Assembly (NCBI GenBank): GCA_963752595.1
Contig: CAVVYZ010000020.1
Span: 64,001 to 128,000, forward strand
Direction of reading: 5' to 3'
DNA from: an uncultured delta proteobacterium
GTDB lineage: Bacteria > Desulfobacterota > Desulfomonilia > UBA1062
Length of the DNA: 64,000 nt
Below, in pieces: positions 1-64,000 of the stretch; position 1 is the first letter of the stretch; every line of letters starts with the position of its first letter. A model generated the notes under the pieces. That model was not told where the DNA came from and ran no database searches. It worked only from the letters and a program-made list of their open reading frames with translations. A program made the translations under genes and the position numbers.

Positions 1-810
1 CTGAGAAACGGGAATACGAAGCTCTATGTCAGAAATGAAGACTGGAGCAAGGTGGAGGAGTATAAGACCAGATACTTGAGCAGCATCCTCACAGACCCCA
101 AGGTGAGTGCCAGCGAGAAGGCCGATGTCGCTTTCTCCACGTCCATGAAGTCGATCCGGGAGGTCTTCGAGTCTACGGAAGAAAGGAACATCAAGCACGT
201 GGAGAAGAACGCAGAGGAAATGGTAAGGCTTATCCTCTGCGAAGACGAGGTCATGGACAATCTCATCTGGATCAACAGCCACGACCACTTTACCTACCAG
301 CACTCGGTCAGGGTGGGTATCTATGCAACAGCGCTTTCGCTCAAGCACTTCGGGTCAAAGCTGACAAAAAAGGAGATGGTGGATTTAAGTACAGGGTATT
401 TCCTTCACGACATCGGGATGGCGCAGGTGCCATTGAAAATCCTCGATAAAAGGACGCCGCTGACCCCTACGGAGTGGGGCATCATCAGGATGCATCCCAT
501 GTGGGGGTATGACAGGCTGCTCGAGACCGGCCACCTTACCCCTGAAGCTGCGGCCATCGTGCTCTCGCACCATGAACGGGATAACGGCAGCGGATATCCC
601 TTTGCGCGGGAAGGCGAGGGAATCCCGGTGTATGCGAAGATCTGCGCCATAGCGGACATGTTTGAATCCCTCACCGCAATAAGGCCTTACAGGCAGCAGA
701 GAGATCCGTTCCAGGCCTTGACACTGATGCAGCAAGAGATGGCCGATGAGTTCGATCCTGAACTGTTCAAAGCATTCGTCGTACTGCTCGGTCCAAAGGG
801 CGAAGCCTGA
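1..810 (+). CDS. HD-GYP domain c-di-GMP phosphodiesterase (5' partial)
   Basis: HSVRV, HDIG, HHER..GSGYP, IADMFESLT..RPY motifs; frame open from base 1. Confidence 0.9.
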   Translation: MRNGNTKLYVRNEDWSKVEEYKTRYLSSILTDPKVSASEKADVAFSTSMKSIREVFESTEERNIKHVEKNAEEMVRLILCEDEVMDNLIWINSHDHFTYQHSVRVGIYATALSLKHFGSKLTKKEMVDLSTGYFLHDIGMAQVPLKILDKRTPLTPTEWGIIRMHPMWGYDRLLETGHLTPEAAAIVLSHHERDNGSGYPFAREGEGIPVYAKICAIADMFESLTAIRPYRQQRDPFQALTLMQQEMADEFDPELFKAFVVLLGPKGEA

Positions 811-926
811 TTTTTCTCGGTCCCGGGAAAGGCACTTGCCCAAAACGCTCTAAAATGCCTCCTCTTTTTGCCGAATAGCGAAGCTCTTGCTTGACTTCAC
901 GGTTCATTCGTTGTTTATTCGCCAGT

Positions 927-1583
927 ATGTTTTTGATTGTATCAGGAGGAGATGCGCCTGATTGCGTCTTCCTGAAGGAAAAGGCCGGGAAGGCAAGGAT
1001 GGTCATAGCTGCCGATAAGGGCGCCGAGTATTGCCTTGACGCAGGAGTAAGGCCCGATCTTGTAGTGGGAGACATGGATTCCATCTCTCGCGCGGCCTAC
1101 GACGAGATAAAAAAATCAGGAATACCTCTGAAAGAGCATGACCCGTGCAAGGACCAGACCGATACGCAGCTCGCTTTGGAAGAGGCGTTCAGGCAGGGCG
1201 CACAGTGCATTGAGCTTACGGCCGCTACCGGGGACAGGTTCGACCACAGCCTCGCAAATGTCCATCTGCTCTATGCTGCCCGTGAACGCGGGATCGGCAT
1301 GTCGATCCTGTCGCAGACAAGCAGGATATTTCTTGTGGATTCGCTATATGAGGTTTCAGGCATGAAGGGGGCTACGGTTTCGCTGCTTCCTTTGACCATG
1401 GAGGTCGACGGCGTGAGCTTAAGCGGTTTCCAGTGGCCGCTGGAGAATGCCTCCATGAAGGTGGGTGATCCCTACGGGATCAGCAATAGAATACTGTCGG
1501 ATGAGGCCTTGATAGAAGTCCGCACAGGGATACTGATTATCACACTCTTCTTTCCCTTGAAACCGGGACGGGATAATGGGTAG
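927..1583 (+). CDS. thiN: thiamine diphosphokinase
   Basis: IAADKGA, VGDMDS, KDQTD, GDRFDHSLAN, GISN motifs. Confidence 0.9.
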   Translation: MFLIVSGGDAPDCVFLKEKAGKARMVIAADKGAEYCLDAGVRPDLVVGDMDSISRAAYDEIKKSGIPLKEHDPCKDQTDTQLALEEAFRQGAQCIELTAATGDRFDHSLANVHLLYAARERGIGMSILSQTSRIFLVDSLYEVSGMKGATVSLLPLTMEVDGVSLSGFQWPLENASMKVGDPYGISNRILSDEALIEVRTGILIITLFFPLKPGRDNG

Positions 1584-1662
1584 TGACAGCAAACTCGAGA
1601 AGGTGATATCCTTTGCGATAAAAAATGTAAGGGAAACGGATAGTGGAGTAAGGGAGGATACA

Positions 1663-2661
1663 TTGAAGAAGATACTCTTTGTAATCATGGTTCTGGTTTG
1701 TGTAATGTTTGTTGCGGGGTGCTCGAAATTCACCGGGGGAGACAAGGGCAAGGCTGCACTCAAATCCGACGTGGTGGCGCAGGTCGGAGATGACAAGATA
1801 ACGGCTCAGGATATCGAGGAAATACTCACACACATACCCATGCAGTACCGGACGAGATATTCTTCCGCCGAGGGCAGGAGAGAGATCGTAGACGGGCTGG
1901 TGAATATCAAGACGCTTGCGTGGGAAGCCAGAAAGCGGGGGATAGACAAGCAGAACAGCGTGCGGATGAAGATCAGCTACCTCACGGATCAGACCCTGGC
2001 AAAGGAGCTGGAGAACGAGCTCAAGAAGGCGTTCAAGGTCAGCGATGCCGAGATCGAAAAATACTATAACGATCACCAGGAAAAGTATGTAACACCTGAC
2101 CGCATCAAGGCGCGGCACATCCTGGTGGACAAAGAAGATCAGGCCCGCTCGCTGTTGAAGCAGATCAAGAAAGGGGCGGACTTCGAGCTTCTGGCAAAGC
2201 AGAATTCCAAGTGCCCGTCTGCCCCGAAGGGCGGAGATCTCGGGTGGTTCAGCAAGGGCAAGATGGACCCTGCTTTCGAGAAGGCGGCCTTTGTCCTGAA
2301 GAACGGCGAGGTGAGCGATGTGGTGAAGTCATCCTTCGGGTACCACATCATCAGGCTCGATGACCGGAGAGAGAACAAGACCAGGACGCTCGATCAGGTG
2401 AGGAGATCCATCGAGAGAATCATCCAGAGAGAGAAGATGGAAAAAGAGGTCAACGCCCTCAAAGAGAACATCAAGAAGCAGGCATCGGTTTCCGTGAACG
2501 ATGAGTACTTCAAGAAATTCGAAGGCCGGGCCCAGACTCAGACAGAAGATCCCGGATTTATGGGCCCGGGGTCCGGGCCGGGACCACAGCCTGCCCCGGT
2601 TCAGGCGCCTGTGCCGGGACCGGCAGCTTCACCGGCACCGCCTGCAGTCCAGGGAAGGTAA
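1663..2661 (+). CDS. parvulin-type peptidyl-prolyl isomerase lipoprotein (PrsA/PpiC-like)
   Basis: TTG start after GGAGG; lipobox VAGC; ARHILV, GGDLGWF, FGYHII; Pro-rich tail. Confidence 0.9.
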   Translation: MKKILFVIMVLVCVMFVAGCSKFTGGDKGKAALKSDVVAQVGDDKITAQDIEEILTHIPMQYRTRYSSAEGRREIVDGLVNIKTLAWEARKRGIDKQNSVRMKISYLTDQTLAKELENELKKAFKVSDAEIEKYYNDHQEKYVTPDRIKARHILVDKEDQARSLLKQIKKGADFELLAKQNSKCPSAPKGGDLGWFSKGKMDPAFEKAAFVLKNGEVSDVVKSSFGYHIIRLDDRRENKTRTLDQVRRSIERIIQREKMEKEVNALKENIKKQASVSVNDEYFKKFEGRAQTQTEDPGFMGPGSGPGPQPAPVQAPVPGPAASPAPPAVQGR

Positions 2662-2674
2662 AGGGAGAGGAATC

Positions 2675-3898
2675 TTGGCATTATATACCTGGAGCGGATA
2701 TACGGAAAAAGGCAAGGTCACCCGCGGGATGATGGATGCCGTGTCCCTCAGGGAGGCCAAGCTCAAACTTCGTTCTCAGGGGGTATTCGTCAGTGCGATC
2801 GACGAAGAGGCCACATCGCAGACGCCGCTCGTAAGGGACATCTCGCTGAAGCGGTTTCTGGGAAGGGTCAAGCTCGAGGATCTCACGGTCATGACGCGGC
2901 AGCTATCCACCCTGGTGGGCGCATCGATCCCACTGGTGGAATGCTTGGACGCACTCTACGAGCAGACAGAATCACCTGCCATGAAGAAGACCGTGGCCCA
3001 GGTGAGGGATTCGGTCAACGAGGGATTATCTTTTGCCGATTCCTTAGGCCAGCATAAGAGAATATTTTCGGATCTGTACGTGAACATGGTCCGCTCGGGC
3101 GAGGCGAGCGGCGCCCTCGACGTCGTGCTGCTGAGGCTCGCCGAGTTTCTGGAGGGCCAGCACCGGCTGAGGGCAAAGGTGGGCGCCGCACTGGTCTATC
3201 CCCTTGTGCTTCTGTGTGTCTCGGGCTTTGTGCTTTTCTATCTCCTGACAGCGGTCGTGCCGCAGGTCGTGGGCATGTTCGAGAACATGGGCCAGAAACT
3301 GCCGCTCCCCACCCGCGTTCTCATCTGGATAAGCGACTTTCTCGGTGCCACGTGGTGGATAATCGCAAGCCTTCTCATTGTCACAATCGTTCTCTTCATG
3401 CGCTGGAAACAGACCGAGCGCGGCGCATTGCGGTTCGACCGGTTCAGGATGAACGTCCCGATTTACGGCGCCGTCTACCGGAAGGTATCTGTCGCCCGTT
3501 TCGCCAGGACGCTCGGCACCTTGCTCTCTTCCGGGGTGCCCATCATCGAATCCATGAAGATCGTCAAAACGGTCGTGCAGAACAAGGTCATGGAGGCTTC
3601 CATTGAAGCCTCTACTGCGGAAGTCATGGAGGGGTCGAGTATCGCCGCTCCCTTGAAAAAATCCGGGGTGTTCCCGCCCATCATCATCCACATGATCAGT
3701 ACCGGAGAAAAAAGCGGGACCCTGGAAGAGATGCTCATCAAGGCTGCAGATGCATACGAGGAGGATGTGGAGACCGCTGTTGCAGGGCTCACATCGGTTC
3801 TCGAACCGTTCATGATCGTGATCATGGGCGCAATCGTGGGTTCCATCGTGCTGGCAATACTCCTGCCCATGCTGGAAATGAGCACCATAGTCCGATAG
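2675..3898 (+). CDS. gspF: type II secretion inner-membrane platform protein GspF
   Basis: [32 protein letters not shown]; TTG start after GGGAGAGG. Confidence 0.93.
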
Positions 3899-3914
3899 GA
3901 TGGAGGATGAACAG

Positions 3915-4367
3915 ATGAAAAACAAAGGGTTTACCCTTCTGGAATTATTGGTGGTTATCGTCATACTCGGCATACTCGCCACCTTTGTCGGCACCCGGAT
4001 CATGGGTAAGCCTGAAGAGGCACGGCAGACCCAGGCCAAGATCCAGATCCAGTCGCTAGAGGGCGCGCTGAACATGTACCGGCTCGACAACGGCGATTAT
4101 CCTTCGACAGAGCAGGGCTTGAAGGCCCTGGTTGAAAAGCCTGCCGGGGGGAATATCCCCAGGAAATGGAGGGAAGGCGGATACCTCGATAAACCCAAGG
4201 TTCCCAAGGACCCGTGGAACGACGATTATGCCTACCTGTGTCCCGGAATGAGGAATACCAACGGTTTTGACCTGTTTTCCTACGGAGCTGACGGTCAGCC
4301 CGGCGGAGAGGGCAAGGATGCGGATATCGGAAACTGGGAAAGCGAAGGCGAGAGCTATCAGCAATAA
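3915..4367 (+). CDS. gspG: T2SS major pseudopilin GspG
   Basis: [10 protein letters not shown] prepilin motif; [20 protein letters not shown]. Confidence 0.95.
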
Positions 4368-4851
4368 GGCCTTCACTCTCATCGAGCTGCTCGTCGTCAT
4401 CGTGATCCTCGGCATTACGGTGGGATACATCGGGCCGAAGCTCTTTGCCGGCCTCTCCACATCAAACATGGATAAGGCGTCCCGGGAGATCCTCACGATC
4501 ATCCAGTACGCCAGGTCAAGCGCCGTAACCCAGCACAAGCCTTACTACATCCGCTTCGATATCGATCACTCAAGCGTCGGCCTGTATCCAAAGCCCGAGA
4601 AGTCGGGCGAGATAGAGATGCTCAAAGAAAAGGAGCTCCCGGAAGGAGTGGTTCTGAAAAGCGTAAAAAGTCCGTATCAGAGCGAGAAGCTCGAAGGCAA
4701 GGCGGATATCCTGGTTACCCCGGAGGGGGTGGTCGAACAGGGCGTCATCTACCTTGAAGGGGCATTGGGGAGCATTTATACCATGGTCATAAAACCTTTT
4801 TCCGGCATGCTCACCGTGTATGACCACTATGTCGAGGTGCTCCATGAATAA
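4318..4851 (+). CDS. gspH: T2SS minor pseudopilin GspH
   Basis: [10 protein letters not shown] prepilin motif; follows gspG. Confidence 0.8.
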
Positions 4852-5167
4852 GGGATTTACGCTCATCGAAGTGCTGGTTGCCCTGGTGATCCTGGGTATC
4901 GCCTTCACCTGGCTCATTATCGGGACGAACCAGTCCATCGACATGGCGACGAGATCGAAATTCATCACCACATCGACCCTGCTCGCCCAGAAGCGCATCG
5001 CGGATGTCGTATCGAGCGGCTTGGAAAAGGCTCCGGGGAGCAATCAGGGTGACTTCGGCGAAGATTACCCGGGGTATAAATATACCGAAAACATCGAATC
5101 GACCCCGCTGGAAGGGTGCCGGAAGTACACGTTGACGCTCAAATGGGGGGAAGCGCAGCAATCTTGA
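4844..5167 (+). CDS. gspI: T2SS minor pseudopilin GspI (3' end possibly frameshifted at G6 tract)
   Basis: GFTLIEVLVAL motif; operon order. Confidence 0.8.
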   Translation: MNKGFTLIEVLVALVILGIAFTWLIIGTNQSIDMATRSKFITTSTLLAQKRIADVVSSGLEKAPGSNQGDFGEDYPGYKYTENIESTPLEGCRKYTLTLKWGEAQQS

Positions 5168-5880
5168 GACGCAATTTACCGCATTTCTTTCATCCAAATA
5201 AGAGGGGCTTCACCCTTATCGAGGTGATCATGGCCCTTGCTATCGGGGCGATCATCCTGACGGTCGTGAATATGGCTTTCTTCGGGTCTCACCGGAAGAT
5301 CGAGGCCGTGAGCAATGAGCGGCAGACCTACCAGATGGTGAGGATCGTCATGGATCGCATGGTAAAAGACCTGGTATGCGCCTATATACCGGCCCCGGGC
5401 GACCCCCCACGGCAGATGAGCGAGGAGGAGATCTCGATGTACCGTTTCGTAGGCACGGACGATTCGAGCGATTCGGTCGACAAGGACGGAATTCATTTCA
5501 CCACCACGGCCGACCTCGGGCTCCCGGGGAGCATGGGCGGCACCTGTGATGTGGGGTATTATCTCAAGGAAATGGAATCAGAAAAAGACCGGTACGTCAT
5601 CATCAGGTCCGAAGACTGCATGCCTCATCAGGGTGTGAGCGAGACCGGCAAGGAAATGGAGGTCGCAGAGGGCGTCATCTCCATGGATATCAAGTACGTG
5701 GATGGCGAATCCAAGGAGAACGATACCTGGGACCTTGCCGAGAAGCTCTGCCTCCCCAAAGAGGTGAAGGTGACCATCACCTTTGACGTCGAGGGCAAGC
5801 CCTTGAGTTTTACCGGCGTGGCCTTCCTTCCCCTGTCAGATCTCCCGAAGCTCGTCCGGGGCCAGGAGGAAGGTCCATGA
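5164..5880 (+). CDS. gspJ: T2SS minor pseudopilin GspJ
   Basis: GFTLIEVIMAL motif; operon order; start uncertain. Confidence 0.8.
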   Translation: MRRNLPHFFHPNKRGFTLIEVIMALAIGAIILTVVNMAFFGSHRKIEAVSNERQTYQMVRIVMDRMVKDLVCAYIPAPGDPPRQMSEEEISMYRFVGTDDSSDSVDKDGIHFTTTADLGLPGSMGGTCDVGYYLKEMESEKDRYVIIRSEDCMPHQGVSETGKEMEVAEGVISMDIKYVDGESKENDTWDLAEKLCLPKEVKVTITFDVEGKPLSFTGVAFLPLSDLPKLVRGQEEGP

Positions 5881-6866
5881 GATACACGGAGCTTGTGCTG
5901 AAGGATAAGCAAGGGGCCGTGCTCCTCCTCGTGCTTGCAACCGTGGCGCTCTTTACGGTCATGGTGGTCAATTTCAGCGCAGACCAGGGTCTGGACATCG
6001 AGCTGGCCTACAACTTCCGGGATTCTGCCCAGGCCCAGTATATTGCCCGTTCAGGCATCGAAGCGGCCAAGGCGATCTTGGAAAAGGACGACAAAGCCTA
6101 TGACTCCGAAGATGAGGAATGGGGGGAGTTTCCCGAATATGCCATTGCTGCTTCCGGCTACCTCGACGGTCCGGTGTTCACCGGGGTTCTGACGGACGAG
6201 AGCGGCAAATTCGATCTCAATGCTCTCGGGATCCAGGGAGAACAGGGGAACCAGGCCTTCAGGCAAGCCCAATTCATACGGCTCCTGGATGTCCTCGATA
6301 TAGATATGAACGAAAGCGAGAAGAAGGAACTGGCAGATTCGGTCAAGGACTGGGTAGACAAGGACGACGAAGAAACAGAATCCGGCGCAGAGAACGAATA
6401 CTACCAGTCCCTGGACCACCCCTATGAATGCAAGAACGCCCCCATGGACAGTCCGGAAGAAATCCTTCTCGTGAAAGGGATGAAGCCCGAATACTATTAC
6501 GGCACGGAAAACCACGAAGGGCTCGGCAAGTACGTGACGGCGGGGAAAGGGGGCAAGATCAATATCAACACCGCATCCGACGCAGTGCTTATGAGCATAT
6601 CCGAATCCATAACCGAGGACGTGGTGGAAGAAATCAAGGATTGCAGGCCTTTTATGCAGGAGAGCTTCGAGTGCATTCGGAGCTTGAATTTCAGCGACAC
6701 TTCTGATGATATGAAGTGGATCAAGAGCGCCATCGGGATCAATAGCAGCCGCTTCTGTGCGGACATGAAGGGCAGCATGCCCTCGGGCGCCCAGGTGAAT
6801 ATAAAGGCAATACTGGAGCGCAATAACAGTGACTCTGTTCGAATAGTGTATTATAAGATATACTGA
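5877..6866 (+). CDS. gspK: T2SS minor pseudopilin GspK
   Basis: GAVLLLVL N-terminus; DESGKFDLN, DWVDKD, GAENEYY, ININTAS. Confidence 0.92.
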   Translation: MRYTELVLKDKQGAVLLLVLATVALFTVMVVNFSADQGLDIELAYNFRDSAQAQYIARSGIEAAKAILEKDDKAYDSEDEEWGEFPEYAIAASGYLDGPVFTGVLTDESGKFDLNALGIQGEQGNQAFRQAQFIRLLDVLDIDMNESEKKELADSVKDWVDKDDEETESGAENEYYQSLDHPYECKNAPMDSPEEILLVKGMKPEYYYGTENHEGLGKYVTAGKGGKININTASDAVLMSISESITEDVVEEIKDCRPFMQESFECIRSLNFSDTSDDMKWIKSAIGINSSRFCADMKGSMPSGAQVNIKAILERNNSDSVRIVYYKIY

Positions 6867-6885
6867 CTTTTACGTAGGATGGATA

Positions 6886-8412
6886 ATGGCAAGATATTCG
6901 GTAGGTATATACTGGGATAATGTTTCCCTGCATGCGTGCCTCATCAGGGTGGGGGCTCCCGAACTCACCATAGAGAGGATTGCCTCCTTGCCCAGGGAGT
7001 ACGATGAACGCTATGCGCCCAAGAAACCCATATCGGAAGAGATACCGGCGCTTCTCAAGGATGCGTTGATCGAACCCCTCGATACGTTCGTGGTGAGTCT
7101 CCCCGAGAGGGAAACCATGCACCGCTCGCTGCTGCGTCCTTTCGGTGACCGCAAAAAGATTGCACAGACCATCGCCCCCGAGGTGGAGACATTATTGCCC
7201 GTCATGGACGGGAAGATTATCGTCGACTATGTCCTTTTGGGAAAAGACGAGGCAGGGCTCCATCATATAGAGGCAATCGCGGTCAGGCACGCGTCGGCCT
7301 CGGCGCTCATTCGGGATATGAACGCAGCAGGCATCGACCCCGAGATTATCGATTCCCCTTCTGCAGCACTTCTGGCAGGTGCACGGAAGGTTTTCAAGCT
7401 TGAGCGCGATACCACCTATCTGTGTCTTCACATGGGATGGCAGGACACGTCGCTCGCAGTGCTCGAAGGGACTAAAGTCAAATATACCGGTGCGTTTCCC
7501 TACGGGTTCGAGAAGATCGCCTTGAGCCTGTTCGGGAATACGGCGCTCCCTTACGGTCAGTTGAATGAGAAGCTTAAAGAAGGCATTGAAGCGGGCGAGA
7601 TCCTGGATGCGTATATCAGGGAGGTGCTCATAGCCCTGTCCCGTATCGGCTCGAAAGAGCAAAACCTTGTCCTGATCCTCACGGGGTATGCGCATTCCAT
7701 CAAGGACCTCCCGGCGTATTTCAAGAAAGCTGCCGATATCACCACAGACCTCCCGGAGCAGAACAGTGTCCGCGGAGACGCCGGTATCAACGAAATTCTG
7801 GGCCGTTTCATGCCTCTTTCCCTTGCATGCAGGGGCATCGACAATACCGACGTGCTCAATTTCCGGCAAAACGATCTTGCCTATACCAAGAAGATGGAGT
7901 GGATAAAGGGCTATGCAGGGACATGGACCAAGGTAGCTGCGGTTTTCGTCATCCTGTGGCTCTTCGGCCTCGGCCTGAACATTTCCGCCAATTCCCGTAT
8001 CAACAGCCGGCTTACCAAGCTCATAAACAAGGAATTCAGCGCTGTCATGCCTCCCGGCACCCCAATGACAAAGGATGTCGCGATGCAGATGGAGCAGCAT
8101 CTGACAAAGATATCACGCAGCGGCGGAACCTCTTCCATGAACGGCGGGGATTCGCCCCTGGAGATTATTGCGGACATCAGCGAACGCATACCGAAGACCG
8201 TCGACGTACTCGTGGATACGGTCAGCATTGATGAAAACGCCATTACCATAACCGGGAACGCGGGTTCCTACGACAATGTCGAGCGGATGAAGGAAAGCCT
8301 CGCAGGCCTTTCCTATATAGCAGACGTAAAGATCGTGTCGGCGAACGTGGACAAAAACGATCAGCGGGTAGGGTTGAAACTGGTATGCAGCAAAAAATCG
8401 AACAATTCATAA
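6886..8412 (+). CDS. gspL: T2SS protein GspL (PilM-like actin fold plus PilN-like C-terminus)
   Basis: Follows gspK; cytoplasmic domain, one TM, periplasmic domain. Confidence 0.75.
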   Translation: MARYSVGIYWDNVSLHACLIRVGAPELTIERIASLPREYDERYAPKKPISEEIPALLKDALIEPLDTFVVSLPERETMHRSLLRPFGDRKKIAQTIAPEVETLLPVMDGKIIVDYVLLGKDEAGLHHIEAIAVRHASASALIRDMNAAGIDPEIIDSPSAALLAGARKVFKLERDTTYLCLHMGWQDTSLAVLEGTKVKYTGAFPYGFEKIALSLFGNTALPYGQLNEKLKEGIEAGEILDAYIREVLIALSRIGSKEQNLVLILTGYAHSIKDLPAYFKKAADITTDLPEQNSVRGDAGINEILGRFMPLSLACRGIDNTDVLNFRQNDLAYTKKMEWIKGYAGTWTKVAAVFVILWLFGLGLNISANSRINSRLTKLINKEFSAVMPPGTPMTKDVAMQMEQHLTKISRSGGTSSMNGGDSPLEIIADISERIPKTVDVLVDTVSIDENAITITGNAGSYDNVERMKESLAGLSYIADVKIVSANVDKNDQRVGLKLVCSKKSNNS

Positions 8413-8942
8413 AACAATTCATAAAACAAGGTAAGGAGTATTTCCAAAGCCTCACCCAACGCGAGAAGATCGTGCTTCTGGCGGTGGGGGCCGTGCTCTC
8501 GGCATCCATCCTCATCGGAGGTGTGCTTTCCCCCATGATGAGCTACCGCGCAAAGCTCGATAATTCGGTGAGCGTCAAGGATGACCAGCTGAGAAAGGTG
8601 TACGAACTTTCTGCCAGGATCAAGGCTGTCACGGAGAGTACGAGAAACAATGGGGCCATGCAGTCTGCGAACTTCACCCTTTTCGGATTTCTCGAGGAGC
8701 TTGCAGCCAAGATCAAGGTCAATGACCGGATCGAATACATGAAGCCGGTCAATGACATGGACGGTTCTACCAGGGAGGCAGTGGAGGTAAAGATACGGTC
8801 AGTCTACCAGGAAGATCTCATCAGCCTGCTGTACGACATCGAGCACTGCCCCTATTCACTCGTGATAAAGCGGATGAATATCCGGCGTATAGAGAGGGAC
8901 AGTAATCTCGATGTAATCCTCGAGGTGGTCCGCTATGGCTGA
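8385..8942 (+). CDS. gspM: T2SS protein GspM
   Basis: LTQREK motif before a single TM; operon order. Confidence 0.75.
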   Translation: MQQKIEQFIKQFIKQGKEYFQSLTQREKIVLLAVGAVLSASILIGGVLSPMMSYRAKLDNSVSVKDDQLRKVYELSARIKAVTESTRNNGAMQSANFTLFGFLEELAAKIKVNDRIEYMKPVNDMDGSTREAVEVKIRSVYQEDLISLLYDIEHCPYSLVIKRMNIRRIERDSNLDVILEVVRYG

Positions 8943-9786
8943 GGTCAAGAGGGGCTCGCCTCTTCTGGAGAAGATCGGGATCACCATTTTTTTCCTCATA
9001 TGCCTGGTGCTCTTCACATATATACGCTTTCCCTACGATGCATTCAGGGGCCGCCTGGAAAACACGATAAGTTCAATGGTAGGACAGCCGGTAACGCTGG
9101 GGCGTGTCCACTCACGGCTGCTCTTCGGTTTCAAAGTCGACGGCTTGAGCATCAATGAGGTTGTATGTGCAAAGGAGCTTCTCCTTAAGCCCCATCTCTT
9201 TTCGCTGCTGACCGGCAGGATAGGGATGGATGTGAAGGCCCTGTTCCCGGCGGGAAGCCTCGCATGCTCCTTCGATAAGCCGTACGGCTCAGCAAAGAGG
9301 CCTGTATATGCGAAAGTGAAGATGGATAAAGTCGATTCCGCCCTCATCCATACCCTTTTTGCCACCGGCTTTCAGCCAAAGGGGCTCATGTCCGGTTCCA
9401 TCGAATTAATGGGCCCGAATACCTTGCTCAGCGAAATGAGCGGCAAGTCCAATATCGTATGGAATGACGGATTTTTCCCGCTGCCCGGATCCCAGCTTCC
9501 TATGGACGGGCTCAAGTTCAAAGTCATGGAGATGAACTCCCGCATAGAAAGAGGCCTCCTCACCCTTGAAAAGATGGAACTGAAAGGGGACATGTCCGGG
9601 ACCATGAGCGGAGCCATCAGGATGATGGACCCGTTTGCACGTTCGCGGCTGAATCTTACGGGAACGATGAATCTCCCTCCGGGATCGGCCCCATCCACGG
9701 ATGCCGGTTTTCAGCAGGGAATAAAGTTCAGTCTCAGAGGCACCCTCGACAGGCCCAGGTTCCGTATCCTGGGTTCTCCGAGATAA
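8935..9786 (+). CDS. gspN: T2SS protein GspN
   Basis: N-terminal TM followed by FPY; beta-rich; last in operon. Confidence 0.7.
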   Translation: MAEVKRGSPLLEKIGITIFFLICLVLFTYIRFPYDAFRGRLENTISSMVGQPVTLGRVHSRLLFGFKVDGLSINEVVCAKELLLKPHLFSLLTGRIGMDVKALFPAGSLACSFDKPYGSAKRPVYAKVKMDKVDSALIHTLFATGFQPKGLMSGSIELMGPNTLLSEMSGKSNIVWNDGFFPLPGSQLPMDGLKFKVMEMNSRIERGLLTLEKMELKGDMSGTMSGAIRMMDPFARSRLNLTGTMNLPPGSAPSTDAGFQQGIKFSLRGTLDRPRFRILGSPR

Positions 9787-9854
9787 GACAGGCAAAACAA
9801 TATTAAAGAGATAGAATTTATTTTCCGAAAAAAAAGAATTGATAAGGTGATCAT

Positions 9855-10532
9855 ATGATGGAACGAAGTATCTTCAAAAAGACATTTCCCGAAGCGATAC
9901 GGCTTTCCTGGGAAGATGTCGAGGATCTTTTGTGGGAAATCTATGTTTCAATGAGAACTTCCGGGTACAGACCGGATGTCGTGATCGGTGTCGCACGCGG
10001 CGGGCTCGTCCCGGCACGCATCCTCGTTGATTACCTGCAGAACAAGTATATATGCACCTTCCAGATGGGCCATTGGGTAGAGGGGAAAGACTTGAGCGAA
10101 AAGCCCACCATCGTGTTTCCTTTGCCCGAGGTGGATCTCTCGGATAAAAAAATCCTCCTCGTTGATGATGTCAGTGATGAAGGCGGGACCATGGAAGAAG
10201 CGGTGCACTATCTTTCCGAACGAGTCGGCGACGTCAAGACCGCTGTCCTGATCAACAAGGCCGATTCGAAGTTCCGGACGGATTTCTGCCCGAAAATCAT
10301 GAACCGGTGGCGGTGGGTAATATTCCCGTGGTCAAAGCACGAAGACCTCCTTTCGTTTACGGAAAAAGTGCTCCAGCTCACCGGAGGCGTGGCCATCGAG
10401 GACATCATAAGGATTCTTGAAGAATCTTTGTCGGTCGAGATCATGACGCACGAGATCGAGAAGGTGCTCTTCGACATGAGACAGGCAGGAGAGGTAACCG
10501 AGGATAAAGACAGGATATGGAGCTTGATCTAG
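9855..10532 (+). CDS. type I phosphoribosyltransferase
   Basis: VARGGLVPA, ILLVDDVSDEGGT PRPP loop, WVIFPW. Confidence 0.88.
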   Translation: MMERSIFKKTFPEAIRLSWEDVEDLLWEIYVSMRTSGYRPDVVIGVARGGLVPARILVDYLQNKYICTFQMGHWVEGKDLSEKPTIVFPLPEVDLSDKKILLVDDVSDEGGTMEEAVHYLSERVGDVKTAVLINKADSKFRTDFCPKIMNRWRWVIFPWSKHEDLLSFTEKVLQLTGGVAIEDIIRILEESLSVEIMTHEIEKVLFDMRQAGEVTEDKDRIWSLI

Positions 10533-12214
10533 AGAGACTTGAGGATATCCTCTCTCCGTACATTATTTTAAGACATCATAAGGATGTTGTGTACGTGAGC
10601 CATGCCCTTACGGCAAGAACAGGATTTCTCAAAGAAGAGCTCCAGGATTTTATCGATACGAATATATCGATGCTCCACTCGTCCGGCAACAGCCGTCAGT
10701 GCATAACACTGCCGTCAAAAGTCCAAAATGAATTCAGCTGTACCTTTACGAACACGACCCTCAACGAAACGGAAATATTCGCTTTTTCCGAACATATCCC
10801 GATCCATCCGGAATCGGACAGCAAGGCGATCTCCGAGATCCTCGTGCATATGTCGGCATATGCCGTGGGCGGCTGTCTTATCATCGAAAAGGGCCATATC
10901 ATCTATGGGAACAATACATTCCTGAGCCTTTTAGGGTATCCTTTGCCGGAGGTGCTCGGAAGGCAATTCATCGGCATTGTCTCGCAGCAGAGCAGGGAAA
11001 GCTTTATCAGGGCATGCGACAGCGCCCTGAAAAGTCCTGAAAAGATTATCCCCCCGACCGATTTTGCCCTTACCTCGAGCTCGGGGAAACTGGTTTTCGT
11101 ATCCGTGACAGGCGGTCTCGTCAACCGCGACGGAAGGGATTATCTCTGGCTGATGATGAATGATACCACGGAGACCATTACTCTCAAGAAGAAGCTCAAG
11201 GAAGAGGTGCAGAGATTTTCCGATCTCTATGATCTCTCTCCTATAGGTCTGCTCTACGTGAATCCCAGGGGGATCATCCTGAGCTGCAACGAGTTCGTCA
11301 GCAAGCTCATGGGCTATGGGAAGGATGAGATCTTCGGTGCCCATTTCACCAAGTTCGTGGTGCCCCACGAGGAGGAGCGCCTCAAGCGCGAGTTTCTGAA
11401 GCTCTTCTGCGAAGGCAAGGGGATCCACCGGCAGGAATGCCTTTTGCGGACAAAGGACGGCGAGGACATTACCATTGAGTACGATGTCCAGGTCATTACC
11501 CGGAAGCACCGGAATGTCCAGGCGCTGATGGTATTCTCCGACGTTACGGACAAAAAGGGACTCGAGATGGAGCTCCTTGAAAAGAACGCCGAGATGGAGA
11601 AGACCTTGTGGGAAATGGCCGAGGTCAAGGATGCCCTGGAAGCACGTGCAGGGGAGCTCAACAGGGCCACCGAGGAGCTGAAAGTACTGAACGAGAAGCT
11701 CAACCAGCTCTCTATCACCGACGGCCTGACGGAAATCTACAACCACCGCCATTTCCAGGACCGCCTCTCGGAAGAAGTGGAACGCGCCCAGCGGGCTAAA
11801 GGCGGGATCGTATCGCTGCTTATCCTGGATATCGATGATTTCAAGCACTTCAATGATACCTATGGACACCAGTGCGGGGACATGGTCCTGAAACAACTGG
11901 CAGGGATATTAAAGAACAGTGTCCGCACTATCGATATCATTGCCCGCTACGGAGGGGAGGAGTTCGCAGTAATCCTTCCCAGTACGGCTGTTGAAGAATC
12001 CGCACGTGTGGCTGAAAGGATATGCGAATCCATACGGTCGACCCCTTTTTCCTTCGGTGACGGCACGTCGGTCAAGGTCACGGTCAGTATCGGAGTGGGG
12101 AGTCTCACCCATGGACAGGGGGAGAAATCCGAGCTCATCAGGAAAGCCGACAATGCCCTCTATGCCGCAAAGGCCAAGTGGAAAGACAGGGTTGAGGTAT
12201 GGGAAGAGGATTGA
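10517..12214 (+). CDS. PAS-PAS-coiled-coil diguanylate cyclase
   Basis: DGLTEIYN, DIDDFKHFND, GGEEF. Confidence 0.93.
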   Translation: MELDLERLEDILSPYIILRHHKDVVYVSHALTARTGFLKEELQDFIDTNISMLHSSGNSRQCITLPSKVQNEFSCTFTNTTLNETEIFAFSEHIPIHPESDSKAISEILVHMSAYAVGGCLIIEKGHIIYGNNTFLSLLGYPLPEVLGRQFIGIVSQQSRESFIRACDSALKSPEKIIPPTDFALTSSSGKLVFVSVTGGLVNRDGRDYLWLMMNDTTETITLKKKLKEEVQRFSDLYDLSPIGLLYVNPRGIILSCNEFVSKLMGYGKDEIFGAHFTKFVVPHEEERLKREFLKLFCEGKGIHRQECLLRTKDGEDITIEYDVQVITRKHRNVQALMVFSDVTDKKGLEMELLEKNAEMEKTLWEMAEVKDALEARAGELNRATEELKVLNEKLNQLSITDGLTEIYNHRHFQDRLSEEVERAQRAKGGIVSLLILDIDDFKHFNDTYGHQCGDMVLKQLAGILKNSVRTIDIIARYGGEEFAVILPSTAVEESARVAERICESIRSTPFSFGDGTSVKVTVSIGVGSLTHGQGEKSELIRKADNALYAAKAKWKDRVEVWEED

Positions 12215-12843
12215 GCATATCCTTTGATCTCGATGGAACGCTCACCAGCAACAGTTTCGTAGACAGCGTCTGGCTCGAAGGCCTTCCCGGTCTTGTTGCA
12301 CAGAGACAGAAGATAGATTTTCCAACCGCACAGTGCATGTGCAAAGACGCTTACTCCGGAGTAGGGGACGGGTCACTCCTCTGGTATCGGCTCCCGTACT
12401 GGCTGGAGTATTTCGATCTGAAGGATACGGATCCGAAACGCCTCGTCAGCCAATATGCATCCCGAATCGAGCTGTACGACGACGTGCTTCCTGTCCTGAA
12501 GGGAATGAAGCACGAAGGTTTCGATCTTATCCTGTTCTCGAACGCCGCACGGGACTTCCTCGACCTGGAGGTTTCCTCAGGCGCCTTGGAGCCTTTCTTT
12601 ACCAGGATCATTTCCGTGAGCGACGACTGGGGCATGGTCAAAGCCGAAGCGGCCGCCTATACCAGACTCCGGGAGACCGTCGCCGGAGACCTCGTCCATA
12701 TCGGAGACCACAAGCGCTTCGATTACGAGGTCCCCATGAGCATCGGGATCACTGCCTACCACATCTGCCGCGACAGTGCCCCCGCAACCAACAGCTGCCT
12801 GCACACCCTCCACCAGTTCGCCGAAATATTCCTTCATCAATAG
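12199..12843 (+). CDS. HAD-superfamily hydrolase
   Basis: FDLDGTL, FSNA, HIGD motifs. Confidence 0.88.
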   Translation: MGRGLSISFDLDGTLTSNSFVDSVWLEGLPGLVAQRQKIDFPTAQCMCKDAYSGVGDGSLLWYRLPYWLEYFDLKDTDPKRLVSQYASRIELYDDVLPVLKGMKHEGFDLILFSNAARDFLDLEVSSGALEPFFTRIISVSDDWGMVKAEAAAYTRLRETVAGDLVHIGDHKRFDYEVPMSIGITAYHICRDSAPATNSCLHTLHQFAEIFLHQ

Positions 12844-12913
12844 TGAGATTGCCTCTCCTTATAAATGGATATGGGAGTAATACGTACGAAGGGGCATGGA
12901 GGTGATCGGGGGA

Positions 12914-13116
12914 GCGGTGGATAACAAAGGGGCTCTTCCGATCACGGAACAGCCCTTTTTGATACATCTTCAGGTTCGTCTCCGGGCGATCCTTAGAAAC
13001 TCGCTCCGCTGACGCTACGCTCAAACATCCGGGATCAAGCGCCCTCCGTCTTCACCTGGATGTATTCGCAAAAAGAGCTGTAAGGTGCTCTCCAGAGCCC
13101 CTTTGCTATCCAACGC
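12914..13116. repeat. ~203-bp imperfect long palindrome (REP/MITE-like element A)
   Basis: Arms GCGGTGGATAACAAAGGGGCTCT / AGAGCCCCTTTGCTATCCAACGC (21/23 complementary), further inner stems; apical motif 12997-13027. Confidence 0.8.
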
Positions 13117-13385
13117 CATGCGAACAGGCTCGTGAAGTCTGCCCCCCTTCGTTCTGGTACTCACCAGCCCATGCTTTTTATCGGTATCCAGGGACACACA
13201 AAGTCTTTCCTGCTCAATCTGAGAGTCATGTGTATTGGGCTCACTCACTGTTTTTAAGCCTCAGATGGGATGACAGGGAATGGTGCCGGCATCAGGTTCC
13301 AGATTTGAGGGTGGGTATCCCCCTCCCATGATCTTAAGCTCCCAACGGAGAAAAAGAAATGAAGGGTTCAGCACCGGACGTGCCT

Positions 13386-13585
13386 AAGGGGAGCCAGGGG
13401 GTCTGTGGGGACACATTCAGGCGGTTTTTGTCAATGCATCCCGGTGAAGCGCAAAAGGCATCTTGACCCCGGACTGTCTGAGCGGAGCGTATGCGGAGCG
13501 AGTTTCCGGGGGCAGCCTTTTGTGCGAAACGCTGGATGCATCAAAAAGTGCCGCCTTTGTCCCCACAGACCCCCTGGCTCCCCTT
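13386..13585. repeat. 200-bp long palindrome (REP/MITE-like element B)
   Basis: Perfect 28-bp terminal inverted repeat AAGGGGAGCCAGGGGGTCTGTGGGGACA; apical motif 13475-13505 is the reverse complement of element A's. Confidence 0.85.
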
Positions 13586-13734
13586 CTCCTCTGGACCAAT
13601 TCCTTTTAGAACTCTTCATCGAAATATTTATTCACATCACAGGGAAAGATTTTCTCCGTGACCCTGCACTTTTTTCCATGCCGCGGTTCTAGGCCGCCAG
13701 CCATATGTGTGGCAGATCCTTGATAACGAGCCCT

Positions 13735-13750
13735 TGGCACCTCTGTTGCT
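13735..13750 (+). promoter_or_regulatory. sigma-54 promoter of fliK-flgD-flgE
   Basis: TGGCAC-CTCTG-TTGCT, GG-N10-GC spacing. Confidence 0.8.
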
Positions 13751-13785
13751 CCATAGGAAGCATACTCGATTGGGAGGTAGCAGAT

Positions 13786-15386
13786 ATGCAGTTGCCATTG
13801 ACACAGTTGCTGGATCTTGCATCAGGTGCCGTGGGACTTGTTCAGAAGGCTTTCACGCACGGCAGCCAAAAAGGCGGCAACTTTGATGCAGAGCTTACAT
13901 CGGCGCTGCAAGGCAAAACCGGGCATAAGAATCCCCTTGCCGAGATCCTTTCCAAGAAAGGGGCGCTGGATGATGAAACACTCCAGGGCCTTCTCGGGAC
14001 TTCCGCAGGTATCTTCCTGTTCCAGTTCATGACGTCATTGAAGCAGATGGGCTTGCAGGCATCCGATATCCAGCTCCTGCTGGGTGGGAAGGGAGCACAG
14101 ATGTCTGATGATGCCCTGAAGGCCATCCTTTCAAAAGCCGGAATCGGGCAGAAGGAGCTTGAAGCGATCATGGCGGACTCGAAGGCCGTGGCTGATATCA
14201 AAACTCAATTGTCAGACTCGTTCAAGGCATTCATAGATGCTCAGGCCCAGAAGGACGGGATTGATCCCGATGCACTGCTTCAGCTCACCGTTTTGGATTC
14301 GAAGACCATTGACGAGATTATCCAGCGGCTGGAATCAGGTAATCAGCAACCGCTTTCTGCAGAATCCGGCGCAGCAGGTCAGGCCGGTCAGTCGCATGAG
14401 TCGGGTGAGCAGCAGATGGCCGTTACCCTGGGCCTTATCCAGAGGAATATATCTCATACAACAAATGAGATCAGGGCGATGGTCGCCGCGATCGTGAAAG
14501 ATGTCACCCATACCGATCCTGCTGCAGCGAATGCGGATACAGCAGGGGAGACCAGGAAATCTCATCCAAGGTTAATACGGCAGTGGATACGGCAGAGAAC
14601 ACCTTGGGGATATCCAAAGACGTTCTCAAGGATCTCTTCTTCGAGACAGACCCGGTTTTACGGCAGCAGGCCGTGGCACAGGCGACCGCGCAGGTAAATG
14701 CTTACCTGAAGGCACAGGAAGGGAAACCTCTGGCGCCTGAGGTCGCGAATGCGCTGGCCTTTCTGAAAGCCGGCATGAGCGAGCAGGAGTTCTCCGGAAT
14801 CGACCAGTCCTTGAAGCTGTTTCAGCCAAACCAGGCCATCGTCGATTCCGGTCTCATGGTGGACAAGGAGATGTATACGGCCCTGACGAAGAATCTGGGG
14901 AGCAATGATGCCCCGGCACTGTTCGAGAACCATATGAAGCAGGTCATCGACCAGTTGAGGCAGACGCTGCCGTCCCACATGAAGAACGGCGAAGGCCAGG
15001 TCACCATGCGGCTCCATCCCCCCATGCTCGGGAAGGTTGATGTAAGCATGACCATGCATGACGGCCAGATCCAGGCATCGTTCAAGACTGATCAGGCCGT
15101 GACGCGCGACATCCTGATCCAGAATATGAACATCCTCAAGGATGCCCTGGCGGAGCAGGGAATCAAGGCGACCCAGTTCACGGTCACCATGAACTTTGAC
15201 GGCCGCTCGCCTCGTGATGGATATGCCTATGCATTTGCAGGGCATGACAGGCAGAGCCAGGGCTCGGGACCGAACGGCAGGCAACCGGATGAATCCGGCC
15301 GCACATACCGGGAAAATGACGGCGTTGCATATGCACAGGCAAACTATTCGGGGCTTCTGGATAACGGTCTCGATTTCTTTGCCTGA
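13786..15386 (+). CDS. fliK: flagellar hook-length control protein FliK (frameshift near 14560)
   Basis: C-terminal LHPPMLGKV...LKDALAEQG FliK domain; precedes flgD; split over two frames. Confidence 0.85.
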
Positions 15387-15407
15387 TGCCATAAGGAGGG
15401 AGAAGAC

Positions 15408-16076
15408 ATGTCGGCAGTAGGAATGGATGCCATCCTGGCAAACCAGGCAAAGACAGATACGACGGTAAAATCGGACAAGGCGAATACCCTTGGCAAGGAG
15501 GCGTTTTTCAACCTGCTTGTGAAACAGCTCCAGTACCAGGACCCCTTGAACCCGGTGGAGAACACCGAGTTCACCGGCCAGCTTGCCCAGTTCACGTCTC
15601 TGGAGACACTGAGCCGGATCGATACGAATCTGCAGCAGTTCGCCTCTCTGCAGACCTCAACCAACAACATCCAGGCCGTGTCGTTCATCGGCAAGAGTGT
15701 GAATGCACAGGGTAATATTCTGCACTACACAAGCGGGGATGCAACGATCAATTACAAGCTCGATGACAGTGCCGAAGCTGTGGCATTGAAGATCTTTACA
15801 GAAGACGGTTCGCTCGTGCGGACGGTCGACCTGCAGGGTGTCCCGAAAGGGGATGCGCAATACGTCTGGAACGGCCGCGATGATGATGGCCAGGCTGTAG
15901 ACGGCGGCAGGTACCGTTTTACCATTGAGGCGTTCGATTATGAAGGAAAGCGAGTAGGAACGAGCTCATACGTAATGGGAGAGGTCACGGGTGTAAGGTA
16001 TGACAACGGCACGACCTATCTCATCATCGGGGATAAGGAAGTAACAATTTCAGATATCGAAAAGATACAGGGATAA
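15408..16076 (+). CDS. flgD: flagellar hook capping protein
   Basis: LGKEAFFNLLVKQLQYQDPLNP, QLAQFTSLE. Confidence 0.95.
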   Translation: MSAVGMDAILANQAKTDTTVKSDKANTLGKEAFFNLLVKQLQYQDPLNPVENTEFTGQLAQFTSLETLSRIDTNLQQFASLQTSTNNIQAVSFIGKSVNAQGNILHYTSGDATINYKLDDSAEAVALKIFTEDGSLVRTVDLQGVPKGDAQYVWNGRDDDGQAVDGGRYRFTIEAFDYEGKRVGTSSYVMGEVTGVRYDNGTTYLIIGDKEVTISDIEKIQG

Positions 16077-16089
16077 GAAGGAGGCATAT

Positions 16090-17640
16090 ATGGGTATTTC
16101 CAGTTCACTGTTTTCAGGCATCAGCGGTCTTTCCACCCACGGCAACGCCATGAGCGTCATCGGCGACAACATCGCGAACGTGAACACCATCGGGTTCAAG
16201 GCCAGCAGGACCACGTTCGAAGATGTGCTCTCACAATCCGTATCAACGGCATCAGGCTCGTCCCAGATCGGCCGTGGTACTGCTCTCTCCGATGTAGACA
16301 CCCTGTTCCAGCAGGGTTCGTTCGAATCCACGTCCAATGCGACCGACCTCGCCATCGGCGGAAACGGGTTCTTCATCGTTTCTCCGTTGAACAGCGAGAC
16401 AGACTATTATACACGGGCAGGCCAGTTCCGTTTCGATGCCGACGGGTATTTCGTGAACCCTGCGAACTACGTAGGCCGGGGCTGGGCGCTGGATGCTAAC
16501 GGCAATGACCAGGGAACGCTCACGGATATCAGGCTGAGTGCCTTCACCTCTCCGCCCGAAGCAACCAATGCAATCACCGCCATCACGAACCTCAATACGA
16601 CAGACACTTCTAACGTGGCCAGCCTCTTCAGTACATGGGACGCAACAGCTTTAGAGCCCATCGGCGATACGTCCTACTCGTATCAGACCGCCATCAGGGT
16701 CTATGACTCCCTCGGCAATTCCCACGACGTCACTGTTTTCTATGACAAAATAAGCGATGAGGCAGGATCTGAATACCAGGGCGGGACAGCGGACTATGAT
16801 AACACGTGGGAATATATCGTGACCACCGATCCATCTGCGGATGAGCGGTCCGGATTTGCCGGCACCGCGATGCAGGGTATCCTCATGCGCGGGACTTTAA
16901 GCTTTGATTCCGCAAGCGGCGCCCTGCAGGGCGTGTCCTCCTTTGTCTGTGACCCTGCTGCCAACCCTGCTGTAGCCGCCAACTGGGTTCGGGCGACATC
17001 GTTCTCTCCCGAGGGGTATCCTCAGACTACAATGAACTTCGTACCCGGAGTCCCTCAGGATATCGCCGTGGAGTTCGGCGCGCGCAGCACGACCAGTGCC
17101 TGGACGGCCGACGGTACTCCTGCAAACACCTACTATGCAGCGAATATCGCTCAAATAGGAACAGCGGCAGCGGCAGGGAATTATTTAATCCCAGGTTCCT
17201 CCTGGCAGCCGCAGGCACTGACCTCCACCCAGTATGCATCCTCATCCACCACGGTTTACCAGACCCAGGACGGATACGGCACGGGCTTCCTTGAGAACGT
17301 ATCGGTGGATACCGACGGCGTCATGGTCGGCCATTATTCAAACGGCCAGATCCTTTACCTCTACCGGGTGGGCTTGGCAAAGTTCAACAACGATCAGGCA
17401 CTGAACAAGGTGGGCGGGAACCTCTGGGCTTCAACGCGCGCATCGGGCGACGCCATTACCGGTCATCCGGGTGAAAACGGCCTCGGCAGGATCGCGCCCA
17501 ACTCGCTTGAGCAGTCCAACGTCGATATCGCCTCCGAGTTCGTCAAGATGATCACCACCGAGCGCGGGTTCCAGGCAAATTCGAGGATCATCACCACCAC
17601 GGACTCCATGCTCCAGGAACTCATCAACCTGAAACGGTAA
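16090..17640 (+). CDS. flgE: flagellar hook protein
   Basis: IGDNIANVNTIGFK, YTRAGQF, LEQSNVD, RGFQANSR. Confidence 0.96.
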   Translation: MGISSSLFSGISGLSTHGNAMSVIGDNIANVNTIGFKASRTTFEDVLSQSVSTASGSSQIGRGTALSDVDTLFQQGSFESTSNATDLAIGGNGFFIVSPLNSETDYYTRAGQFRFDADGYFVNPANYVGRGWALDANGNDQGTLTDIRLSAFTSPPEATNAITAITNLNTTDTSNVASLFSTWDATALEPIGDTSYSYQTAIRVYDSLGNSHDVTVFYDKISDEAGSEYQGGTADYDNTWEYIVTTDPSADERSGFAGTAMQGILMRGTLSFDSASGALQGVSSFVCDPAANPAVAANWVRATSFSPEGYPQTTMNFVPGVPQDIAVEFGARSTTSAWTADGTPANTYYAANIAQIGTAAAAGNYLIPGSSWQPQALTSTQYASSSTTVYQTQDGYGTGFLENVSVDTDGVMVGHYSNGQILYLYRVGLAKFNNDQALNKVGGNLWASTRASGDAITGHPGENGLGRIAPNSLEQSNVDIASEFVKMITTERGFQANSRIITTTDSMLQELINLKR

Positions 17641-17658
17641 CCGACCTTCCATGCCTTG

Positions 17659-17693
17659 AAAGCACCTGGGTGCCCTCTGGCATCCGGGTGCTT
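17659..17693 (+). terminator. hairpin after flgE (possible terminator)
   Basis: AAGCACCTGGGTGCC-CTCT-GGCATCCGGGTGCTT; weak U-tract. Confidence 0.5.
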
Positions 17694-17791
17694 GTAAGTG
17701 TCAATTTTATGACCTGTCTCTCCGGGTGCCCCTGCACGATCCATCTTCATAAGTTATTAATATCCCACTTGAAATAGTCTTTCAGCCTGAA

Positions 17792-17807
17792 TGGCACACC
17801 CCTTGCT
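17792..17807 (+). promoter_or_regulatory. sigma-54 promoter of the motA operon
   Basis: TGGCAC-ACCCC-TTGCT. Confidence 0.8.
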
Positions 17808-17846
17808 CTCTTCATCAGCAAAGAGAATGTTTGCAAAAGGGGTTGT

Positions 17847-18623
17847 ATGGACATTGCAACGATAATCGGGATCGTGTTTGCGTTCGGCATGGTTCTGATG
17901 GGGATCATGGTCGGGGGGCCTTTGACCCTGTTCTATGACACGCCGAGTTTGTTTATCGTGTTGGGCGGGACCTTCGGAATCATCTTCATCAATTTCCCCC
18001 TCAAAGAGGTATTCGGGCTCGTCGGCGTGGTAAGGAACGTGTTCTTTACCCAGGTCCGGGATGCAAAGGGCCTCATCCCCGCCTTCGTCAATTATGCGAC
18101 CATAGCGAGGAGGGAAGGGATCCTCGCACTGGAGAAGGCAGCAGAAGACCTCCCCGATCCGTTCATGAAAAAAGGCCTGGAGCTGGTTATCGACGGCCTC
18201 GAGCCCCAGTCGATCCGCGATATGCTCGAGACGGAGATCGAGCAGATCGAGCAGAGGCACACCAAAGGCGCGGATATCTTCAATGCTCTGGCTACCTACG
18301 CCCCGGCCATGGGCATGATCGGTACTCTCATCGGTCTGGTCCAGATGCTCCAGTCCATGAACGACCCGTCCACCATCGGACCGGCCATGGCAGTTGCACT
18401 TATCACGACATTCTACGGCTCCATCATCGCCAATATGATGGCCCTGCCCATGGCGGGAAAACTCACCGCCCGCTCCAAGGAAGAATCGCTGGAAAAAGGA
18501 ATGATCATCGAGGGGATCATGTCGATATCGGCAGGCGATAATCCGAAGATCGTAGAGCGGAAGCTCCATTCGTACCTGTCGCCGAACTTGAGGGATGAGT
18601 CCGTCAGCAGGCGGGAGGAGTAA
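17847..18623 (+). CDS. motA: flagellar stator protein MotA/PomA
   Basis: ARREGILALE, APAMGMIGTLIGL, VALITTFYG. Confidence 0.95.
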   Translation: MDIATIIGIVFAFGMVLMGIMVGGPLTLFYDTPSLFIVLGGTFGIIFINFPLKEVFGLVGVVRNVFFTQVRDAKGLIPAFVNYATIARREGILALEKAAEDLPDPFMKKGLELVIDGLEPQSIRDMLETEIEQIEQRHTKGADIFNALATYAPAMGMIGTLIGLVQMLQSMNDPSTIGPAMAVALITTFYGSIIANMMALPMAGKLTARSKEESLEKGMIIEGIMSISAGDNPKIVERKLHSYLSPNLRDESVSRREE

Positions 18624-18624
18624 A

Positions 18625-19412
18625 ATGGCTCGGAAGAAAAGGGTCTTAGCAGAACAGAAGAAGGACATGGGGCTTTTCCTCTACACATCGCTCATGCTCA
18701 TCCTTCTGACCTTTTTCATCGTGCTGGCATCCATGAGCATCCGGGATGGACGCAAGCAGCGGCTTGCGCTGGATTCCCTAACAGGAGGTTTCGGCATCCT
18801 TCCCGGAGGCCGCAGCCCGTTCAAGACGGACCGCGGCAGAGATATCCTTCCCCAGAGCGCACCCATGAAAGATCAGTCCACCGATATCAGGCAGATCAGG
18901 GCAGCCCTCTCGCAGGACGGTATAACGAACGAAACAGGCGTTTCCGAAGGAATGCTGGGCGTCACCATCACCCTGAAGTCAAGCCTCCTGTTCAAGGCAG
19001 GCACAGACCGGCTCAGCGAAGAGAGCTACAAGCTCCTCGATTCTCTGGCGCGCTTCATTGCGAAGACCGACAACAATATCATTATTACCGGCCATACCGA
19101 TTCCGTTCCCGTAGAGACACCGCCGTACTACTCCAACTGGGGGCTTTCGGCAGCACGGGCATTGGCGGTGCTCAACCACCTGACAAAGAAGGGGATTCCT
19201 CCGGCGCGGCTGGCTGCCTACGGTATGGGGCCCCAGCGGCCCATTACTTCCAATACCGACGAATATGGAAGGGGCCTCAACAGGAGGGTCGAAATTACGT
19301 TTCTTGGGATATAAAGGGCGTCATCAGTCCCAAGGATGCCGATGATGAGAGCCGGGATCTCAACAGCACGATCTTTGTCAAAGGGTACCGGTTCCACCTG
19401 GAAGAGCAGTGA
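18625..19412 (+). CDS. motB: MotB-like stator protein 1 (probable frameshift near 19305; TM lacks the conserved Asp)
   Basis: TM YTSLMLILLTFF; OmpA domain GHTD, SNWGLSAARA, NRRVEI. Confidence 0.8.
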
Positions 19413-20122
19413 TGGCAAGAAAAAGGAAGAATATCATAGAGGTTCCAGCGCCAAAGGGCGACCAGTGGATGGTCACGTTTTCGGACATGACTACCCTGCT
19501 CATGACCTTCTTCGTGCTGCTGATCTCCATGTCCTCCCTGGATTCCAAGGCAATCCAGGACATCAGCGGATATTTCAATGATGCCGCAGGCGTTCTGGAA
19601 TTCGGACAGATGCAGGCGGTTCCAAAGACCGCGAGTACTGTTTCCCCGAAGGTATTCGACGATATCGATCACTTGAACAAAAGCCTGGACGAGTCCCTGA
19701 AAACCACGGGGCTCGGCGGCCTGAAAGGCAAAGGCAGGGATTTTATCGAGGTGCGGCAGAGCGAAAGGGGATTGGTCATGGTCATCAACGGCGACATCCT
19801 CTTCGATCAGGGCTCGCCCGAACTGAAAAATGAATCCCTGATGGCCTTGAGTGCCGTGGCACAGACTATTCAGAATCTCGATTCGACCATATCCATTGAA
19901 GGGCATACCGATTCTTTCGGCACTGCGGAAGAACAGTATCGGCTCTCATTGATGCGGGCCGGCAACGTACTCGATTACTTCGTCTATTCGGCGGGATTGA
20001 GCAACACGAAGTTCTGCATCGGAGGATATGGGCAGGCAAGGCCGGTTGCAACCAATGCCACGAGCGATGGCAGGCGGAAGAACAATCGCGTGGAGATCAT
20101 TATCCTGAAAAGCAAGATATAG
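19409..20122 (+). CDS. motB: MotB stator protein 2
   Basis: WMVTFSDMTTLLMTFF; GHTD, NNRVEI. Confidence 0.9.
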   Translation: MMARKRKNIIEVPAPKGDQWMVTFSDMTTLLMTFFVLLISMSSLDSKAIQDISGYFNDAAGVLEFGQMQAVPKTASTVSPKVFDDIDHLNKSLDESLKTTGLGGLKGKGRDFIEVRQSERGLVMVINGDILFDQGSPELKNESLMALSAVAQTIQNLDSTISIEGHTDSFGTAEEQYRLSLMRAGNVLDYFVYSAGLSNTKFCIGGYGQARPVATNATSDGRRKNNRVEIIILKSKI

Positions 20123-20131
20123 GAGGATCAT

Positions 20132-20671
20132 ATGCAAGATGAGAGGAATGAGGGGAAAGAAGTCAAAGAGCAGGTGGAAAAGAAGCAGTCGCCTCTGCTC
20201 AAGATAATCGTTATCGTCGTCCTCCTGGGGCTTCTCGGTGGTGGCGGTGCTGCCGGCTACTTCTTTCTCATTGCACCGAAACTGAAATCTTCGGGTGCGG
20301 CTCCGCATGCAGCTCAAGAGGCTTCGCAGGAACAGGGCGAGTCCGGCGAAGCGGGAGAAGGCAATCCCGGGGGCTCCATGAAGCCTCTTGATCCCTTTGT
20401 CGTAAATCTCACGGACGGCCAGGGGACACGCTACCTGAAGGCCGTCGTCCAGCTCGAGATGGATAACGAAGCACTGGCCGGAGAGATCGACAGCAAAATG
20501 CCCCAGATCCGCGATGAGATCATCATGCTCCTTTCCAGCAAGTCCTTTGACGACCTTTCCTCCACTCCGGGAAAGAGGGCGCTCAAGCGGGGAATGGTTG
20601 AAAGCGTGAACAAATACCTCTCCACGGGCAAGGTGGTCAATGTGTTCTTTTCCGATTTTGTGATCCAGTAG
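20132..20671 (+). CDS. fliL: flagellar basal body-associated protein
   Basis: FVVNL, PQIRD, FSDFVIQ. Confidence 0.93.
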   Translation: MQDERNEGKEVKEQVEKKQSPLLKIIVIVVLLGLLGGGGAAGYFFLIAPKLKSSGAAPHAAQEASQEQGESGEAGEGNPGGSMKPLDPFVVNLTDGQGTRYLKAVVQLEMDNEALAGEIDSKMPQIRDEIIMLLSSKSFDDLSSTPGKRALKRGMVESVNKYLSTGKVVNVFFSDFVIQ

Positions 20672-20680
20672 GGAGATGAC

Positions 20681-21673
20681 ATGGGCCAGATATTAAGCCA
20701 GGAAGAAGTCGATGCCCTGTTGAAGGGTGTCGTCGGCGGAGAAATCGAGACCGAGACAGATGCCCCGGATTTGTTGGAGCCCGGGGATTACCACAAGTTC
20801 GATTTTACCGCCCAGGACAAGGTCATCCGCGGCAGGATGCCCACTCTGGACGCCATCAATGACAGGTTCGCCCGGTTTTTCAGGACAACCCTCTCCAGCA
20901 TGCTCAGGCGTATGATCGACGTTACCCCGGTATCCCTGGATACGCTGAAGTTCGGGAACTTCATGCGATCGCTGCCGGTCCCTTCGAGCATCCACATCAT
21001 CCACATGGAGCCTCTGCGGGGCAATGCCCTGATCGTGCTTGAGACAAAGCTCGTATTCGCCCTCATCGACAGCTTCTTCGGGGGAAGGGGAGCCGGCGCC
21101 ATGAAGGTGGAAGGAAGGGAATTCACCCCCATCGAGCAGCGCATGCTCTACAAGGTCGTATCTGCGGCTATCAAGGAACTGGAGAATTCATGGCAGCCTG
21201 TCTTCGAGCTCAATTTAGCCTATGTCAGAGGCGAGATGAATCCCCAGTTCGCCGGGATCATCCCCGCTGAGGACGTCCTGATCGTGGTCCAGTTCGATAT
21301 CGAGATGGAGGAGATGAGCGGAAACATCATGGTCTGCATCCCCTATATGCTCATCGAGCCTATCCGCGACAGGCTCTATGCCGGGTTCCATACCGAGGAA
21401 AAGATGAGCGTGGACACTGCATGGGTCAACCGGCTCAAACACGAGCTCCTGGGAGTAAACGTGGATCTGTCCGTCGAGCTCGGCAAAACGAACATCACTT
21501 CCCGGGATCTTTCCTCCCTGAAAGCGGGAGACGTCCTGGTGCTCGAAAAAGACATATCAGACGTGATGACCGTGATGGTGCAGGATCTGCCCAAGTTCAT
21601 CGCACGGCCGGGAAAGATAAAAGATAATCTGGCAATTGATATCGTAGGGTTAATTGACAGGCAGCTTTATTAA
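20681..21673 (+). CDS. fliM: flagellar motor switch protein
   Basis: LSQEEVDALL CheY-binding peptide; GREFTPIE. Confidence 0.96.
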   Translation: MGQILSQEEVDALLKGVVGGEIETETDAPDLLEPGDYHKFDFTAQDKVIRGRMPTLDAINDRFARFFRTTLSSMLRRMIDVTPVSLDTLKFGNFMRSLPVPSSIHIIHMEPLRGNALIVLETKLVFALIDSFFGGRGAGAMKVEGREFTPIEQRMLYKVVSAAIKELENSWQPVFELNLAYVRGEMNPQFAGIIPAEDVLIVVQFDIEMEEMSGNIMVCIPYMLIEPIRDRLYAGFHTEEKMSVDTAWVNRLKHELLGVNVDLSVELGKTNITSRDLSSLKAGDVLVLEKDISDVMTVMVQDLPKFIARPGKIKDNLAIDIVGLIDRQLY

Positions 21674-21705
21674 AGAGGAATCCATGGGTGAGAGGAGAAA
21701 AATCC

Positions 21706-22209
21706 ATGAGTGAAAAACAAGAAGTGGGTGGGAGCGAGCTCTCCCAGGATGATATCGACAGACTCATGAGCGGCAATGCTGACAGCGCGGGCAGTGAAAA
21801 CGGCAAGGATCCAGGCCAGGATAAGCTCGCGGAGGAATGGGCCAGGGCACTGGATTCAGGTGAAGAAATCCAGGAAGGAAAACCCCTGGGCAGGCCTGCG
21901 GAAAAGGCAAATTTCGAGGAGCTCCGCCAGAGCAAATCCTTAGGGAATACATCGGATCTGGACTTCATTCTCGATATCCCGCTTGAGGTCACCGTCGAGA
22001 TGGGCAGGACCAAGATGCTCATAAATGATCTCCTCCAACTCGGCCAGGGCTCGGTAATCGAGCTGAACCGGCTTGCCGGGGAACCGCTCGACATCCTCGT
22101 GAACAACAAGCTCGTTGCCCGGGGCGAGGTGGTCGTGGTGGGCGAGAAGTTCGGGATCCGGCTCACCGATATCGTAAGCCCCATGGAAAGGGTGAAGAGA
22201 CTGCGATGA
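21706..22209 (+). CDS. fliN: flagellar motor switch protein
   Basis: LDIPLEVTVEMG, ARGEVVVV..FGIRLT. Confidence 0.95.
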   Translation: MSEKQEVGGSELSQDDIDRLMSGNADSAGSENGKDPGQDKLAEEWARALDSGEEIQEGKPLGRPAEKANFEELRQSKSLGNTSDLDFILDIPLEVTVEMGRTKMLINDLLQLGQGSVIELNRLAGEPLDILVNNKLVARGEVVVVGEKFGIRLTDIVSPMERVKRLR

Positions 22210-22589
22210 GCACAACCAGAAAGCTGCTATCGGTAATCTGTTTCCTGCTTTACCCGATGGTGAATGCGGGAGCGGCAAATGCTGCCCCGGCAACAGGTGT
22301 CGGTTTCCAGACGTTTGCCGTTCTCACCGGTGCGATCATAGCCTTGTTCGCCCTTGCATGGGCGGCCAGGAAATATGGTCCGTATGCCAGGGTGAAAAAG
22401 GCGCTGGGCCTGGATGTCGTGGGCCAGGTGCCTGTGGGGATAAAGGCGAATATCACGCTCGTCCGCGTAGGGAAATCCATGCTCCTGCTGGGAGTAACCC
22501 AGAACCGGGTCTGTCTCATCAAGGACCTCGGAGAAGGGGATTTTGAGAAGGCTATCACAGACGCAGAGTTTCCCGGGGGATTAAAATAA
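22206..22589 (+). CDS. fliO: flagellar biogenesis protein
   Basis: TM followed by LVRVG...LLGVT; between fliN and fliP. Confidence 0.8.
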   Translation: MSTTRKLLSVICFLLYPMVNAGAANAAPATGVGFQTFAVLTGAIIALFALAWAARKYGPYARVKKALGLDVVGQVPVGIKANITLVRVGKSMLLLGVTQNRVCLIKDLGEGDFEKAITDAEFPGGLK

Positions 22590-23344
22590 TGGAGAAGTTT
22601 TGCCGTGCAGCCTTGATGATCTTCATCCTTGTCGGAATAACGACCGATGCACTCTGTGCCCAGGGAGTCATTGTTCCGAATGTAAGCTTCGGCGTGAAAG
22701 AGGTCAAGAACCCGGATGACGTAGTGGGCGTTCTCCAGGTCGTCTTCCTGCTCACCATTCTCGCTCTGGCTCCTTCAATCCTGATCATGGTGACGTCTTT
22801 TACAAGGATAATCGTGGTGCTGGGATTCCTCCGTCAGGCACTGGGCACGCAGCAGATGCCGCCCATGCAGGTACTTACGGCACTCGCCATTTTTTTGACG
22901 TTCTTCATCATGTCTCCTACCATAGAAAAGATCAACGACCAGGCGCTGGTTCCCTACCAGAACGGAATCATCCCGTTTTCACAGGCTCTGAAAAATGCTG
23001 AAACCCCGATCCGGGAGTTCATGTTCAAACAGACGAGGCAGGATGACCTCGCCCTTTTCTTAACGATCATCAAACATGACAAGCCCATGAACAAGGACGA
23101 CGTCCCCACTCGCGCACTCATCCCGGCATTCATGATTTCCGAGCTCAAGACCGCGTTCCAGATAGGCTTTATCCTGTTCGTCCCGTTTCTCATCGTTGAT
23201 ATGGTGGTGGCATCCGTCCTTTTATCGATGGGCATGATGATGCTGCCGCCCATCATGATTTCTTTGCCGTTCAAGATCATGCTCTTTGTCATGGTAGACG
23301 GATGGAACCTGCTGGTGGGCTCCATCGTAAAGGGGTTTGTCTAG
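22589..23344 (+). CDS. fliP: flagellar export gate protein
   Basis: TSFTRI, PAFMISELKTAFQIGF, GMMMLPP. Confidence 0.96.
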   Translation: MEKFCRAALMIFILVGITTDALCAQGVIVPNVSFGVKEVKNPDDVVGVLQVVFLLTILALAPSILIMVTSFTRIIVVLGFLRQALGTQQMPPMQVLTALAIFLTFFIMSPTIEKINDQALVPYQNGIIPFSQALKNAETPIREFMFKQTRQDDLALFLTIIKHDKPMNKDDVPTRALIPAFMISELKTAFQIGFILFVPFLIVDMVVASVLLSMGMMMLPPIMISLPFKIMLFVMVDGWNLLVGSIVKGFV

Positions 23345-23614
23345 ATGACACCTGAAACGGTTACTTCCCTCATGGCCGAGGCTATCAAACTGACGCTTAT
23401 TGTAGGTGCTCCCATGCTGCTTGTCGGCCTGGTCGTGGGACTTGCGATCAGCGTATTCTCCGCAGTCACTCAGATTCAGGAGATGACGCTCACATTCGTG
23501 CCCAAGATCGTTGCCGTGTACCTGGCCCTGCTCTTCACCCTGCCGTGGATGATCGAGAAACTCACCACCTACACGGTCAATCTCTTTACGAACATCCCTA
23601 CAATGATCCGATGA
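23345..23614 (+). CDS. fliQ: flagellar export gate protein
   Basis: TQIQEMTLTFVPK. Confidence 0.95.
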   Translation: MTPETVTSLMAEAIKLTLIVGAPMLLVGLVVGLAISVFSAVTQIQEMTLTFVPKIVAVYLALLFTLPWMIEKLTTYTVNLFTNIPTMIR

Positions 23615-24393
23615 ATGAGCTGCTGAATTTCGCCTGGAAGGATATCCTCACCTTTCTCTTCATCTTCGTGAGGATCGGGATCATCTTTGCCCTGATACCC
23701 TTCTTCAGCGGGGAGATCGTGCCCAGAAGGGTCACTGCGATCATTGCATTCTTCCTTGCACTCGTGATTCTGCCCGTGGTGCCTAAGATCGGTATCGATG
23801 CGAACAACCTCAATGTCCTGACCCTGACGGTCCTGCTTATCCATGATCTCATGATCGGGCTCTGCCTGGGTCTTGCGGTCAGTGTGATTTTTGCAGGTGT
23901 CCAGCTGGCGGGCGAGCTCATCGGTTTTCAGATGGGGTTTTCCATGGTCAACGTGATTGACCCCATGACCGGCGTCGATGCCCCGATTACTTCCAACCTG
24001 CTCTATATTGTTGCCTTTCTCCTCTTTCTTTCCCTGGGCGGTCACCATATGCTCATCAAAGCACTGGTGGAGAGCTTTTCTGTCATGCCGGTCAAGGCAG
24101 CGCTCCCTCAGCAGGCTTACCTCGCTGCAGTCATCTCGTACGCTGCGCAAATTTTCGTGATCGGGATCAAGGTGGCATCCCCGGTGATCGGTGTCCTGCT
24201 CCTCATCAACGTCGTTTTTGCCATCACTGCAAGGGCAGTACCGCAGATGAACGTCTTCCTCATGTCATTTCCCTTGACCATAGGAATCGGACTTATCTTC
24301 CTGATCGTCATTATAAAAATGATGCCCGGATTTATCTCATTCGCCATGAACGGCGCCATGGCATTCATCAAAGCGACCCTGCCGCTCTACTGA
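23611..24393 (+). CDS. fliR: flagellar export gate protein
   Basis: AGELIGFQMGF, PQMNVF. Confidence 0.95.
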   Translation: MNELLNFAWKDILTFLFIFVRIGIIFALIPFFSGEIVPRRVTAIIAFFLALVILPVVPKIGIDANNLNVLTLTVLLIHDLMIGLCLGLAVSVIFAGVQLAGELIGFQMGFSMVNVIDPMTGVDAPITSNLLYIVAFLLFLSLGGHHMLIKALVESFSVMPVKAALPQQAYLAAVISYAAQIFVIGIKVASPVIGVLLLINVVFAITARAVPQMNVFLMSFPLTIGIGLIFLIVIIKMMPGFISFAMNGAMAFIKATLPLY

Positions 24394-24505
24394 CCGGAGC
24401 CGTGGGAACGGATTGATTTTTTCCAACCGAAGAGTATTCTCCTCTGACAGGGTTCTGAACAATTCATGCATATCGGTCCGGGAAGTAGTATTCCAGGAGG
24501 ATAAA

Positions 24506-25216
24506 ATGAAGAGATACCATCTTTTCTTGGCTTTTTTGATAATTCCGGCGGTATTCGTTTCCTGCGCTTTTCACAGGGCAAAACCTCTGGAAGCTCATTT
24601 CTGGGGAAGGAAAAATCTGAATATCGGCGTTGCCCTGGCAAGAGTACCTGAACCAAGCATAAGAGTCGAGAGCGCAACTACGGCATGGCCGGGTATGTTG
24701 AGAACCGGAATCCTGGTCAGGGGCAATAGAGAGCATGAGGATCGCGGGATACATCCGCAACTAAAGTCAGAGGCAAGAACCCTTGAAGGGTATCTCAAGA
24801 AGAATGACGGCAAGGTCGTTAAGGAAGTGCAGGGATATTTCGTGAAAGTTCTGCAAGATGCGGGGTGGAGAGCAGTTGCCATAGACGAGCCGATGAAAGA
24901 AATCGATCCCGCAGCCCAGAACCTGAAAGGTCTCGATGCAGTCATCATACTCGATTGTGACTGGTACGGAATGGATTGCCATTATACCGATCTCAATCAG
25001 GATTTCACCGATGCAGACGCCGGCATCACAGGCCGGATGGTTGACCTCGCATCGAATGCCCTTCTCTGGCAGAGTCCGCACGTGAGGATACGAAACCCGG
25101 TATCCTGCAGGTGCAACGAAGCTGACTGCTTCCCTCCCATCGACAATGCCCTGGAAAAGGCTGTGGGCGATGCAGCTGCCGTCCTGCTCAAAGACCTTAT
25201 CAGGAATCGCCCGTAA
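24506..25216 (+). CDS. hypothetical lipoprotein
   Basis: GGAGG RBS, signal peptide with FVSC lipobox; Cys-rich C-terminus. Confidence 0.6.
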   Translation: MKRYHLFLAFLIIPAVFVSCAFHRAKPLEAHFWGRKNLNIGVALARVPEPSIRVESATTAWPGMLRTGILVRGNREHEDRGIHPQLKSEARTLEGYLKKNDGKVVKEVQGYFVKVLQDAGWRAVAIDEPMKEIDPAAQNLKGLDAVIILDCDWYGMDCHYTDLNQDFTDADAGITGRMVDLASNALLWQSPHVRIRNPVSCRCNEADCFPPIDNALEKAVGDAAAVLLKDLIRNRP

Positions 25217-25308
25217 CATATTCCAGCGCTTACGGCAGGGAGATTCACTTCGAAGAAGGCAACCTCGTTCTTGATTTTTCCCTCCTCATGGGAGTATCTC
25301 TACTCCAT

Positions 25309-25666
25309 TATGGAAGAGATCGTGCTGAAGAACGGGGTGAGGATGGTTGTCGAAGACAAGACCTGTGTCCTCACGGGCGACCTGTACATGGTGCACTTCG
25401 AGTTCACTACCTATGTGGACCTGGGTGATGAAGACGCAGAGCTGAAGAGTTTCTGTCAGGGCACACAGGCGAAGCTGACCAGGGTTTTTAAGAAACCCGC
25501 CATTCATGAACGTGATGTCGATGAGGTGAGGGCGAGCATGAAGGCTTCGTTCCTTGCCTCCAACCTGCCGTACATGGAGAATCCGAAATTTGCAGCACGG
25601 TTCAAAGCCAAGCTGCTCAGGGATTTCCAGGAAGCGGAGGAGAAGAAGAACCGGGCTCATGGGTAA
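25309..25666 (+). CDS. hypothetical protein
   Basis: ORF overlapping the mutS start; start approximate. Confidence 0.55.
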
Positions 25667-28215
25667 TATCACCCCCATGATGCAGCAGTATCTCGATATC
25701 AAGAAAGATTACCAGGATACCATTCTCTTTTATCGCATGGGCGATTTCTACGAGATGTTTTATGACGACGCCCTCACTGCATCCAGGATTTTAGGCCTTG
25801 CGCTGACTACCCGGGACAAGGGAAAGGAAAACCCCATTCCCATGTGCGGGGTCCCGTATCACAGCGCAAGCTCCTACATATCCCGCCTCATCAGGCAGGG
25901 GATTAAAGTGGCTGTCTGCGAGCAGGGAGAGATGTCCGGCAACGTAAAGGGTCTCGTGCACCGGGAGGTGGTGCAGGTCATCACGCCCGGGCTCATCGTC
26001 GAGGACGACCACCTCGTGAGCGACAAGCCGAACTACCTCATGGCAATATGCAGGGATGCGAAGAAAGAACGTTACGGCATCGCCTTCATCGATATCTCCA
26101 CCGGAGATTTTCGCGTGACGGAAGTGGATTCGGCCAGGGATTTCCACAGCGAGGTGCACCGCGTATCCCCGAGCGAGGTCATTACCTGGGATTCCGGCAT
26201 CGTCCCGAGCGGGTTCTACCTCACCGTACGGGATGCAGTAATGGGCACCGAGCGGGCAAAGGGCCTCATAGCAGGCCATTTCCACACCGCAGGCATCGAA
26301 GGCCTGGGCCTCAAAGATCACGAACCGGCCCTCATTGCAGCCGCAATGGTGCTCGACTATGTCAGGGATACGCAAAAGGGGACCCTGCCCCATATCACGT
26401 CGATCAGGTTCTACAATCCGGGCAGGTACATGATCCTGGGCGCCAACACCAAGCGCAATCTCGAACTCTTCGATTCCATTTCGGGGGATAAATCGAGCAC
26501 CCTCTTCGGGGTGATGAACCGCACGAACACGTCCATGGGGGCCAGGATGCTCTCCGACTGGATCTCCTTCCCGCTCATGGATATCGCGGAAATAACGGGC
26601 AGGCTCGATGCCGTGGAGGAGATATGCCGCGGCTCAGGCACGGCGGAAGCAATGAGAGGCTTACTTGCGGAGATCCCCGACATGGAGAGGATCGTGGGCA
26701 GGATATCGGCAGGCAGCGCCTCGCCGCGGGACGTCCGGTCGCTGGCCGGAGGCCTGGAAAAGGTCCCTGCCATGAGGACGGTCCTAGAAGATGCCGGGTC
26801 GGATCTCCTCAAAAACCTCCTGAACCGCATGAAGCCGTTGAAAGAGGTGGGCGACAGGATCACCGCCACCATCGTAGCGGATCCGCCCAATAAGATAGGT
26901 GACGGAGGCGTGATTGCCGCCGGTGTCGATGCCGAGCTCGATGAGCTGCAGGCTGCTTCGCAAGGATTCCAGGCAGTGGATCGCCGATCTGGAGGCAAAG
27001 GAGCGCGAGGCAACCGGGATCAATACACTCAAGATAGGCTACAACAGGGTGTTCGGATACTATATCGAGATCTCGAATGCCCATGCCCGCAAGGCCCCGC
27101 AGCAATACATGCGCAAGCAGACGCTCGCCAACGCCGAACGCTTCATTACCCCCGAGCTCAAGGAATACGAGTCCAAGATACTCGGGGCCCAGGACGCCAT
27201 CTCCCGGATCGAGACGAGGATCTTCGCCGGGCTCCTGGATTTCCTCGTGCAGTGGATCCCGGATCTGAAAGAAACCATAACAGCCATTGCCTGTGCCGAC
27301 GTTTTAAGCTCACTTGCCCGGCTCTCCCTGGACCGAGGGTACAGGCGGCCCGAGGTGAAGCAGGGGAGGGAGGTCACCATCCGCTCCGGCAGGCATCCGG
27401 TTGTGGAGCAGGTATTGAAGGCAGGCGAGTTCGTTCCCAATGACTGCCTCTTCGAGGGCGATAAAGACACCATCCATATCATCACCGGCCCCAACATGGC
27501 GGGGAAGTCGACCTATATGCGGCAGATCGCCCTGATCGCCATCATGGCCCAGATGGGATCGTTCGTGCCGGCACGGCAGTCGGGAATAGGGGTTGTGGAC
27601 AGGATCTTCACCAGGATAGGGGCCCTGGATAATTTATCGGCCGGGCAGAGCACCTTCCTTGTCGAAATGAGCGAGACGGCAGAGATTCTCAATAACGCGA
27701 CCGAGAACAGCCTCGTCATCCTCGATGAGATCGGCAGGGGCACCTCCACCTATGACGGGATGTCCCTGGCATGGGCAGTAGCCGAATTCCTCGACAAGAA
27801 GCGGATCAGGACATTTTTTGCCACCCACTACCACGAGCTTGCCGACCTTGCCAGAAGGCACCAGGGGATCAAGAACCTGCACATGGCGGTCGAAGAAAGC
27901 GGCCATGAAGTCATCTTTCTGCGGGAGGTGAGGAGGGGAGCCATCGGCAGGAGCTACGGGATTTACGTGGCCCGGCTCGCCGGTGTGCCTGAAGAAGTGG
28001 TGGAAAATGCAAAAGACATCCTCGGCACCATCGGGAAGAAGGCAAGAACGGTCCCTGCCGCCCGCCATGACATGCCTGTCCAGGGGAGCCTGTTCCACGA
28101 GGCGAACCCGGATGCGAGCACGGACGTGCTCAAGGAGATCAGGGAAGCCGACCTCGAACGCATGACCCCCATCGAAGCACTGAACCTCCTGCACAAGATG
28201 AAAGCAAAGATCTAA
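25659..28215 (+). CDS. mutS: DNA mismatch repair protein MutS (frameshift near 26948)
   Basis: TPMMQQY, GDFYEMF, GPNMAGKST, DEIGRGT, FATHYHEL; two frames. Confidence 0.95.
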
Positions 28216-28276
28216 ATATTTCAAGATTAAAGCTTCCCTTCGATTATTCCGAATACCTTCATATGAGAGGTCGATT

Positions 28277-29509
28277 ATGAATAATGACATGGATACTCGA
28301 GCACTTGCACGTAAAAGCGGGATGCCGTACATCGATATCGGAAAAGCAGTGCCGGACCGCAAATGCGTGGATCTGCTGGGGGAAAACCTCGCAAAGACGT
28401 ACAACAGCATTCCTGTCCGATTTCTCAATGGAGGCATACTGGTAGCCATAGGTGACCCTTCCCAGAAAGACCTGATCGAGAGCCTGAGTACCCATATGGG
28501 AAAGAAGGTGTATCCTGCCCTGGCTGATAAGGATGAGATCCATAGGCTCATAGAAGCCTGCTACACCCCCGGGGCAGTTGTCGATGTGAAGGAAGAGAGA
28601 GGGGCGGAAGCGCTCCACGAAGAGACCAATGGGAGCCGGCTCATATCGGTCATTTCCAACAAGGGCGGGGTAGGGAAGACCCATATTTCAACCAACCTGG
28701 CCAAGGCGATAGCCGACACCGGACACAAGGTCCTGCTCATCGACGCGGACCTGGGCAATGCAGATATCTCCAACAAGCTCGCCTTATTCCCGGAATACAC
28801 CCTCTACGATTTCCTGCTGGGGGATACGTCTCTTGATGACATGATCGAGTATACCCCGTATGGCTTCGACCTCATCGGCGGGAGCTCCGGCGAGTTCAAA
28901 CTCGCGAACATCAACTATGTCCAGCGTACCAAGTTCATCAGAGGCTTCAGGAAGATAAGCGAGAAGTATGATTTCACGATCTTTGACTTAAGTGCCGGGA
29001 TCAGCTCCATTGTCACGGATTTTGCGCTTGCTTCCGACGAGACCCTCATCGTTACCACGCCCCAGGATATTATTGCCGGGTATGCCTGCATAAAGGCTAC
29101 GTTCCAGCGGTTCAAGCAGATCGAAGAATCCCTGATGAACAAGGTGGAATTTTACCAGCCGAGGAAGATCTACAAGCCGTGGGTGATCATGAACCAGGTT
29201 ACGAGCCTGAAACAGGGGCTGTTCCTCTTCAGTAGGATATGCCAGACGACCGACGAGCGTGTAAACAATATGGAAGCAACATTCACGGTCAAGCCGGAGT
29301 ATCTCGGCGGCATCCTCTATGACAGGGAAAATTTCAAAAAAGCCGAGATGGACAGAAAGCCTCTGAGTATCGTTGCACCAAGAGGCAATCCTGCCCAGTG
29401 CATGACATACCTGGGAAGAAATCTCCTCGAAAATCCTGAGCTGAGGAAGTACAAGCAACAGCTGAAGACCGGCTTGGGACGCTTCGCAATGATCTTCGGC
29501 CTCGAGTAG
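28277..29509 (+). CDS. MinD/FlhG-family ATPase with an N-terminal GspE/PilB-like (T2SSE_N) domain
   Basis: N-terminus LARKSGMPYID..IPV..LVAIGDP; KGGVGKT, IDADLG, DLSAG. Confidence 0.75.
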   Translation: MNNDMDTRALARKSGMPYIDIGKAVPDRKCVDLLGENLAKTYNSIPVRFLNGGILVAIGDPSQKDLIESLSTHMGKKVYPALADKDEIHRLIEACYTPGAVVDVKEERGAEALHEETNGSRLISVISNKGGVGKTHISTNLAKAIADTGHKVLLIDADLGNADISNKLALFPEYTLYDFLLGDTSLDDMIEYTPYGFDLIGGSSGEFKLANINYVQRTKFIRGFRKISEKYDFTIFDLSAGISSIVTDFALASDETLIVTTPQDIIAGYACIKATFQRFKQIEESLMNKVEFYQPRKIYKPWVIMNQVTSLKQGLFLFSRICQTTDERVNNMEATFTVKPEYLGGILYDRENFKKAEMDRKPLSIVAPRGNPAQCMTYLGRNLLENPELRKYKQQLKTGLGRFAMIFGLE

Positions 29510-29578
29510 TTTTGACGTTAAGTACTGGTATGCGTTACCGATAAAAACAGTATACCGGATGAGTGAAGGAAGAACAGG

Positions 29579-29767
29579 ATGACGATAACAGAGTACAGAG
29601 CACAATTTGTTGAGAAATGGGATGACGTGAGACCTGTGGTCATCTACTTCGCCGGAGAGAGGTTTGTCGTGGAATACAAGGGCACCTTTGATCCTGTGCT
29701 TACTCCGGTCGTTGCAATGGTTCATTCCTATCTCGGGAATATCTGTCTTACCCAGATCGATAACTGA
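29579..29767 (+). CDS. small hypothetical protein
   Basis: 62-aa ORF with upstream purine-rich RBS. Confidence 0.4.
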   Translation: MTITEYRAQFVEKWDDVRPVVIYFAGERFVVEYKGTFDPVLTPVVAMVHSYLGNICLTQIDN

Positions 29768-29921
29768 TGCCGGTGTTTGGGCTCCGTGCAAACAGTGTTT
29801 CCCATTCTCTAGAAAAAGAAAACGATTATCGATAACATTGGTTTTGCTGAATCGTTTAATGCGTTCCTTTCATCCATTTATCTTGCTTCCGTGCATTCAT
29901 TATTTTATTAATGAGTAATAT

Positions 29922-30603
29922 ATGACGGTTCTCAAAGCATCAGGAGAAAAGAAGGTACTGGTCATCGATGACGATGAGGGAGATTGCTGTCTTGTAGAAG
30001 ATATCCTCAGCGAAGACGGCATAACCGTCGTCAAGGCCATCGGCGGGGAAATGGGGATACGGATCCTTGTCGGAGCAGGAGTTCCCGGTCATCATCACCG
30101 ACCTGCGGATGCCCGATATCGACGGCATGGGCATCATCGATTTCATCCGGAAACGCCAGCTGGATTCCCTGATCATCGTTATCACCGGATTTGCGAGTGT
30201 CGACAGCGTCATCGAAGCCTTGAGAATGGGTGCATATGATTACATCCTGAAACCCTTCGGCGCAGACCTCTTAAGGTTCACCGTCAAACGTGCCTTTGAT
30301 TACATATCCTTGAGGGATGAGCAGGCCAGGCTGAAGTTTTTCGAAATGGTCGCCCAGCTCGCAAGCACTACCGCACATGAGGTATTCCAGCCCCTGACCG
30401 TGATCATGGGCGAGGCAAAGGGGATCGTCAAGGAAACCGGGCACGAGTCCATCCGGGACATGGCCCAGCAGATCCTTGAAGAGGCACGGAAGATCCGGGA
30501 TATAATCCGGAAAATGGATAATCTCCACGAGTATGCGATCAAGACATTCCCCGGCGGATACTCTATCATCGATATCGAGAAAGGGTCTTCCGATCCCCGC
30601 TAG
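29922..30603 (+). CDS. response regulator receiver plus HisKA-like helix (frameshift near 30068)
   Basis: VLVIDDD in frame 1; TDLRMPDIDG, AYDYILKP, AHEVFQPLT in frame 2. Confidence 0.8.
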
Positions 30604-30670
30604 AACAACAGTTTTTTGCCGTTTTGTCTCCGTACTTCCTTTCATGGTCCGATTCATTATATTATCACGT

Positions 30671-31828
30671 ATGAGCAGGAAGAGAGGTATGCTATACCGG
30701 CTTTTCATGGATGTCTTCGGTTTGATGCTTCTTGCCCTCGCTGCGCCTTCTTCAAGTTTTTCCGAAGGACGATCTCTCCCTGCCTGTGCCACCACGGAGT
30801 CTTTGAAAATCGATTTCAACCAGGAGAAGCTCAGTGCCTTCTGCCTTGTCATAGATGCCAGGAGCGAAGGCGAGCAGCAGGCGGATAGAGAAGCGGGAAG
30901 CCTCAAAGGCCCGGCGATCGTTTTTTTCCAGGGCCATGCCCAGAGGCCTTCGGATGCCTATGTGTTCACCTCGGGGCTCGCGTTACATTCCAGGTCCGGG
31001 ATCGTGGTTATCCCGGTGTGCGACACCCCTTATGGAGAGGACACTGCCTGGCGGGGAGACAGGGGCAAGGACGTGATCCTCATGGAGATCGTCAGGTGGA
31101 TGCTTGCAGCACGGGGTATCACGGTTGAAGGCTACTCTCCGCTGCCACACGATCCTGTCCGGATCAATGACAATTATACTGATGACGGGAAATGCCGGGT
31201 TCGCTCGGGGCTGATTGCCGTGGGCTGGTCTCACGGAGGGATCCTGGCAAGGAGGTTCGCCCACGCCTACCCGGCGTCGGTCAGTGCGCTCGGCCAGGTG
31301 TGCCCTGCCGGGTATGAGCATATGAGCCCGCTCAAACTTACCGGCAGGTTCGCCCTGGAATCCTTGAGGATCTCGAAGCTCACCGCATCCGGTCATGCGA
31401 GCGACACTTTACGGTCTGCCTGGGGCTTCACGAAAGGCTTCGTGGGTGACTTTGCCCGGTCGCTTCCCAACGCCGTGCTGTATGCGCAGCCCGAAAAGAT
31501 ATTCAGGACAAGCCGTGATATCAAGGACTGCACCCTCTACAGCGACAGTTCGCTTTTCAGCCTCGGACACCTGAAAGCGATCTCCGTGATCTTCGGCGCG
31601 GAAGATTCCTGCATGAGCCCGGGAAGGATACTGGGGACGGCAGAGCCCGGAATCCCGCCGCAGGAAAAAGCTTCGGCATTCTGGGAAAAATATTATGCCG
31701 ATGTCTCGCCGGACCGCACGAACCTTTCTTTGGCAATCCTGCCCGGTACCCACCTCGCACCTGTTTCCCACAGCGATCTTTATGTACCGAAACTCCTCGA
31801 GAATCTCGACCGGTCAGAGGGGTCTTGA
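30671..31828 (+). CDS. secreted alpha/beta hydrolase
   Basis: GWSHG nucleophile elbow; GTH; signal peptide. Confidence 0.65.
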   Translation: MSRKRGMLYRLFMDVFGLMLLALAAPSSSFSEGRSLPACATTESLKIDFNQEKLSAFCLVIDARSEGEQQADREAGSLKGPAIVFFQGHAQRPSDAYVFTSGLALHSRSGIVVIPVCDTPYGEDTAWRGDRGKDVILMEIVRWMLAARGITVEGYSPLPHDPVRINDNYTDDGKCRVRSGLIAVGWSHGGILARRFAHAYPASVSALGQVCPAGYEHMSPLKLTGRFALESLRISKLTASGHASDTLRSAWGFTKGFVGDFARSLPNAVLYAQPEKIFRTSRDIKDCTLYSDSSLFSLGHLKAISVIFGAEDSCMSPGRILGTAEPGIPPQEKASAFWEKYYADVSPDRTNLSLAILPGTHLAPVSHSDLYVPKLLENLDRSEGS

Positions 31829-31853
31829 TCGGGAAGGAAGGGTTTTTCAGGGT

Positions 31854-32354
31854 ATGAAAAAAATCATCCGCTGGCCCCTGGTTGCATTTTTCATCATGAT
31901 GCTCATGGCCTTTCTCAGCTGGGAAAAGCAGCGCGATCTCCTCGAAGTGGTGAAGGTCTACGACGGGGATACCATCGAGTTGAAAGACGGAAGGAAGATC
32001 CGGCTCATCGGTGTCGATGCTCCGGAAGTCGACTCGCCGTACGCAAAAAAAGAGCCCGGGGGCGATGAGAGCAAGGCGTACCTGATGAATCTTCTCGCCG
32101 GCAAAAAGGTCTCCATCAGGGTGGGAGAAGATCCGAAAGACCGCTTCGGCAGGACCCTGGCCTATGTCTATGTGGGGGACGTTCTCGTAAACGGCCGCAT
32201 CATCAGGGACGGTTTTGCACAGGTGTATGAGAAATTCGACTATGAATACAAGGACCTCTTCAAGGCTTACGAGCAGGAGGCCAGGACGAGGGGAATCGGC
32301 ATCTGGCAGGGGGAAACACCGGCGCCGGATTTCAGGGGTAAGGGTTCAGACTAG
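31854..32354 (+). CDS. thermonuclease (SNase) family protein
   Basis: DGDTI, RLIGVDAPE, DRFGRTLAYV. Confidence 0.92.
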   Translation: MKKIIRWPLVAFFIMMLMAFLSWEKQRDLLEVVKVYDGDTIELKDGRKIRLIGVDAPEVDSPYAKKEPGGDESKAYLMNLLAGKKVSIRVGEDPKDRFGRTLAYVYVGDVLVNGRIIRDGFAQVYEKFDYEYKDLFKAYEQEARTRGIGIWQGETPAPDFRGKGSD

Positions 32355-32375
32355 CCGGCTCTCTCCTTAGCGGCA

Positions 32376-32651
32376 TCACGCATACCGGTTTTTCCGTGCC
32401 GAGCCGATGAAAAGCAGGATCAGCCCCAGTACGATAAGGGCGAGAAAGAGCGGGCAGGATTCGAATGCATGAATAATCTGCGGGCTCGCATAGATCTGAT
32501 CCCGGACGGCATCAGGCCCCTTATCCACGAGAGTGAGTATGGTATACTGTGTCCGGTCATTCTGCATCAGGTACATGATTCCCTGGTAAAACATCAGACA
32601 AACCCCTCCGACAGAACCCGCGATGCCGGCAAGGAAGAATATATTTTCCAC
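32376..32651 (-). CDS. small membrane protein
   Basis: Two hydrophobic segments; GGAGG RBS with GTG start. Confidence 0.5.
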   Translation of the reverse strand: MENIFFLAGIAGSVGGVCLMFYQGIMYLMQNDRTQYTILTLVDKGPDAVRDQIYASPQIIHAFESCPLFLALIVLGLILLFIGSARKNRYA

Positions 32652-32880
32652 GGCCCCTCCCGTATAAGAACTTGATCACACCTTGGTTCCTATACCATAC
32701 TTCCCGGAGCGAGGGAACACAGTCGGACGGTAAACAGAGATTATCATGCAAGGCTATGATCACAAGAGGTTTTCCCGGATATTTGCATCACATACGATAT
32801 TAACATGAAACTCTTGCATTAATTCCCATATTCAACTATCTTTCGCTTCTACATTTACATTGTCCGAGAAGGAGAAGTTC

Positions 32881-34745
32881 ATGCTTACGTATATGAGAAA
32901 TCGATCCCAAAAATGGGTCAAGATAGTCGTATTCGGGATCATCATATTGGTCTTTGTATTGTGGGGGGGAGCTCATACTTGGGCAACGAGACGAACAAAG
33001 TTGCCAAGATCGACCGGCATATTGTCACGGTCACCCAGTATTCGAAGGCTTACCAGGATGCCTTGAAGCTCTACCAGAGCAAGCTCGGTGATAACCTGAC
33101 GCCCGATATGATCAAACAGCTCGATCTCAAGGAAAAGGTGCTCGATCAGCTCATCGATGATTATATCCTGGATATCCAGGCGAAAAAGCTAGGCATAAGC
33201 ATTTCCGATGAAGAGCTCCAGAAGGCCATCAGGGAGTTCCAGCCTTTCCAGCAGGACGGTCAGTTCAGTGCGGACAATTACCGGAGAATCCTCCAGTACC
33301 AGAGGCTCACCCCCGGCGAGTTCGAAGAAATGCAGAGAAAGGAACTCCTCAGGCAGAGGGTTTATGCGATGGTTGCCGAAAACGTCATCGTATCGCCCGA
33401 AGAGGCATCATCTTTTTACAAGTATCAGAACGATACCTTTGATCTCAATTACCTGACCATCAATGCTCAGGCATTTCTGAAAGACATAGCCGTAAGCGAT
33501 TCCGAGGCCGGGATCTACTATGATAAGAACAAGGAAAAATACAAGATCCCTCCCAAGATAACCCTTTCCTATATCGATTTTCCTGCAGCCGGATATATGA
33601 ATGACGTATCCGTGAGCATTGACGAGGCAAGAAGTTATTATGATTCCCACAAGGACGAGTTCACCTCGAAGACGCAGGTCCACGGCAGACACATCCTCTT
33701 GCGGGTTTCTCAAGGGGACAGCGAGGCCGTGATCCGGCAGAAACAGGAAGCTGCACAGAAGATCTATGAGGAGATAAAGGCAGGAGGAGACTTTGCCGCC
33801 CTTGCCGGCAAGTATTCAGAAGATCCGGGGACGAATTTTACCGGCGGAGACATAGGCCTTGTTCCCAAGGACAGTCTGCCCGAACCCATGGGCGATACGC
33901 TTTATAAGATGACGCCTGGAGAGGTTGCCCCCCCGGTTCGAACGAGCCTGGGTTTCCACATCCTCAAGCTCGAAGGCAAGGAAGAAGGAAAGGCGTCCAC
34001 TTTTGAAGAGGCGTCTCCCATGATCATCGGGAATATGAAAACCCAGCGGGCAAAAATTCTTGCAGGGGATGAAGCCAACAACTCATTCAAGGATCTCTAT
34101 GAGCAGGGAAATTCGAATCTTGCAGCGTATGCCCAGGCCAAGGGTCTTCAGGTCAAAGAGCTCGGACCCGTTGCCCAGAATGAGAATATAGGCATTCCCA
34201 ATTCCATAGAGATCACAAAGAGCGCCTTTGGCTATCCCAAGGGAGAGATAGGCTCGGTGGTCGACACCCAGGACGGCTACATGCTCTATATGGTGAAGGA
34301 CAAGATATCGGCACGCATCCCTGAACTCTCCGAGGTCAAGGACAAGATAGTCAACGATTTGAAGATATCGAAGGCTGTGGAGAAGGCAAAGGCATATGCG
34401 GCAAGTATTTCAAAGAACCCTGCCCAGCTGGGCGGTATGCCGCATCTGACCACCGGGGAATTCAAGAGGACGGCATACATGATACCACAGATCGGGATGG
34501 TTGCCGGCATAAAGGACGATCTCGACAAGCTGAAAAGCCCGAAGATCTATACGGAGGCGGGCAAAATCTATATTGTCTGGATCGGCAGGATGCAGGAAGC
34601 CGATGTGAATGCTGCAAGCACGAGCCAGCTCGATAAGGTCAGAAAAGAGCTGCTTTCCCGAAAGAGAGAGATTGCGGTCGAGGACTTCCTGAAAGAGGCG
34701 CGCAAGCAGCACAAGATCGTAAAAGATACAGAGAAGATCATGTAA
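32881..34745 (+). CDS. ppiD: PpiD/SurA-family periplasmic chaperone (frameshift in G tract near 32965)
   Basis: MLTYMR N-terminus with TM; SurA_N domain; RHILL, GGDIG, GFHILK. Confidence 0.88.
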
Positions 34746-34773
34746 CGTAAAAACAATCCTGCGAGGAGATAAT

Positions 34774-34812
34774 AAGGGGCCGGGAAAATTGATTTTCCGG
34801 CCCCTTTGTTTT
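34774..34812. terminator. intrinsic terminator between ppiD and mug (likely bidirectional)
   Basis: AAGGGGCCGGGAAAA-TTGA-TTTTCCGGCCCCTT followed by a T-rich run. Confidence 0.8.
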
Positions 34813-35422
34813 ATGAGATTCCCTGCGTAATCCTTTTATCCTCTCGTCCCGGTGCAGTCCGGTCAGACTCCCTCTCGGCTTCGATCCGGAGCTCTTTATA
34901 GAGCCGGACGAGATCTTCGAAATGATAGAAGGCGTTCAGGCCGCTCGGGCTCGGCAAGACCCAGAGGAAAGTATTGTCCAGCTTTTCATCCTGCCTGCCC
35001 GAAGCCGCTTTCGGACGGCCGAAAGCTATACGGTAGGCCTCAATCCCGGGGAATGCGATGAAACGCGGCATGAATTTCCGGACCTTTAGGGTGAGCTTCT
35101 CCCGGGATTCAATCAGCTCATCTCTCTTCAGGTCTACTGCTCCTGCAGTAGAACGCTCTACGAAATTCGTAATTCCATAGCCCTGCTCGAGGAGTTCCTC
35201 TTCCTCGAAAGGCGATAAGAGCCTAGGCGTAAATCCCGATGCATACAATACCGGCCAGAAACGGTTTCCCGGCCTTGCAAAGTGGCGGCCGACCGCACCG
35301 GAATACAAACCCGGATTGATGCCGCAGAAGAGCACCTTCAAGTGTGGGGCGATTATGTCGGGTATCGTCCTGCCTTCTGCAGCCAGGATTTCTTTTCTGG
35401 TCGGCTTGTACGGCACTTCCAT
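34811..35422 (-). CDS. mug: G/U mismatch-specific DNA glycosylase
   Basis: GINPG, GNRFW, LPSPSGLNA. Confidence 0.92.
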   Translation of the reverse strand: MEVPYKPTRKEILAAEGRTIPDIIAPHLKVLFCGINPGLYSGAVGRHFARPGNRFWPVLYASGFTPRLLSPFEEEELLEQGYGITNFVERSTAGAVDLKRDELIESREKLTLKVRKFMPRFIAFPGIEAYRIAFGRPKAASGRQDEKLDNTFLWVLPSPSGLNAFYHFEDLVRLYKELRIEAERESDRTAPGREDKRITQGIS

Positions 35423-35427
35423 GGTTT

Positions 35428-36378
35428 TCAGGCCTGAATGAATCCTTTCAAAAAGAAGATGAGATACAACACAATCAGAAACACGCCTCCCAATCGGGGT
35501 ACCTTTTGCATCATCATGAAGATCGAGATGACGAGCGTCGTCATGATGCATAGAGGAAGGTAGAAGACGAGGACCGGATGGCTGACAGGGAGAGGTTTGA
35601 TGGAAGCAATGATCCCTCCGTTAAACAGGAAGAAGGCCAGTATTGCTCCGATGATACCCTCATAGCTGACCTCCGCCTTTTTTTTCAGTGCAGCCGGAAG
35701 CTCTCTCACGAGCTCTTCAAGGCCCACCACGAGGGCAAGGATAGTCATGCCGAAAACCGTGTCGGAAAGCCTGAAACGGCTGATGATGGCTTCTGATCCT
35801 GCCACAAGCATTTCACTGCCGATAATTATTGCGATAACCGAAATGACTATCAGCGAAACGGACTCCCGCCTGCTGAATGTAACTCCCTTTTCCAGGATTG
35901 CGAGGACCTCACCGGTGGGCTTTATATCGAGCCCCCGTTTGCTCAAGCGTAAAATATAAAGGACCGAAAGGACGAATCCGAGCAGCAGTACCGAGCCGTC
36001 CGTCCTTGAAATCAATCCATCAAGTCCCAGCAGGCCGAAAAGGATCTCGGCAAGAACCGGGATGGCAATAACCCGCTTCGGTGCATACTGGAAGGATACC
36101 GGAGACAGCACGGCCCTCAGTCCAAAGGACAGGGCAATGATAACCATCACAGCACCGATAATGGATCCCAGGGCGATTCCTGCCGATCCTGCAAGAGAGC
36201 CTATTACGCCGACAATGAGATTTTCGGGTTCCAGGCCGATGAATATGATGCTGATAATAAGTGATGTTACCCCCAAACCTAAGGAAGTCCCCACAACTCC
36301 TTTTACGAGTTCCTCGGTAAAATAGAAGATCAGGCCGAGCCCGATTACAAAGAGACCTGCAGCTATGGTAAAATCCAA
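35428..36378 (-). CDS. sodium:calcium antiporter family protein
   Basis: Two repeated TM halves with alpha-repeat-like motifs. Confidence 0.75.
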   Translation of the reverse strand: MDFTIAAGLFVIGLGLIFYFTEELVKGVVGTSLGLGVTSLIISIIFIGLEPENLIVGVIGSLAGSAGIALGSIIGAVMVIIALSFGLRAVLSPVSFQYAPKRVIAIPVLAEILFGLLGLDGLISRTDGSVLLLGFVLSVLYILRLSKRGLDIKPTGEVLAILEKGVTFSRRESVSLIVISVIAIIIGSEMLVAGSEAIISRFRLSDTVFGMTILALVVGLEELVRELPAALKKKAEVSYEGIIGAILAFFLFNGGIIASIKPLPVSHPVLVFYLPLCIMTTLVISIFMMMQKVPRLGGVFLIVLYLIFFLKGFIQA

Positions 36379-36394
36379 TGAGCCCTCCTTCTTG

Positions 36395-36707
36395 TCAGGA
36401 TATGGCTGTGAAGGCTTCCGTGATGAGTATGCGCAACATCCGGGGTGCTCTATTTCTCAATAACACTGATCTGTCTGCTGCCTTCCATATAGGCTTCCTT
36501 GACCTGGGAAATATCGGCGAAGCCTTTTTTGCGCAGTTTGCTCAGAGGAGATCGGCTATGCTCACCGATCCAGCCTCTCTTTTCATGACGAAACGTATCA
36601 TGAGAAAGAGGAACCAGTATATGATGGTTCCCCGGAGCACGATTTCTGCCAAAGCCATTGTGGGTGAGAAAAGCTCATCCCGGTTAATGTTTAAGAATCC
36701 CCTCATG
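36395..36707 (-). pseudogene. YetF/DUF421-like membrane protein fragment
   Basis: EIVLRGTIIYWFLF..KREAGSVSIADLL then a premature stop. Confidence 0.5.
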
Positions 36708-37050
36708 GTTACCTCCAAAAAAGGCCGGGTACCGAACTGAGAATGTCCGTACACTTACCCCTTAAGGCTTAAGACACGTTGCCGTAACGGGCCTTAAGCC
36801 GGAAGCGAGCCGGGGATGCCCGGTCCCTATGAAGTATAATCTCTGAGAAAATACCATGCTCAAGCTTCTTGAAAAACGTCATTTCACTCATCATGAGTGT
36901 TTCATGCAGAACTGGAGAACGAAGCCCTTTCCTCAGCGTGCTGCCAGGACCACCGACCCTCGATCTCCACCTCCGGGGCGATATAACCACCTCCATAAAG
37001 GCCGACTGTCGATTTTCTGTGCTGTTCTGTCAAGGTGAACCGGTAAGGGG

Positions 37051-37626
37051 TTATCTCGTAAAGAGAGCGGCGCGGCTGATGCCGACCCTGGGATTTCCCC
37101 GGAGCGTAAACCCGGTGCCCAGGCAGAGCGCTACTTCAGCATTAAACAGGCTCTCCGATGTATGGATCTTCGGTTCCACCAGGAGATAGGAACCCCCCGG
37201 CTTCAGGAGAGAATACAGATCCTTTACAAAGGCTGCTTTGGCATCCACCTCATGGAGCATCCAGAAGGTGAGGATGAAATCAACCGGGCCTGGGACACCG
37301 GGAGTTCCTTCCCGGGCCAGGACCGGTGTTATCCGCTTGTCCAGGCCGCGCTTTCGCGAACGGCTCATGAGTACATCCAGCATCTTCTGCTGAATATCTA
37401 CGGCAAATACCTTTCCCTTCCCGCCCACGAATTCTGCCATTGCAATGGAGAAATACCCCATGCCGCAGCCTGCATCCATGACATGATCGCCCGGTTTCAC
37501 ATACGGCTTTATGATCACCTTAGGATCGTGGATGAGCTTCCTCAGACGGTGGTCCCATGAATAAGCCAGCCACCAGGGGCAGGTATGATCTTCAAAAAGG
37601 AATAATTTTCTGATAGTTTTCATCAT
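37051..37626 (-). CDS. class I SAM-dependent methyltransferase
   Basis: DAGCGMG, AVDIQ, LKPGG. Confidence 0.88.
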   Translation of the reverse strand: MMKTIRKLFLFEDHTCPWWLAYSWDHRLRKLIHDPKVIIKPYVKPGDHVMDAGCGMGYFSIAMAEFVGGKGKVFAVDIQQKMLDVLMSRSRKRGLDKRITPVLAREGTPGVPGPVDFILTFWMLHEVDAKAAFVKDLYSLLKPGGSYLLVEPKIHTSESLFNAEVALCLGTGFTLRGNPRVGISRAALFTR

Positions 37627-37840
37627 GGCCGATCTCCTGGATAACATCTGGAACCGACTACCTGCAGACGGGAGCTCTTTAGAAGCCCGAGCCTGCCCGA
37701 AAGTGCCCTTAATCGTCCGGTCTTTACCATATGTGCCGAGGAACACGAGATATCCGGTATCCTCCCTTTGGTGTTTCACCTCTACTCTATAGCATATTGT
37801 ATTGACAGCTCAAAATCCATGCGGTAACTGACCTGTTGCA

Positions 37841-37960
37841 ACACGCCGAATCCCTGTATCACAGGGAACGGGGGACCCAATGAGCAGGGGCGTACCGCTT
37901 AACAAGCGTAAGGGCAAACTCTTCGGCCCGAGCCCGTCAGCTAACCTCGCAGGCGTCGAG
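37841..37960 (+). ncRNA. c-di-AMP (ydaO/yuaA) riboswitch
   Basis: CGCCGAATCC..GGAACGGGGGACCCA..GGGGCG..CCCGAGCCCGTCAGCTAACCTCGCAGGCG directly upstream of kup. Confidence 0.9.
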
Positions 37961-38020
37961 GAGTGAGACCTTCCGATATCCGGAGGCCTTGCCCCATAAA
38001 AAGGTTTTGGAGGGTCGGTA

Positions 38021-39952
38021 ATGAATGGTTCCGCGGTATCCGAGTCGGCTTCGCTCGATTCTACAAACGGCCGGCAACCGGCTACTCCGCGTGCATGGAA
38101 TTTTCCCCTGATCATAGGCACCCTGGGCGTCGTGTATGGAGACATCGGGACGAGCCCGCTGTACGCTATCAGGGAGTGTTTCTCCGGGACCCATGCGATC
38201 CCGGCGACTGAGAGCAACATATTCGGAATCATCTCTCTCGTATTCTGGACACTGATCGTCGTAGTATGCTTCAAATACATCATATTTCTGCTTCGTGCCG
38301 ACAATAAGGGCGAGGGCGGGATATTTTCCCTGCTTGCCCTCGCAAGGTCGGGTGAGGGCAGTAAAGCTTCCCGTTCCTATTCGGTTGTTGTTCTGGCAGC
38401 CATCTTCGGAGCTGCGCTCATTTACGGCGACGGTGTCATAACCCCCGCCATTTCGGTCCTCTCCGCCATGGAAGGTCTCGAGGTGGCCACCACGGCATTG
38501 TCGCCTTTGGTGGTGCCTCTTACGTGCGTCGTGCTCCTGACGCTGTTTCTCGTTCAGAAATCCGGCACATACGGCGTGGGGAGGGTGTTCGGACCCATTA
38601 TGTTCGTCTGGTTCATTACAATTGCTATCCTCGGCCTGAAAGAAGTCATCCGGAATCCGGAGATTTTTCTGGCAATCAATCCCCTTTATATTCATGATTT
38701 TTTCGCTGCGAACAAGTTTCACGGCATGGTCGTCCTGGGCTCGGTGGTGCTCGTCATTACGGGGTGTGAGGACCTCTACCTGGACCTGGGGCATTTCGGG
38801 AGGAGATCGATCCGGGTGTCATGGTTTTCGTTCGTTTTTCCCGCATTATTCCTCAACTATTTAGGGCAGGGGGCCCTGCTTCTGGATCATCCGGAGAAGG
38901 CGTTCAACCCCTTCTACGGCCTCGTCCCCCATATGCTCATCTATCCCATGGTTGCGCTTTCGACCGTGGCAGCGGTAATTGCTTCGCAGGCGCTCATCTC
39001 AGGGGCCTTTTCCCTTACCCAGCAGGCCATCCAGCTCGGGTACTCCCCGCGCCTGCGCATCATTCACACCTCGCCGGACACGAGAGGGCAGATCTATATC
39101 CCCATCGTGAATTACGCCCTGATGGTCGCGTGTATCGGCGTCGTGCTGGCGTTCAAGGGATCAAGCGGCCTGGCCGGCGCGTACGGCATCGCCGTCACGG
39201 CAACGATGACTATTACATCGATCATCTATCTGTTCGTTGTGGTGAAAGTCTGGAGGTGGTCTCCATGGAAGGCTGTACCCCTGGTCGGACTTTTCCTCGC
39301 CTTTGATATTTCCTATTTCGGAACGAATCTGCTGAAGTTTCTCCAGGGCGGGTGGTTTCCCCTGGCTGTTGCAGCAATCGTCATGATCGCCATGACAACG
39401 TGGAAAGAAGGACGCTACCAACTCGGACAAAAGCTCCGGCAAAGCCGGTTTCCCATCAATCTCTTCCTTGACGACCTGAGGGTCCATGATCTCCAGAGGG
39501 TGAGGGGCACAGCCGTTTTCCTGACTGTGTCACCGGAGGGTACGCCCCCGGCCCTTCTTCATCATGTGAAGCACAACCATGTGCTGCATGAGAAGGTGAT
39601 CCTCTTCACGATCGTAACCGCAGATACCCCGACGGTAAAGAATTTCGAGCGGGTTACGGTCGATGATCTGGGACAGGGCTTCTTCCGCCTCATCTGCAGG
39701 TACGGATTCATGGAAAAGCCGGACGTGCCGAGCATCATGGGGCTTGCCTCCAGGCTCGGGCTCAAGGTCGATCCTGCGGTAACCACCTTCTATATGGGGA
39801 GGGAGACATTGCTTACCTCAGGGAATTCACGGATGGCAGGATGGCGGAAAGAGCTTTTTTCCTTCCTGGCGCGGAATGCCCAGACCCCCATGGCTTATTT
39901 CGGGATCCCGCCGAACCGGGTGATCGAGATCGGGGCCCAGATCGAACTGTAA
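38021..39952 (+). CDS. kup: potassium uptake protein Kup
   Basis: GVVYGDIGTSPLY, ADNKGEGG, GDGVITPAISVLSA. Confidence 0.96.
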   Translation: MNGSAVSESASLDSTNGRQPATPRAWNFPLIIGTLGVVYGDIGTSPLYAIRECFSGTHAIPATESNIFGIISLVFWTLIVVVCFKYIIFLLRADNKGEGGIFSLLALARSGEGSKASRSYSVVVLAAIFGAALIYGDGVITPAISVLSAMEGLEVATTALSPLVVPLTCVVLLTLFLVQKSGTYGVGRVFGPIMFVWFITIAILGLKEVIRNPEIFLAINPLYIHDFFAANKFHGMVVLGSVVLVITGCEDLYLDLGHFGRRSIRVSWFSFVFPALFLNYLGQGALLLDHPEKAFNPFYGLVPHMLIYPMVALSTVAAVIASQALISGAFSLTQQAIQLGYSPRLRIIHTSPDTRGQIYIPIVNYALMVACIGVVLAFKGSSGLAGAYGIAVTATMTITSIIYLFVVVKVWRWSPWKAVPLVGLFLAFDISYFGTNLLKFLQGGWFPLAVAAIVMIAMTTWKEGRYQLGQKLRQSRFPINLFLDDLRVHDLQRVRGTAVFLTVSPEGTPPALLHHVKHNHVLHEKVILFTIVTADTPTVKNFERVTVDDLGQGFFRLICRYGFMEKPDVPSIMGLASRLGLKVDPAVTTFYMGRETLLTSGNSRMAGWRKELFSFLARNAQTPMAYFGIPPNRVIEIGAQIEL

Positions 39953-40006
39953 AAGAGGAAGCTGCCCGGCTCAAGGCATGGGCCGCAGGCGATGTGTAGA
40001 GCCGGC

Positions 40007-40231
40007 CTACTCCCTGGTCCATTTAATCTGGAACTCGATCTCTTCTTCCTTTCCTTCCCGCTCATGCTCGATGGTGAATGTGGACCCCGCAGGCACTAAT
40101 ACGCGTTCACCCGAAATCCGGATCTCGAACCTTCTGCCCTGCTCGATGGTATCGGCCAGCCTGCGCAGCTTGGCTACGAACTGTAAATTGGAATAAGTTA
40201 TTTCGATGTCGCGGTCTTTCTTATTGCCCAT
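40007..40231 (-). CDS. amphi-Trp domain protein
   Basis: LRRLADTIE..IEHERE..EIEFQIKW. Confidence 0.75.
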   Translation of the reverse strand: MGNKKDRDIEITYSNLQFVAKLRRLADTIEQGRRFEIRISGERVLVPAGSTFTIEHEREGKEEEIEFQIKWTRE

Positions 40232-40253
40232 ATCTCATTCCTCCTGGAGTTTG

Positions 40254-41237
40254 TTATAAAAATAAGGCTGCTAGGCTGAAATAGAACAGCAGTGTTGTTA
40301 TATCTGCAATCGCAAGCGTTACAGGGCCTGCGGCAATCTTCGGGTCGAGCTTGAGCCCGTGCAGCAGAGCCGGAATGCTCAGGCCGAACAGGCACGCCGC
40401 GCTTATGGCCAGGACGATGCTCGATCCGATGGAGAATGCCGCTACGCCCGCCCCGAACCAGAACCAGACAATGAGGCCTACGAGAGTTCCGCAGGCAGAC
40501 CCGAGGAGCAGTGCCGTCCCGATCTCACGGCGCACGGCCCGGAAATACCAGGCGAACGTCGGCTGCACCGAGCGCAGTGTCTGAATCGTGACTGTCATGG
40601 ACTGCATGGCGACGCTCTCGCCCAGCCCCAGTATCAGCGTGAGGAAAAAGGCCAGAATGATGCTTCTTGCGATCGTGATCTCAAAGGCGCTGGAAAGCAT
40701 GGCACTGATGGTCCCGCTTGCGATGGTGGCAAGCAGCCATGGTATGCGGAAGCGGAAGGCATTGAAGGCCGATGCGCCGCGCACCTGCGACATATGGAAA
40801 CCGATGGACTCGAAGATCTCTTCCAGATGCTCCCTCTCGGCAAGGTCGAACACTTCATCCGTAAAAAGTTTTACGTCAATGACTCCCATGATCCTGTGCT
40901 CGTCATCCACCACAGGGAATGCCAGGAACTTGTACAGGACGAACATCTCGCACGCATCCATAACCGTAGCCGTATGCGGCACGGTCACGATACGGGTTAT
41001 CATGATCTCGGACAGCCGCTGGTCCAGTTCAGCGCTCAGCAGCCGCCGGGCAGGCAAAACTCCGGTGAGCCTGTCCTCTTCGTCTACCACGTAGAAATAA
41101 ACGATCCTCTCGCCGAAATCCTGCCTGCGGATAGTCTTTAAGGCCTGCTGCACGGTCAATTCCTGAGATAAGGTGATGAAATCCTTGTGTGCAACTGCGG
41201 TAACCTGCTGGCTTAAATGACCTATCCCGTTTGTCAT
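40254..41237 (-). CDS. mgtE: MgtE-family Mg2+ transporter (CBS pair plus TM, no N-domain)
   Basis: YFYVVD, RIPWL, LDPKIAAGP..IAD. Confidence 0.85.
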   Translation of the reverse strand: MTNGIGHLSQQVTAVAHKDFITLSQELTVQQALKTIRRQDFGERIVYFYVVDEEDRLTGVLPARRLLSAELDQRLSEIMITRIVTVPHTATVMDACEMFVLYKFLAFPVVDDEHRIMGVIDVKLFTDEVFDLAEREHLEEIFESIGFHMSQVRGASAFNAFRFRIPWLLATIASGTISAMLSSAFEITIARSIILAFFLTLILGLGESVAMQSMTVTIQTLRSVQPTFAWYFRAVRREIGTALLLGSACGTLVGLIVWFWFGAGVAAFSIGSSIVLAISAACLFGLSIPALLHGLKLDPKIAAGPVTLAIADITTLLFYFSLAALFL

Positions 41238-41329
41238 GACGGACCGCTCCTTCCACATCCGGGATGTGTATATATGTTAAGATTATTGAAGGCTTAAGAA
41301 CCCGCATAAAGATCCGAGACTCTGCCTGA

Positions 41330-42313
41330 TCATCCGATTCCTATTCTTTCTTTGGCAAGGGCCAGAGTGTATTCCGCTGCAGGGCGAACCTTGGATGCGC
41401 CTTCAGCTAATATTCTGTTAATATATGGAGGGTCGGAGGTCAACCTATGATATCGGGACTGCAGGGGTGCAAGCCCTTCGATGATCGCTTCTGCCAGTTC
41501 TTCCTTGAGCGTTGAATAGCCTTTCCCTTCGAACCTCCTCTCTATCGCCGTTCTGTCCAGTCCGGTAAAAAGTTCGTAAATCACCAGGAGGTTGTGGATA
41601 CCTGGCCGATTCTCATCGAACCTGATCTCGCGTAGCGAATCCGTGGTCGCTCTTCTCACTTTCGAGCGTATGAGATCCGGAGGGTCCAGCAACCCGATGC
41701 TGTGGCCATCCTGCGGGCCGCTCTTGCTCATTTTCCGTGCGGGGTCCACCAGGTCCATGATCCGTGCACCCCTTTCCGGAATGACTGCCTCGGGTATGTT
41801 GAATGTTTCTCCATAGATGGCATTGAAACGCCGGGCAACATCCCGTGTCAGCTCGACATGCTGCCTCTGATCCTCGCCTACGGGCACGAGGTCGGTGCCG
41901 TACAGGAGGATGTCTGCTGCCATGAGGGCAGGGTAGACGAAGAGGCCGGTGCTTACCTGAGCTTTCTGTCTGACCGATTTCTCCTTGAACTGGGTCATGC
42001 GCTGCATCCACCCTAGGGGTATGAAGCAGTTCAGTATCCAGGCCAGCTCGGCGTGAGCGCTTATCTGCGATTGGACAAAGAGCGAGGACATGCCGGGGTC
42101 AATCCCGGCGGCAAGGAGCAGCGCTGCCGTCTCACGAATGCTGCTCCTCAATGCCCCCGGGTCTCGAGGGATTGTAATGGCGTGCAGGTCAACGATGCAG
42201 AAGATATTCTCATGGCCGGTCTGCGACATCACCCAGTTCCGGATAGCTGCCAGATAATTGCCGATATGGAGCGCGCCCGTCGGCTGTATCCCTGAAAAGA
42301 CCCGTTTCTTCAT
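41330..42313 (-). CDS. trpS: tryptophan--tRNA ligase
   Basis: SGIQPTG.LHIGNY, YPALMAADIL, KMSKS. Confidence 0.95.
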   Translation of the reverse strand: MKKRVFSGIQPTGALHIGNYLAAIRNWVMSQTGHENIFCIVDLHAITIPRDPGALRSSIRETAALLLAAGIDPGMSSLFVQSQISAHAELAWILNCFIPLGWMQRMTQFKEKSVRQKAQVSTGLFVYPALMAADILLYGTDLVPVGEDQRQHVELTRDVARRFNAIYGETFNIPEAVIPERGARIMDLVDPARKMSKSGPQDGHSIGLLDPPDLIRSKVRRATTDSLREIRFDENRPGIHNLLVIYELFTGLDRTAIERRFEGKGYSTLKEELAEAIIEGLAPLQSRYHRLTSDPPYINRILAEGASKVRPAAEYTLALAKERIGIG

Positions 42314-42386
42314 GGAGAATGCACCACCTGTTATACATAGTGGCACCGGTATGGCAAAAAAAAATATCCGGATGAGGTGCGGTTTC

Positions 42387-45295
42387 TCAGTCGGCCGGAG
42401 GAATTTCTTCGGGGAAGGTCTTCCTGTCCAGGACCTCGCGGACCTTTTCCATGAGATTCCGGGCCGAGAAGGGTTTCTGGATGAAATCCACCCCCTTTTC
42501 GAGGACACCGTGGTGAGCGATCACGTCTTCGGTATAGCCTGACATATAGACTACCTTGAGGTGGGGGTATTGTGCATGGAGAATTCCATAGAGGTCTTTG
42601 CCGTTCATATCCGGCATGATCACGTCGGTGAGCAAAAGGTCGATGTGCCTGCCCTCTGGGAAACTGCATCGAGGCATTCCCCGGCAGCTTCCATATTGAA
42701 AACGGTGTAGCCCGATCTTCTCAGTATCTCCGATGCCAGGTTCATCACCATCTCGTTATCTTCTGCGATGAGGATGGTTTCTTTGCCGTGCATCGTCTGC
42801 GGATCCTTCACCACCTCTTCATCAGGCGGAACCGAGCTCTTTTCACTGGGGAGATAAACCCGGAAGCATGCGCCCTTTCCCTTTTCGCTGTATACATTGA
42901 TAAAGCCGCCGTGCTGCTTGGCAATGCCGTAGACGGTTGCAAGGCCCAGACCCGTTCCCAGGCCCCGGCCCTTGGTGGTGAAAAACGGCTCGAAGATATT
43001 CTCCATGATATGCGCATCCATGCCCATGCCGGTGTCGCACATCTCCAGCAGTACGTAGCGTCCCGGCTTGAAGTCGGACTGTGCGGACGGATACGACTCA
43101 TCGAAGATCACCTCATCGGTCCGTATGGTGAGGATTCCCCCGTCAGGCATGGCATCCTGGGCATTCACGGCAAGGTTCATGAGGATCTGCTCAATCTGGC
43201 CGATATCGGCATTCACATATCCCATGGATGTCCCCAGTCTGATCCTGATCTCGATATCCTCCCTGATGGTCCTCCTCAGGATTTTTTCAAACCCGGATAT
43301 GATCCTGTTGAGGTCTACCAGCTTCATCTCAAGGACCTGCCTTCGGCTGAAGGCAAGCAATTGGTGGGTGAGGTGCTTTGCGCTTTCGGCAGCCTTCTGA
43401 ATGAGGGTGATGCTCCGGTGCCTGGGATCGTCAGGATGGATATCGCTGAGCAGGATATCCGAATAGCCGATGACAGGGGTGAGCAGGTTGTTCAGGTCAT
43501 GGGCAATCCCGCCTGCGAGCCTGCCGATGGACTCCATCTTGAGTGCTTGAATGAGCAATTCCTCTGACTTCTTGCGGTCGGTTATATCCTGGATAACCGC
43601 CACCAGATGGTCAGGGGTCCCGTCGGATGATCGGACGCAGTGCAGGGACACCTCTGTGGATATCAGAGAGCCGTCTTTCCTGATATAACGCTTCTCGGAT
43701 GTGGCATTGCTCTGAGAGCCGGCAATAAAGTCCCGGTAGCGCCGGAGCTCGTCGTTGAGGTCTTCTTCCGGTGTAAGGTCCATCCATGACTTGGCCTTTA
43801 ACTCATCGCAGGTATAACCCAGGATCGAGCATATCTTTTCATTGATCTCGATCCAGTTGCCTTCGGGCGATATGACGGCCACACCGATCAGGGGAAGATT
43901 GAAATATCCCCGGAAGCGTTCTTCACTCTTCCGCAGGGCTTCTTCCGCCTTTTTCCGTTCAGTGACATCGGTGCCGATGCTCAGGACGTCTATGATATTC
44001 CCGTGCTTGTCCCTGATGGCACGGTTCGTCCAGGATAACCACACGCGCTCGCCGTCTTTCTTTATATTTTCATTGGCATTGTTCTGGTACTGCTCGGGGT
44101 TCCCATAAATGCAGGCCGCCATTTCCCTTAGATTACGGCCTGTATCGTCGTTTTCCGGTATGATGGTTCCCACCGCGTCCTTGCCCAGGAGCTCTTCTTC
44201 GGTATATCCGAAAAATCGCAGACCGAATTCGTTCATAAAGGTTATCCTGCCGCCGCGCTCCCACCGCAGAATAATATTGTTGGCATTCTCCAGAAGCTCG
44301 CGGTAGCTCTCCTCGCTCCTGCGAAGGGCTTCCGCGACATGGGTCCTGGCTATCACTCCTCCTATCTGGGCCGCCACGCCTTCGAAAACCTGCCGTGCCA
44401 GCAGCGGCGTCTCGTCCATGCTCCGGGACGCCACCATGATTGCGCCCATCACCTTGCCTTCGAACTTCACCGGGACAATGGCCATGGCTTTAAGGCCGTA
44501 TGATGCAATGATGGGATCGTTCAGATACAGGGTGGATGCAAGCTCCTGGAACGAAGTGTAGAGAGGCCGGCCCTTGGCAACGACCTTCGTGCGGGGATCA
44601 GCGGGACTGAACGAAGAAACCTGATCCACGAATTCCTGCGGCACCCCCGCATGCACCAGGAGCTCGATCGAACCGGCCTGGGATGCCTCCGCAGAATCAT
44701 GCTTCATGATATATACGCCGCCGCAGTCTATGCCATCGATCTGCAGCGCGATCTCCAGCACCTGCTCCATGCCGGTTCTGAGGTCTCTGGCCATGCTCAA
44801 GCGTTTTGCCATCTCATGCTGGATTGCCAGGAGGCGCTCTGCATATTTGCGGCCGGTTATATCGCGGACCACGCTCATGATTGCCTGAGGCTTTCCATCC
44901 GGACCATGAACAAAAGAGGAGTTTACATCGACCCTGATGGTCGAGCGGTCCTTTCGATACAGGGTATATTCGTTGCTGGATGAAAAACCCGTTTCCACTG
45001 CATTGCGGATATTTTCGATCGCCCTGGCTCTGTTCTCCTCATCCAGAAGGTCGGAGAAGTTTTTTACTCTGTCCAGGAATTCCTCAACGGAGGACACGCC
45101 ATAAATATGTGCTGTCCTGATATTGACCGAGATGAAATTCCCATCGAGATCGTACATGACGATGGGGTCGGGAGAAGTCTCGACGAGTCGATAGTAACGT
45201 TCTTCACTCCGCAGAAGGGAATGTACGGCTTCTTTTCGTCCGGGAGTGTCCGTCATCAATCCGAGGATAGCAGGTTTGCCCGCCCAGTCAACCAT
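42387..45295 (-). CDS. PAS/GAF hybrid sensor histidine kinase with receiver (frameshift near 42655; 5' end possibly truncated)
   Basis: AHDLNN, FTTK..GTGLGLA; receiver split over two frames. Confidence 0.85.
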
Positions 45296-45504
45296 CTTTG
45301 CACCGATCTCTTTCGCTAAACGTTGCCGTACTGCAAGCCGGGTTGTACTGAAACGTACCCGCTCCTGAAATGAAACGTAATATTGAATAGTTCAAAAGAT
45401 AAAGCAGAGAATGGAAAAGTCAAGGGTCCACCCGGCGGCAGGTTCAAAATACCGGGGAAAGGGGAGGGTAAGGGAGGGGGGTGTTTGGCGGGATACGAAG
45501 GAGT

Positions 45505-46578
45505 TTACCGGGAATCCGGCAAAGACCCCTGTGCAAGGCTGCAGAACCGGGTAATGTGCTGTTCACGGGTTGTGAACGAGGTTACGAGGCGGATAAGAAC
45601 ATCGGCATCATTCAATGCAGAGCCGGCAGGCAAAGCTTCCGGATACCATTCATAGAATTCCGCCCCGGCCTCACGCAAGCGTTGTGCAAGTGCGCGGGGC
45701 ATCACTGCGAACACTTCATTTGCCTGCACAGGCCATACGATATGAACGCTGGTGTTCAATGAAAGCTCCGAGGCCAGACGTTCGGCCTGCCGGTTGGCAT
45801 GCTCGGCCAATTCGAGCCAGTGCCCGTCTTGCAGCCATCCGACAAACTGGGCCCCGAAAAAGCGGCCTTTTGAAAGCAGATGCCCGGAGCGCTTCCTGCG
45901 ATGCATGAAGCCTTCTGCAAGGCCGCGGTTAAAGAAAACGACCGCTTCGGCAGCAAGCGCGCCGCACTTGGTGGCGCCGAGGCACAGCACATCGATGCCC
46001 GCCTTCCACGTCAGCTCTGCCGGAGAGCAGCGCAGCGCGGCAGCGGCATTGGCGAACCGGGCGCCGTCCATATGCACCCGCAATCCCTTCTCGTGTGCAG
46101 CAGCGCTCAGAGCTCCAATTTCCTCAGGCGTGTAGACAAGGCCTGTCTCGCTTGCCTGGGTGATGGTCAGTGCACGGGCGCGGGGGTTGTGCGGGTCATC
46201 CGTGCCGGTTGCCCTGAAATGCTGTGCGAGATGGTCAGCCGTCAGCTTTCCTGCGCCTTTGGAAATGGGGATGAGGCGGGCGCCGCCGGTAAAGAATTCC
46301 GGCGCAGTCGATTCGTCGCTCAGGATATGCGCCCGGTCATGACAGAGCACGGTCTCCCAGGGCTGAACCAGGCAGGATAGGGCAAGTGAGTTTGCAGCCG
46401 TACCGGATGCGACGAAGAAGGCCTCCAGGTCGCACTCGAAGACCTGCCGCAGAAGCTCAACGGCCTTTCCCGTCCAGTCATCGTTGCCATAACCGTGCGT
46501 ATACCCGGTATTCGCCTTCGAGAGCATATCGAGCACCCGCTGCGATGCTCCTGTCTGATTGTCGCTGCCGAATTGCAT
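45505..46578 (-). CDS. ltaE: low-specificity L-threonine aldolase
   Basis: FGSDN, HMDGARFANA, GATK PLP lysine. Confidence 0.88.
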   Translation of the reverse strand: MQFGSDNQTGASQRVLDMLSKANTGYTHGYGNDDWTGKAVELLRQVFECDLEAFFVASGTAANSLALSCLVQPWETVLCHDRAHILSDESTAPEFFTGGARLIPISKGAGKLTADHLAQHFRATGTDDPHNPRARALTITQASETGLVYTPEEIGALSAAAHEKGLRVHMDGARFANAAAALRCSPAELTWKAGIDVLCLGATKCGALAAEAVVFFNRGLAEGFMHRRKRSGHLLSKGRFFGAQFVGWLQDGHWLELAEHANRQAERLASELSLNTSVHIVWPVQANEVFAVMPRALAQRLREAGAEFYEWYPEALPAGSALNDADVLIRLVTSFTTREQHITRFCSLAQGSLPDSR

Positions 46579-46592
46579 GGTAATCTCCTGTC

Positions 46593-47508
46593 TTATTGCC
46601 TGTGAAGGCCGGTCCTGTGCCGGAAGGTCAGCCGCCTGCCCGGCATCAATACACCCGAGCATTCATCAGGTGCGACAAGCTCCCGACTCGGAGCCCGTCT
46701 TTGCGATCCTTGAAGTACCTTGTCATTGATCTCTTCCGGCCCTTTGTCCTCGACATATCCGAAGCCCATGGCGCGCAGATCCCTCGTCAGCAAGCCCAGG
46801 GTCGAAGAATGCTTTCCACGGCTCCCCGGCCGACGCTACCCGCTGCGCAAGCGCATCGAAGCGCGACCGCTGGGCAGGGGTCAATAACGATGGGGAGATC
46901 ATATAGTCGAAGACGACTCCGCTTCCCACCGGCGCCGATGCGATGAACCGCAATGTTGCCATCACTGCCTCGGTCGTCAAGTATTCCGTCACGCCGAGCC
47001 ATGAAAAGAACGTGCATTTGCCCGGATCGTAGCCTGCACCGCGCAGCCCCTCTTCGAGTGTCTGCGTTTCAAAGTCAACGGGTGCAAACGTGAGATCAGC
47101 CGGGAGTGCGATACCGACCTCCTCCAGGCGCGCCCGCTTCCATGCCTGTGTCGCAGGGTGGTCGACTTCGAACACCTGCAGCACGCCCTCGGGATAGCGG
47201 GTTTCGGTAGGCGAACGTGTCAAGCCCTGCGCCCAAGATAACATACTGGCTTACGCCGCGTTGAACGCCGAGGGCGAGTTCGTCCTCGGCGTATCGGCTG
47301 CGTGCGGCCACAAAAGCTCGCAAGTAAGGCGACAGCGGCGTGGCCTCGAATTGATGAGGATCGGTCAGCAATGCCGAAAGCACTCTCTTTGCCGATGATG
47401 CGAAGTGCGACAGGGTCATCGAAAACCTTCGGATCATCCAGGAGTTGATGTGCCGCGCGCCGCATCGCAACGCGCTGTGCCGTTATACTCGGTCGGTTTT
47501 CTTTCATG
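46593..47508 (-). pseudogene. TIGR00027/LCM-type SAM methyltransferase, multiply frameshifted
   Basis: PSITA..VAMRRAAH, ILGAGLDT, FEVDHP, SWLGV spread over several frames. Confidence 0.75.
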
Positions 47509-47709
47509 AATGCCGCCTTTTTTAAAACAAGACTCAAGTCATACGACGGGCTGTTCTGTCCTGCTGTTTATTTCATGGGGATTATTTCTTTACTGCTAAT
47601 ACTTTTAATCTATGACCTTTTAATGTTCGCGCAACAAAGAAATCCAACACTTTTTCGATGAATTTGATCTCTTTATCGAGTAATCTCCCCCGATATGAAG
47701 AAGGCTTCT

Positions 47710-48057
47710 TTACCCTATATCAAGAATTCTCCCATTTACGTTGTATGGGAGATACAGAGCTGCTTCTTTCAGAAGTCTTTTTCTTCGGGAACCTGTATAG
47801 TCAAGAAGAGCCTCCTTATCAAGGTCGCCGGAAGAAGCAGCCAAATTATCATAAAAAGTTTCCTGATGCTCCAGAGGATCTTTCAGCCGTGGGTTTACAT
47901 AAACAAGACCGCAGGTGCGGCATTGTACATGCGTGAACCCATCCTTCTCAAACAAAACACCAGGTGTGTCTGAACCGCAGAGATCGCAGGGGACATACGT
48001 CAGATCTCGCTCCAGATCAATGAAACCGTTGTTTATCATAGAGAATGCCCTTTTCAA
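47710..48057 (-). pseudogene. truncated Zn-ribbon SAM methyltransferase
   Basis: CDLC..CRTCGLVYVNPR; stops at ILDIG, the start of motif I. Confidence 0.65.
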
Positions 48058-48405
48058 GAAGCTACATAAAATATACGAAAAAATATACTAAAGAATATCT
48101 GCTTCCGAGTAAACTTCAGCGGGACATGGATAAATATGATTCATTTATTTATTAAACGATGACAGTTCATGTATTGGACGTTCTCCTGCTTCTACCTCTG
48201 ATATCATTAACTCGTACGAACAAACAGATAAGGACCTTTCCATCCTGTGCGTTTTTTCTGCTGCGCTATCGCCTCGTTTATATTTTCAACCGCATTGATA
48301 CATGTTTCGAGTGTATATTCATCATTTTTATATGCAATGTTCAGCTGCAGATCGAAAGGCGCGCTGCCATTAGATTCAATGGCGTTTGCCGTTATTCTCA
48401 CTTCG

Positions 48406-48939
48406 CTACTTCATCTTTGACCTCAGCTTGATCTTTTCGCCGGCAACCATGAAGTTGCCTCTTCCGAGATGATGAATCGTGCGCGGGTTTTTCACTTTGG
48501 GGTCGATCCATGCCTTGATGACTTCAACGACAAACAAACAATACCCGGTAACCATCTTTGTATCTACCACCCGGCACTCGAGATTTGCAAAGCACTCTTC
48601 GATGAGAGGAGCGCCGACTTGCTCAGCGGGCTTGGGCGTGAGGCAAAACGTCTCGAACTTGTCTATGTCCGCACCCGACGAATTGCCGCAACCCACGACC
48701 TTTTCCGCTATATCCACTGTGGGAATGTTAATAACACATTCCTTTGTTGCCTTTAACATGCCGAAGGAATGGTTGCGACTGCTGATGACGCAACCCACGA
48801 GCGGCGGCTCAAACTCGATCATCGTGTGCCACGACATAGTCATGATGTTTGGGTGCCCGCCACGGGCGGTTGTGACCATGACGACCGGCCCCGGCTCGAG
48901 CAGGCTATAGACCTTGGACAGAGGAAAGGATTTTCTCAT
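48406..48939 (-). CDS. flavin reductase family protein
   Basis: NIMTMSW, CVINIP, APLIEEC..LEC. Confidence 0.88.
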   Translation of the reverse strand: MRKSFPLSKVYSLLEPGPVVMVTTARGGHPNIMTMSWHTMIEFEPPLVGCVISSRNHSFGMLKATKECVINIPTVDIAEKVVGCGNSSGADIDKFETFCLTPKPAEQVGAPLIEECFANLECRVVDTKMVTGYCLFVVEVIKAWIDPKVKNPRTIHHLGRGNFMVAGEKIKLRSKMK

Positions 48940-49109
48940 CGTTTCTCCAACTTCCGGTTGATGGTTGAAGCCAGGGTATCGTCCATCATTTTGTTTATGT
49001 GTGATGGTCACTTGAGATTAGAGGAATTTTTTGTGCTTTGCCGATATAAAAATTCCCTCAGATGATTCCGCGCAGCTTGGCTTAAGGGGCACTTCATTAC
49101 TCCAAGGTC

Positions 49110-49622
49110 TCATCTCCGATCTTTCTGATCCCGTAATTTATGCTCGAATCGCTGTTCATTGACCTCGGTTCCCCACCGGGTGCCTCTATGCTCTTCAACG
49201 AGGTTGAAACCCTTCTTCTCGTAGAGATGTTTTGCGGCGTTGAGCCCCTCGAATGTCCATAGATAAAGTTTCCTGTAGCCTTTATTCTCACAAAAGCTGA
49301 TCGCGGTAGCGATGAGGCGGTTACCGGCTCCTTTTCCCCGCAGGGCATCCGATATAATGAACCACCGAAGGTGTGCACCCTCGCTTTCTGCATGAATGCC
49401 GTCAATCGCGATAGAGCCTTCGACACGGCCGTCTGCCAGGGCAGTCCAAAAACCGTCACGGCCCTCGTCGTATCGCTTGAGAAATTCGGAAAGCTCGGTC
49501 GCTACCTTGGCTTCAAAGAAGAGCCCGAATCCCCAATGATTACGGTAATAGGTCCCATGAAGTTCAGCAACCCGCCCAATCGAGCCGGGAACATAGCCTT
49601 TGGCTATCTTGATTTCTGGCAT
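49110..49622 (-). CDS. GNAT acetyltransferase
   Basis: RGKGAG acetyl-CoA motif; LYEKKGF. Confidence 0.88.
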   Translation of the reverse strand: MPEIKIAKGYVPGSIGRVAELHGTYYRNHWGFGLFFEAKVATELSEFLKRYDEGRDGFWTALADGRVEGSIAIDGIHAESEGAHLRWFIISDALRGKGAGNRLIATAISFCENKGYRKLYLWTFEGLNAAKHLYEKKGFNLVEEHRGTRWGTEVNEQRFEHKLRDQKDRR

Positions 49623-49847
49623 GAGGACCTCCGCCTCGTTTAGTGAACTGAAGCATCTGCTCATGCGTGCGCATCTCTCTGAGAAAACGCAAACGCTTCA
49701 CTATCCCATTATTGAGATCGAGGAGCTCTGCTTCGCTTAGTTTGCTGATATCAATCTTCATTGCGTCACCTACCTTCTCAATACTCTTGGTCAATGCATG
49801 GACATGTTGCTGCTTTAGACGCCATATCAACAAGTGGGTTCGCTGGT

Positions 49848-50345
49848 CTAAACTAACTTTGGAATATTGACCGATATAGGTGTTGATGTCGCCAAATCAA
49901 CTCCTTTTGCATCAAGTCGTGCCTCGACCTTCCATTTGAGGTCGGTGTGTCTGTTGCTGAGGAGACTTAAAGCTGCAGTAAGCATCCGGCCAAGTGTCGA
50001 ACTCATGAACTCCGGTGCGCCTGTGTTCGGTGCAGCAAGTTCGAACTCATATTTTGCTGTATGTCCGGCCTTGCATGCCTTTGCTTCCTCAATAACGAGT
50101 TTATCCCTGTAGATTTCCTGAGAACGTGTTCGCGTTTTTTCCGTCTTTGTAGATCTCGGTAGTCTGCACTCCAATCAGACTTACAGTCAGTTTGTTTCCT
50201 TGAATGGGCTTTTTAGCATGAAGATCGAAACTGCCTGTTATGGTGTCTCCCGGATTAAATGCTGTGCGAGACAGAAACAGTTTGATCGATCCCCGCATCA
50301 AGCGAGCAACGTAGTACGCAATAACGGCTACGATTCCGCCACCCA
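49848..50345 (-). pseudogene. arrestin/SpoOM-like hypothetical, 5'-truncated and frameshifted
   Basis: AFNPGDTITG..WKVEARLDAKGVDL over two frames; no start codon. Confidence 0.45.
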
Positions 50346-50364
50346 CTGGATTTGTTTGTTCGAA
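50346..50364 (-). repeat. half attC (R'' and L'' only)
   Basis: GTTCGAAGCCT complements AGGCTTCGAAC at the cassette's other end (50954-50964); remainder absent. Confidence 0.6.
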
Positions 50365-50368
50365 GCCT

Positions 50369-50665
50369 TTAGGCTCTCCTCTTCCAAATCCGGGGGCTAC
50401 GCTTGACATGAAATACGGAAAGAACCACAACCTTATCATCTTCGATGATGAAGAAAACTGAATAGGGAAATCTTCTGGTGAGTGCCCGACGAACATTTCT
50501 ATGTATTACTGGATAAATTAGGTGATTTCTGAGAATTGAATTGAAGAGAGCATCGAGGACAAGCAAGAGCTCAGAACCAAGACCACGAACACGAGTCTCA
50601 CACCAATCAAAGGCGTCTGCAATATCTGCTTCAGCCTCTGGACGGATGATCAGTCCAAGACTCAT
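50369..50665 (-). CDS. RelE/ParE-family toxin
   Basis: AEADIADAFDW, RFPYSVFF, VFHVKRSP. Confidence 0.88.
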   Translation of the reverse strand: MSLGLIIRPEAEADIADAFDWCETRVRGLGSELLLVLDALFNSILRNHLIYPVIHRNVRRALTRRFPYSVFFIIEDDKVVVLSVFHVKRSPRIWKRRA

Positions 50666-50883
50666 GCACGACTCTTAATGCGCTCTCGAACCATTAACCA
50701 CGGTGACCCTGCATTTGGATTGTTATGATATGCATCGAGCCGGCGATCTATTTCTGCCTTTTCTTCTTCTGTAAGCGACACTGATTCGGGGACCTGAGCA
50801 ATACTATCCCAAATATCCTGAACCAGCTGAATCCGCTCAGAAACGCTGAGGTCTAGAATGTCCTTCTTTGCAAATGATCCCAT
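50662..50883 (-). CDS. addiction module antitoxin (TIGR02574-like)
   Basis: LSVSERIQLVQDIWDSI..EIDRRL. Confidence 0.88.
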   Translation of the reverse strand: MGSFAKKDILDLSVSERIQLVQDIWDSIAQVPESVSLTEEEKAEIDRRLDAYHNNPNAGSPWLMVRERIKSRA

Positions 50884-50957
50884 CTTTCCTCCATTAAAAC
50901 TTATTATAATCCATATTCAATTATCTTTCTATCAACTTCGTCCAATAAGGAGTAGGC

Positions 50958-51019
50958 TTCGAACGACAAAGCTCACCAGCGCGGCTCTGTCTCGCGTCCG
51001 GTGGAGCGCTTCGTTAGGC
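50958..51019 (-). repeat. attC site 1
   Basis: TTCGAAC...GTTAGGC (+ strand), internal palindrome, 62 bp. Confidence 0.85.
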
Positions 51020-51283
51020 CCTTTTCTTCTCCACTAAGTATCCGGATACGTATTTGTGGACTATACTGGATATCAAAGTCTGGTAGGGTACACCTTCTTG
51101 AGCAGCAATTACTTGAACCCGATCTAAATCCTCTGATGACATTCGGATATTTATTCTCTTGTCTTTTTTAATCGTATTCCGTGCATACTCACTAAGTTTC
51201 TTAATCTCCTTTTGGGGATTCTTTACGGGTTTCCATTCATCCTGGTCATATGAATCTAAAAGTTTCTTTTCTTCGGTATTAAG
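51014..51283 (-). pseudogene. CopG/RHH-type antitoxin lacking a start codon
   Basis: LNTEEKKLLDSYDQDEW..RINIRMS..GVPYQTLISSIVHKY; stop TAA inside R''. Confidence 0.75.
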
Positions 51284-51835
51284 TCACTTAAAAAAGTATG
51301 AAAAATTCAATCCAATTGTTTTAAAATCACTTTGTCGCCCACGGCTTGAGAAGTTGTATGTATAATTCGCTGTAAATCGCACCTCTTTATTTACCCAGAG
51401 ATGAACCCCGATTTCGGGATAGAATGTAGCCATCCAATCGTTTACTACCGTTCTATTTTCCCCAGATTCATCAACTAACCCATCACCGTCGTTGTCTATA
51501 TTATCTTCATCAGCCTTCTCTTCTGTTTCTGAATAACCATAAAATAATCCCATTCCTGCATATGGGGAAATGCGGTATGGAGTTGTTGCCCTAATCGCTA
51601 ACTTATAACCGCTGAGTACCTCTTCAACGTGTTGATGACCCAATAACATCATGCTTCCATAGAGCGAGAAAATATCACCATTATAAGCCTCTGCTCCTAC
51701 TTCTAAGCCTAACGCACGAGGATTCCTTGAGAGATCAGATGCTATAAACAGACATAATTTCTCAATCTCTGATCCCCATATAGGTGAATTGATAAGCAAG
51801 AAAACAAGAGTCGTTATCAACATAGATAATTTCAA
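51284..51835 (-). CDS. exported hypothetical, beta-barrel-like with a DNIDNDGDGLVDE metal-binding motif
   Basis: Signal peptide, alternating beta strands, aromatic C-terminus. Confidence 0.6.
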   Translation of the reverse strand: MKLSMLITTLVFLLINSPIWGSEIEKLCLFIASDLSRNPRALGLEVGAEAYNGDIFSLYGSMMLLGHQHVEEVLSGYKLAIRATTPYRISPYAGMGLFYGYSETEEKADEDNIDNDGDGLVDESGENRTVVNDWMATFYPEIGVHLWVNKEVRFTANYTYNFSSRGRQSDFKTIGLNFSYFFK

Positions 51836-51843
51836 AAAATACC

Positions 51844-51908
51844 TCCTAACGTGCGGGCATCAGCGGGGCGGGCGGCAGCCCGCGTCCGCCTGGATGCTAT
51901 AGTTATGT
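51844..51908 (-). repeat. attC site 2
   Basis: TCCTAAC...GTTATGT, 65 bp. Confidence 0.88.
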
Positions 51909-52406
51909 CTTTTTCTTAAAGGCTCTTTGTGTAGTGTGCTTAAGGCATTCACCCAAAACACCGGCCTCGTTGACAAAAGGTTTACGGAACCATTCCCATA
52001 TGGAGAATCGTATTTCGGTAACCAATCTATATTCACATTCAGTAATTATACCACTATCGTTAATGGTGAATGAATAAGAATAAGGCCCCAGTGTGCTGGA
52101 TGGTAGTAGCCCTAGGGTAAAAACAGAAAGAAGTAACGGCATGCCACATGAATATGGACCACCTATAGGGTTCAGTTTTAAATTCGGCGCATTAGGATTA
52201 TCTACAATTCTAAACTTTCCGGATTTTAAAAGTATTTTATACTCCTTTGGATATTGTTTAGCGTTAACAACGAAGACTTCATAATTATTTAGATCAAACC
52301 ATATGGTTTGCTTTGTATATTGGTGAGGATCTTGGTCAATATATTTAAGCGTGCTTGTGCAGCCCGAGATGAAAAAAATCAAGCCTGCAAGTAGATATGG
52401 TTTCAT
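51903..52406 (-). CDS. hypothetical lipoprotein cassette
   Basis: ISGC lipobox; stop codon inside R''. Confidence 0.65.
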   Translation of the reverse strand: MKPYLLAGLIFFISGCTSTLKYIDQDPHQYTKQTIWFDLNNYEVFVVNAKQYPKEYKILLKSGKFRIVDNPNAPNLKLNPIGGPYSCGMPLLLSVFTLGLLPSSTLGPYSYSFTINDSGIITECEYRLVTEIRFSIWEWFRKPFVNEAGVLGECLKHTTQRAFKKKT

Positions 52407-52422
52407 AAGTTCTCCACATGGG

Positions 52423-52549
52423 ACATAATGGTTTGGCTCAGCGGCAGCGGCGAGGCACACAAGACTCCTTTGCCATTATCACTCACTTCTTGCAAGCCGA
52501 CGCTTCCCCTCGGCAGCGGAGCCACTGTCCGCTGGAGCCAGTGTTAGGC
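52423..52549 (-). repeat. attC site 3 (long, R' mutated)
   Basis: ACATAAT...GTTAGGC, 127 bp. Confidence 0.75.
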
Positions 52550-52627
52550 GCACCGCTTATTATTTTGATTGTTTCCGAAGAAACCCATCTTTTTGCAGCA
52601 AAATGGGCTTTACCGGTAAGGCAAGAC

Positions 52628-52819
52628 TCAATCTCGAAGAAGTGCATTTACTAGAAGCCCGAAAGCCAAAGCAGACGCCCCAAGACAAAGACCTGCGCCA
52701 ATCCATTGGGCGTTGAAGAGTGCAAACACAGCGGCTAGCAATCCTGCAAACCCGGTAATCAATACAGCAATTACCACGATCCCAAGAAGGGTTTCAGACC
52801 GGTTAGATTTCTTTTCCAT
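52628..52819 (-). CDS. small two-TM membrane protein cassette
   Basis: Two hydrophobic segments, AAGGAG RBS. Confidence 0.55.
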   Translation of the reverse strand: MEKKSNRSETLLGIVVIAVLITGFAGLLAAVFALFNAQWIGAGLCLGASALAFGLLVNALLRD

Positions 52820-52875
52820 TTTCAACTCCTTACCTTATCAAGCCGTGATTTTCAAGTGTCTTTCCAAGAGAGGTG

Positions 52876-52956
52876 CACCAACGTTTGAGCTAACCGGCAT
52901 GCAAAAGCAGAGCGTAGCGGCGCTTTTGCATGTCCGTGTTGAGCTATTTGTTAAGC
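52876..52956 (-). repeat. attC site 4
   Basis: CACCAAC...GTTAAGC, stem CATGCAAAAGC/GCTTTTGCATG, 81 bp. Confidence 0.82.
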
Positions 52957-53730
52957 GCAGTCAAACTTGACCATGATGTGGTTTGGAAGATCAGACTCCT
53001 TTCTTCCGACCATCGCGTAATAGAACAACGGACGTCCATCAATGGAGATGCGGTGTCTGTATCGTTCCAAATGATGAACCTCCAACACATCGCTTAGTAG
53101 CATCCACTTGACCAAGCTGGAAAAGCCAGAAGTATCGCTCTCAAGCAGGAATGATTCCTTGATATTGAAGGCAACCCATCCTGCCGGCGCAATCAAATTA
53201 AATGCATTGGCAAAGGCCTTTGCTGGAATATCACCAAAACCGAGTGCTGCGACACAAGAAAGACAATTAATCTGCCACGCGACTAGTTCTTGCTGCATGG
53301 CAACGTCCAGATCACAAAAGTCGCAGACATAATACGCATCGTATATACCCGGCCTGTCACGCTCGCAGGCGATATACGCTTCTTTGCAGATGTCAGCGCC
53401 AATAACGCGGGCTACGCCCACAGTTTGCAGTTGCTCTCCAAACATACCGTTTCCGGCTCCGAGATCGAGCACGCGCAACTCTGTCATTTCAGCATTGTTA
53501 TCTCTCATAACCTTGCTCAAGATATCGCCGACTTTTTTGGGAGAACTACACTTGAGGCGCTGATAAAAAAGCTGCTCGTATAAATCGGAACGCTTGTAAA
53601 TTTCGCCATATTCATGAAAGCGGAGCCTAATTTCCTGTCCGTTTTCGGTGAGGTAGAAAAATGCCTCATCTTGGTCGAGCTGATGAGGTTCCGTAACAGG
53701 GAGCTTGATGTTATATTGCTGATGCTTCAT
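52951..53730 (-). CDS. class I SAM methyltransferase cassette
   Basis: VLDLGAGNG; stop inside R''. Confidence 0.85.
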   Translation of the reverse strand: MKHQQYNIKLPVTEPHQLDQDEAFFYLTENGQEIRLRFHEYGEIYKRSDLYEQLFYQRLKCSSPKKVGDILSKVMRDNNAEMTELRVLDLGAGNGMFGEQLQTVGVARVIGADICKEAYIACERDRPGIYDAYYVCDFCDLDVAMQQELVAWQINCLSCVAALGFGDIPAKAFANAFNLIAPAGWVAFNIKESFLLESDTSGFSSLVKWMLLSDVLEVHHLERYRHRISIDGRPLFYYAMVGRKESDLPNHIMVKFDCA

Positions 53731-53750
53731 ATTACCTCCATTGAAAAGAA

Positions 53751-53809
53751 GCCTAACGACATGGGTCAGCGGCGCGCGACAGCGCGTCCGCTGGAGCCGA
53801 TTGTTCGGT
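53751..53809 (-). repeat. attC site 5
   Basis: GCCTAAC...GTTCGGT, 59 bp. Confidence 0.9.
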
Positions 53810-53818
53810 TCAGGTCAT

Positions 53819-54879
53819 TCATCTTTTCATATTCTTCTTTGCTGTCTTAATGAAGCGTCCGAATGCCCTGTCCTTTTTACGTTTGTCCAAGTACGACATC
53901 TCATAGTGCTCTGACTCTTTCCTGAGTTTCAAATAACTGGAATAGCGCTCTTCACTCAACTCGCCGTTTGTAATTGCAGTAAGAACTGCGCAGTCTGATT
54001 CCTGAGTATGGCTGCAATCGGCATAGCGACAAGCCATGGAAAGCTCAATAATATCTTCAAACCCTTTGTTTACCCCTTCACTGGCGCCCAGAAGGCCTAA
54101 TTCTCTCATTCCAGGTGTATCAATGAACATAACGCCTTTATCAAGAACAATGAGTTGCCGACGCGCTGTTGTGTGTGTGCCTTCTCCTGTTCCACTGACA
54201 GCTTTAGTATCAAGATCATCCCGTCCAATCAGATGATTGATCAGTGTAGTCTTGCCGACTCCGGATGACCCAAGCAGGCAATATGTTCGACCCGGTATTA
54301 ATACCTGGTGGAATTCGTCAAATCCGGAGCCGGTTATGTTACTGAGTGCAATAACCCTGGTCGTGATGCCGGCCTGTCTGATAGCCGCAAGCTTCTGTTG
54401 CAGCTCATCGTGGGAGATCAAGTCCGTTTTGGCAAGAATGACAATCGGCTCAACATGTCCGTCGGCTGCCATTACTAAATACCGATTCAGTCTCGGTAGA
54501 TTAAAGTCAAAGTGACATGACTGGACAATGAAAGCGATATCAATGTTGGCTGCAATCATCTGGTAGTCCACTTCTACGCCGGCACGCTTTCGGCGTAAAA
54601 ACGTCCTTCGTGGAAAGACCCCATGGATGATTGCCAGGTGTCATCATTGTGATACTGCACGGTGACCCAATCGCCGACACATGGCAGCTCGACCGATGAC
54701 TCAACATGGAAATAGAACTTCCCCGCAAGTTCAGCAGGAATCTCTCTGAGTTCATTCCTGATAATGTAGGAATTGCGATCAACTGCCGACACGCGTGCAA
54801 TGCCTTGATCCTCGTGGCGGATGTCATCGACATGTGCTTCAAACCAGTGGTCAAAACCTAGATCACTCAATTTCATCAT
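53819..54879 (-). CDS. rsgA: ribosome small subunit-dependent GTPase A cassette (frameshifts near 54590-54640)
   Basis: VGDWV, AANID, GSSGVGKT, HTT, DTPG, CxxxxC.H Zn motif. Confidence 0.85.
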
Positions 54880-54887
54880 AACTTGTC

Positions 54888-54944
54888 ACCGAACGTGCGG
54901 ATCACCGGCGGCTGAAAGCCGTCCGGTGGATGCCATTGTTGGGC
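54888..54944 (-). repeat. attC site 6
   Basis: ACCGAAC...GTTGGGC, 57 bp. Confidence 0.9.
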
Positions 54945-55244
54945 TTATTCGATAACTGGTATCCCACGATAACTATGCCAGATTCTTAGGACTTGGATTG
55001 TTTTAAGTGAGTTATCTATAAAGTAGATGATTCGATAAGGCTTTAGAATTGCTTCTCGAATTGAATCTTCACCTTTTTCAGGCACAACTCGATTTGAGAA
55101 GGGAAATTCAGATGCAAGTTCAATATGGTAGATAATCCGATCAGCAAGTTTTGCAGCTGCATCAGGATTATCAAGAGCGATGTACTGAACTATTTCTTTT
55201 AAATCCTCGTATGCAGATTCAGCCCATTTTATTGTGAAAGCCAT
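54945..55244 (-). CDS. RelE/ParE-family toxin
   Basis: AYEDLKEIVQYIALDNP, YRIIY, LRIWH. Confidence 0.88.
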   Translation of the reverse strand: MAFTIKWAESAYEDLKEIVQYIALDNPDAAAKLADRIIYHIELASEFPFSNRVVPEKGEDSIREAILKPYRIIYFIDNSLKTIQVLRIWHSYRGIPVIE

Positions 55245-55414
55245 TTTTTAAGACTTTCTTTTACCTCTTTATGTGGAACGATTTTACCTTCTTTGATGTC
55301 TGCGAGGCCCTTATCAATAGCGGCAAGAAAGTGAATCCGCTCTTCAATATCATTCCAAGTGGCTGAATCTGGGAGTTCCTGAATGGTTTTTATTGCGATT
55401 TCTTTGCTATTCAT
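55229..55414 (-). CDS. cognate antitoxin
   Basis: ELPDSATW..IDKGLADI..HKEV; overlaps the toxin start. Confidence 0.8.
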   Translation of the reverse strand: MNSKEIAIKTIQELPDSATWNDIEERIHFLAAIDKGLADIKEGKIVPHKEVKESLKKWLSQ

Positions 55415-55464
55415 ATCACTTATATACTCCTTTGAAACGATTCAGACAAGTTGCATTATCTGAG

Positions 55465-55521
55465 GCCCGACGTGCTGATCACCGGCGGCTGTAAGCCGTC
55501 CGGTGCATTGGCTGGTTGGGT
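55465..55521 (-). repeat. attC site 7 (R' mutated)
   Basis: GCCCGAC...GTTGGGT, 57 bp. Confidence 0.85.
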
Positions 55522-55638
55522 TGTGGATGGGTACAGAATTTCGCGCTCTATTTAAACCGGCACAGATTCTTCAACCCTAAAGCAGATTCATGTCCTGCAA
55601 TGAAAAACTTAGCCCAACAACCACTGACAGGCGAGCCT

Positions 55639-56541
55639 TCAACGAAAAAACCTCACCGGAAGATTTCCCCAGCCATCGGCCTTGAGAAACTCCAGCGCCG
55701 CACTCACCACCTCTACCGGCTTTTCTTCGTGTACCAGTAGGCGGGCACCCGGAATCTCCAGCAGACGAGCATCTGGAAACTGCTTGACCATCTTGCGCGC
55801 CAGGTCGACGGGAAACGTCGGATCGTCTGCGCCCCAGATCAGTTGCACCGGCATCGTCAGCCTCATATGCGCTTGCTCCAGCACGTCTACCGGCGCCCAC
55901 TGCGCGCCGAGCAGATAGCGTCGCACGCCCTCCATCCGCTGCGGTGAACGCCGTAGCGGTTCGATAATGTAGTCGTGAAAATCGCCTTCGATCAGGCGGA
56001 TATCGGTAAAGCATCCGCCGAACCCCATGGCCGACTGCAGAAACAGTGGCCAGCGCAGCAACACATTGAACACCGCCAGAATCCCTGGCACGTGCATCAG
56101 GAACTGGTAGAGAGGAATCCAAGGCGGACGATGCCCGGGCATCTCGGTGTTGATGAGAATCAGCTTGTCGATACGCGATACATCCTCAAGCGCGAGGAAG
56201 CGGGCGAAAGTGCCGCCGGTGTCCTGTGCCATTACGCTGTAACGCTCTAGACCCAGGCTATTGACCAGCCGCTTCAGCGTCTGCCCTTGGCCCGGAAAGC
56301 TGAAGTCGGTCGCATCCGTCCACTCACTTTCGCCCATACCGGGGATGTCCGGTACGTAGCATGTGTAGTGCATCGACAGCTCAGGAAGCAGCTTGCGCCA
56401 GGTGAAGCCGGAGAGCGGAAACCCGTGCACCAGTAGCAAAGGTGAACCCTTGCCGTATCGGCGACAGGGGAGCCGTTCGTTGCCTGTGTCCACCGTCTGC
56501 ACCGGCGTGTCAAAGTAGAACCGAGTAGTCGCTTCTGTCAT
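55639..56541 (-). CDS. alpha/beta hydrolase (epoxide hydrolase/dehalogenase type) cassette
   Basis: HGFP, QDTGG (Asp nucleophile), WGADD, HEEKP. Confidence 0.85.
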   Translation of the reverse strand: MTEATTRFYFDTPVQTVDTGNERLPCRRYGKGSPLLLVHGFPLSGFTWRKLLPELSMHYTCYVPDIPGMGESEWTDATDFSFPGQGQTLKRLVNSLGLERYSVMAQDTGGTFARFLALEDVSRIDKLILINTEMPGHRPPWIPLYQFLMHVPGILAVFNVLLRWPLFLQSAMGFGGCFTDIRLIEGDFHDYIIEPLRRSPQRMEGVRRYLLGAQWAPVDVLEQAHMRLTMPVQLIWGADDPTFPVDLARKMVKQFPDARLLEIPGARLLVHEEKPVEVVSAALEFLKADGWGNLPVRFFR

Positions 56542-56620
56542 AATAATTAATCAGCCACCGATGATTACTGACACAATTGATGCTACCAATGACACGATTT
56601 CCATATGTTCCCCTCTAACT

Positions 56621-56677
56621 GCCCAACGTGTAGATCAGCGGCGCGGGCGGCAGCCCGCGTCCGTCTGCATGCGTTTG
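56621..56677 (-). repeat. attC site 8, interrupted in R'' by IS copy 1 (remainder TTCGCC at 58387-58392)
   Basis: GCCCAAC...GCGTTTG|TTCGCC reconstitutes a full attC. Confidence 0.9.
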
Positions 56678-56754
56678 ATACTATGTAAGGCCTCCTCGAA
56701 TGGGTGGTATATTTGCTGGACCAACACCAAAAACCAACCAAGGAGGAGGCTTAA

Positions 56755-57798
56755 ATGAGATTCTACACCAAAGAGCACAAATTTTATTGTGGAATCGATC
56801 TGCACACCAAAAAAATGTATGTGTGCATACTGGGAAGCACAGGGGATATCATGGTTCACCGGAACATGAATACAGATGCAGGCGCTTTTCTTGAGCTCAT
56901 TGCTCCCTTTCGCGAGGACATCGTGGTAGCTGCAGAGTGCATGTTCACCTGGTACTGGGTAGCTGATCTGTGCGCCAAAGAGGGAATTCCTTTTATCCTG
57001 GGCCATGCTCTCTATATGAAAGCAATCCATGGCGGAAAGAGCAAAAACGACAAGATCGATTCCCATAAAATTGCTGTGCTCCTTAAGGGCGGCATGCTGC
57101 CCCAGGCATATGTCTATCCGGCGAAGATGCGCTCTACCAGGGATCTCCTCAGGAGGAGAAATCATCTGGTGAGGAAGAGAGCCGAGCTCTTTGCCCATAT
57201 TCAGAACACAAAAAGCCAGTACAACCTGCCGGAACATCTCGGCCGCATTGCCAAGCCGAAGAACAGAGAGGGCGTTGTAGAGCGATTCGACGATAGAAGT
57301 GTGAGGAAGAACATGGAAGTGGACCTTGCCATGATCGAAGCCTATGACCGCATCATCCTCCCGCTAGAGCGGGAGATTATAAAGATCGCCAATGGACATG
57401 ATCTCCTTTCCTATACTCTTCTGCAAACCATCCCAGGAGTCGGCAGAATCCTCGCTCTTGTAATGCTCTATGAAATAGAGACCATTAATCGATTCGCAAC
57501 TGTCCAGGACTTTGCCTCATATGCCCGTCTGGTTAAATGTAAAAAAGAATCCAACGGTAAAACCTATGGAACCAGCGGAAAGAAGATCGGCAATGCTCAC
57601 TTAAAGTGGGCTTTCAGTGAAGCATCGGTACTCTTCATCAAGGGCAATGAACCAGCGAAGAAATACCTCGACCGGCTTACCCAGAAACACGGGAAAGGAA
57701 AAGCACTCTCGATCCTTGCCCACAAGCTCGGAAGAGCTGCCTATTACCTGCTGAAAAACAAAGTGGCTTTCGATACTGAGAAGTTCTTGAGCCACTAA
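56755..57798 (+). CDS. IS110-family DEDD recombinase/transposase
   Basis: GIDLH, E, KNDKID (RuvC-like DEDD); TIPGVG; ESNGK Ser loop; GNAHLKW. Confidence 0.95.
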   Translation: MRFYTKEHKFYCGIDLHTKKMYVCILGSTGDIMVHRNMNTDAGAFLELIAPFREDIVVAAECMFTWYWVADLCAKEGIPFILGHALYMKAIHGGKSKNDKIDSHKIAVLLKGGMLPQAYVYPAKMRSTRDLLRRRNHLVRKRAELFAHIQNTKSQYNLPEHLGRIAKPKNREGVVERFDDRSVRKNMEVDLAMIEAYDRIILPLEREIIKIANGHDLLSYTLLQTIPGVGRILALVMLYEIETINRFATVQDFASYARLVKCKKESNGKTYGTSGKKIGNAHLKWAFSEASVLFIKGNEPAKKYLDRLTQKHGKGKALSILAHKLGRAAYYLLKNKVAFDTEKFLSH

Positions 57799-58368
57799 AG
57801 AATTGGAGGAGACGGATCAGTCCGACGCCTAACTGGAGCCATATGGGGATGGAGCACGCATTCACCTCGATCAGAAAGGGAATAGAATATCCTTGCATGA
57901 TAAGAGTGCTTGAAAAAGGATGTGCCCGATTGGTACCCCGCAGCCTGTTGCGCTTGATTGGAGATCCGTCTCGCTCCTTCGATACATGCTCTTGTTGGTC
58001 AGGTTCTGCCCCTTACCCGAACCCGCGCCTAACTGGGAAGAACAGCACCCCGGCGTTTGACTGGGACGGCACGAGGGAGAACGGCATTGTTTCTAGGTCG
58101 CATTCTTCTAAGAAGAGAGGGCAACCACTCGCTTGCATCTCTCTTCGGGAAGAATGATGAAGAGAACCTCAATAAGTGTTTGGTGCAGGATTTGATTTCG
58201 CTTGCACCCGTTGATGAAACCAAAGCCAGAGCAGCCAACATCGAGCAATATGGTTGAACGGAAAAAAGAATCGTCTTACCGTTCAAGAGTGTCTTGCCAA
58301 TAGACACACAATGCAGACGAAAAAGAAGAACAACTTTTTCGTCTTGGGGTAGTTTTATCTATTGACAA
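57799..58368 (+). ncRNA. predicted bridge/seek RNA (two target loops plus one donor loop)
   Basis: Guide pairs GCCTAAC/GCGCTTG, GCCTAAC/GCGTTTG and CATTGTTTC/ATAAGTG within stems; 3' hairpins. Confidence 0.72.
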
Positions 58369-58405
58369 GAGGAGGCCTTATAAGTGTTCGCCTGCTTTTC
58401 ACCGG

Positions 58406-58669
58406 CTATTCGTAATGTGTCCACATGCGGATGACTTTCACTGTTTTGATGTCATCAAGTATTTGGTAAACCAGCCGGTGTTGGATGTTCATTCTTCTGG
58501 AGCATGCTCCAGATAGATCTCCTAGAAGTTTTTCATATGGCGGGGGAGTCTGATAGGGATCTTCTTTGAGGATTTCGAGCAGATGCTCTGCCTGAGGTTT
58601 TAAACCGGAATGTGCGATCTTCTTGGCGTCTTTCTTTGCCTGCTTGGTAAAGGCTACCCTCCAAGTCAC
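58406..58669 (-). CDS. yoeB: Txe/YoeB toxin
   Basis: EKLLGDLSGACSRRMNIQHRLVY, WTHYE. Confidence 0.92.
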   Translation of the reverse strand: MTWRVAFTKQAKKDAKKIAHSGLKPQAEHLLEILKEDPYQTPPPYEKLLGDLSGACSRRMNIQHRLVYQILDDIKTVKVIRMWTHYE

Positions 58670-58908
58670 CAGTCAACATCCTCATCGCACTCCTCTACGG
58701 GAGTTCCAAGCCCTTCCCGGATAGATTCACGCATGCCAGGTATTGATGTGAGGTACAAAGTTTCCTGGATTGCTCGCCAATCATCTTCAGAAATAAGAAC
58801 TGCCGAGCTCCTTTTCCCAACGATCTGAATCGGCTCATGGGATTCTTTCACCTCATCCACAAGGCTATATAAACGCTTTCTTGCTTCCGTTGCTGTTAGG
58901 GTAGGCAT
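58666..58908 (-). CDS. yefM: Phd/YefM antitoxin
   Basis: ATEARKRLY, AVLISE, ETLYL. Confidence 0.92.
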   Translation of the reverse strand: MPTLTATEARKRLYSLVDEVKESHEPIQIVGKRSSAVLISEDDWRAIQETLYLTSIPGMRESIREGLGTPVEECDEDVDW

Positions 58909-58926
58909 ATTATTAAATCTCCTTTA

Positions 58927-58965
58927 CGTACGATATATCGTACGCCATAAGGCAATCAATGTCAA
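58927..58965 (-). promoter_or_regulatory. cassette-internal sigma-70 promoter and operator of yefM-yoeB
   Basis: TTGACA-N17-TACGAT; palindrome CGTACGATATATCGTACG over the -10. Confidence 0.8.
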
Positions 58966-58975
58966 GTCATTTGAA

Positions 58976-59028
58976 GGCGAACGTAGGCATCAGCGGCGGC
59001 TGAAAGCCGTCCGCTGGATGCATTGGGC
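58976..59028 (-). repeat. attC site 9 (R'' damaged by small deletions)
   Basis: GGCGAAC...GGATGCATTGGGC versus family GGATGCCATTGTTGGGC. Confidence 0.75.
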
Positions 59029-59077
59029 TTTATAACTTGTCAATATAACATTCAAAGAATGGCCGTTCTCGATACAT

Positions 59078-60304
59078 TTGTTCAAATTTTCTTGGTTCAC
59101 CACGAACCGCGGGTACAGTAGTTGGTCTCACTTTGTATCGATGCTGTTCTGCCGGTTGGCGCAGGCAAAGAGTATCCGGGAGATTTGCGATGGGCTTGCC
59201 TGTTGCGTGGGAAAACTCAAACATCCGGGGCTTCAGGAATCTCCGAAGAAGTCGACGCTCTCCTATGCGAATGCCCACAGGCCCTGGGAGATGTACCGTG
59301 ATCTTTTCTATCTTCTGCTGGAAAGATACCGTGGAAGCATGAAAGGCAAGAAGAGGAAATTCCGTTTCAAGAACAAGCTGCTTTCTTTGGACAGCACGAC
59401 CATATCCCTGTGCTTGTCCATATTCCCCTGGGCAGAGTTCAGGAGGACAAAAGGTGCGGTCAAGCTGCATCTTCTGCTGGATCATGACGGATATCTTCCC
59501 ACCTATGCCTATATCTCAAACGGGAAAAAGCACGATGTCACCATTGCCAGAAAGGTTCCTCTTACACCGGTCTCCATCGTCACCATGGACAAGGGGTATA
59601 ATGATTACCGCCTGTTTGCTTCCTGGACTGAATCCGGGATCTATTTCGTCACCAGGATGAAAGACAATGCCGTCTACAATGTGGTGGAGGAACGCAGTGT
59701 TCCTCGGCATAAGAATATCCTCTCAGACCAGCTCATCATCTTCACGGGAACAGGAGCCGAAGAGAAATGTCCCCATGTCCTGCGCCGGGTGGTTGTATGG
59801 GACGAAGAAAACCAAAGACAGATTATCCTGCTGACCAACCACTTCTCTTTTTCTGCACGTACCATATCCGCCATCTACAAGGACCGTTGGGAAATCGAGA
59901 TCTTCTTCAAGACGCTCAAGCAGAACCTCAAAGTGAAAACCTTTGTCGGCACCAGCGAAAACGCCCTGTATATCCGGATTTGGACAGCACTTATCGCCAT
60001 GCTCATGATCAAGTACCTGCAGCACATCTCCAGATTATCCTGGTCCCTTTCCAACCTCGTCACCTTGCTTCGCCGGAATCTCTTTACTTACCGTGATCTG
60101 CATGCCTGGCTCGATAACCCCTTTGAAACACCACCGGCTGAACCCGAGTTTGTCCAAGAAGTGCTGCCTTTCCCCGGTCTTGGACAGCATGTGTGCAATG
60201 TAGATAAAATGAGAACCGGGTCATGAAAAATCGCTTGTCCCAAACCTAACGCATTGATTTGTTTTGACCTGAATCAGAAATCAGGATTATTTTGGACAGC
60301 AGTG
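59078..60304 (+). mobile_element. IS4-family element, left end truncated (transposase 59078-60226)
   Basis: DSTTI, KLH, DKGY, YKDRWEIEIFFK (YREK); right end TTTGGACAGCAGTG; matching left IR not found. Confidence 0.85.
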
Positions 60305-60324
60305 GAATTGCATATTAAATTAAT

Positions 60325-60384
60325 GCCCAACGGCGGGCATCACCGGCGCGCGTCAGCGCGTCCGTGTGCATGCCATGGTTGGAT
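60325..60384 (-). repeat. attC site 10
   Basis: GCCCAAC...GTTGGAT, 60 bp. Confidence 0.9.
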
Positions 60385-60388
60385 GCCT

Positions 60389-60703
60389 TTAGAAACCAGT
60401 AAATAAGAAATCAAGAGCTGAAATGATTACATGACGCTGATCTTTAAGGGTCCCGACCTTTTCGCCTAAAACACGGACAGAAACACCTGCCATCTCAGCT
60501 GTGGACATGTATACAATCTTTCGTTTAATTTTAAACTGTGGATTGAGATGGTCTATTGGTCTTCCTAAGGCTGATGCGCTTATAAGGGGCGCAACAACTC
60601 GTGTTGCCAGAGAACTAAGGAGATCGGCTTGAAGATCGACAAGGTAGGGAATATCTTTTTTTGTACGCTCATTTAAATTTTCATACACATCAAATTGTGC
60701 CAT
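60389..60703 (-). CDS. ccdB: CcdB-family toxin
   Basis: MAQFDVY, PYLVDLQ, TRVVAPL, ALDFLFTGF. Confidence 0.9.
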   Translation of the reverse strand: MAQFDVYENLNERTKKDIPYLVDLQADLLSSLATRVVAPLISASALGRPIDHLNPQFKIKRKIVYMSTAEMAGVSVRVLGEKVGTLKDQRHVIISALDFLFTGF

Positions 60704-60951
60704 TAAAAGTTCCTCAATTCATCACTGAATACTCCTGAGACTTCAATTCGCTGATTATAGGCTTCAATAGCCTCTTTATTATTTTCTCTCCATTTGCAAC
60801 GCTTTTCCTCCAGGAGCATTTCTATAAGGCGCTGCTCCAATGCCCTTGATAAATTGATGCTGTTTTTCTTCGCTTGCTGGAGGAGATCGCTATTGATACT
60901 CAGGTTAGTGGATTTTTTAGGTGCTTTGGGATTAAAGATGTTGATTTGCAT
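60703..60951 (-). CDS. ccdA: CcdA antitoxin
   Basis: KKSTNLSIN, INLS, WRENNKEAIEAYN. Confidence 0.9.
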   Translation of the reverse strand: MQINIFNPKAPKKSTNLSINSDLLQQAKKNSINLSRALEQRLIEMLLEEKRCKWRENNKEAIEAYNQRIEVSGVFSDELRNF

Positions 60952-60962
60952 GCTTGCCTCCT

Positions 60963-61000
60963 TATGCGCATATAATAGCCACATTAATGCGCATTATCAA
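60963..61000 (-). promoter_or_regulatory. ccdAB promoter with two ATGCGCAT operator palindromes
   Basis: TTGATA-N17-TATTAT on the minus strand. Confidence 0.7.
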
Positions 61001-61029
61001 GCGATTCTTTAGTAATGATATTTGTGATC

Positions 61030-61089
61030 ATCCAACGCCTGAATTAAGCCGCGCCGCGAAGCGGCGTCGGCTTGAATGAGTTGTTAGGC
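61030..61089 (-). repeat. attC site 11 (aadA/Xanthomonas-like type)
   Basis: Minus strand GCCTAACAACTCATTCAAGCCGACGCCGCTTCGCGGCGCGGCTTAATTCAGGCGTTGGAT. Confidence 0.92.
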
Positions 61090-61135
61090 ATGATTGGATT
61101 TTCCCCACTTTCTGAGTCGCCCGGTAATCCCCTCA

Positions 61136-61882
61136 TCACCGCGTCATCAGCGCGAACACGCCCCAGCCCAGGTATTCACGCGTGTAAGCGGCGTAGCGCT
61201 CGGGTTCCGAGGTTAGTTTGGCTCGAACATCTTTCGCGAACTCGTCGTCGGGATTGGCTTCAAGCCATCGGCGCATGGTGAGCCATTTGGCCGCCTCGTA
61301 TCTGTCCCAGCCGTCTTGGTCAGCCAGAACCATTTCAACGACGTCGTAGCCGAGGTGGCCGAAAGACGCGAGAAGTTCTGGAAGCATGAGAAAGTCGGAG
61401 ATTGAGTCGGCAAGACACCCCTTGGCAACATCTTCCGTCGGCGGTAACTGCCGCCAGTAGGGCTCGCCGATGAGGATGATCCCTCCGGGGCGGAGGCTCT
61501 GCGCCAGAAGTTCGATAGTTCCGCTGACGCCCCCGCCGATCCACGTGGCGCCGAGACAGGCTGCCACACCGGCCTTCTCGTCAGAGACGAAGCCGGCAGC
61601 ATCGCCATGGATGAACTTGACTTGATCGGCGACACCGAGTTCTTCAGCGCGGAGTTTCGCTTGCTCGGTGAACAACTGGCTCATGTCGATGCCGGTGCCG
61701 ATGACTCCGTAATCGCGTGCCCAGGTGCACAGCATCTCCCCCGAACCGCTGCCGAGGTCGAGCACTCGGGTCCCCCTTTCCAGACGCAGCGCCGCGCCGA
61801 GAGTGGCGAGCTTTTCGGGTGTGAACGGGTCATGGATGCGGTGAGCACTTTCGGTGATGTTGAAGATCCGTGGAATATCCAA
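61136..61882 (-). CDS. YjhP-like class I SAM methyltransferase cassette
   Basis: MDIPRIFNI, LDLGSGSG, YLGWGVF. Confidence 0.85.
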   Translation of the reverse strand: MDIPRIFNITESAHRIHDPFTPEKLATLGAALRLERGTRVLDLGSGSGEMLCTWARDYGVIGTGIDMSQLFTEQAKLRAEELGVADQVKFIHGDAAGFVSDEKAGVAACLGATWIGGGVSGTIELLAQSLRPGGIILIGEPYWRQLPPTEDVAKGCLADSISDFLMLPELLASFGHLGYDVVEMVLADQDGWDRYEAAKWLTMRRWLEANPDDEFAKDVRAKLTSEPERYAAYTREYLGWGVFALMTR

Positions 61883-61923
61883 TGTAGTAAACCTCCTTAT
61901 GGGTGTGAATAGATTCGGTCACT

Positions 61924-61974
61924 GCCTAACGCCAGGCATCAGCGGCGGCTTTAGCCGTCCGCTGGAGGCCTTTG
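61924..61974 (-). repeat. attC site 12, interrupted in R'' by IS copy 2 (remainder TTATGC at 63684-63689)
   Basis: GCCTAAC...GCCTTTG|TTATGC. Confidence 0.9.
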
Positions 61975-62051
61975 ATACTATGTAAGGCCTCCTCGAATGG
62001 GTGGTATATTTGCTGGACCAACACCAAAAACCAACCAAGGAGGAGGCTTAA

Positions 62052-63095
62052 ATGAGATTCTACACCAAAGAGCACAAATTTTATTGTGGAATCGATCTGC
62101 ACACCAAAAAAATGTATGTGTGCATACTGGGAAGCACAGGGGATATCATGGTTCACCGGAACATGAATACAGATGCAGGCGCTTTTCTTGAGCTCATTGC
62201 TCCCTTTCGCGAGGACATCGTGGTAGCTGCAGAGTGCATGTTCACCTGGTACTGGGTAGCTGATCTGTGCGCCAAAGAGGGAATTCCTTTTATCCTGGGC
62301 CATGCTCTCTATATGAAAGCAATCCATGGCGGAAAGAGCAAAAACGACAAGATCGATTCCCATAAAATTGCTGTGCTCCTTAAGGGCGGCATGCTGCCCC
62401 AGGCATATGTCTATCCGGCGAAGATGCGCTCTACCAGGGATCTCCTCAGGAGGAGAAATCATCTGGTGAGGAAGAGAGCCGAGCTCTTTGCCCATATTCA
62501 GAACACAAAAAGCCAGTACAACCTGCCGGAACATCTCGGCCGCATTGCCAAGCCGAAGAACAGAGAGGGCGTTGTAGAGCGATTCGACGATAGAAGTGTG
62601 AGGAAGAACATGGAAGTGGACCTTGCCATGATCGAAGCCTATGACCGCATCATCCTCCCGCTAGAGCGGGAGATTATAAAGATCGCCAATGGACATGATC
62701 TCCTTTCCTATACTCTTCTGCAAACCATCCCAGGAGTCGGCAGAATCCTCGCTCTTGTAATGCTCTATGAAATAGAGACCATTAATCGATTCGCAACTGT
62801 CCAGGACTTTGCCTCATATGCCCGTCTGGTTAAATGTAAAAAAGAATCCAACGGTAAAACCTATGGAACCAGCGGAAAGAAGATCGGCAATGCTCACTTA
62901 AAGTGGGCTTTCAGTGAAGCATCGGTACTCTTCATCAAGGGCAATGAACCAGCGAAGAAATACCTCGACCGGCTTACCCAGAAACACGGGAAAGGAAAAG
63001 CACTCTCGATCCTTGCCCACAAGCTCGGAAGAGCTGCCTATTACCTGCTGAAAAACAAAGTGGCTTTCGATACTGAGAAGTTCTTGAGCCACTAA
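62052..63095 (+). CDS. IS110-family DEDD recombinase/transposase
   Basis: Translation identical to 56755-57798. Confidence 0.95.
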   Translation: MRFYTKEHKFYCGIDLHTKKMYVCILGSTGDIMVHRNMNTDAGAFLELIAPFREDIVVAAECMFTWYWVADLCAKEGIPFILGHALYMKAIHGGKSKNDKIDSHKIAVLLKGGMLPQAYVYPAKMRSTRDLLRRRNHLVRKRAELFAHIQNTKSQYNLPEHLGRIAKPKNREGVVERFDDRSVRKNMEVDLAMIEAYDRIILPLEREIIKIANGHDLLSYTLLQTIPGVGRILALVMLYEIETINRFATVQDFASYARLVKCKKESNGKTYGTSGKKIGNAHLKWAFSEASVLFIKGNEPAKKYLDRLTQKHGKGKALSILAHKLGRAAYYLLKNKVAFDTEKFLSH

Positions 63096-63665
63096 AGAAT
63101 TGGAGGAGACGGATCAGTCCGACGCCTAACTGGAGCCATATGGGGATGGAGCACGCATTCACCTCGATCAGAAAGGGAATAGAATATCCTTGCATGATAA
63201 GAGTGCTTGAAAAAGGATGTGCCCGATTGGTACCCCGCAGCCTGTTGCGCTTGATTGGAGATCCGTCTCGCTCCTTCGATACATGCTCTTGTTGGTCAGG
63301 TTCTGCCCCTTACCCGAACCCGCGCCTAACTGGGAAGAACAGCACCCCGGCGTTTGACTGGGACGGCACGAGGGAGAACGGCATTGTTTCTAGGTCGCAT
63401 TCTTCTAAGAAGAGAGGGCAACCACTCGCTTGCATCTCTCTTCGGGAAGAATGATGAAGAGAACCTCAATAAGTGTTTGGTGCAGGATTTGATTTCGCTT
63501 GCACCCGTTGATGAAACCAAAGCCAGAGCAGCCAACATCGAGCAATATGGTTGAACGGAAAAAAGAATCGTCTTACCGTTCGAGAGTGTCTTGCCAATAG
63601 ACACACAATGCAGACGAAAAAGAAGAACAACTTTTTCGTCTTGGGGTAGTTTTATCTATTGACAA
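63096..63665 (+). ncRNA. predicted bridge/seek RNA, copy 2
   Basis: Same guide loops as copy 1. Confidence 0.72.
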
Positions 63666-63727
63666 GAGGAGGCCTTATAAGTGTTATGCTTTTTTGTAAG
63701 GCTCAGATATTAGATAATGAAAGGCTT

Positions 63728-64000
63728 TCAATGCTTTTGAATAGATGGTCTAGATGTGCTTATATCAACATTTGAAAGAACTTTATTAACCATATCATCA
63801 ATTTCAGGATATTTACTCACACGTTTATAATCAGAACGGTATTGTTTTACTCTCTTCAGGACTATGTTGGTGAGCTCTCTATCTTTTTCAGATCCCTTTA
63901 CGGGATAAAAGAATTTCATTACCTTACTATCAAGGTCCCCCTCTACCCATTCAATTGCCTTTTCAACCTCTCCTGATCGTAAGTATCTAAGTGTATGAAG
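63728..64000 (-). CDS. hypothetical cassette ORF (5' end beyond window)
   Basis: Frame open from 64000 to the stop at 63728; AT-rich. Confidence 0.55.
   Translation of the reverse strand, partial: LHTLRYLRSGEVEKAIEWVEGDLDSKVMKFFYPVKGSEKDRELTNIVLKRVKQYRSDYKRVSKYPEIDDMVNKVLSNVDISTSRPSIQKH

Follow-up and report, generated by a model that had tools for sequence, protein, structure and literature searches.

The non-coding end 3' of the transposase gene of an IS110-family element from an uncultured delta proteobacterium is predicted, almost with certainty, to encode a guide RNA that consists of three modules. From the way in which the guide letters vary together with the DNA flanking related elements, the first loop very probably picks the landing site and the third loop is the donor loop; the second probably reads that site's core rather than supplying a second address on a par with the first. 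The element is located in a window of 64,000 nucleotides (the whole stretch of DNA analyzed here), and sequence comparison suggests that it belongs to a genuine, widely distributed variant, with three loops, of an RNA-guided system that is already known. A first-pass annotation of the window had proposed a multi-guide bridge RNA whose duplicated target loop widens the recognition of integron attC sites; the three modules and the types of their loops were borne out, the widening of attC recognition through loop 2 was not.

The element shows an IS1111-type anatomy, with subterminal inverted repeats and a long non-coding end 3' of the gene (586 nt on the right versus 77 nt on the left; Table 1). 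Its body comprises 1,707 bp (56678-58384) and is flanked by TG cores at 56676-77 and 58385-86; in both copies present in the window the dinucleotide core TG is found at both junctions, with no longer duplication. The transposase has the hallmarks of IS110, i.e. the DEDD RuvC-like and Transposase_20 domains with retained catalytic residues, and D15, E61, D99, D102 and S266 do not change across 15 homologs. The second copy in the window (body 61975-63681) is 99.7% identical to the first. A third full copy elsewhere in the genome (G000 C2:222477-224215) is 88% identical and inserted within an attC; its transposase is apparently frameshifted, and its loop 1 guides equal its loop 2 guides. A fourth copy (G000 C1:291895-293401) has lost both ends and stops directly after loop 3. 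A -35/-10-like pattern spans the predicted junction in 113 of the 124 homologs with both ends called, from which we infer that the circle junction would create a promoter.

Table 1. Positions of the element, its guide RNA modules and the interrupted attC in the window.
Feature	Position	Strand	Remarks
Larger part of the attC split by copy 1 (R' box through spacer)	56621..56675	-	R'' box at 58386-58392
IS110-family element with IS1111-type anatomy, copy 1	56676..58386	+	body 56678-58384; TG core shared at each end; within attC
Left subterminal inverted repeat, 12 bp	56686..56697	+	8 nt inward from left end
DEDD transposase/recombinase, 347 aa	56755..57798	+	Pfam PF01548 and PF02371; NF033542 above cut-off
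Domain 1, predicted free-standing hairpin with loop 1 (target-choosing)	57805..57977	+	compensatory changes in closing stem (75 sequences); guide-site covariation; fold z -2.1
Loop 1 guides, within domain 1	left 57827-33, right 57950-56	+	handshake-like AT 57957-58
Domain 2, predicted three-way bridge domain with loop-2 arm and donor loop	58000..58194	+	consensus fold (58 sequences); fold z -2.1
Loop 2, target-type	58027..58061	+	left guide 58027-33, right guide 58053-59; clade-wide tracks core and adjacent bases only
Loop 3, donor loop	58085..58180	+	left guide 58085-93, right guide 58172-78, handshake-like TT 58179-80; covaries with ends and first flank bases
Possible terminator, hairpin in distal 3' end	58316..58343	+	from sequence; seen by eye in many homologs
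-35 box TTGACA	58362..58367	+	predicted circle-junction promoter with left-end GATACT, 18-nt spacer
Right subterminal inverted repeat, 12 bp	58369..58380	+	4 nt inward from right end
Element copy 2	61973..63683	+	same three loops (63124-30, 63324-30 etc.); in attC starting at 61924

Excision of either window copy in silico rebuilds a normal attC, and insertion into attC is seen for both window copies and for the copy on contig C2. An integron integrase (TIGR02249) is found at G000 C20:132916, approximately 5 kb to the right of the window. About 30 attC sites of one family are distributed over six contigs (G000 C2, C5, C13, C16, C20, C26), most of them distant from the only full integrase. The cassette array carries at least four toxin-antitoxin modules or toxins (50369-50883, 54945-55244, 58406-58908, 60389-60984), their types being ParE with an addiction component, ParE, YoeB/ParE with Phd/YefM, and CcdB with CcdA; a c-di-AMP riboswitch (RF00379) is located at window positions 37834-37970.

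The six guide motifs of the first-pass annotation, like the stem that closes loop 1, were found at the coordinates it had given, and the match of loop 3 to the circle junction rebuilt from the element ends is likewise as claimed (7/9 left, 7/7 right). The right guides of the three modules are followed by TG-ATTGG, TG-ACTGG and TG-TTTGG. The motif GCCTAAC alone occurs 10 times in the window compared to 4.6 expected, a number reached by 3 of 100 shuffles and thus barely above chance, and the fold of the whole 402-nt region is unremarkable (z -0.74), with each domain alone at about -2.1; the case for the layout rests on conservation among homologs and on covariation. No matching family was found in an Rfam search of the 3' end. 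Consensus folding (75 and 58 of the 111 representatives) predicts loop 1 as a separate hairpin with a 13-pair outer stem (78-96% paired, each pair backed by 9-29 sequences with compensatory changes); in the predicted second domain, the arm that carries loop 2 forms a branch alongside the donor loop. Compensatory changes are seen in the closing stems of both domains, the inner stems not being resolved, and all these pair counts were obtained without a phylogenetic null. The linker between the domains is A/T-richer (0.59 versus 0.47).

The homologous loci comprise 80 from metagenomes and 79 from genomes, plus further copies, samples and plasmids. Alignment of their 3' ends demonstrated that the three-module layout is conserved, loop 1 included: it is intact in 156 of the 177 homologous 3' ends long enough to align, whose transposases are 48-100% identical, and these represent 121 distinct guide sets. 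Excluded from the counts were the other 21 3' ends (truncated, misaligned or degenerate), the right flank of locus L044, and loci without a called end. Judged by record titles, carriers include delta proteobacteria, Nitrospirae, Planctomycetota, Acidobacteriota, Gemmatimonadota, Calditrichia and two archaeal bins, in addition to plasmids of Vibrio, Pseudoalteromonas and Alteromonas; viral contigs yielded no relative of this clade or of the second clade described below.

Covariation of the guides in these homologs upholds the assignment made in the first-pass annotation, i.e. a guide region of the bridge or seek type with two target-type loops (1 and 2) and a donor loop (3). The right guide of loop 3 is identical to the right arm in 118 of 130 elements, a concordance that extends over six variants of the arm. 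The two bases after this guide agree with the start of the flank in 128 of the 130, and they change from TT to TA where the flank begins with TA. For the left guide of loop 3, three of eight positions covary with the left end. Since similarity to the guides was partly used in calling the element ends, these donor-side counts are inflated, but a guide-free right-end pattern shows the same concordance with loop 3. One mismatch between the donor left guide and the left end is constant: it concerns the second base before the core (window position 58092) and occurs in each of the 72 distinct guide-end pairs. The right junction reads GG in 13 elements and AG in 3, with TG at the left junction and in every guide, which suggests that the right junction keeps the core letter of the target and that non-CA sites are tolerated.

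For 110 unique sites, the mean match is 7.62 of 11 positions for loop 1 versus 5.85 of 11 for loop 2, and loop 1 is the better loop at 82 sites, loop 2 at 17, with 11 ties. In our first data set, with 93 and 92 pairs of guide and site, loop 1 covaries with the site at five right-guide and six left-guide positions (z 2.5-8.5). In a sign test on 40 disjoint sister pairs, the site tracks loop 1 in 28 versus 6 pairs (p 0.0002), and it also follows in those pairs in which only loop 1 has changed (46 versus 14 positions; 22 versus 6 pairs, p 0.004). Where loop 2 mismatches, loop 1 still matches the site more often than with permuted sites (0.648 versus 0.450, p 0.0003). The first-pass annotation had considered that GCCTAAC might be structural and hence invariant; the motif varies with the target in several homologs, in which loop 1 has apparently been reprogrammed naturally to non-attC sites: it matches 9/9 positions in L095, 7/7 in L185, whose loop 2 is still attC-like, 6/6 and 5/5 in L228, and 6/6 before the core in L092, L094 and L216, and the loop-1 guide of L114 is also changed and matches its flanks. 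The sites of these elements mostly lack an attC hairpin. The occupied sites, which are those of surviving insertions and no direct readout of insertion, are explained by loop 1 alone. Only 60 of 105 homolog sites pass either of two crude attC tests, which indicates that attC is the main habit of the clade and is not established for each member. Three loci from two genomes or metagenomes (L047, L087, L088) share an identical odd right flank starting with TTCCGGCGC; their left flanks are attC-like.

The tests that single out loop 1 give a different result for loop 2, and the proposal that the duplicated loop widens attC recognition is not supported clade-wide, as loop 2 fails both the rescue and the sister-pair tests. 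Loop 2 matches the site at 63.2 of 173.9 loop-1 mismatches, i.e. as often as permuted sites do (0.363 versus 0.371, p 0.60), and there is no site effect in sister pairs in which loop 2 alone changes (17 versus 12 positions; 8 versus 6 pairs, p 0.79). Overall, the site follows loop 2 in 16 versus 10 sister pairs (p 0.33); before conditioning on loop 1 the count is 43 versus 24 positions (p 0.027). In the first data set, covariation of loop 2 exceeds z 3 next to the core only. Among guide sets whose left core is TG, none of 90 has a core letter other than T in loop 2, compared to 4 of 10 among those with another left core (p 5e-5), and this departure from T only together with a non-TG core argues that loop 2 is under core-linked selection. 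In two separate lineages (L080 and L136/L228) CG has replaced TG as the core, at both ends as well as in each of the three right guides, and in the L092 clade loop 2 is altered at the base two before the core and has retained the core-pairing C which loop 1 has lost.

The best explanation for the whole pattern, and one which we consider slightly likelier to be right than wrong, is that loop 1 serves as target loop, loop 3 as donor loop, and loop 2 as a relaxed, core-reading target loop, perhaps for circle formation. Excision, and with it circle formation, is reportedly independent of target complementarity (10.64898/2026.08.31.748434), which points to this step as the likeliest use of loop 2; the assignment was reached by elimination, and taken by itself it is plausible rather than probable. 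Split loops are reported to function and a donor loop alone to be able to recombine (10.1101/2025.05.14.653916), and in IS621 the donor loop alone can excise (PMC13626964), so that a dedicated partner loop is perhaps unneeded. In 98 of 100 guide sets loop 2 has A as its first handshake base, the insertion-type letter according to the rule distinguishing insertion from excision (PMC13626964); as read from these letters, excision appears no more favoured than a placeholder or hand-over role.

An alternative that we regard as unlikely is that loop 2 acts as a scaffold or placeholder, which holds a recombinase dimer in the partner slot and either limits donor-donor recombination or brakes excision; its core-linked conservation would then reflect a weak DNA contact without a productive step. 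The stems of loop 2 and its TGG and handshake letters are indeed strongly conserved while the distal guide letters drift, more donor-donor recombination is reported for a donor loop alone than for the joined RNA (10.1101/2025.05.14.653916), and element ends are described as bound unproductively by two target-loop dimers (PMC13626964). However, changes in loop 2 accompany those of the core and of the second base preceding it, and loop 2 copies the right guide of loop 1 in seven elements of the second clade; these core-linked changes and copied guides amount to more pairing than a pure scaffold requires.

Still less probable is a model in which loop 1 and loop 2 can each serve alone as target loop, the pair broadening the attC range. 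Several points speak for it. As the first-pass annotation had noted, the two occupied attCs are the best matches to the loop-2 right guide within the window (7/7 and 6/7), unoccupied sites scoring 5/7 or less: 3-5/7 at eight sites scored by script and 4/7, by eye, at a site at about 52500-52550. A further attC, at 58980, has no GTT in register; it is adjoined by an IS4-type DDE transposase gene (59078-60226, in window 58977-60300). The loop-1 right guide reaches 6/7 and 5/7 on the two occupied sites, and with both guides combined each window copy matches loop 2 at 11/13 and loop 1 at 10/13 positions, a lead of one base. These in-window scores discriminate little: loops 1 and 2 of the window element differ by a single base, and unoccupied attCs scoring 6/7 exist elsewhere in the genome for loop 2 (C26:49852) as well as for loop 1 (C16:15270 and C13:105294 (GG core)). 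Loop 2 carries the full attC guide GCCTAAC in the sub-lineage of the window, with identical loops 1 and 2 in the C2 copy, and LTG1 equals LTG2 in 6 of the 121 guide sets. A search of 121 other genomes of the class for close relatives with the window's own guides gave a match in one genome, and this match belongs to the second clade, so that the lean of the window to loop 2, which amounts to one base at two sites, cannot be extended. Among the homologs, 17 of 110 sites favour loop 2 versus 11.6 with permuted sites (p 0.026), and the L092 clade with its core-pairing C in loop 2 also fits two alternative loops. Against these points stand the failed rescue with its positive reverse and the missing site effect of loop 2 in sister pairs; in addition, wins of loop 2 by at least two bases are near expectation (6 versus 4.9), and its left guide mostly starts with non-attC-like bases (A in 54 of 100, as against G in 88 for loop 1).

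A two-step or proofreading scheme, in which loop 1 would find and open the site and the donor-tethered loop 2 would then take over for strand exchange, is improbable: its predictions for covariation do not differ from those of the best explanation, and it agrees with the insertion-type handshake A and core tracking of loop 2 and with the reported cooperation of a target-loop-only RNA with the full bridge RNA of CazIS110-1 (10.1101/2025.10.25.684509), but elements occupy sites that fit loop 2 poorly (L095, L185, L228).

Two further roles for loop 2 were rejected. It is not the better generalist, as its match to permuted sites is 1.90 of 5 compared to 2.03 for loop 1, and it is not a hybrid junction guide, both of its guides being target-type and not donor-type. 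A third role, reading of the R' box of a folded attC, is at odds with its first bases, which misfit RYYYAAC.

The following course can be envisaged. The promoter at the circle junction would drive transcription of the RNA together with the transposase gene. Loop 1 lies in a hairpin of its own, which a short linker richer in A/U separates from the rest, and would be a natural split target guide, acting in cis or after processing; a target-loop-only RNA is reported as the main species for CazIS110-1 (10.1101/2025.10.25.684509). Loops 2 and 3 would form the multi-loop bridge domain of IS1111-type RNAs. By analogy with known systems, a recombinase dimer on loop 1 would hold RYYYAA-CA-NNNNN at the R'' box of attC and a second dimer on loop 3 the circle junction; strand exchange would take place at the shared CA/TG core, and the handshake bases (AT in loop 1, TT in loop 3) would drive the reaction forward, as in IS621. 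Loop 2 probably was the original target loop and would have relaxed after loop 1 took over site choice; it likely pairs only with this site's core and the bases next to it, and may aid circle formation from any occupied attC.

A second clade, with transposases 27-35% identical to that of the window, shows the same three-module layout with different guides, as identified by motif and by reading; it was not detected by sequence profiles of domains 1 and 2 (E 0.015 or worse). Its loci (L187, L207, L262-L265, L271, L276, L279-L290) have right ends reading ATGGG-TG and often G-rich targets. The end motif of the free hairpin is present once in 18 of the 21 distinct second-clade elements with a 3' end, twice in one and in variant form in two. 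In the guide comparison, for which only 10 cleanly parsed loci (8 elements) were counted, six rows with a misread loop-1 left guide and two unparsed rows being left out, the left guide of loop 1 fits better at 8 loci and ties at 2; three more loci parsed by eye gave two in favour of loop 1 and one in favour of loop 2. In seven elements (L187, L264, L280, L282, L285, L286, L290) the right guides of loops 1 and 2 are the same, which fits a reading of the same site by both loops, with a shared consensus possibly contributing. The layout was not seen by eye in five farther IS110 loci (L266-L270; 22-28% identity).

One second-clade element, in genome G004, contains two free-standing target-type hairpins in addition to the bridge domain, i.e. 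four loops in all, and is present in four identical copies (L272-L275; C2:925600-928900, C2:1853100-1856400, C2:1890700-1894000, C3:398100-401400). Two copies lie after AGGTT, which fits hairpin A at 5/5, hairpin B at 3/5 and the bridge branch at 4/5 positions, and two after AGACC (2/5, 4/5 and 3/5, respectively). This suggests that duplication of the free hairpin provides two addresses, a pattern seen in one element only and in which G-U wobble could let hairpin A or the branch cover both sites. More generally, free target hairpins might be an expandable guide module providing several addresses, with loop 2 of the window sub-lineage having regained an attC guide and also picking sites; we regard this as possible but doubtful. 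Comparison of the left ends of L272-L277 also revealed that two different G004 elements (65% protein identity) share about 350 nt of near-identical left end.

Several consequences would follow from the proposed division of labour. Reprogramming of elements of this clade must alter loop 1, and prediction pipelines that assume one target loop may choose the wrong loop. The three-loop form also touches on the question of seekRNA versus bridge RNA, i.e. the roles of a target-only RNA and of the rest of the IS1111 RNA, and may inform it since the tasks are laid out in separate segments, each of which can be deleted without the others. If hairpin duplication indeed yields several addresses, one compact recombinase could be multiplexed. 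Our survey of the literature on IS1111/attC bridge RNAs, multiple target loops, extra loops and IS1111 structures, which covered texts rather than figures and few subscription papers, found no three-loop layout.

Other elements that target attC, the IS1111-attC group, are reportedly treated in Tetu and Holmes 2008 and in Post and Hall 2009. Like the window element, members of this group (ISKpn4, ISPst6, ISPa21, ISPa25) target one attC end, have a 3' non-coding RNA and share the order of target matches (PMC11187229; PMC13604230). Their transposases belong to another lineage, however, ISGsu5 being 17% identical to ISKpn4 and ISPst6 in the published supplement matrix; the crossover in attC lies about 5 nt closer to the R'' box, and their long RNAs are described as about 150 nt with one target loop, compared to the approximately 390 nt spanned by the loops of the window element. 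Given the identity via ISGsu5 and the offset crossover, the window element is not assigned to the group around ISKpn4, ISPst6 and ISPa21, and it points to a second, independent lineage parasitising integron attC sites. The window transposase falls into the same clade as the ISGsu4 cluster of ISfinder (ISGsu4, ISGsu5, ISShfr7, ISShwo5), 37 of its first 60 residues, by eye, being those of ISGsu4. ISGsu5 is only 15-26% identical to listed IS1111 members. The clade has already been catalogued by its transposases (Durrant supplement row 476; ISGsu4 protein in Siddiquee supplement), and no description of an RNA or target was found in the literature on the four elements.

Bridge RNAs of IS110 and IS1111 elements are described with one target and one donor loop (Durrant 2024, PMC11208160), and in this respect the 3' ends analyzed here differ, a second target-type loop being present in 156 of 177. 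Deviant bridge RNA structures are reported in the supplement of the Evo-PIN preprint, and several predicted donor loops at one locus elsewhere (10.64898/2026.08.14.744561). The window element shares the long right end, the subterminal repeats and the donor guides in a multi-loop with ISCARN28, ISAzs32 and ISPa11 (IS1111 group; Durrant 2024 Fig. 6d), and its domain 2 agrees with their description; as compared by text and legends, no second target-type loop is named for them, whereas the window element has one. IS621 and ISCro4 (IS622) share with it a DEDD recombinase, left and right guides overlapping a 2-nt core (PMC11208160; PMC13626964; Perry 2025 preprint), insertion-type handshake dinucleotides, and guides that covary with target and donor. 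They are described with one target and one donor loop 5' of the gene and a CT core, in contrast to the three loops 3' of the gene, the CA/TG core and the separate target-choosing hairpin of the window element. CazIS110-1 also combines a free target loop with a full bridge RNA (10.1101/2025.10.25.684509), but its free loop is a processed piece of its single loop, whereas loop 1 of the window element is encoded separately with guide letters of its own. Bridge recombinases have been modelled with one target and one donor loop, and the three-loop form with its detachable hairpin for site choice would be the natural counterpart of the engineered split guide.
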